A DNA stretch of 64,000 nucleotides from Eledone cirrhosa (taxonomy: Eukaryota), in contig OZ024748.1 in NCBI GenBank assembly GCA_964016885.1, positions 42,098,001 to 42,162,000 of the forward strand. The letters run 5' to 3'. The notes under the pieces are model-generated. The model saw only the letters and a list, made by a program, of their open reading frames with translations, was not told the origin of the DNA and did not search any database. Below, piece after piece: positions 1 to 64,000 of the stretch (its first letter is position 1; each line of letters opens with the position of its first letter). Made by a program: the position numbers and the translations under genes.

Positions 1-293
1 TATATATATATATGTGTGTGTGTCTATATGTATTACATTGTAGTGTATGTATATGTGTGTATAATATATATATGTATGTATGTGTGCATGTATATGTATT
101 GTATTGAGTAAATTCGAAGCTAAAGTATTGATTAAGTAGCGGCGGCGATGTGACGTGTGAAGAAGTAGAAGAAAGAAAAGAAGACGAATTAGAGGTAGAA
201 AGAGGAGGAGAATAAGAAGCAGAGTGAGGATGTGAAATGTAAATGTGTGTGAAATGTGAAGCAGTAGTCGCCATATTGCTATTTCACGTCTTT

Positions 294-308
294 CTCTGCG
301 CACGGCCC
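294..308 (+). promoter_or_regulatory. Metal-response element (MTF-1 site), CTCTGCGCACGGCCC
   Basis: Exact match to the extended MRE consensus CTNTGCRCNCGGCCC (core TGCGCAC at 297-303). It lies 600 bp upstream of a zinc-transporter ATG, in a CpG-containing patch with a YY1-like CGCCATATTG at 269-278. Confidence 0.65.
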
Positions 309-907
309 AAAACAAACGTGAAAGGCCATGTGTTAGAAAAACATTTTCAACCGGGACCTTCAAATGTAAATAATTTGGGTCATCATCATAATATATATAT
401 AATACATAGACAAACTTAACTACATACCCATATTTCAGTTTTCTCTGCAAGCATAGGGACCTTATCCAACGCAACAAAACTAAAGACAAGCGATCCCGTT
501 TTGATATTTCGGAGGATTCTAATGAACATGTTTCTTCTTTTTATTGGAAAATTCCAAACAAGAACATAACAAAATTTCATTATTTACTTTATAGTCCACC
601 CCTTAATTTTTCCAAACTTCTTGTTTTTATTTGGCAGAGGAAAAACCGTTAAATAATAATAATTGATTGTTTAATTAATTTTTTTGCTGAGGATGAGAAT
701 ATATGTTTAGGAGAATAACTATTCTAGTCTATTTCATTTTTTTTGCCTTTCATTTAAATAACTTAAACACTATTTTTTAAATCTTTTCATTGATATCTTT
801 TTATTTGTTAGTTGGAGAAAAAGAAAAAAAAAATTCCAAGCGTGTTTATTTTTATTGAAAATTTAATAATTCGCGACAAAAAAAAAACTGTTCATTCAGC
901 CTTGAGA

Positions 908-1468
908 ATGTGCCCGGTATTCACTGGAAAGTATTGCATCTTATGTTTTCTATTCTGTTTGCTTCTGTCGCCTTCTTCTCCCAACAAATCTGAGAAAACC
1001 CGGCTTTCACCACCACCACCACCAAATACGACACCTCCACCAATATCATCGCCTAATTCCAGGCTTGAAGAAGACAATTACAAGCAAAAAAGTCCCAAAT
1101 CTTATGAAAAAGCTAATCATAATTTCGAATCTGAACAGCAGATCTCCCACCCCGATAGGAGGAACACTACTTTATACTTCATAAAGATTCTCTTTGACAA
1201 ATACGGTGAAGCCGACACTTTGACATTAGATGGTTTGAAATTATTGCTTTACAGTATCGGCCTTGAAACTAAGCAAAATGTTTCCTCTGTGTTGTCCCCA
1301 ACTTCCAAGTCATCTGTCCCCACGAATCCATCTTCCCTATCTTCCACACATGTCGACAGCACGGAAGAGCCGAATTCTGTACAAGGTGCTCGTTCCAGGA
1401 GACACGTATCTACTAACAAATCAACTTCTGATTCAAATAATGAAAAACACAGCCGTCCATCATCAGCG
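908..1468 (+). CDS. First coding exon of a LIV-1 subfamily ZIP zinc transporter (ZIP6/ZIP10/foi-like ectodomain)
   Basis: ATG at 908 and a signal-peptide-like start (MCPVFTGKYCILCFLFCLLLSPSS). The motif YFIKILFDKYGEADTLTLDGLKLLLYSIGL resembles the ZIP6/ZIP10 LFxRYGENxxLSxxGxxKLLxNxGL motif. Also an RSRR dibasic site and a phase-0 donor GCG|gtaat. No downstream exons recognised in the window. Confidence 0.75.
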
Positions 1469-1764
1469 GTAATAATATTCACATTTTTCTTCTTACTTTT
1501 TGCTTATTTTACTATCAGTTTTTAACACTAACCTTCTATGTACATAACCACTCACTTTCTTTCTCCAATCATTTCATCTTTCTATCTCTCCTTATTCTCT
1601 CTCTCCATCTCCTTTGCTATGTTCTATCATTCCTCGTTTATTTTACAAGTCTGGACAATATAACAATATATATCTTTATATACAAACTTTGAATTGCCAG
1701 AAATATATATATATATAATAGTAATTAAATAAATACCTCCTTATTTAACCATGAACACTATAAC

Positions 1765-2225
1765 TCAAGCATACAATTTATGTATATATATGCACATGTA
1801 TAGTATAGTAGTACATATAGACATACATACATATTTAATAGCATGTATACACACGTATAACAATGCATACACACACGCACATGTATAATAGTATATATAT
1901 ATACACATGTACAACAATATATACACACACATGTATAGCAATATGTACACACGCACATGCATGATAATACATACATATATAACAATATACACGCACGTGT
2001 ATAATAATAATACAATATGTATACACACATTCATAATATATATATATATATATACACGTACGTGTATAATAATACGATATGTATACACATACATAATATA
2101 TATATATACACACACAGGCATAATAATATATATATATACACATGCATAATAATATATATACACACACATGCATAATAATATATATACACACACATGCATG
2201 ATAATATATATATATATGCACACAT
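1765..2225. repeat. Degenerate AT/AC low-complexity repeat
   Basis: Repeated (ta)n-cacacatgcataataa units; source of spurious YI/CV ORFs. Confidence 0.85.
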
Positions 2226-2427
2226 AAATAAAAGTAAATAAGACTAGAGTATATAAGATTTTCTTGGTCTGAAAAAAAAATATATACAGGCTGATCCTCT
2301 AAATTATATCAAAAACCACATTCTCCCAGCTATATATGTATATAAGTTTATCCCGGGTTGAATCGGGGGGTAACCACAGTAAGTAAGGTACTCAATAGAT
2401 AGCAGAGTATAAATATTTAATATAGAA

Positions 2428-2480
2428 AGGCTTCTACAGGACTAGAACTGTTTCATTCGGTAGAAATCATCAGGCTTCCT
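2428..2480 (-). ncRNA. Degenerate type I hammerhead ribozyme motif (Penelope-like remnant)
   Basis: Minus strand reads CTGATGA-tttctaccgaat-GAAA-cag..ctg-TA-gaagcct. Stem III ACAG/CTGT is intact; stem I is not complementary as assembled. Confidence 0.4.
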
Positions 2481-2679
2481 GATAATATAGTGAGGGGTAC
2501 AAAAGAAAGAAAAGACCAATGGACACCTGATGTAGAAGTTATGTATTTATATTAACAGTGTGATGTGACACCACACTACCAGTAGTTTCAAGACGATATA
2601 TATATATATATGTGTGTGTGTGTGTTAGAACTGACCGTCGCAAGAATGAGTACTCGGTATCATTATAGATATTATTATC

Positions 2680-2856
2680 TAGTATCAGTAGAGGGCCGGA
2701 CACCATGCTTTGAAGCATAGAGTTACCTCCCTTTATGGTCTGAGTTCAAATCCCGCCGAGGTTAACTTTGCCTTTCATCCTTACAGGGTCGATAAAATAA
2801 AGTACCAGTAATACACTGTTATAATTGCTGGCCTTGTGCCAAAAGTAGAAACAGTT
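2680..2856 (+). mobile_element. tRNA-derived SINE, family A (5'-eroded)
   Basis: B-box GAGTTCAAATCCC followed by the family body ...ctttgcctttcatcc...aaagtaccagta...ggccttgtgccaaaagtagaaac, which recurs more than 10 times in the window. Confidence 0.8.
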
Positions 2857-4000
2857 ATCTTTATTAAGGCGAAGTTTGGGTGTAGTTCCTCTGGAGTTTC
2901 TCCTGAGTACACTCACCCAAGTATTGTTTGTGGTGACCCCTGTGAATAAACAGGAGACACCTCCGGTGTAACAAAAGCCTAGAGAAAGAGAGATAAAAAC
3001 CGTGTGTATGTCTGTCAAATTACCAGGGGATGTCTCGAAAGAATGAGAATAAAAAGCTGCTTCCAGTGAATCCAAACTACTTCAAGTTATATAACTTGAT
3101 ATATATTTTTTTTCTGACAAACTCGGACGATGACCAGTTAGATAAATGAGATATTTGGTCTTTTCAACCGAACGAACGAATGGATGGAGGTTGCATTCAT
3201 CCTATCTCATTTCATTCATATTTAATCGTGCATGAGTGGATTAATGATCTCTAAAAACAGAACTGATCACATGCGATTAAACATTCGATTTGGGAAGAAT
3301 GATAGAAAAGAAATATTGCTAGTTTGGTTATCAATTATCTTGCCAGCTCTCAATTCTTTGCTGTTTGGCGATTCTTCAACCATAAAAAAATATCTGCCTA
3401 TATCGTCATCAGATCAACAATGTATTATTTCTCTTAGAAATCTTTTTATCATTTTGAAAACCTCCAAAGAAATTAATATATTTCAGAAACTTTGTCTTTT
3501 CTCAGTCGATTAAATGTATATCGATATCAATCTACTAACATCTTACTCCAGTACATCTTAAATTCACTATACTATATATATATATATATATATATAGTAT
3601 AAAAATATTTGCTTGTTGTATCCCAACAATTTAAATAGAACTTCTACATATATATATATATATATATTTTTTTTTTTCTATACTACTGTGGCTTCTCTTA
3701 GCAGATGTTCTGTGAGCAGTTGAGATTAAATTTTAAAAGTACGAAAATGACATTTGACATTTAATAAACATACATACACACACACACATATGTGTATATC
3801 TATATACATACATACATATTTACATACATGCATATATATATATGTATTAAGGATATTATTTATGGTTATGTATATACTAAAACTTTTTATAGTTACATAT
3901 ATTTAAACCCTAAACAGTGAAAGACAGTAATTTATTACTACCTTATTACCAGTAAGATAAATAGCTCAATGTAATAACATCAGTTGTTCTACAGAGCAGT

Positions 4001-4619
4001 TATATAGAAATCACATGAATCAAAGTTCTGTTCAAACCATTTATTAGCTTACAATTGTTTCGTCCAAACCTGGATTGTGAAAAGGGTGGTGTATACAAAA
4101 ACCATAACATTATTTTGCTTCTCATTTTTAATATTCCTCTGCACACAAGCTTCTTTATCATACATAAAAAATACTTTACCAATACAACCCCCATAATACT
4201 CTTGATTACCCGCTTAAAGTGCTTGTATTGCATATAACACATTGCCGCACAATAATTTTATATAAATAAGACACACGTGCATGCCCCACGTGTAACTATT
4301 GCATACACTAACTACTTCAAACTATCCTCTTGCATTATCTTCGTAAACTGCCGATGTTGTATTTTAACTTTAATTTTGTTTTAATATGATTTTAATTTTT
4401 GAATTTAAATTGCCATGCAAAAATATTATAATTGATGTCACCCCACTGTGCTTCGATATATACATATGTTTCTGTATGTCTCTTGTGTTGGAAAGGAGGT
4501 CATGTATGTAAACAATCATTGAAAAATTACTCCGAAGACTCCAAACCTCGGTTTGGGCGAAACAATTGTAAGCTAATAAATGGTTTGAACAGAACTTTGA
4601 TTCATGTGATTTCTATATA
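4001..4619 (+). mobile_element. Penelope-like element remnant with inverted pseudo-LTR arms
   Basis: About 70-bp near-perfect inverted repeat (4001-4070 / 4550-4619). The right arm overlaps a hammerhead motif and is followed by AATAAA. Confidence 0.65.
4526..4577 (+). ncRNA. Minimal type I hammerhead motif with a core substitution (CCGAAGA)
   Basis: attact-CCGAAGA-c tccaaacc tc ggtttggg c-GAAA-C AATT G-TA-agctaat: stem II hairpin and palindromic loop 3. Confidence 0.5.
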
Positions 4620-5129
4620 TATATATATGTATATCATCATCATCATTTAACGTCTGCTTTCTCTGTTGGCAAGTATTGGATAGGTCTTCATAGACCAAGT
4701 CAGTACTGAAGCAGGGCTACTGACCTCCCTGACAGGTTGAAGGGTCTGTATCTCTCTTACAGTCATATCGAGGGCAGAGAAGTTGTTTTTTAATACAAAC
4801 TGAAGGGTCCTCCTTACTCCTTGTTTGGCAAGCTTTCTATGACTGGATGCCCTTCCTAACGCCAACCACTTTTACAGTGTGGACTGGGTGCTTTTAATGT
4901 GTAGATCACCAGCACGAAGGAGGCTGTCATGTCTTTGAGACAATTAAAGGGTCCTCTTAACCCTTTTTGGTATGGTTTCTGCATATATATATGTGTGTAT
5001 GTATGCATGTATTGTGATTATCATGACTAACGTTTATTTTCCATATTTGCATGGATTAGATGATAGTCGAGTGTTGAGGCCTGAGTGTTATGGCTTGGTG
5101 TCTACGGTTGAATGCCTTTCCTAAAGCCA

Positions 5130-6018
5130 ACCACTTACAGAGTGAGGTGGGTGTTTTTGTTGTGACACCAGCACTATCACTTTACAGAGTGTACTGGGTG
5201 TTTTTGTCGTGTCACCAGCACTATCACTTTACAGAGTGTACTGGGTGTTTTTGTCGTGTCACCAGCACTATCACTTTACAGAGTGTACTGGGTGTTTTTG
5301 TCGTGTCACCAGCACTATCACTTTACAGAGTGTACTGGGTGTTTTTGTTGTGACACCAGCACTATCACTTTACAGAGTGTACTGGGTGTTTTTGTTGTGA
5401 CACCAGCACTATCACTTTACAGAGTGTACTGGGTGTTTTTGTTGTGACACCAGCACTATCACTTACAGAGTGTACTGGGTGTTTTTGTTGTGTCACCAGC
5501 ACTATCACTTTACAGAGTGAACTGGGTGTTTTTGTTGTGACACCAGCACTATAACTTTACAGAGTGTACTGGGTGTTTTTGTCATGTCACCAGCACTACC
5601 ACCTTACAGGGTGAACCAGGTGTTTTTGTCATGGCACCAGCACTACCTCCTTAGAGTGAACTGGGTGTTTTTTTTTTTTTACGTGACACCAGCACTATAA
5701 CCTTACAGAGTGAACTGGGTGTATTTATTATGACACCAGCACTACCAACTTACAGAGTGAACCAGAGATTTTGTCGTGACACCAGCACTACCACTTTACA
5801 GAGTGTACTGGGTGTTTTTGTCGTGACACCAGCACTACCACTTTACAGAGTGTACTGGGTATTTTTGTCATGTCACCAGCACTACCACCTTACAGAGTGT
5901 ACTGAGTGTATTTATCATAGCACTACCACTTTACAAAGTGAACTGGGTGTTTTTGTTGTGACACCAGCACAACCACTTTACAGAGTGAACCAGGTGTATT
6001 TATCATGGCACCAGCACT
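5130..6018 (+). repeat. 47-bp minisatellite (about 18-19 copies) expanded inside a SINE/RTE 3' tail
   Basis: Unit gacaccagcactatcactttacagagtgtactgggtgtttttgttgt; flanks continue as retroelement-tail sequence (gcctttcctaaagccaaccac). Confidence 0.9.
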
Positions 6019-6441
6019 AAGGTGCTCTGTGCCCTTTGATCCTGCTGGGAGGCATTGATATCATTTAACATCTATTTTTTCACACTTGAGTATATATAGA
6101 GTATATGTATACCTTATGTATGTATGCATACACACATGCATGCACACACATAGTTAGATACATGAACTTTTCCATGTTGGAATGGGTTGGATGTGACCTT
6201 TTGAGGCAATGTTTTACAGCCTGATGCCCTTCCTGACATTAATCATTTTAGTCACTTCTTACAGCAGAGATGTCTACAGTGACATTATTGCAGACTTTGC
6301 TGTTGCTATCGAAAATATGTCAAAACAGGCAACTACTTGTAGCGTATGACTTTCAGTGGAACTGGAATCTCTGTGATCACTTTCAGAGGGCCCTTAATAA
6401 AATAAATTTTGAAAATAATGAAGAATAGCTTAATTTTTTCA

Positions 6442-6671
6442 TTAACACTTTAGCAATTAAATCGGTCGAAATCAGGCCAGAATTCTCTCACGCCTTTCTC
6501 TTCAAACTGGCTGTAACTGGTTGCTCATACTTATTTATGTTCAGGCATTGTTCTCAAAATAAATAATATCAATCTCATAGATTCAATATTATGAGATAAT
6601 TATGTGAAATAAAATGTTTATTGTGAAAGTACAATAGTAGATATAGAATAATGTAAATGTTAAAGGGTTAA
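6442..6671. mobile_element. piggyBac-type MITE (degenerate copy of 57131-57359)
   Basis: TTAA-cactttagcaatt ... aaatgttaaaggg-TTAA; internal sequence similar to the 57.1-kb copy. Confidence 0.7.
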
Positions 6672-6949
6672 GTTGATGTTTGGAACATTACTTAATAAAA
6701 TTGTGATGGAAGGTTTTAATATAACGTGAAGTTATGTATAATAAAACCAGAAGAAGCTTCAGATAGGTTGCTATCTAAAGGGTTAAGTATATAAGTTCCT
6801 ACTTTTATATTTGTGCTTCAATTAGGTTGCAAAATAAGAGAATAGTACTCTCCATTCAATCATACTTCTATGTTAAGAAGTATTCATCCTTTTGGTACCC
6901 AACTGGCTCAAACTGCCCCTTATCTACGATATAATGTTTATTTTAAAAT

Positions 6950-7330
6950 CTTCTTCCAGTGGGTCCTGTCAGAAGCAACTGTCTCCAACTGATCCGACTG
7001 GATCCCCAATTGAGACCAGCCAAGCTCATGGATGTTATCCAACCCTCTTGCTCAGGGTCTACCTCTAGGTCTCCTGCCGGTTGGTTTTGCCTGTTAAATC
7101 TGTCCAGCGATTCTTTCCTAAGACATTCTAATCACATGCCTGTAATATCGGAGCTGTGATCTCTCAGTTCAGAGTTTCTTTCCTGAGACATTCTAACCAC
7201 ATGCCCATAGTATCAGAGCCGTCTTCTCTCAATTCACAAAAGTAGTGGCTCTACCTGAAGCAACACTCTAATCTCCGGGCTACATACTCTTTCGATTAAC
7301 ATTACTCCAAAGACCTTTCTATCGTAATTT
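6950..7330 (-). mobile_element. RTE-type LINE 3' fragment (other copies at about 8800-9040, 30740-30970, 57540-57990)
   Basis: Minus strand encodes a degenerate GHVVRMSQERIAxQILxAKPTGRRPRGRPxxRWLDNIHEL-like peptide, typical of the RTE C-terminus. Confidence 0.7.
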
Positions 7331-8104
7331 TACATAAGACCTTTGTAAAGTTATAATCAAAAGACCTGCTTCATAATGAGAAAATTACATTATTAAATAC
7401 CTTCAATATTTTCAAAATTCGTCAGAAATCATTGGAAGTCTTTCATTAGAAATGGCAATGAAAGGTTTAAATATATATATTTAGTTCAACATCTATAGTT
7501 ATGTGGAAATCACATTAACCCTTTTGATACCAGACTGCCAAAAATCTCCCCTGTTTGTTTTAAAGCGCATATATTTATCTTAATACTTTCCATCATAATT
7601 TTATGTAATAACTATTAATAAGTTATGCTCCTAACATTAATGTAATATTAAAAATGTTAGTTATATTACTAAATCCTTTTGAAATCTTTTGTTATTATTT
7701 TCAAAATTAATTGAAAACCATCGACAGTGTCTTTCATTAGAAATTTGATAAGATGAGTTACTCATCTTGTGCTGAAGAAAGCCAATGTTGTCGTCTTAAA
7801 TTTCTCTCAGTAACCCATGTCTCATATTAGTAAACACTTTGCTCAATCTACCGTTAAAATTTACTCAACTTCTTGAAATTTCTTATCTTTTACCCCCATT
7901 CAACCCCTGCTATAATCAGCAATTATAACTGTTCGTTTTCTTCAAATTAATGAAGTTGAATTAACTGTTTTGATATTGTTAAATGATGCTGCTGTTGTGT
8001 GTGACCATCAATGATTACATACACTCACATGCAGTTGAGCTGTGAGACATTGTTTATGCAGGACATAAACAAATATTTCCAGCTACACATGCTGTGTTAA
8101 TCTG

Positions 8105-8161
<57 letters not shown>

Positions 8162-9044
8162 GTGTCTTGATAGTTAAGACTGGTAGATAGATACATGGAT
8201 AAACAGACTGTTTAACAAATAGACAGCAAAACAACAGTTTGTGTAATGAAGACACAAATGGAGAGAGAAAAGCTGTAGTATCTGTCATACATAAGGATGG
8301 TCATCAGAAGTAATAGTCAGTCATGAGACACCAATATACACTTTTTCTTGATATTTCTCACACACATGCACTATACTATAACCTCTGATTACTTCTGAGA
8401 TGTGTGAGGGTTAGGATGTTGAACTTCTATCCTAAGGTTGTGGGATAATTCCTAGATCAAGCAGTGTGTTGTGTTCTTCAGCAAGATGATTCATTTCACA
8501 TTCCCTTTCATGATAGGACTAGGGCCCCTATCTTTAAAATACCCAAGAAACTGCATAGGGGACCAGCTAAACCTACATAGCTGTTAGCTTTATATTTCAT
8601 TTAATTCCATACCACTATAGATTCTGTTTTCATGTAATGTATCTTAAACTAAATCAGCCTGGAAAAGCTCATCTCTCTTCAAGTTTTACTTTGAGAAAGA
8701 AACAGTATCAGATTTACATACATATGGGTTAAGTGAACTGCGGCCCAGGACCTCATTATATTAAATATAAATTCTTCTTTGCCTACTTATTTCCGAGAGG
8801 GTCGTGGGGGCAGAGTCCTCAAACACTCTTTCAGTGGGACCTGTCAAACAATTGTCTCCAATTGATCCAGCTGGATACCCAGGCGTGACCAATGAAGCTC
8901 AAGGATGTTATCCAACCATCTTACTCATGGTCTACTCCTGGGTCTCATGTCAGTTGGTTTTACCCGTAAAATCTGTCCAACTATTCTTTCCTGAGACATT
9001 GTAGCCACATGTCCATAGTATCAGAGCTGGAGTGACTCTGATGC

Positions 9045-9235
9045 TTGGTGGATGATTGGCAGTATTGGTAGAGGGTCGGACGCCATGCTTTGCAGCACAG
9101 TTAGGTCCCTTTACGGACTGAGTTCAAATCCCGCCGAGGTTAACTTTGCCTTGCATCCTTACAGGGTCGATAACATAAAGTACCAGTAATACCCTGGTAT
9201 AATTGCTGGCCTTGTGCCAAAAGTAGAAACAATTA
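9045..9235 (+). mobile_element. tRNA-derived SINE, family A
   Basis: A-box-like TGGCAGTATTGGTAGAG, B-box GAGTTCAAATCCC and the family body and tail. Confidence 0.85.
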
Positions 9236-9308
9236 TAAATATACATTAATAACTATGAAAAATGTTTGTCAAAATATAGAATATATTTGTTATTAAATAC
9301 ATTTCTTT

Positions 9309-11618
9309 ATCTTAGTGTTGCCTCTGTTTTAGAGATCAGCAAGGATTGATGCTGGAATCTTAGTGTTGCCTCTGTTTTAGAGATCAGCAAGGATTGATGC
9401 TGGAATATTAGTGTTGCCTCTGTTTTAGAGATCAGCAAGGATTGATGCTGGAATCTTAGTGTTGCCTCTGTTTTAGAGATCAGCAAGGATTGATGCTGGA
9501 ATCTTAGTGTTGCCTCTGTTTTAGAGATCAGCAAGGATTGATGCTGGAATCTTAGTGTTGCCTCTGTTTTAGAGATCAGCAAGGATTGATGCTGGAATAT
9601 TAGTGTTGCCTCTGTTTTAGAGATCAGCAAGGATTGATGCTGGAATCTTAGTATTGCCTCTGTTTTAGAAATCAGCAAGGATTGATGCTGGAATCTTAGT
9701 GTTGCCTCTGTTTTAGAGATCAGCAAGGATTGATGCTGGAATCTTAGTGTTGCTTCTGTTTTAGAAATCAGCAAGGATTGATGCTGGAATCTTAGTGTTG
9801 CTTCTGTTTTAGAAATCAGCAAGGATTGATGCTGGAATCTTAGTGTTGCCTCTGTTTTACAAGGATTGATGCTGGAATCTTAGTGTTGCCTCTGTTTTAG
9901 AAATCAGCAAGGATTGATGCTGGAATCTTAGTGTTGCGTCTGTTTTAGAAATCAGCAAGGATTGATGCTGGAATTTTAGTGTTGCCTCTGTTTTAGAGAT
10001 CAGCAAGGATTGATGCTGGAATCTTAGTGTTGCTTCTGTTTTAGAAATCAGCAAGGATTGATGCTGGAATCTTAGTGTTGCCTCTGTTTTAGAAATCAGC
10101 AAGGATTGATGCTGGAATCTTAGTGTTGCCTCTGTTTTAGAAATCAGCAAGGATTGATGCTGGAATCTTAGTGTTGCTTCTGTTTTAGAGATCAGCAAGG
10201 ATTGATGCTGGAATCTTAGTGTTGCTTCTGTTTTAGAGATCAGCAAGGATTGATGCTGGAATCTTAGTGTTGTTCTGTTTTAGAAATCAGCAAGGATTGA
10301 TGCTGGAATCTTAGTGTTGCCTCTGTTTTAGAGATCAGCAAGGATTGATGCTGGAATCTTAGTGTTGCCTCTGTTTTAGAAATCAGCAAGGATTGATGCT
10401 GGAATCTTAGTGTTGCTTCTGTTTTAGAGATCAGCAAGGATTGATGCTGGAATCTTAGTGTTGCTTCTATTTAAAGAGATCAGCAAGGATTGATGCTGGA
10501 ATCTTAGTGTTGCTTCTGTTTTAGAAATCAGCAAGGATTGATGCTGGAATCTTAGTGTTGCTTCTGTTTTAGAAATCAGCAAGGATTGATGCTGGAATCT
10601 TAGTGTTGCCTCTGTTTTAGAAATCAGCAAGGATTGATGCTGTAATCTTAGTGTTGCGTCTGTTTTAGAAATCAGCAAGGATTGATGCTGGAATCTTAGT
10701 GTTGCTTCTGTTTTAGAAATCAGCAAGGATTGATGCTGGAATCTTAGTGTTGCGTCTGTTTTAGAAATCAGCAAGGATTGATGCTGGAATCTTAGTGTTG
10801 CGTCTGTTTTAGAAATCAGCAAGGATTGATGCTGGAATCTTAGTGTTGCGTCTGTTTTAGAAATCAGCAAGGATTGATGCTGGAATCTTAGTCTTGCGTC
10901 TGTTTTAGAAATCAGCAAGGATTGATGCTGGAATCTTAGTGTTGCCTCTGTTTTAGAAATCAGCAAGGATTGATGCTGGAATCTTAGTGTTGCGTCTGTT
11001 TTAGAGATCAGCAAGGATTGATGCTGGAATCTTAGTGTTGCCTCTGTTTTAGAAATCAGCAAGGATTGATGCTGGAATCTTAGTGTTGCGTCTGTTTTAG
11101 AAATCAGCAAGGATTGATGCTGGAATCTTAGTGTTGCTTCTGTTTTAGAAATCAGCAAGGATTGATGCTGGAATCTTAGTGTTGCTTCTGTTTTAGAAAT
11201 CAGCAAGGATTGATGCTGGAATCTTAGTGTTGCTTCTGTTTTAGAAATCAGCAAGGATTGATGCTGGAATCTTAGTGTTGCCTCTGTTTTAGAAATCAGC
11301 AAGGATTGATGCTGGAATCTTAGTGTTGCTTCTGTTTTAGAAATCAGCAAGGATTGATGCTGGAATCTTAGTGTTGCTTCTGTTTTAGAAATCAGCAAGG
11401 ATTGATGCTGGAATCTTAGTGTTGCTTCTGTTTTAGAGATCAGCAAGGATGGATGCTGGAATCTTAGTGTTGCTTCTGTTTTAGAAATCAGCAAGGATTG
11501 ATGCTGGAATCTTAGTGTTGCTTCTATTTTAGAGATCAGCAAGGATGGATGCTGGAATCTTAGTGTTGCTTCTGTTTTAGAGATCAGCAAGGATGGATGT
11601 TGGAATCTTAGTGTTGTT
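9309..11618. repeat. 48-bp minisatellite, about 48 highly homogeneous copies
   Basis: Unit atcttagtgttgcctctgttttagagatcagcaaggattgatgctgga, with no spacers. Confidence 0.97.
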
Positions 11619-12017
11619 CTATGTGTAGGTTTACACTTACTTTTAATTTCCATTAAGTCTCTTGTAGTCAGATGCTGGGGGACTTCAAATGTTCTCTACC
11701 CCAGGGGCCCTTTGGGTGGCTTCTCTCTTTTAGAGGTTGGCCTAGATTGATACATTAATCTCAGTATTGTTCTATGGTCCCTAGCTGCTTTAATCTGGCT
11801 TACAAAGGTTTACACTCTCTTTAGCAAGCTAAACAATCATATATATATATATCTATCAAGCGTTAACCTAATATATACCTTCCATATACTGTACCGATTG
11901 TGTTATTTCTGTTTACCTTTTACATACATATATATATACATATATATATAAAAATTGAGGCTTGTTTGCATAATTGCAAACGAATCGAATGTTGTTATTA
12001 ATATTGGAAAAACTCAG

Positions 12018-12060
<43 letters not shown>

Positions 12061-12061
<1 letters not shown>

Positions 12062-12497
12062 CATTATCATCATCATCATCATTTTATGTCCGCTTTTCCC
12101 TGCTTGCAAGGGTGGGACGGGTCTTATTCAGCTCAGCATCTCTCCACTTGTCACGGTCCTTCGTTATCTCCACCGTGAACTTCAGCGATCTGAGGTCTGT
12201 TCTCACCACCTCCGCCCATGTTTTTTGTGGTCTACCTCTACCACATCTTCCTTCAACTGGCATTTCCTGACACTTCTTCACCATTCGGTCATCCTCCATG
12301 TGCACCACATGTCCATACCACCACAGTCTCCTCTCTCACACACTACATTCTATCCCTCTCAGCACATCGTTCACACACATTGACATTGCACATCCAACGG
12401 AGCATGCTTGCCTCATTCCTCTCCAGCCGTCGCATATCCTCTGCAGTTGCTGCCCAAGTCTCACTACCATGCAGCATCGCGCTCCTCACACAGGCAT
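12061..12497 (-). mobile_element. 5'-truncated RTE LINE fragment with (ATG)n tail
   Basis: Encodes ...GRGRPQKTWAEVVRTDL...DRDKWR; (cat)n tail at 12061-12082; same family as 55215-55612. Confidence 0.85.
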
Positions 12498-26529: not shown

Positions 26530-29500
26530 AGAAATAGATGACCAAGGTTGAACAATACATTAATTTTTCTCCAAAGGATGTTTTCAATACCTTTGTAGAG
26601 AAATCATCAGTCAATTATATACAACATAGAAAAACATAAAATGTATTTATTGAGCATGTGCGTATGTTAACATCATTGAAGTGTCAAAAATGTAAACAAG
26701 ATTTTTCCTTTATATATATATATATATATATATATAATCATCATCGTTTAATGTCCATTTTCCACACACACACATACTTTACACACACATACTTTACACA
26801 CATGCATATGTACTTTACAGACACACACATATACTTCACACACGCACATATATATACTTTACACACATACAATGAAAAAGAATAGATAAAACAAACTGAA
26901 GTTATTCGTTTAATGGAGGGAAAATTAATTATGGAATTTTAAGCTCGACTCCTCTTGATAAAAATTGGGAAAATATTAGAGGAAAGAATGGAAAGATAAG
27001 GAAACGGAGAAACATGTTGGGGAAAAATCCCTAAACCACTGCGTAACCTTAGAAGTTTACATAGTGGTCAACCGAGGAGAGAGAGAGAGTTCAAGGAAAC
27101 AACAAACAGAGGTACACAAAGTCTTAGTTTCACGCTTTATATGGAAAAGGCGAAAGAAAGTTTCACACGTCAGTCTTTAGTCCTTCTTCAGAGACAAGAT
27201 CACTGAGGATAGATACAGAAAATAAAAGATAGTCCAAGTCATTCTCTAGTATATCCTCAACCTGTGGCCACAGTAGAAGCCATTTGTCCAAAGTTCTATA
27301 GAGTGGGATTGAACCTAAAACCATGTGGTTACAAAGCAAATTTGTTGACCAATCAGAGAAAGGAAAAAGAAAGGAAGGAAATAGAACAAGATGTTACATA
27401 CCATGGATATCTTTAGTTGAGATTTCAGATGCATAAGGGAAAAGTGCAAATAGGATTTTGTGACATTCATTCATTTTCCTAATTTATTATTGTTAAAGTC
27501 AGTTGACTAAAAGATTTATTGCTGCATTATAATGATTGTCACAATTGAAAGATAGCTGGTCATTAGGTTGGACCAAAGAAACAATGTTTCCATTGGTCTG
27601 ACCATTGCTGATACTATAAGTTGGTCACAATTCCTGGCAGGAAGAGGCAGGATTTGAACTCAGAACACACACAGATCAGATTCTACAAACTATCCTGTTT
27701 GACACTAACAAATCTGTCATGGCAAAAGTTTGTTGTTACAGCTCACACTTTGTCCAACAAGGTTTTAACTGACCTTCAACGAGGTTGTATCATATTGAAG
27801 GTTTCTTGTGTGTTTTAATGAAAGGGGCCTCAGTTCTATTATTTCAACATTTTTCCAGTGACATTTCAACTTAGAATGCACACACCTGGATCAAATACAG
27901 CAAGGTACCCCATCTGGTACCCTAATCTATTCCACCCCCCCACCACACCAAGAAAAGATACACCAATGTACCGCATCTCACCATGAAATAGAATTCTACT
28001 GACCCCGAAACGATGAAAGGCAAAGTTGACCATGGCTCAACCTGAGCCGAGAATGTAGAGTTGAAACAAGCACCACAAGGTATTCAACCTGACACTAACG
28101 ACTGGCAATCTATTACCTTCATAGTTATATGTTTAGCTATAAAGAATAATATCCAATTGCAGTTGTCTGACTAAGCAGGCTTGAGCTAGTTAGGACCTTG
28201 CCTACTAACAAACATCAGGTATTGTAAATTACTGACCTTGCAATGTAAATTAATTTTATAAAATTATTTCATAATTTCTAGAAATTACTTCCCCTTTCCC
28301 TTGAGAGTTGCTAACAATTATCATTAGGTTTTGTTTTTCTCCAACTAAGGATATTTGGGGGTATAAATCACCCCTTAACTTATAATCATGCTATTGGCTC
28401 ACTTCAGTTATTGTCCTTGGTTCATTTTTTTATAAAATTATTTATTCAGTAAAAGAGCAATTGTTCAAGCAAGCCTCCCCATGGTCACTCAACGTGCTAA
28501 AAATAGCATCCAAATTTCACTCAAATTACATCCTACCATCTTCAAAAGGAAGGGACACATTGGATAATGTAGTCCTGTATATGTAATTTACCTAGCGAAG
28601 GACGGTGGAGTGATGATTGGAACGCTTTTTGATCCTAAGTCTGCTGAGTCAGGACTGACCTGGGGCTAAACAACACCTGCTATTTCCACCTATGAGAAAT
28701 GAATATTGAAGAAGAAAAAACATCCAATATTGAACATAGTAGCTTATATCTTTAGATTGACATCTTTAAATAATAGAAAAGGTTCATATAGAAACATAAA
28801 ATGGTACTAAAACATCCTCTTGTTCATAAATGGAAAAAACTATTTTGTTTTGCTGTCTCTAACCAAGAGTATCTAGTTTAACTCTTTCATGACTTAATTT
28901 CTAATGAAATACACTATTTTAATTAATTAATTAATTAATTAATAAATGAAGAATTTTGAGGAATTTACTAAAATAATTATTTCATTACAAAAATATTAAC
29001 TTAAAGTAAGGTTCTTATATAAAATTATGCTGGAAGATTTTAATTTAAATTGGAAACTTAAAATGCGTTTCATTTCATAGAACCAGAGCTGGTTTTGGCT
29101 GGGTTTGTAACTAAAGGGTTAGACAAGCTACATTGTATCCTTGCATGATGTGAGTAAAAGACTAAAATAGTTGGTGTCAGGAAAGGAACCTGGATATAAT
29201 ACACTGCCTCAAAAAATCCCACGCAACCCATGCCAGCATGGAAAAAATGTAATTCTTGCTAGGACGGAAAGGAGACATTAAACAAAGATGTTTAGTAAGG
29301 GAGAGATCAGTGCTCCTTACTTTTTTTTCAGGGACCTCCAACACAGGTGGGAAGAAGATATATATAGATATATATATATATAGATATATATATATATAGA
29401 TATATATATATATATATATATATATACTAGGCACCTTTTAACCACTATACTCCTTCCATACACCTCCCACACCACCCTGACACTAGAGTGGTCGTGTAGT

Positions 29501-30305
29501 TGTTACGATATAAAGCACCCAGCACACACTGTAAATATGGTTGGCATTAGGAAGGGCATCCAGCTGTAGAAACCAAACCAGAAACAGTTCAGTATGAGCA
29601 AGACACGGTCACCTGACCCAAATTGCCTCAGACGAGAGAACCCGTCTAACCCATGCTAACGTGGAAAATGGACATTAAACATGATGATGATGATGATGAT
29701 ATATATATATATTTTATTTTATTTCATCATCCCCTGAAAAGATGAAAGGTAAAGCTGACCTCAAGACTGCAGAGAACCAGAATAATCAGCACAACATTTT
29801 CTCCCAAAGTAACAATTGTCAATTCATTGCTCCAATGTAACCAAAGTCTAACTCATGCCAGCATGAAGAAAATGGATGTAAAAATAATGTACTTTTACAT
29901 CAATAAATACATGTTTTTTGGGCCAATGCAGACTATCAAGATTTGACTGGATTTTGCTTTTATTAATTGTAACAATTTTATACATCGTAGATAAACAGAA
30001 AACTGATTATTATAAAGCTATTAAATTACTTTCACAGACTCACACATACATACAGACATACACAGACAGACACTAAAGCATTATATAAGCTGCTCACCAC
30101 TGTTAAAACACCTGGTCTCATTTCAAACATCTTTTAACTAAAGATAGAAATTCAGCACCGAGTAAATTTCTAGCATTTAGAATTTAAAATATACATGTTT
30201 TAAGTCTTTTGTGTGAGAGAGAGAAGCTCATCACATCCCATATAATATTTGGCTGTGAAGATGCCAAGAAACATATCTGTGGATGTCAACACGTGAAGAA
30301 ATATA

Positions 30306-30407
30306 CAGGGTGTCGTCCCAAAATGTACACACACTTTGATAACCTTGTACAGGCAATATTTATTGGAAGGCACAACCTTTGCGTATACATTTTTTTGAAA
30401 CACCCTG
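30306..30407. mobile_element. Tc1/mariner-type MITE
   Basis: TA|CAGGGTGT ... ACACCCTG|TA termini with TA target duplication. Confidence 0.65.
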
Positions 30408-31421
30408 TATTTACAAACAGAGAAATAAATGTTATATAAATAGTAGTCTAGATTTGTAGATTAAATTACTCCAAGGTCATAATAAACATATGGCATGTAT
30501 TAAATAGAAGCCAGATCTGTGTTTTATTCTTCTACAGGTTTTAGTCATTGGACTGTGGCCATGCTACAGCATTGCCTTCAAGGGTTTAGTCAATCATATC
30601 AACACCTAGATCTGTTTGTTGTTGACTTGTTAAGTTGTAGTATATTAACCCTTTACTCTATATATACTATTGTATTTTTGTGGTAAAGGCTTTACCTCAC
30701 ATATTGAATCTATGAGATTGATATTTATTTTAAGAACAAAAGCTCATGGATGTTATCCAACCATCTTGCTTAGGGTCTACTCCTGAGTCTCCTTGCCTGT
30801 TGGTTTTGCCCATAAAATCTGGGCAGAGATTCTTTCCTGAGACATTCTAACCACATGCCCATATTATTGGAGCTGAGATCTGTCAATTCGGAGTAGTAGC
30901 AGCTCTACCTGGAGTGACTGATTTCCGAGCTACGCACTCTATTGAGTAACATTACTCCAAAGACCCTTTTGGACGAATCCCATTTTGGACACTTGCATTT
31001 GCGATCATATTCTTTCGCTCATTACGCAAGGTTCATGACATTAAGAAGTTTGTATCGTTTCATTCTAAATATGAGGTTAAATATTTTTGAGTGGCTAGAG
31101 AACTGGACAATAAATAGCCAAAGATTTACATGTCACATCAACAATTCAAGTACCTTCACCATGGATATGGTGAAACTACTATTTCAAACAGTTTCAAGTC
31201 CTATTTGGAAATTAAACACCACAAACTACAAACAACTCAATTGCTCCAAGTAAATTTGAGTTGTGATTCATTTAGCTTACAAGTTAAGTCCAACACTTCC
31301 TGTGAGTAGAAAGAACTTGGAGAGGGATGGGCCCTGTCAAGCTGGCTGGTTGAAGATACACTGAAGTAGTAGTGCACCTAAAACCCAGTCTGTTTAAGGA
31401 CTTGCCACACACACAGGGCAG

Positions 31422-31422
31422 G

Positions 31423-31515
<93 letters not shown>

Positions 31516-31523
31516 GTGTGTGT

Positions 31524-31572
<49 letters not shown>

Positions 31573-31578
31573 GAGAGA
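31422..31578. repeat. (GT)n-(GA)n microsatellite
   Basis: Direct reading. Confidence 0.95.
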
Positions 31579-31799
31579 TGGAAAAAAAGGTTAATTAAAA
31601 TCAAGTGAAACTTCGTAATGTGCCGTGTAATTATAGTTTGAATGTGAGAAGGCATAAAATAAATTTGTTAAAATGTTCAAAGTTAGTGATTTTAATTTAA
31701 TAGAGGGTCAGGAGTGTTTGGCAATGAGTTGGCAACAGAGGAAGATATTGCTAAGATTGAACAAAGAATTTACTCAGAACTTGAATTCATCTTCCATTT

Positions 31800-32360
31800 G
31801 TTAACATATGATTTCAAAAACCACCGAGGTTAGCGTTGTCTTTCATCCTTACTGGGGTCAATAAATAAAGTACCAGTAATGCACTGGGTTTGATTTAATT
31901 CACTTTCTCTTATCACAAAAATTGTTGACCTTGTGCCTAAATCAGAAACCATTATGTGGTGAATTGGCAGTATCGGTAGAGGGTTGGACGCCATGCTTTC
32001 TAGCAGAGTTACGTCCCTTTACGGTCCGAGTTCAAATCCCGTCGAGGTTAACTTTACCTTTCATCCTTACGGGATCGATAAAATAAAATACCAGTAATGT
32101 ACTGAGTAATTGCTGGCCTTGTGCCAAAAGTAGAAACAATTATTATTCCTTAAAGAAGGGCAGTGGATGGGTAGTATCGGTAGAGCGACGCATAACATGC
32201 TTTGTGGCATAAAACAAAGTACCAGTAATGCACAGGAGTCAATTTAATTGACTTCCCTCACTCCTCGAAAAATTGTAGACCTTGTGCCTAAAGTAGAAAC
32301 AATTATTTGTTTACATATTTCAAATCCTGCCGAGGTTAGCTTTGCCTTTCATCCTTACAG
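31800..32360 (+). mobile_element. Cluster of tandem family A SINE copies and fragments
   Basis: Repeated gaggttagc/ctttcatccttac/aaagtaccagtaatgcactg/ccttgtgcctaaa blocks; one full copy at about 31957-32140. Confidence 0.8.
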
Positions 32361-35098
32361 ATGTCTTCTCTTGTGAAAATGGGTATAGCTTTCATTATGT
32401 AAAATCTCCCTATTTGGGGGCACCTTTTTCAATATACTGGGTTTTTAGAGGTTGGCAGGTCTGTAAAATTGTAGTGTTCTATGCTGGGGTTCAAATTGAA
32501 AATACCAAGAATTAACAGAAAAAAAATTTCTTTTTTCAGCCTGTGGCTTTGTTGGGGGGGGGGGGGGGGATTCTGCTGTTAATGAGGTTCCTGTCATTGT
32601 TGGTGGCTGATCTCACCCAGGTATTAAGTAATGCCCGCAAGGGTACTTCGCTATTTTAGCATCTTAGCCTCGCTATCACCTATGGCAACACTGCGAGTGT
32701 GTTAGCTTGCCTAAATAAATTATTAGCAGGAAGCTCCAGCGCTCTTTGTGGTGTGTGATTGAATAAAGCAGGGAAAAAGCGGACGTAAAATGAAATGAAA
32801 TGAAGTAGTCACTTTCGTTATAACTTTTATCACCCCACCCTTTTTTTACTACTATGTGCGTGTGCGTGTGTTCCCGAAAAATGTATACACACTTCAACAG
32901 CATTCTAATCCAAGTGTGTATACATTTTTGGAGGTCACCCTTATGATTGTATCATATTTACAATAGGGTAAATAGTTATCCTGAAAAGGCGGTGAATTGG
33001 AGGAGTCGTTACAATGTCAATTCTTTGCAGTATTCATTCTGGCTCTAAATTCAAATCCTACCGAGGTCAACTTAGCCTTACATTCATTCGAGGTTGATAA
33101 TAAAAGTACTAAGGTCAGTAGAGGGATCGATTCTTCCTCTCTTCTCTGGAAGAAACCAACTGTATTCAGACATGGAGAGAGAGTGGGGAGGGGGGATGTA
33201 GTGCGAGGGGGAGGAGAGGGGATGGAGGGAGGGAGAGAGAAGGGGAGATGGAGGGAGAGATGGAGTGAGAGAGAGAAAGAGGCGGGGAGATGGAGAGAGA
33301 GAAAGAGGCGGGGAGATGGAGTGAGAGAAAGGAGCTCCACTAAATTTTAAAAGTACCCAAGACATGTCAGTACGGCGCCCATACGACTCCACAAACAGTT
33401 ATAAGTCCAAACACACGCTCGTTATCAGAAGTGTAAGCAAAATAAACTACATAAACAGCTAAATATAATTTTGTTCTACATCATGTACTGACAATTTCAA
33501 AACAGTATTTGTTTGCCTACCGACAACATATTAAATTTAGTTGGTAGACAACATCAAACTCATGACATGGCATATTATATATATATAGAAAATATAAATA
33601 ATATAAATCAACTCTTTCAATCCATCCTGTTTATTCGTCATTCATAATTCTAAAGCCATGATGAAGCACCGGTCGATCCCATTCATGCTGTTCTTCTTAA
33701 TAATCAATCAATCTATCTTTATTTCTCACCCCCCCCCCCCCCCTCCTCTCGCCACATTCTATAATACAATATATATATATATATATATATATTGTTTAAT
33801 ACGTAAATTAATCATATTGTCTGACAAAAGTACAGGTTAACCAAAGTGCTACAGATAATCACTATTAGAACCTAAAGTCAGCTCGACTAATATAAAATTT
33901 AAGAAATTTCATTAGAAGCAGTAACATAAAAATTGATGAGTAATATATATATATCTTTTACTCTTTTACCTGTTTCAGCCATCCGGCTGAGGCCATGCTG
34001 GGGCACCGCACTTGTATATATATATAAAACAAACTGTATATCTATAAACCACAACAGAAAAACAAACCCTCCATCTCAATCTTACTTTTGAAAATCATAA
34101 CTGCGAAACCGGTAAAGTAAATAAATATTCTTAAAAGACTCCAGTTGCATTTTCAATTTCTTTTCCTTTATATATATATATAAATTTGAGCATGTGTTGG
34201 TTGTTCACCGACACTTCAGTATGCAGGTTAGGGCACTCAAATGATTTAATTTGCCAAATAATTGTTTCTACTTTTGGCATAAGGCCAGCAATTCCCCAAA
34301 TAATTGTTTCTACGTTAGACACAAGGCCAGCAATTACCGAGTGTATTACTGGTACTTTAGCAATTCCCCAAATAATTGTTTCTACTTTAGGCACAAGGCC
34401 AGCAATAAACCAGTGCATTACTGGTACCCAAATAATAAACCCCAAACAGTTCAAATTTATCAAAAAAAAAAAAAAAAAAAATGAAACGGTAAAATTGGAA
34501 CTGGTTTTACAAATTGGCCAACTGATGTTAAGGAAAGATGAAGCAGGGTTTACTACTATAGAAAAAAGGCGAGCTATACGATAAAATAGGGCTAACAAAT
34601 GGAAATCAATCTTATGAAAGGAAGAGGGAACAAGCAGCTCAATGAAACACGGATAAGGCCATTGACAAAAATAGAAAACACTGAACCAGTAAAGCAGGTT
34701 GAAATTGTAGTAGTAGTAGAAATTGTAGTAGTGGTAGTAGTAATTGTGGTAGTTGTAGTAGTAGTAATTCATGAAATATATTTATTTCTTAACATTTAAT
34801 ATGTATATATTATACACTATTATATAAATATGTAGGCACCTATATAATTGTTTCTACTTTTGGCACAAGGCCAGCAATTATCTCAGTGCATTACTGGTAC
34901 TTTATTTTATCGACCCCGTAAGGATGAAAGGCAAAGTTAACCTCGGCGGGTACACATATCTTCTCCCCATGTACTATGTATATATAGTGTGTGTATGTGT
35001 ATATATATATCTATGGTAAATAGTAAGAAATATATATATATATACAATTATATAAATATAAGTACCTATGTCATAACACACACACATATTGTCACCAA

Positions 35099-35137
<39 letters not shown>

Positions 35138-35253
35138 TAGTACACTATTATATAAATATTTCTTCTCGCCATTTACCACGCGCGCGCGTGTGCGTGTATA
35201 TATATATATATATATATATATATTTTTATGATGTCTACCTGTTATTATTCATT

Positions 35254-35298
<45 letters not shown>

Positions 35299-35854
35299 CA
35301 TGTATGTACACGCACACGCTATTATATAAATATATAAGTACATCTGATAAGTACCTATGTAATAAGTTATTACTAATAGCACTTGACAGCAATTTGGTGT
35401 AGTCAATTCATTACTACAACTATTGTTGTTGTTACTGTTGTCTTACACAACCACTATAAGAAGATTTATCAATGTAGCCAATACTACTATCGCTGTTGTT
35501 GTCTTATAAAAGCACTATAAGACGATTTATCCACATTTTTATACATTCCCTCACATCAATTCACTGAATGTAAATCCCAGTAAAACCTATTGATTAATTA
35601 TTGATTTTTCTTGTTTAACCTGTTTTCACCCTACTTCCGAAACGAAATATTACATTAGATGTGTGTGTGATATATATATATATATATGTGTGTATATATA
35701 TATATATGTGTATATATATATATGTGTGTATATTTATATATATATGTGTATATATATATTTATATATGTGTGTATATATATATTTATATATGTATGTATT
35801 ATATATATCTACACACACACATACATGTCAAATGTTATAACACACACACATACA

Positions 35855-35896
<42 letters not shown>

Positions 35897-35962
35897 CATA
35901 CATACATACATACATACATACACATGTCAAATGTTATAATACACACGCACACATGCATCTAA

Positions 35963-35995
<33 letters not shown>

Positions 35996-36304
35996 TATAC
36001 ACACACCAGAATAGCAATTAAAACATAAAACCCTCTCTTGTTTAATAAATACACTCGACTACATACAATTCACATTGTCTAGGAATATAACGAGAAAAAA
36101 AATCTTAGAATAATTTAAACAAAATATTAGAACATGCTGCCGTTGAATGTTTTAATGAAAAAAAAAAAAAGAAATCCCACGCATTTCTGGCAGACAGTAC
36201 GCAACATGCATTAATCAGGTGCACAAGATGCTTGCTATTTCTATGTTACTTCCTCCAGATAAGATATTCTAAACAACAGATATTCTTTATTATAATAGTA
36301 GTAA

Positions 36305-37345
36305 TAATGGTTTAGGCACAAGGCCAGCAATTTGAAGGGGGGGGGGGGGGGAAGGCGATTATAAATCAACCTCCCAGTGCATTACTGGTACTTTAATTAT
36401 CGACTCCGCAAGGACCCCGGAGGGATTATGATAGTAATAATAATAATAATGGTTTCTGATTTAGACACAAGGCCAGCAATTTTGGAGGGAGGGGGAATCG
36501 ATTAAATCGACCCAGTGCATTACTGGTACTTTATTTTATCGACCCCGTAAGGATCGATAAAATAAGGTACCAGTAACGCACTGAGGTCGATTTAATAATA
36601 ATTTCTTTATTGGACTCAAGGGCCTATATATAGGGGACAATACAATAGACGGAGAGTGATGGTGGTGGGGGGCTGCAGAAAAATCGAGTAAACAATTTAA
36701 AAACAATAACAACAAACAATAATATTTAGCTGACAATTATATTAGCAAAGTAATCATCAGCTAAACAGTAGTACAGTTAATGTGATGGTGGTGGTGGTAG
36801 TAGATGATAGTAAAGGTGATATGTGGTGGTGGTATGTGATTGTGGTGATGGTGGTGGTAGAGATGGCAAATAGTGGTTGTGGTGGTAGTAGAGGTGACAT
36901 GTGGTGATGATGGTAGAGGTGGGTGTAGTGGCGTGTAGGGGCGGTGGAAGCAGTCAAGTACTTCACAAGACAATTATAATATATAATCGCCAGCCTCATC
37001 ATATTATCAAATCCCGCCGAGGTTAGCTTCCCCTTTCATCCTTTAGGGGTCGATAAATTATAAAATAAAGTACCAGTAATACACCGAGAGTCGATATAAT
37101 AGATTTCCCCTCCCCCCAAATTGCTACCCTTGTACCTAAATCAGAAACCATTATTATTAGTCCCCTACATGTCGGCCCTTGTGGCTAATAAATGAAGTCA
37201 TTATTATCATCAAATCCCAAAGAGGTTAGCTTTACCTTTCAGACTTACAGGCTCGTTGCAATAAAGTACCAGTAATGCACTTGAGTCGATTTAATCGACT
37301 CCACCTCCCCCAAAACTGCTGGCCTTGTGCCTAAGTCAGAAATCA
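36305..37345. mobile_element. Cluster of family A SINE fragments in both orientations
   Basis: Minus-strand fragments at 36305-36560 and plus-strand fragments at 37008-37345, separated by (GGT)n-rich sequence. Confidence 0.7.
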
Positions 37346-37907
37346 TATCAATAAATAAATATCTTTATTCGTTTGTATTGTAAACCCCCCCCCTCCACAC
37401 AGTCTGTCTGGTCCTCTATATGTAGGCCCTTCTGGCCAATAAAGAATTATTAATAATATTACTACTACTATTATTATTCAGTGTAAACATTTAGTAGGCT
37501 TTTCAAACGTCAACAACATAATTTTCAGGCCAACAGTGTCGCAGAAATATTACAAAATCGATAAACACGAGAGTATCTAATAATCGAACTCTATTGATCA
37601 TAATATAATCTATACATTTGGTTTTCAATATTACACAAGTACAGAAAAAACAAACAAAAAAACTGTAGGTCCGATCAATGATAGATATTTTTATATTTGT
37701 GTAAGACAGAATCGATTTTGAAGTGAAATTACTTGATACTAGAGCTAGACAGAATAAATTAATGTTGGTGTTGAAGTCGTTTTTAACTGTGATATTAAAA
37801 TAATAAATTACATTATTAAATCTAATAATTTAAAACCTCGAACCTGTATCTGGGTTTTTTTTGTTTTTTTTGGTTAAATAGAAACCAATAAATACCCCCG
37901 AAATTTC

Positions 37908-37949
<42 letters not shown>

Positions 37950-38590
37950 TAGAACAAGACAATAAGCCACCCGCGACCCCCCCCCCCCTCTCACAACAAC
38001 AACTATAATAATATATAATTAAATGTTTTGACCTTGACATTAAACAATCGTTGATTACCGGTGATTCTTTTAGTGCATCATACACCAGTAGATCAACCAT
38101 CGACTGCCTAATCGATATCATATCACCATATATACACACATACATTTATATATAGTCTAGCTGCATTGAATAAGAGGAACAATAAGCAGGGTTTTTGAAG
38201 AGAGAGAAAATAAGAAGCATTTATACCTGCTTTCAGACAAACTCTGGTAGTCTGGGAATAATTACATATTAAATAGAAGACTACTAAAGCAACAAACAGT
38301 TGCAGACAAAAAGAACAATAAATAAAATCACATTAAAAAAAGCCTTAAGCACTAATTCAAGTTAAATGTAAAACAAATGACAATATTTGTTATATAATCA
38401 ATTAAGTGGCCTTATTTAAATGTTTACACACATATATATACACATATATATATATATATATATATATATGGTTATTTTCAAAACAAATCGACATTGTCTG
38501 AGCTGTTTTGTCATCACAACAATCATATTCATATATATATATATAAATATATAATTGATTGTCCGTTTGCCCTGCTAAAAAGGGTTGGAC

Positions 38591-38625
<35 letters not shown>

Positions 38626-39372
38626 GTGCAAAACAAATCGATAAAGATATCAGAACACACACACACACACACACATGTATATATATATATGTATATAAAC
38701 AATGGTTTAGAACAGGTGTCAATTGACAATACAACTACACTGTTGTCTGTAGTTGAGATGAGACTATACACACATACCCTCCATCCACCCTTTATTATAT
38801 TTGAACTAACCATGTTAAAGTAGTTCCAACGAAATAACTACTGCTAGTCTTTATATAGCAAAGGGTTGAAGATTTATTTGGACGTGTCAGTTAGGGGGGG
38901 GGGGCTGAAAATAATCGGGACAAGGAAAATAATTATATATATAATTTAATTAAAAAATATAATATATAATTCCGTTTTAAAAACTCAAATCAAACTAGTA
39001 TTGAAATGTAGACTGAGAAAGACGGTATGTAAACAGAAAATAGTAAATATTTAGGTGGTGTGTTAAAAGCAATGAGTCAAATAAAACGCGTAATTGAACT
39101 ACTAGCTACCAGCAAGAAGCACATGCTAATTTAATAATTAGACACACAACATATATAGAACAGTTTAATGAATATATTATTTAAACAAATACTAAATATA
39201 TATATATAAACTAAACAATAAACATTAAAATAATTTGTATATATATATAATTATATAGTATAGGAGATAAAGTTATATATACACAGTAGTGACCGAGACT
39301 GCGTAAATGTGTATATATAAATTAAAACATTTCTTTAATATGTAAACATGCAAACTATTCGTATGACCATGT

Positions 39373-39406
<34 letters not shown>

Positions 39407-39704
39407 TATATATATTTATTTATTTAATTATTTGAAAAGATTTACTAAATAAAAAATCAAGATAGATTCCGTTTTAAATTAATAAATACACAATATTCAC
39501 ACAAATACACATATTATAAATATATATATATATATTATATATAGGAATTATTTAATAAGAGGATGTTGTAGTGAGAGTTTTCTGGATATAAATGAGGTTA
39601 TTAGGTGGTAATAATAATAATAATATATATATATATATAAATAAAATGATCCCTTTAGAAGACAACAAAGCTGGTTTGAAAATAATAAAAAATTCGAGGC
39701 TTAC

Positions 39705-39788
39705 CGAGTAACTTCCGTTCGTATGGCTGCCGTTACAAGTTCGACACATGGGAACTGAGGAATCTTGAAAAAACATACTAAGTGCTGC
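39705..39788 (-). CDS. UBALD: UBA-like domain-containing protein (UBALD1/2, FAM100), coding exon 2
   Basis: tttcag|AALSMFFQDSSVPMCRTCNGSHTNGSYS|gtaag, 84 nt, phase 0/0; continues the family motif WQFE-(T/A)ALSxFFQ. Confidence 0.88.
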
Positions 39789-40021
39789 CTGAAATTAGAG
39801 GTTTTAGAATTAAATATTAATTAGATTAATTAATAGACATAATAGTATTAATAAACAATATTTAATTAGAGATATAGAGCAGGAATTAAAGCCGATATTA
39901 GCAGAGAGAGGAGGATGGGTAACGGTCATAAGATAAACAATTTATGCCATGTTTTTTTTTCTATATCTAGACAGAAGAATGTTGTTTTTATTTAGTCGAT
40001 GACATGGAGATAAATATATCA

Positions 40022-41135
<1,114 letters not shown>

Positions 41136-41223
41136 ATGGGCTCTCTTGTGAGTAGGAGAAACACAGGCTCGGATGTTGTGGATTATGCTAATAATAATGC
41201 TTATAGATACCCTCCCAAATCAG
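41136..41223 (+). CDS. MGRN1: Mahogunin/RNF157-like E3 ubiquitin ligase, exon 1
   Basis: MGSLVSRRNTGSDVVDYANNNAYRYPPKSG|gt; N-myristoylation-type MGxxxS start and the conserved AYRYPPKSG. Confidence 0.92.
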
Positions 41224-42404
41224 GTTTGTTATTTTTGACGATCTGCTTTAATTAAACCTTCTCTCTTAATTTACCAAAATTAATTCAACTTATATAATAT
41301 CTTCTTTATATGCTACTTATTTTCTATATTTTCTACTTTTCTTTCATCTTTTAATGCAGTCTTTATATAGGAGAGGAAGTGTTTGCTGAAGTTTTCATTT
41401 GGGGGAAGTTCCTCTTTCTGTGGACACTATTAAATATGTTTTATATATATCTCACATATCTTTAAATTTAGATTTATTTTATTCACCATAAACCTAAGCA
41501 GATACATGTTTTTTCTTATAAAAAATAAATGCAATAACATGTATGTTTTTATCTTCGACATCAAACCTAATCTTTGCTCATCGTATTCTGTGTTTTTTAC
41601 TTTCTTAATTTTTTTAAACAACTACTTAACTGAATGAAAATTTATTAACTCAATTAAAATTAATTAGTAAATGTGTTGGTCTAAATCAAGCGAATTTAGA
41701 AATTGTAAGCAAGACATGTGATCTGTAAAATAAAGTTGTGAGGCCAAAATATATCAGCTGAAATATTTGAATGAAATTGACAAGTGACATAATATTAGTC
41801 GTGTGAACTAAGCTGGTTGTTTCTTTATTATAAACACCACCAAATCTCACCTCTCTCGTAAGCGTTCATGATAATTTGATTATTATTATTAATAATATTA
41901 ATACTGTTACTAATAGAAATTGGCTGAGCACTGCACTAAACGCCATTAGAACCAAAAGTAAGAGGTTCCACCTGCTAGATATAGCAGCAGAAATTCTCTC
42001 AAATCACATCCTATCTTATCCCTTTCCCAGCTTAAAAAAGGGGGTAGGTCTTGATGCTAAGTATGTTGAAACAGGGGCTGATCTGGGAGTTAAAAAAAAC
42101 CCTTAAACTTCTTAAGGGTATTTAGACTCGTTGCTTTAGCTTTTCGTTAAAACAAGTACCAGACATGTGCCAGGGAAGTGATCAATCGATTTTATCGACA
42201 AATATAGCCTACTATACAATACAAGAAATCAATTTCACCATCGTCTATATATTTATATATTCTATAGGTTTTTTTCCTTTTCAGTTACTGAAACCAAAAG
42301 GATAATTTTCTTGGCATCTCGCCTGGAAATGTTAGACGAGAAGTAACTTCCCTTCCGAAAGAATCAAGAAATGTCGATTTTCTTTCTTTCTTTCTTTCTT
42401 TATT

Positions 42405-42440
<36 letters not shown>

Positions 42441-43079
42441 TCCTTCCCTAGAGATGATAAAAGCTCAGTTTTTCTCAAGTCTCCTTCGTGTTTTTATCAA
42501 AGAAAGCCATGGTGTACTTTAAAGTCGTTTCTTGTTCATTTCTTAGTGGAAATCGACACTAGAATTTAATGAATGAACTGACAATATACTTATAGTTGAT
42601 ACAACAGATTTACTGTAAACTCCTGCCGTGTTCGATATCTGATCATGTTCAGTTAATTAACGATAGTAATTTGATTTATTAAAACAACAACAACAACACT
42701 ATATAATGAATATGATTTATAAAATAGAAATTAATTTGAGTCAAAAAAACAAAAGGGAGTATGGGAGAAGACATGTTTACTCTGCAACAGAAGACAGTGT
42801 TTCTCTCTAATAATGTTTTTTGGTAAACCAAGACTCTCGCGGAATTCCGCCAGTGATGGAGAGGCTAACACTTTGGAACAGTCAAGCACTTTGACGAGCA
42901 TCACCTGACAACCTCCTCCCCCGAATGTCTCCATTGTAATTTCTTAAGGATCTCGGTGAAATAATCAATGGTTGTTCAAATAAATGTTAGGTAATAGATA
43001 AAATATTGTTTATTCAACAAACAAATGGTGTGTATTATTAGGTAACGTTTAAATTTACAAAAACAAACCAATAAAAAAG

Positions 43080-43330
43080 TGACATGACCTGCACCACTGT
43101 AACAGGGAAGACAGGGGATACCTTCTAAATGACACGACCTGTCCACTGTAACAGGGAAAGCAGGAGTTACCTTCTAAATGTGACATGACCTGTCCACTGT
43201 AACAGGGAAAGAGGGAGTTGCTTTCTAAAAGTGACAAGACCTGCTCCCTGTAACAGGGAAGACAGCAGTTACTTACTAAATGTGACATGAGCTGTCCACT
43301 GTAACAGGGAAGGCAGGAGTTACCTTCTAA
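43080..43330 (+). repeat. About 51-bp tandem repeat, 5 copies
   Basis: gacatgacctgtccactgtaacagggaa... at 43081, 43131, 43182, 43233 and 43284. Confidence 0.85.
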
Positions 43331-43929
43331 AAGTCTTTGAGGTAAATCAAGATATTCATGACATTACCACAACTGATAGCAAGACTAAGGTGCTGGAATA
43401 GCCAAGCACTCTCATATGAGCATCATCTGATACTTCAGTAATGTGAGCCTCCAATGATGTTAAAATCTTTGTCAGCAGCCCAGCTCCTCCGAATGGAATT
43501 TACTGATAAATCACAGTATTTCTGCAGTTTATTCCATTTGGCTATGGATGCAGAGACCCCTTCCCCCCCGGGAGCTTCCAAATGAACTTTCTAATGAGTC
43601 AAAAGACATTTTCTGGATATGTCACCAAATGACATATACAATATAGTGAAGATAGGGAACTCTGGTGAATCTCTAGAATTTTGGTGACAGTCAAGCTCAC
43701 ACTAGAAGCAAATTAACATCCCCAATCAATGTTTCACATGTAGAGAAGTATATAAGCTATAGCTTATACTTGTCTCAGTACTGAGTGTTACCAATGATGG
43801 ATAACAATCCCTTAACACTAGTGTCGAGCATTCTCGTACTGCTACGGATTGTGACATGATCACAGATATAGCTGGGACATGATCAAGCTTAAAATATTCA
43901 TAGTGAAACCCTTGTATGTTTATTATATA

Positions 43930-44120
43930 AGGACGGTGGATTGGCAGTATCGGTAGAGGGTTGGACGCCATGCTTTGACACACAGAGTTACGGCCCTTTC
44001 CATTCTGAGTTCAAATCCCGCCGAGGTTAACTTTGCCTTTCATCCTTACGGGGTCAATAAAATAAAGTACCAGTAATGCACTGGGTAATTACTGGCCTTG
44101 TGCCAAAAGTAGAAACAATT
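43930..44120 (+). mobile_element. tRNA-derived SINE, family A (other copies at 44835-45047, 45283-45470, 53258-53445, 58365-58580)
   Basis: Full A-box/B-box head, body and tail. Confidence 0.88.
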
Positions 44121-44419
44121 ATATATGAATATATTATGTCTTTATATTCACCTGTTATATTTCACAGTAATACTGTAACAAAAAGCTATATTTTATAATT
44201 CTACTTCCAGGTAGCTATTTTAGAACATATCATATATACATATATATATATTTAATTATATAATAAACAACACAATATAATTATTCCATTACCCAAGGTT
44301 TTGCGAAGTTAGACGACTCTAACAGAAACATCTGTTTTGTGCCTTCATATATACCTGTGTTATATTTCACATTATTTCATATTGTAACAAAAAGCTATAT
44401 TTTATAATTCTACTTTCAG

Positions 44420-44538
44420 GTAGCTATTTTAGCAGCCACTTTATAATGGGTGGTGAGAGGTTTGATATGACTCAACCAGAAGCTTACTTATTTGGTGAAA
44501 ATCAAGATTTAAACTTTCTGGGAAACAAACCAATTCCT
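44420..44538 (+). CDS. MGRN1: MGRN1-like exon 2
   Basis: ttcag|(G)SYFSSHFIMGGERFDMTQPEAYLFGENQDLNFLGNKPIP|gtaagt; frame consistent with exon 1. Confidence 0.95.
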
Positions 44539-44731
44539 GTAAGTATAAAACTACATCAGTTAATCATCATTATCACCACGGGTCAGGCAGTCATCCACGT
44601 CGAGAGACAAGTCTGGCCAGAATTGAGCACGCCATATCTTGCTCTGACGGGACTATAATTTTGGTCTGGGTTTTTACAGTTGGATATATATATATATATA
44701 TATATATATACTTAGGGTAGTAGAGTGGGTA

Positions 44732-44792
44732 ATAGGAACGAGTAGGACCCCGATGACTTGAGCTCAGCCGTCGGGGTCCTACTCGTTCCTAT
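44732..44792. repeat. 22-bp perfect inverted repeat (hairpin) derived from the Penelope-like terminal repeat
   Basis: ataggaacgagtaggaccccga / tcggggtcctactcgttcctat with a 17-nt loop; sequence matches 19912-19960. Confidence 0.85.
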
Positions 44793-46764
44793 ATATATAT
44801 ATATATATTTAATATTATTTAGATGGCTAGGGCTGTGGATTGGCAGTATCGGTAGAGTGTCGAACAACATGCTTTATGGCATATAGTTACATCCCTTTAT
44901 GTTCTGAGTTCAAATCCTGTCGAGGTTAGCTTTGCCTTTCATCCTTACAGGGGTCGATAAAATAAAGTACCAGTAACCTACTAGGGTCGATTTAATCAAT
45001 TTCCCCTCCCCTAAAATTGTTGGCCTTGTGTCTAAATCAGAAACCAATATATATCATCATTGTTTAACATTTGTTTTGCTTAGGTTGGACGGGTTGTCAC
45101 GCTGTGAAGAGTGGAGTCAGGTGACCACGTTTTGTTCATATATTCTGTTTTGGGCTTGGTTTTCTATGATTGAATAGCTTTTCTTTCTAATGTTAACCAC
45201 ATTACAATGAGTACTTCTGAGAATTACATGCACACACATATATAATCTTCCTGAATAGCATTATATAGACAATTGTCTATAAGGGCGGTGGATTGGCAGT
45301 ATCGGTAGAGGGTCGGACGCCATGCTTTCCAGCATAGTTACGTCTCTTTACAATCTGAGTTCAAATCCCGACGAGGTTGACTTTGCCTTTTATCCTTACG
45401 GGGTCGATAAAATAAAGTACCAGTAATGAACTGGGTAATTGCTGGCCTTGTGCCTAAAGTAGAAACAATTATATAGACAATTGTTGTTACAGCTCACACC
45501 TATGTAGGTTTAGCTGGCCTCTCACAAGGTTGTAGGTCATAGAAGGTTTCTTGGGTGTTTTAATAATGTTGTTATAGCTCATATCTATATAGGTATAGCT
45601 GGTCTCTTACAATGTTGAATCTCATAGGAGGTTTCTCTGCTATCTTAATAATAGAGAGCCGTGTCCTACATGTTGTTACAGCTCATATCTATGTAGGTTT
45701 AGCTGGCCTCCTACGAAGTTGCTTCCCATAAGGTTTCTTGGGTGTTTTAATGATAGGGGCCATAGTCCTATCATGTTAACAGCTCATCCCTATGTTGCTT
45801 GCCTCCTACAAGGTTGAATTATAGGTTTCTTGAGTGTTTTAACAATATGGGCCGTAGATCACATCTCTATAGCTTTGGCTCGTTTCCTATGAGGTTGCAT
45901 ATCATAGGAGATTTCTCTGGTGTTTTAATGGTAGGGGCGCCAGTCTTATCATGAAATACTACACCCTCTGGACTGGATAGCTGGGTTAAATTACTAGATC
46001 AGGTGGTACATTGTCTTTGAGCAAGACACTTCATTTCATATTTCTGCAGTCCACTCAGTCTAGCTGAGGCTGTATTGAAAGTAAAATCAATAGAGGGAAC
46101 TCAAGTAATCCCAATCTGTTAATGTTGACTCTTGTCTACAGAATAACCCCTATCTAATCAATGACCCTTACCTAAACAATAACCCCTATCTAAGGAAAAA
46201 AACAAACAAATTAGAGTGTGGGTGTGGACTACTGAGATATCGTTAATTGAAGGGTGTAGGTGTGGACTAATGAGATATGGGTAATTGAATTGTGTTGTTG
46301 ATTTCTTGAAAATTAATATTTAATGAGAAGCTGGAGACAATGAGAGAATTTCTGAAAAATGAAAGTTTAAAGGAAGAAAGATTGAGAAAAATACTTAACA
46401 ATGAAGTTTTGAGACATTGTGTGGTTATAAGGAGAGAAATGGGGAGGTATGTTTAAATGTGATTAGTCTAGAACAAAAGGAGGGTGGGAAGTTGAAGAAA
46501 TATCACAGTTATAGTGACTATAGAAGTGGCTGAGGAAATACTTAATATGTGAGATATAACTGTTGTTTTAGGTTATAGTGGAGAAGTTGGTATCATTGAT
46601 ATCTTTTATATTATAGAGAAGTTGGTATCATTGATATCTTTTAGATTATAGAGAAGTTGGTATCATTGATGATTTATATTATATTATATAGCAGAGAAGT
46701 TGGTATAATTGATATCTTTTATATTATAGAGGAGAAGTTGGTATCATTGATGTTTTATATTATA

Positions 46765-48115
46765 CTAGCAGTGGTACCCGGCGTTGCACGGGATAAGATA
46801 TTGTGAAATATATAACCGCTTTAGCTAAGCTTAGTATTGCCACAACCACGGCTGGCAAAGAAGTAAGGGTCTGGTAGTACGTAAGTAAACAACACTGTGG
46901 CTTAAAACGGGAGGAAGAAGTTGTATGCACTTACCGACTGTTTGGGGAATGAGTGTGAGATTTGTCTTGAGCAAGGGTGGCAAAATAACCGGAGGCAGCA
47001 GACAGCCAGACATACAGACAGATATTATAAGGGCGCGTTCTGGACACAGAGCGAATTGTAGGAAGTGGCGTAATGCAGGCAGCCAGACATACAGACAGAT
47101 ATTATAAGGGCGTGACGTTATATGTATGTATCTATCTAAAAAGAGAAAGACTAAGAATTATAGAGAGAGATCACTAAATCGCCTAATGCGGTCCCTAGGG
47201 CATTGAAAATTTGAAATTTTTTTTGCTCAGAACACTCTCTAAAACATAAGTATTACATGTGTAAAGTTTGAAAACAGTCGGTTGGGTGCTTCTCTAGTTT
47301 TAGGGATTCAAACTCACACACACACACAGACAGACACATGCGTTAATTACTTATAGCTTTCCTTCCCCTCTTCCAACGTCTCTCTCTCTCCCGCTATCCC
47401 CCTCTTTTAGTCTGTTTCTTTCACTCTCACTCTTTCTCTTTATAACTTACATTAATACTAAAGAGTTAAGGTATTGTTCTCAAAATAAATATTAAATCTA
47501 TGAGGTTTTTATATTATGTGAGATAAAGCCTTTACCATGACAATAATATAGTATATATAGAGTAATGTAAATGCTAAAGGGTTAATTCGATCAGACCATG
47601 TGAGAGAGTTTATAATCACTTACGCACACATACACACTCATGCATGCAAACGCACACAAACTCACACACACGCAATAGTTATTCCACTGTCATGTAACTT
47701 TGACGCATACAACTCTCAAAAGACAGTGTCTGTCACTCTCTCTCTCTCCCGCTATCCCCCTCTTTTAGTCTGTCTGTTTCTTTCACTCTTTCTCTCTGTA
47801 ACTCGTTCACATTTCTCCCCTCTATCGAAAAACGCTGTGACGAATGGGGAGAAGGAGGAGGAGGAGTAGAGAGCCACTTCTTCACTTCACCTCTCCGTTT
47901 CTTTCTCTCCCCTCTCACTCCCTCATTATGTACAGACATTGGCCACTTCACTAATTCGATCCCTAGGTCAGAATAATTTGAAATTTTTTGGGGCTCAAAA
48001 CACTTCCGGGGCCATACAGGTTACATGTGTAAAGTTTGAAAAAAAACGGTTGGGTCTTCTCGAGTTTTAGGGAAACAGACACACAGACAGACATCCTCTG
48101 TTTTATATATAGAGA
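46765..48115 (-). mobile_element. Non-autonomous Helitron
   Basis: Minus strand starts TC(TCTATATATAAAA) and ends with hairpin cccgtgcaacgccggg plus CTAG. Inserted between A and T with no TSD; internal duplication and a piggyBac-MITE end. Confidence 0.85.
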
Positions 48116-49362
48116 TTATATAGTAGAGAAGTTGGTATCATTGATATCTTTTAGATTATAGCAGAGAAGTTAGTATCATTGATGTCTTTTAGATTATAGC
48201 AGAGAAGTTAGTATCATTGATATCTTTTAGATTATAGTAGAGAAGTTGGTATCATTGATATCTTTTAGATTATAGCAGAGAAGTTGGTATCATTGATATC
48301 TTTTAGATTATAGTAGAGAAGTTGGTATCATTGATATCTTTTAGATTATAGCAGAGAAGTTAGTATCATTGATATCTTTTAGATTATAGCAGAGAAGTTG
48401 GTATCATTGATATCTTTTAGATTATAGCAGAGAAGTTAGTATCATTGATATCTTTTAGATTATAGCAGAGAAGTTGGTATCATTGATATCTTTTAGATTA
48501 TAGTAGAGAAGTTGGTATCATTGATATCTTTTAGATTATAGTAGAGAAGTTGGTATCATTGATATCTTTTAGATTATAGTAGAGAAGTTGGTATCATTGA
48601 TATCTTTTAGATTATAGTAGAGAAGTTGGTATCATTGATATCTTTTAGATTATAGCAGAGAAGTTGGTATCATTGATATCTTTTAGATTATAGCAGAGAA
48701 GTTAGTATCATTGATATCTTTTAGATTATAGTAGAGAAGTTGGTATCATTGATATCTTTTAGATTATAGTAGAGAAGTTGGTATCATTGATATCTTTTAG
48801 ATTATAGTAGAGAAGTTGGTATCATTGATATCTTTTAGATTATAGTAGAGAAGTTGGTATCATTGATATCTTTTAGATTATAGCAGAGAAGTTGGTATCA
48901 TTGATATCTTTTAGATTATAGTAGAGAAGTTGGTATCATTGATATCTTTTAGATTATAGTAGAGAAGTTGGTATCATTGATATCTTTTAGATTATAGCAG
49001 AGAAGTTGGTATCATTGATGTCTTTTAGATTATAGCAGAGAAGTTGGTATCATTGATGTCTTTTAGATTATAGCAGAGAAGTTGGTATCATTGATATCTT
49101 TTAGATTATAGTAGAGAAGTTGGTATCATTGATATCTTTTAGATTATAGCAGAGAAGTTGGTATCATTGATATCTTTTAGATTATAGTAGAGAAGTTGGT
49201 ATCATTGATGTCTTTTAGATTATAGCAGAGAAGTTGGTATCATTGATGTCTTTTAGATTATAGCAGAGAAGTTGGTATCATTGATATCTTTTAGATTATA
49301 GTAGAGAAGTTGGTATCATTGATATCTTTTAGATTATAGCAGAGAAGTTGGTATCATTGATA
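48116..49362. repeat. 38-bp minisatellite, about 33 copies (plus about 5 degenerate units at 46578-46764)
   Basis: Unit tagagaagttggtatcattgatatcttttagattatag. Confidence 0.97.
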
Positions 49363-50984
49363 GAGCCGTCTTTGTCCATGGTTGTTCCTATGTGTTACTA
49401 ACTACTGGTGTTGTAGTAGTTCACCATATCTACTTGGTTTATAGGCTGTGCCATTTTATCTACCAAAATACTTGCTATAAAGCCAATTTGGCTCTCAGCA
49501 TCTCTCTTAATAAAGACAGAAATTCTCCCAGACCACACATCTTCTCTCACCCCACTCTTATATTTTTCATTTGCCAACTTTACCAAATAGCTTCCCAACT
49601 CTCAAACAATACAGTCTATAATAATCTAATCAACATATCCACCTTGTTGTTGTTGTTTATTATCAAGATCTTCCCAGAACTGTGGCAGCGCCATATTGTC
49701 TTCACTTCCAACATTTTTCTAAAAATATATATATATTATTGATTTCTTACTTTGATTGTCAAATATTTAGGAGTCTTCTCTTTTTTCAAAAATTTATTTA
49801 TCTGCATTTCACTTTTACTTGAAGCTCTTGTATTTTTCTCTAAAAATTAAAATAAATTGGACACCAAAAATTAAACAATAGAGTTTGACCCTTAAATTGG
49901 GAACATAAAATGGAGTTATACACTTTGTCCCCCTAAATTGGGCAACAAAAACTGAACTATATACTGAGTTTGACCCATAAATTGGACTAAAAAAAACTGA
50001 CTTATCTACAGAACCCTACATAAAATTCAACTTCAGGTGATAGGGCAGGGGTTCCTTTCATTTTAACACCCTGGAATGCTCCTATAAGAAACAGCACAGC
50101 ATCCCTCCACTGTGAGCTTCAGTGATTTCAGATCAACTCTCACAACCTCCGGCCAAGTCTTTCTTGGTTTCCTTCTGTAGGTTCCTTCTCCTGGGATTTT
50201 TTGACACTTCTTCACCCACATCCATACCAGTGCAGTCTTCTCTCCTGAACACTACATCTTATTGGTCTTATACTCAGCTTTTCTCTAAGCCCATCCATGC
50301 TTTGTTCTTCACACACATTATCATTGCACATCCATTGAAACATTATTTGGAAACCTTCCAACATAATATTACATAACAAACTTAATAATGAGAAAATTAA
50401 TTATATTATTCACTCCAAATTCTTGATTATTTTCAAAGTGTCTTTCATTAAAACAATATGGTAACAAAAGCAAATACATCAATCTTTATTTCATTAAGTA
50501 CATCTGATCTGAGGAGCTTCCCATGGGAGACACGATAAAACAGATTGTTATTCAACATAACACGTACATATACACATATCTACATAAGCCTGTATATATA
50601 TAAAGCTAGCCAGGAATATAGCTGTACATTCATTCAGAGTTTTAATTTAAAGCTGTGAAATTTAACTTTACATATACAATATTACAGGTACTCTTGGGTC
50701 CCAAATAATGGGGGCTGGGAAATAGGTAATTGTATAGTGTATGTTCATAAATATGGGTTTTCTTCTAATGATTTTTTTTTTTTGTCATATATAATGTTTT
50801 TTTAATGTAAAATAAAATAGTTATTAGATTCTCCAGTTGTTGTATCAATATAAATCACTTGGAACAAAATTTCGCTGGAGATAGATAAGCAAAATTTAAT
50901 GGGGTGGGGGTGATTATTCAAAACCTGTGGATACATATACATATGTTCTGTACATATCTACATAAGCCTGTGTATATATACGTG

Positions 50985-51016
<32 letters not shown>

Positions 51017-51587
51017 AGCGTTGTGTAGGCGCCACACTAAGAAGCACCCAGTACTCACTGTAAATGAGGTTGGAGCTAGGAAGGGCATACAACTGTAGAA
51101 ATCAAGCCAAAATCAGTTCTGTGTGAGCAAGACCTGACCTGGTATTGCCTACAACAGGACAACTCGTCTAACCCATACTAGTGTGGAATAATGGACATAA
51201 AACTGTGGTGATATATATGTATATAAGTTAGCCAGAAACTTAGCTATACAACCATTTAAACAGAGTTTTCATTTAAAAGTTGTGAAATTCTCTCGCTGTA
51301 CCACACCACCATCTGACTAAGACATTTGTACCATTTAATAAAGGTAAAATTGTATAAATTTCAACCAATGTATTTATAAATGATATTACATAAGTTTCAT
51401 GAATAGACTACACATTATTTTCTGTGTCAACATAACATTTATTTATGAAAGCTAACATTGTTTTCCTCAAGAATAAATCACACTTCTCTATTTCCCTCAG
51501 CTTGTGTTAATGTAATAATAATTGTTTCTATATTTGGCACAAGGCCAGCAATTTGAAGGGGTAAGTCAACTAAATCTACCCCAGTGC

Positions 51588-51922
51588 GCTCAGACTCAGA
51601 AGCTCCCGCGTCTTGCGACGCATGAGGCAATCATAGTGTTCCACCGCGTTCGGTCACCAGCCAGTTGCACAGCGTCCCGCCATTGTCTGTTTGTCGCTCG
51701 CAGGTCCCTCTCAACTGTCTGGCGCCAGTTCATTTTGGGTCGCCCTCTCCGTCTGCTTCCCTGTGGGTTCCATTTAAGTACTTGGTTCGCCAGTCTCTCC
51801 GGGGGAAGTCTCAAAGCATGCCCAAACCAGCCCAGGCGTCGCTTGCAGATGGCAGAAGAGACTAGCTGCTGGCTGGTGCAGTTCCTGACTTCCTGGTTTG
51901 TTACATGGTCACTCCATTTAAT
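51588..51922 (-). mobile_element. RTE LINE 3' fragment nested in a family A SINE (51520-52075, minus)
   Basis: Encodes WFGHALRLPPERL...RRRGRPKMNWRQTVERDL; flanked by the 9-bp duplication ccccagtgc (51579-51587 / 51923-51931). Confidence 0.8.
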
Positions 51923-52287
51923 CCCCAGTGCATTACTGGTACTTTATTTTATCGAGCCTGTAAGGATGAAAGGTAAAGCTAACCTCAGCGGGATTTGAAC
52001 TCGGAACGTAAAGAGCCATATAAATACTGCAAAGCATTTTGTCTGACGCTCTACCGATTCTGCCAATCCACCATAATAATGATAATTATAATTTAGATAT
52101 ATGACCAAAAATGTTTTATGGGGGGCAGAGGGAAGTTAATTACTTTGGTTCATTAATTTTTAATGACTATAAATCTAGTATCTCAGTATCTGTGTATATA
52201 TATATATATATATATTTGATATATATTTATCCTTATCGAGCCCTCTTTGGATTTTAGTCTTCACATTTATTGTTATTACTATATATA

Positions 52288-52674
52288 TCATCATCATCAT
52301 CATTTCATTTTACGTCTGCTTTTCCCTGCTTGCAAGGGTGGGACTGGAACTGATTCTGGCTTGATTTCTACAGATGGATGCCCTTCCTAACACTAACCTC
52401 ATTTACAGTGAGTGCTGGGTGCTTTTTTTCCGTGGCGCCTACACGTCCACTTTACAGTGTGGGCTGGGTGCTTTTTTGCAGTGGTACTACCTCCACGACC
52501 ACTTTGCAGTGGAATGATATGGACACCAGTCCCTATCATCTCATTTCTACAGCTGAGTAAACTGGAACAATGTGAAATAAAGTGTCTTGCTCAAGGAAAC
52601 CACATCACCTGGTCTGAGAATTGAACTCACAATCTTTCGATTGCAAGGCTCTAACCACTAAGCTATGTGCCTCC
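52288..52674 (-). mobile_element. tRNA-derived SINE, family B
   Basis: Reverse complement of the 56053 copy; (cat)n tail. Confidence 0.88.
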
Positions 52675-52816
52675 ATTTAAGTTTGTTGGTTCACCACTGG
52701 ATAGAACTGGTCATTCTGTATGGTCAACCTCGATGTAATAATATGGAGAGCACTCAACGTAATGCAACTCACTCGTCTTCGTTGGTGTAGTTGGTGGTGC
52801 GAGTACGGAGTGAATT

Positions 52817-53080
52817 ATAAGATAACAAGAGGCTGGACTGGTGTAATTCCTGAAAAGGTTTATTATACTATGATGGCCGAGCGGGGTAGAAGCTGCTAAA
52901 TGTTCGGTCGCCCTCATGTCTCTGATTTTCAACCCCATGGATTTTGTCTATTATATTCCTTTGTTATATTTCGAATACCTGATGATGTCACCGGATTCAT
53001 ACTGAACCCGGTCATTGAAATGATCATAGTATAATAAACTTTTTAAGGAATTACACCAGTCCAGCCTCCTGTTATTTTAT
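52817..53080 (+). mobile_element. Penelope-like remnant with inverted arms
   Basis: 58-bp imperfect inverted repeat (52817-52874 / 53023-53080) overlapping a hammerhead motif. Confidence 0.65.
52975..53032 (+). ncRNA. Minimal type I hammerhead ribozyme motif in MGRN1-like intron 2 (sense strand)
   Basis: ATAC-CTGATGA-tgtcaccgg...ccggtcatt-GAAA-T GATC A-TA-GTAT, then AATAAA; palindromic loop 3. Confidence 0.6.
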
Positions 53081-53451
53081 ATATATATATAGTTTAGAGG
53101 TTTGATCAGTACGCTAACAGAAGTCTGATAAGCTTCTCATTCCAGAGTCGGACCCGAATGTCGCAGACCAAACCGTGAGCCGATCATTCACAAAACGAGC
53201 ATCACACCTCAATAAATATAATGAAAATTTGACACCTTGTCTATATTATTATTATTATGGATTGGCAGTATTGGTAGAGGGTCGGATGCCATGCTTTGAC
53301 GCATAGAGTTACGGCCCTTGCCATTCTGAGTTCAAATCCCGCCGAGGTTAACTTTGCCTTTCATCCCTATGGGGTCGATAAAATAAAGTACCAGTAATAC
53401 ACTAGGTAATTGCTGGCCTTGTGCCTAACGTAGAAAAAATTATTATTATTA

Positions 53452-53482
<31 letters not shown>

Positions 53483-53733
53483 TATATTATTCAAAATATA
53501 AAAAACTCCAGGGAAACTTTCTTTGTTGAGTGCTTCTAATCTATTGTAAAATTGTATTCATTGAGTAATCAACGAACCATACTAATCTTTGGTTATATAT
53601 ATATATATAATGTCCAACCCTTGCTAGCAGGGAAAGTAGATATTAAATGTTAAAATGTCAATGATGATATATATATATGTATATGTGTGTGTATATATAT
53701 ATATATAAATAACTCTGTGTGTATGTATGTATA

Positions 53734-53773
<40 letters not shown>

Positions 53774-54130
53774 ATATATACACAGACACAGGCAAACAGA
53801 GTTTATTTTAATGTTGTAGTTAAATGCTAAACTTTGAACTGACATAATCTGACCTAAATAATGAATTGTTGGTGTTTATTTTCAAACTCTAATTATGACT
53901 CATGCTGCAAAATATTTCACAATCATCATCATCATTATCATACATTCATTTATTTCCATGCTAGTATGGGTTGGATAAGAATTTATTTGAGGCAGTATTT
54001 TACAGTTGGATGCCCTTCTTGGTGTCAACTTTTTTTTTTTTTTTTTTTTTTTTTTTGTTAAATGAAATTAAAAAAATGAAATAATATAAATTTAACAATT
54101 TATGATTTTTTTTTAAATATTTAATTTCAG

Positions 54131-54219
54131 TTCCCTTATCCTTTGCCCCAAGGTAATGAACCAACAAAAACTTTGAAAAGCCTTGTTAATATTCGTAAGG
54201 ATACTTTGCGGTTTGTACG
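54131..54219 (+). CDS. MGRN1: MGRN1-like exon 3
   Basis: ttcag|FPYPLPQGNEPTKTLKSLVNIRKDTLRFVR|gtaag. Confidence 0.95.
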
Positions 54220-54832
54220 GTAAGAATTTTCTCCTCTGTAGCCCCAGAGTCTTTGCTTTCCCCCTCCTTTTCTTCTCATTTTTGGCTTTTATAGTCTTTT
54301 CTTCTACTTTCCCACACAGCCAGATCTGCCCTTCTTTATCCCTTCCCATTTGTAATGTTATTTATACAATTGTCAATAAAACCTGGAGTTAACCAAGTTA
54401 GAAAATATGTAAATAAACGCATTTTTGTGTGTATAATATTATTAGTAATATCCAGTTGGCTTGCAAGCAAGCAGTCTCATTACACCATGTGTTGAAGATG
54501 ACTACTGTCATCTTTTTTTCCAGCAGTAGCATTGTTATACACATACACACATTATTGTTGTCATACACAAACACACACAGATATGCAGACACACATAGAA
54601 AGAGTCAGGAGAACCCTTTTATCAATTATTTTCACCAAAAATGAGAATCTGATGTAAATAAAATATTACTGAATATCATGAGATATAATGTGCTTTAATT
54701 TTAGTCTCAATCTAAATCTTCTTTATATCTCGACTATATCTCCACTATATTATTTCTATATTACCACTACTATATCTCCACTATATTATCTATGTCTTCA
54801 TTATGTCACCACGTATTTTTCTATCATTTCAG

Positions 54833-54991
54833 TATCAATGATGCTGAAAAGGTTCCACTAGATTCTACTGATGCTGATCCACCATTAAATTATTTCCGTT
54901 ACAATATTGAGTTTACATTTGACTCTGATGTTAAATGTGCCATAACTATTTATTATTTTGCATTAGAAGAAATCAACAACGGACAGTTAGT
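54833..54991 (+). CDS. MGRN1: MGRN1-like exon 4
   Basis: ttcag|INDAEK...YNIEFTFDSDVKCAITIYYFALEEINNGQLV|gtaagt. Confidence 0.93.
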
Positions 54992-55214
54992 GTAAGTTGT
55001 GTTGGATTTTTATATTCTTCTCTCTCTCTTTATCTCTCGATCACAATATCGTCTCTCTCTTTTTATGGTAGGGTCTGATTTGAGGGAGATTTGACTGCTA
55101 TATCTAATTTGTCAAGCCATCCACCCTACTTTTCTTTATTCTATGTTTGATATATTTGAAGCATGTGGCCTAGTTGATAGTGTGTTGGTCACCGTTTAAG
55201 GTCCATTTTCCCAT

Positions 55215-55612
55215 GCTGGAGAGAAATGAAGCAAGTATGCTCTGTTGGATGTGCAATGTCAATGTGCGTGAACGACCAAGCATGGACGAGTTGAGTAAGA
55301 AACTGGGTATAAGAGAGATAAGTTGTGGTGTGCAGGAGAGAAGGCTGAGATGGTATGAACATGTGATGCACATGGAGGATGACTGCTGGATAAAGATAAA
55401 GAAGTGCCAAGAAATCCCAGTAGAAGGAAGACGCTGTAGAGGAAGACCACGAAAAACATGGGCGGAGGTGGTGAGAGAAAACCTCAGATCGCTGAAACTC
55501 ACAGAGGAGATGACGAAGGACCGTGACAAGTGGAGAGATGCTGTGCTGAATAGGACCCGTCCAACCCTTGCAAGCAGGGAAAAGCGGACGTAAAATGATG
55601 ATGACGATGATG
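55215..55612 (+). mobile_element. RTE LINE 3' fragment with (ATG)n tail
   Basis: Encodes RRLRWYEHVMHM...GRPRKTWAEVV...DRDKWR. Confidence 0.85.
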
Positions 55613-55680
55613 AGACAAGCTAGATTTATTTTCAGTGATTTTTTTTAACAAATAGTTTAATTTATAATTGTATTTTTCAG

Positions 55681-55798
55681 CTACCACCCTCGTGATGCTT
55701 CTATGAACTCTGAGACATATCATTACAAGAGGGGAGCAAATCAAGTCTTCTGTCAGTCAACTCATGTTATTGATCCAACTAAATTTTCAGAAGATGAA
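55681..55798 (+). CDS. MGRN1: MGRN1-like exon 5
   Basis: ttcag|YHPRDASMNSETYHYKRGANQVFCQSTHVIDPTKFSEDE|gtaagt. Confidence 0.93.
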
Positions 55799-55912
55799 GT
55801 AAGTTTTAACTATTTATTTATTTTATTTTCATCATCCTCATCATCACTTTTAACTTATTCCTTTAGTGGTTCCATTTAACTAATTCTATTTAATGTTGTC
55901 TACACATTTCAG

Positions 55913-55976
55913 TGGCAGTATAACCCAGATAAAGAAGTAATACCTGTTGTAATTCAATGTATTGTGGAAGAAGAAG
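55913..55976 (+). CDS. MGRN1: MGRN1-like exon 6
   Basis: ttcag|WQYNPDKEVIPVVIQCIVEEE(E)|gtaa. Confidence 0.92.
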
Positions 55977-56052
55977 GTAAAGAAATATCTAATTATTCTT
56001 ACATTTCTCTCTGTTTGTGGCATTATTATTTTGAAACTATATATATATATAT

Positions 56053-56385
56053 GGAGGCACATGGCTTAGTGGTTAGAGCATTGGCCTTGCAATCGAAAGG
56101 TTGTGAGTTCAATTCTCAGACCGGGTGATGTGTTGTTTCCTTGAGCAAGACACTTTATTTCACATTGCTCCAGTTTACTCAGCTGTAGAAATGAAAATGA
56201 TAGGGACTGGGGTCCATATCATTCCACTGCAAAGTGGTCGTGGAGGTGCCACGGCAAAAAAGCACCCAGCACTCACTGTAAATGAGGTTGGTGTTAGGAA
56301 GGGCATCCAGCTGTAGAAATCAAGCCAGAATCAGTTCTCGTCCCACCCTTGCAAGCAGGGAAAAGCGGACGTAAAGTGATGATGA
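56053..56385 (+). mobile_element. tRNA-derived SINE, family B
   Basis: GGAGGCACATGGCTTAGTGGTTAGAGC head, GAGTTCAATTC B-box, RTE-like tail and (GAT)n. Confidence 0.9.

Positions 56386-64000: not shown

What the first reader, a model, noticed from the sequence alone, without database searches (positions are those of the whole stretch)
269..1468. Perfect 15-bp metal-response element upstream of a ZIP6/ZIP10-like zinc importer
Seen: CTCTGCGCACGGCCC at 294-308, 600 bp before the ATG, in otherwise very AT-rich DNA. Established: this is the extended MTF-1 MRE consensus of metallothionein promoters, and vertebrate Zip10 (Slc39a10) is unusual in being repressed by MTF-1 through an MRE near its TSS. 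Inference: an MTF-1/ZIP10 zinc feedback circuit may be conserved in this mollusc and so be ancient in bilaterians.
Basis: partly seen in the sequence, partly recalled or inferred. Interest (0 to 1): 0.7.

Follow-up and report, generated by a model that had tools for sequence, protein, structure and literature searches.

The report
Zinc off-switch in octopus importer gene
An octopus zinc-importer gene carries a perfect copy of the DNA word read by the zinc sensor MTF-1, unchanged in two related species and likely lying inside the transcript's front end, so zinc would likely shut the gene off as it does for mouse Zip10, a feedback loop that my searches found described only in vertebrates.

Summary
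The motif is real: CTCTGCGCACGGCCC at 294-308 matches the full MRE consensus, 600 bp before the ATG, in single-copy DNA. It has 37 genome matches; 26 of 30 inspected lie in repeats, so a hit within 1 kb of this gene has odds near 1e-5. The exon starts a ZIP5/6/10-foi group importer, not ZIP14. New here: the MRE sits in a 117-nt block (267-383) with 0 substitutions in another octopod, against 9-13% in the flanks. Probable RNA contigs of that species run through it and start 0-226 nt before the block, so it likely lies in the transcribed leader, as in mouse Zip10 (+17). A six-finger MTF-1-like gene is present (named from recall). Best reading: zinc-loaded MTF-1 binds and blocks elongation (0.55; untested). 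Caveats: the whole block is conserved, not only the MRE (it also holds a YY1-like site and AUG-stop uORFs); bilaterian ancestry is not shown; exons 2+ are missing from this assembly.

The parts
294..308 (+). Full-consensus metal response element (core TGCGCAC at 297-303)
   Evidence: 13 of 13 consensus positions; no substitution in organism B (1 DNA contig) or organism C (3 runs)
267..383 (+). Invariant non-coding block that contains the MRE; single copy
   Evidence: 0 substitutions and 2 small deletions (291; 342-344) in organism C, against 12 listed in 384-478 and 76 in 799-1385; Fisher p 4e-5 and 7e-7; one genome match for 262-390
267..278 (+). YY1-like motif (CGCCATNTT at 269-277; motif recalled) at the 5' edge of the block
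   Evidence: 2 matches in the whole window on both strands; unchanged in organisms B and C; binding untested
282..323 (.). Inverted 8-mer pair TTTCACGT (282-289) / ACGTGAAA (316-323) flanking the MRE
   Evidence: the only 2 copies of this 8-mer in the window; RNA fold of the block not significant, z -1.64
148..369 (+). Cluster of minimal uORFs: AUG-stop at 148, 230, 237, 254, 364 and AUG-Cys-stop at 328-336
   Evidence: 5 of 11 AUGs in 111-907 are AUG-stop against 6.8% in the window, p 5e-4 post hoc; 328 and 364 lie in the invariant block
267..907 (+). Probable unspliced 5' leader, contiguous with the first coding exon; start site not mapped
   Evidence: one organism C contig is colinear from 267 to 1385; contigs of 4 runs begin 0, 110, 140 and 226 nt before 267; RNA status is the tool's guess, backed by a spliced junction at 1468 in X6
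908..1468 (+). First coding exon (187 aa: signal-peptide-like start and ectodomain) of a LIV-1 ZIP of the ZIP5/6/10-foi group
   Evidence: 74% identical to O. bimaculoides P0002, which has Pfam Zip E 4e-63; tree; spliced to exon 2 in X5 and X6 contigs. The exon alone has no Pfam hit
20027..20226 (.). Assembly gap (200 N), the likely place of the missing exons 2+
   Evidence: exons 2+ not found in G000; placement in the gap is inferred

Best explanation
This is likely a working MTF-1 binding site in the 5' leader of an octopod ZIP5/6/10-type zinc importer, through which zinc would switch the importer off. Shown: a full-consensus MRE, single copy, unchanged in two related species inside an invariant 117-nt block; the gene's family; a six-finger MTF-1-like gene in the genome. 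Inferred from contigs: the MRE lies roughly 30-260 nt downstream of the transcription start(s). Inferred from mouse Zip10: when zinc is adequate, zinc-loaded MTF-1 occupies the site and obstructs Pol II going from initiation to elongation; when zinc falls, MTF-1 leaves and the importer is transcribed, closing a negative feedback loop. The YY1-like site next to it would be part of the core promoter that the MRE gates. Whether the link is inherited from the bilaterian ancestor (about 0.25) or arose independently is open.
For: 13/13 consensus match; a chance hit within 1 kb of this ATG is about 1e-5 counting all 37 genome matches, 7e-4 if 60 kb of zinc-gene promoters is allowed. The 3' GGCCC arm is linked to higher MTF-1 affinity (PMC9820605, passages). 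0 substitutions in 117 nt against 27 in 384-682 and 76 in 799-1385 in organism C. Contigs of 4 probable RNA runs include the MRE, 3 of 4 with 110 nt or more before the block. Gene groups apart from ZIP8/14 (SH-aLRT 100) and has HELPHE, not EE.PHE. Six C2H2 fingers in order at G000:C26:8307667-8320500, one genome hit. Mouse Zip10 is repressed through an exonic MRE at +17 by blocked elongation (PMC3124522, passages and Discussion); oyster MTF-1 regulating ZnT1 and MT appears as reference titles only.
Against: No binding or expression data. The whole block is invariant, and the 15-mer alone would stay unchanged by chance with p 0.12-0.24, so conservation does not single out the MRE. Only close relatives were reachable. 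No positive control for MRE use in this genome: no metallothionein over the Pfam cut-off, and no core scoring above 11 of 13 among 86 in 220 kb before a ZnT1-like exon. The start site is unmapped and contigs cannot show it. A downstream MRE need not repress: Drosophila ZnT35C is MTF-1-activated and has one in its 5' UTR (PMC1635269, passage). The MTF-1 name rests on recalled finger motifs; no database call confirmed it.
Confidence: 0.55

Rival explanations
1. The block is a conserved core promoter or leader module (YY1-like site, paired ACGTGAAA sites); the MRE-like word is carried along or read by another GC-box zinc-finger protein, and zinc does not regulate the gene through it.
For: All 117 nt are invariant, not only the MRE; the YY1-like motif and the inverted 8-mer pair are rare in the window; one contig starts exactly at the block edge.
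Against: Does not explain a 13/13 MRE in the one transporter group known to be MRE-repressed (odds about 1e-5 to 7e-4).
Confidence: 0.17
2. MTF-1 binds the site but activates, or answers to another metal (copper shortage, cadmium), as Drosophila MTF-1 does for the importer Ctr1B.
For: Drosophila MTF-1 induces Ctr1B on copper starvation and activates ZnT35C, which has a 5' UTR MRE (PMC1635269, passages). The MRE may lie more than 250 nt from the start, further than the mouse +17 site.
Against: Single site, probably downstream of the start, in a zinc importer; mouse, zebrafish and catfish zip10 MREs are all reported as repressive.
Confidence: 0.15
3. The block is conserved as RNA: minimal AUG-stop uORFs, perhaps with a hairpin, gate translation or mRNA decay in response to zinc, like the boron-sensing AUGUAA of Arabidopsis NIP5;1.
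For: 5 of 11 leader AUGs are AUG-stop (p 5e-4, post hoc); those at 328 and 364 are invariant, and the organism C loose end has an AUG-stop at the place matching 254. NIP5;1 precedent: PMC11915504, search listing and start of abstract only.
Against: Several AUG-stops come from one repeated AAATGTGA-like unit, so they are not independent; 0 of 15 leaders of 100 nt or more from metagenome loci show such a cluster within 300 nt (single or scattered cases in 3 of 15); fold z -1.64, no Rfam match; it does not explain the MRE.
Confidence: 0.08
4. Chance match without function, possibly in front of a broken gene.
For: About 4-10 chance matches are expected in such a genome; exons 2+ are absent from G000.
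Against: Invariant in organism C; a contig of a run with the window's species label is spliced from 1468 to exon 2 (X5), so the gene is likely intact and the assembly incomplete.
Confidence: 0.05

Closest known systems
Mouse Slc39a10 (Zip10) repression by MTF-1 (PMC3124522)
   Same: Same transporter branch (ZIP5/6/10); a single MRE, probably downstream of the start in the first exon. The unmutated 3' part of the paper's mutagenic primer reads ACGGCAC, close to ACGGCCC here (the wild-type core was not in the passages I read).
   Different: Mouse site is at +17 in an untranslated first exon; here the leader is about 640 nt or more, contiguous with the coding exon, and the site is about +30 to +260 by contig ends. 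The octopod gene is a pro-orthologue of ZIP5/6/10. No functional data here.
Fish zip10 MREs (zebrafish intronic cluster, Zheng 2008, seen only as cited; yellow catfish -2017, PMC9321221 passages)
   Same: MRE-dependent down-regulation of a ZIP10 importer by zinc.
   Different: Positions differ from mouse and from this site, so the element is not positionally conserved even among vertebrates.
Mollusc MTF-1 regulon (oyster CgMTF-1 on ZnT1 and MT; reference titles in PMC11242308)
   Same: MTF-1/MRE signalling is reported in molluscs.
   Different: Those targets are an exporter and metallothionein; no mollusc importer under MRE repression turned up.
Arabidopsis NIP5;1 AUG-stop boron sensor (PMC11915504, listing only)
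   Same: Micronutrient importer with minimal AUG-stop uORFs in its leader.
   Different: Plant, boron, ribosome-level; here only a sequence resemblance.

Membership tests
MTF-1 metal response element | Core TGCRCNC plus 3' GGCCC arm | tested here: met
   consensus as printed in PMC4333406 and PMC9820605; the 5' CTN extension is recalled
MTF-1 metal response element | Cognate factor MTF-1 encoded in the genome | tested here: inconclusive
   six C2H2 fingers in order, one hit; identity judged from recalled motifs, not confirmed
MTF-1 metal response element | Zinc-dependent binding and regulation | not testable with these tools
   needs EMSA, ChIP, reporter
MTF-1 metal response element | Conserved and outside repeats | tested here: met
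   conservation covers the whole block and only close relatives
Zip10-type repressive MRE | [quoted passage not shown] | tested here: inconclusive
   inside contigs of 4 probable RNA runs of organism C; start not mapped, no silent-stretch control
Zip10-type repressive MRE | Repression by zinc with blocked Pol II elongation | not testable with these tools
   inferred from PMC3124522
ZIP (SLC39) LIV-1 subfamily | Zip domain with HEXPHEXGD motif and long ectodomain | tested here: met
   on the orthologue P0002; the window holds only exon 1, which has no Pfam hit alone
ZIP5/6/10-foi branch | Groups with mollusc ZIP10-like, arthropod foi and vertebrate ZIP5/10, apart from ZIP8/14 | tested here: met
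   quick IQ-TREE of 43 rows; ZIP4/12 and vertebrate ZIP6/8/14 not sampled, careful search unfinished, midpoint root
ZIP8/ZIP14 (NCBI name of the orthologue) | EEXPHE motif (diagnostic recalled) and ZIP8/14 clade | tested here: not met
   P0002 has HELPHE; 13 of 13 ZIP8/14 rows have EE.PHE and form a separate clade with a different O. bimaculoides gene
Ancestral bilaterian MTF-1/ZIP10 circuit | MRE at orthologues across protostome phyla | tested here: inconclusive
   core in 1 of 15 leaders of 100 nt or more, best score 9 of 13 in 16 loci; starts and taxa unknown

The most novel reading that the evidence does not exclude
The invariant leader block is a two-level zinc gate on the importer: MTF-1 blocks Pol II at the MRE, and the conserved AUG-stop uORFs beside it stall ribosomes in a zinc-dependent way, an animal counterpart of the plant NIP5;1 boron sensor, with the MTF-1 link inherited from the protostome-deuterostome ancestor. 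The ancestry part alone has a probability of about 0.25.
Probability: 0.06. Interest if true: 0.8.

Novelty: new member of a known kind. Interest (0 to 1): 0.45.

Why it matters
MTF-1 is mostly an activator; its repression of Zip10 is the textbook exception and, in my searches, is described only in mouse and fish. A perfect, conserved, probably leader-located MRE in a cephalopod ZIP5/6/10 gene makes it directly testable whether this feedback is older than vertebrates or evolved twice, and it gives a precise candidate control point for zinc and cadmium uptake in cephalopods. It also corrects a database name: this octopod gene is not ZIP14.

Tried and rejected
Repeat origin of the motif: rejected for this copy, although most other genome matches are repeat-borne. 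ZIP14 identity: rejected. Exons 2+ in G000: not found by local tblastn, whole-protein search (stricter first look), C-terminal search or exon-2 pattern. No RNA holder on record was listed; the low-depth run with the window's species label had no contig over the MRE, which is no evidence either way; no silent-stretch control was laid. RNA structure: z -1.64, 11 of 200 shuffles as good; Rfam only E 0.84. Positive controls failed: metallothionein not found; the MRE-core cluster 167 kb before the ZnT1-like exon looks like retroelement sequence by eye; the 12-mer in the intron of the ZIP paralogue at C8:42583720 belongs to a LINE-like repeat family. Metagenome test: of 79 loci I picked 21 by eye as having a plausible start, 15 with 100 nt or more of leader, and 16 with genomic flanks (2 in both sets); no match above 9 of 13 in the 16. 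PDB holds no entry named MTF-1 among the 60 shown; Atlas unavailable. Earlier-findings look-ups gave nothing relevant. Papers not held: Zheng 2008, Wimmer 2005, Stoytcheva 2010 and a YY1 promoter paper. No supplements were read; oyster metal-exposure tables could bear on the zinc response of mollusc ZIP10-like genes.

Full report
1. Observation. Window 294-308 reads CTCTGCGCACGGCCC and the ATG is at 908. It matches all 13 specified positions of CTNTGCRCNCGGCCC; the 12-bp form TGCRCNCGGCCC is printed as the MRE in PMC4333406 (passages) and the 5' CTN is recalled. The core alone is not enriched in the window (13 seen, 18.1 expected) and the other 12 cores score 6-9 of 13. Markov models expect 1-2.6e-4 full matches per window. 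The 3.0-Gb genome has 37 matches, the reversed control 4. Of the 30 fetched, 26 share flanks with other loci and are repeat-borne; of the 4 others one lies in a LINE-like ORF remnant and one is this site. Region 262-390 is single copy. The chance that any of 37 matches falls within 1 kb of this ATG is 1.2e-5, or 7e-4 for a generous 60 kb of zinc-gene promoters.

2. The gene. Exon 908-1468 is 74% identical to an O. bimaculoides protein (P0002) and 59% to Argonauta, so the window is octopod. P0002 carries Pfam Zip (E 4e-63); the exon alone has no Pfam hit. NCBI names P0002 ZIP14, but its nearest named relatives are mollusc ZIP10-like and arthropod foi proteins. In a quick 43-row tree it sits among lophotrochozoan ZIP10-like proteins (99) and apart from ZIP8/14 (100), where a different O. 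bimaculoides gene falls; it has HELPHE while 13 of 13 ZIP8/14 rows have EE.PHE. The careful search did not finish and ZIP4/12 and vertebrate ZIP6/8/14 were not sampled. ZIP5, 6 and 10 form one vertebrate sub-branch (PMC2745754, passages), so this is a pro-orthologue, not a strict ZIP10. Exons 2+ were not found in G000. Contigs of X5 (the window's species label) and X6 continue from 1468 into the exon-2 sequence expected from P0002, so the gene is likely intact and the rest lost in the assembly, perhaps at the 20027-20226 gap.

3. Conservation. In organism C (X7, X8, X9; one study) 267-383 has no substitution and two small deletions, while 384-478 has 12 listed substitutions. In X6, 267-682 has 27 and 799-1385 has 76 of 587. 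Fisher p is 4e-5, 2e-4 and 7e-7 for the three comparisons. Sequence just before 267 is too diverged to lay. Organism B (about 97% identical, so barely informative) also keeps the MRE. Limit: the 15-mer alone would be unchanged with p 0.12-0.24, so it is the block that is shown to be constrained. The block also holds a YY1-like word at 267-278 (motif recalled), an inverted 8-mer pair around the MRE, and minimal uORFs at 328 and 364.

4. Position. One X6 contig is colinear with the window from 267 to 1385, so no intron separates the MRE from the ATG in that species. Contigs of X6, X7, X8, X9 begin 0, 110, 140 and 226 nt before the block; those of X7 and X9 are 3729 and 3823 nt, which fits a full mRNA (inference; their splice sites were not in view). 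RNA status is the tool's guess, backed by the X6 splice; contigs cannot show a start. The MRE is thus probably in the 5' leader, about 30-260 nt from the 5' ends, rather than in the upstream promoter.

5. Trans factor and controls. A recalled MTF-1 finger motif gave one genome hit, and six C2H2 fingers follow in order at C26:8307667-8320500. They fit MTF-1 as I recall it; no database call confirmed the name. Controls for MRE use elsewhere in this genome failed: no metallothionein over cut-off and no core above 11 of 13 among 86 in 220 kb before a ZnT1-like exon whose promoter is unmapped.

6. Mechanism. In mouse, MTF-1 binds one MRE at +17 in the first exon of Zip10, zinc represses and TPEN induces, and Pol II initiates but does not elongate (PMC3124522, passages and Discussion). 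The same layout here makes zinc-dependent MTF-1 repression of the importer the best reading (0.55). Shown: element, constraint, gene family, candidate factor. Inferred: position relative to the start, binding, sign, roadblock. Rivals: a core-promoter module with the MRE as passenger (0.17); MTF-1 activation or response to another metal, as for Drosophila Ctr1B and ZnT35C (PMC1635269, passages) (0.15); RNA-level control by AUG-stop uORFs, 5 of 11 leader AUGs against 6.8% background, post hoc and not independent, with NIP5;1 as precedent (listing only) (0.08); chance (0.05). The block does not fold significantly and has no Rfam match.

7. Age. Not shown. Vertebrate zip10 MREs differ in position: mouse +17, zebrafish intronic (as cited), catfish -2017 (PMC9321221, passages). 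From 79 metagenome loci I picked 21 with plausible starts; 1 of the 15 with 100 nt or more of leader has a core, and the best score in 16 loci with genomic flanks is 9 of 13. Starts and taxa are unknown, so this is a weak negative. Passages on Drosophila foi mention no MTF-1 control. Independent gain is at least as likely as inheritance.

8. Novelty. Searches for mollusc or cephalopod MTF-1/ZIP10 regulation showed no report; subscription papers and supplements were not seen. Verdict: a well-supported candidate for a known kind of circuit in a new phylum. Interest 0.45.

Noticed in passing
window 44323-59218 (+): Exons of a RING-finger gene (Pfam zf-C3HC4_3) that resembles Mahogunin/MGRN1 (name recalled). 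MGRN1 is tied to prion biology and ZIP5/6/10 ectodomains to prion origin (PMC2745754), so the adjacency is curious; synteny not checked.
   Followed up: partly
G000:C8:42577133-42591129 (-), L031-L033: A second LIV-1 ZIP gene (HEIPHE motif, possibly ZIP4/12-like) about 480 kb downstream on the opposite strand, with a LINE-borne MRE-like 12-mer in an intron.
   Followed up: partly
L001-L030 (e.g. L003, L002, L020): Two or three repeat families, at least one in a LINE reverse-transcriptase ORF, carry a full MRE consensus and account for most genome matches; they could seed metal-responsive sites.
   Followed up: partly
P0002, P0003: NCBI names these octopod proteins ZIP14 although they belong to the ZIP5/6/10-foi group; the true ZIP8/14 gene is at G000:C12:38.39 Mb, with a further EELPHE paralogue on C22.
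   Followed up: yes
window 148-369: Five AUG-stop elements and one two-codon uORF ahead of and within the conserved block; unexplained.
   Followed up: partly
window 13782-16024 (-), 51522-51998, 55170-55644, 62427-63329: RTE-type LINE remnants; the one at 13.8-16 kb has a cysteine-rich finger-like stretch inside its reverse-transcriptase region.
   Followed up: no
window 9307-11695: Long tandem array of a 48-bp unit that is open in one frame for up to 423 codons.
   Followed up: no
G000:C26:8307667-8320500 (+), L134-L136: Single six-finger MTF-1-like gene; finger 6 helix differs slightly from the vertebrate one as recalled.
   Followed up: partly
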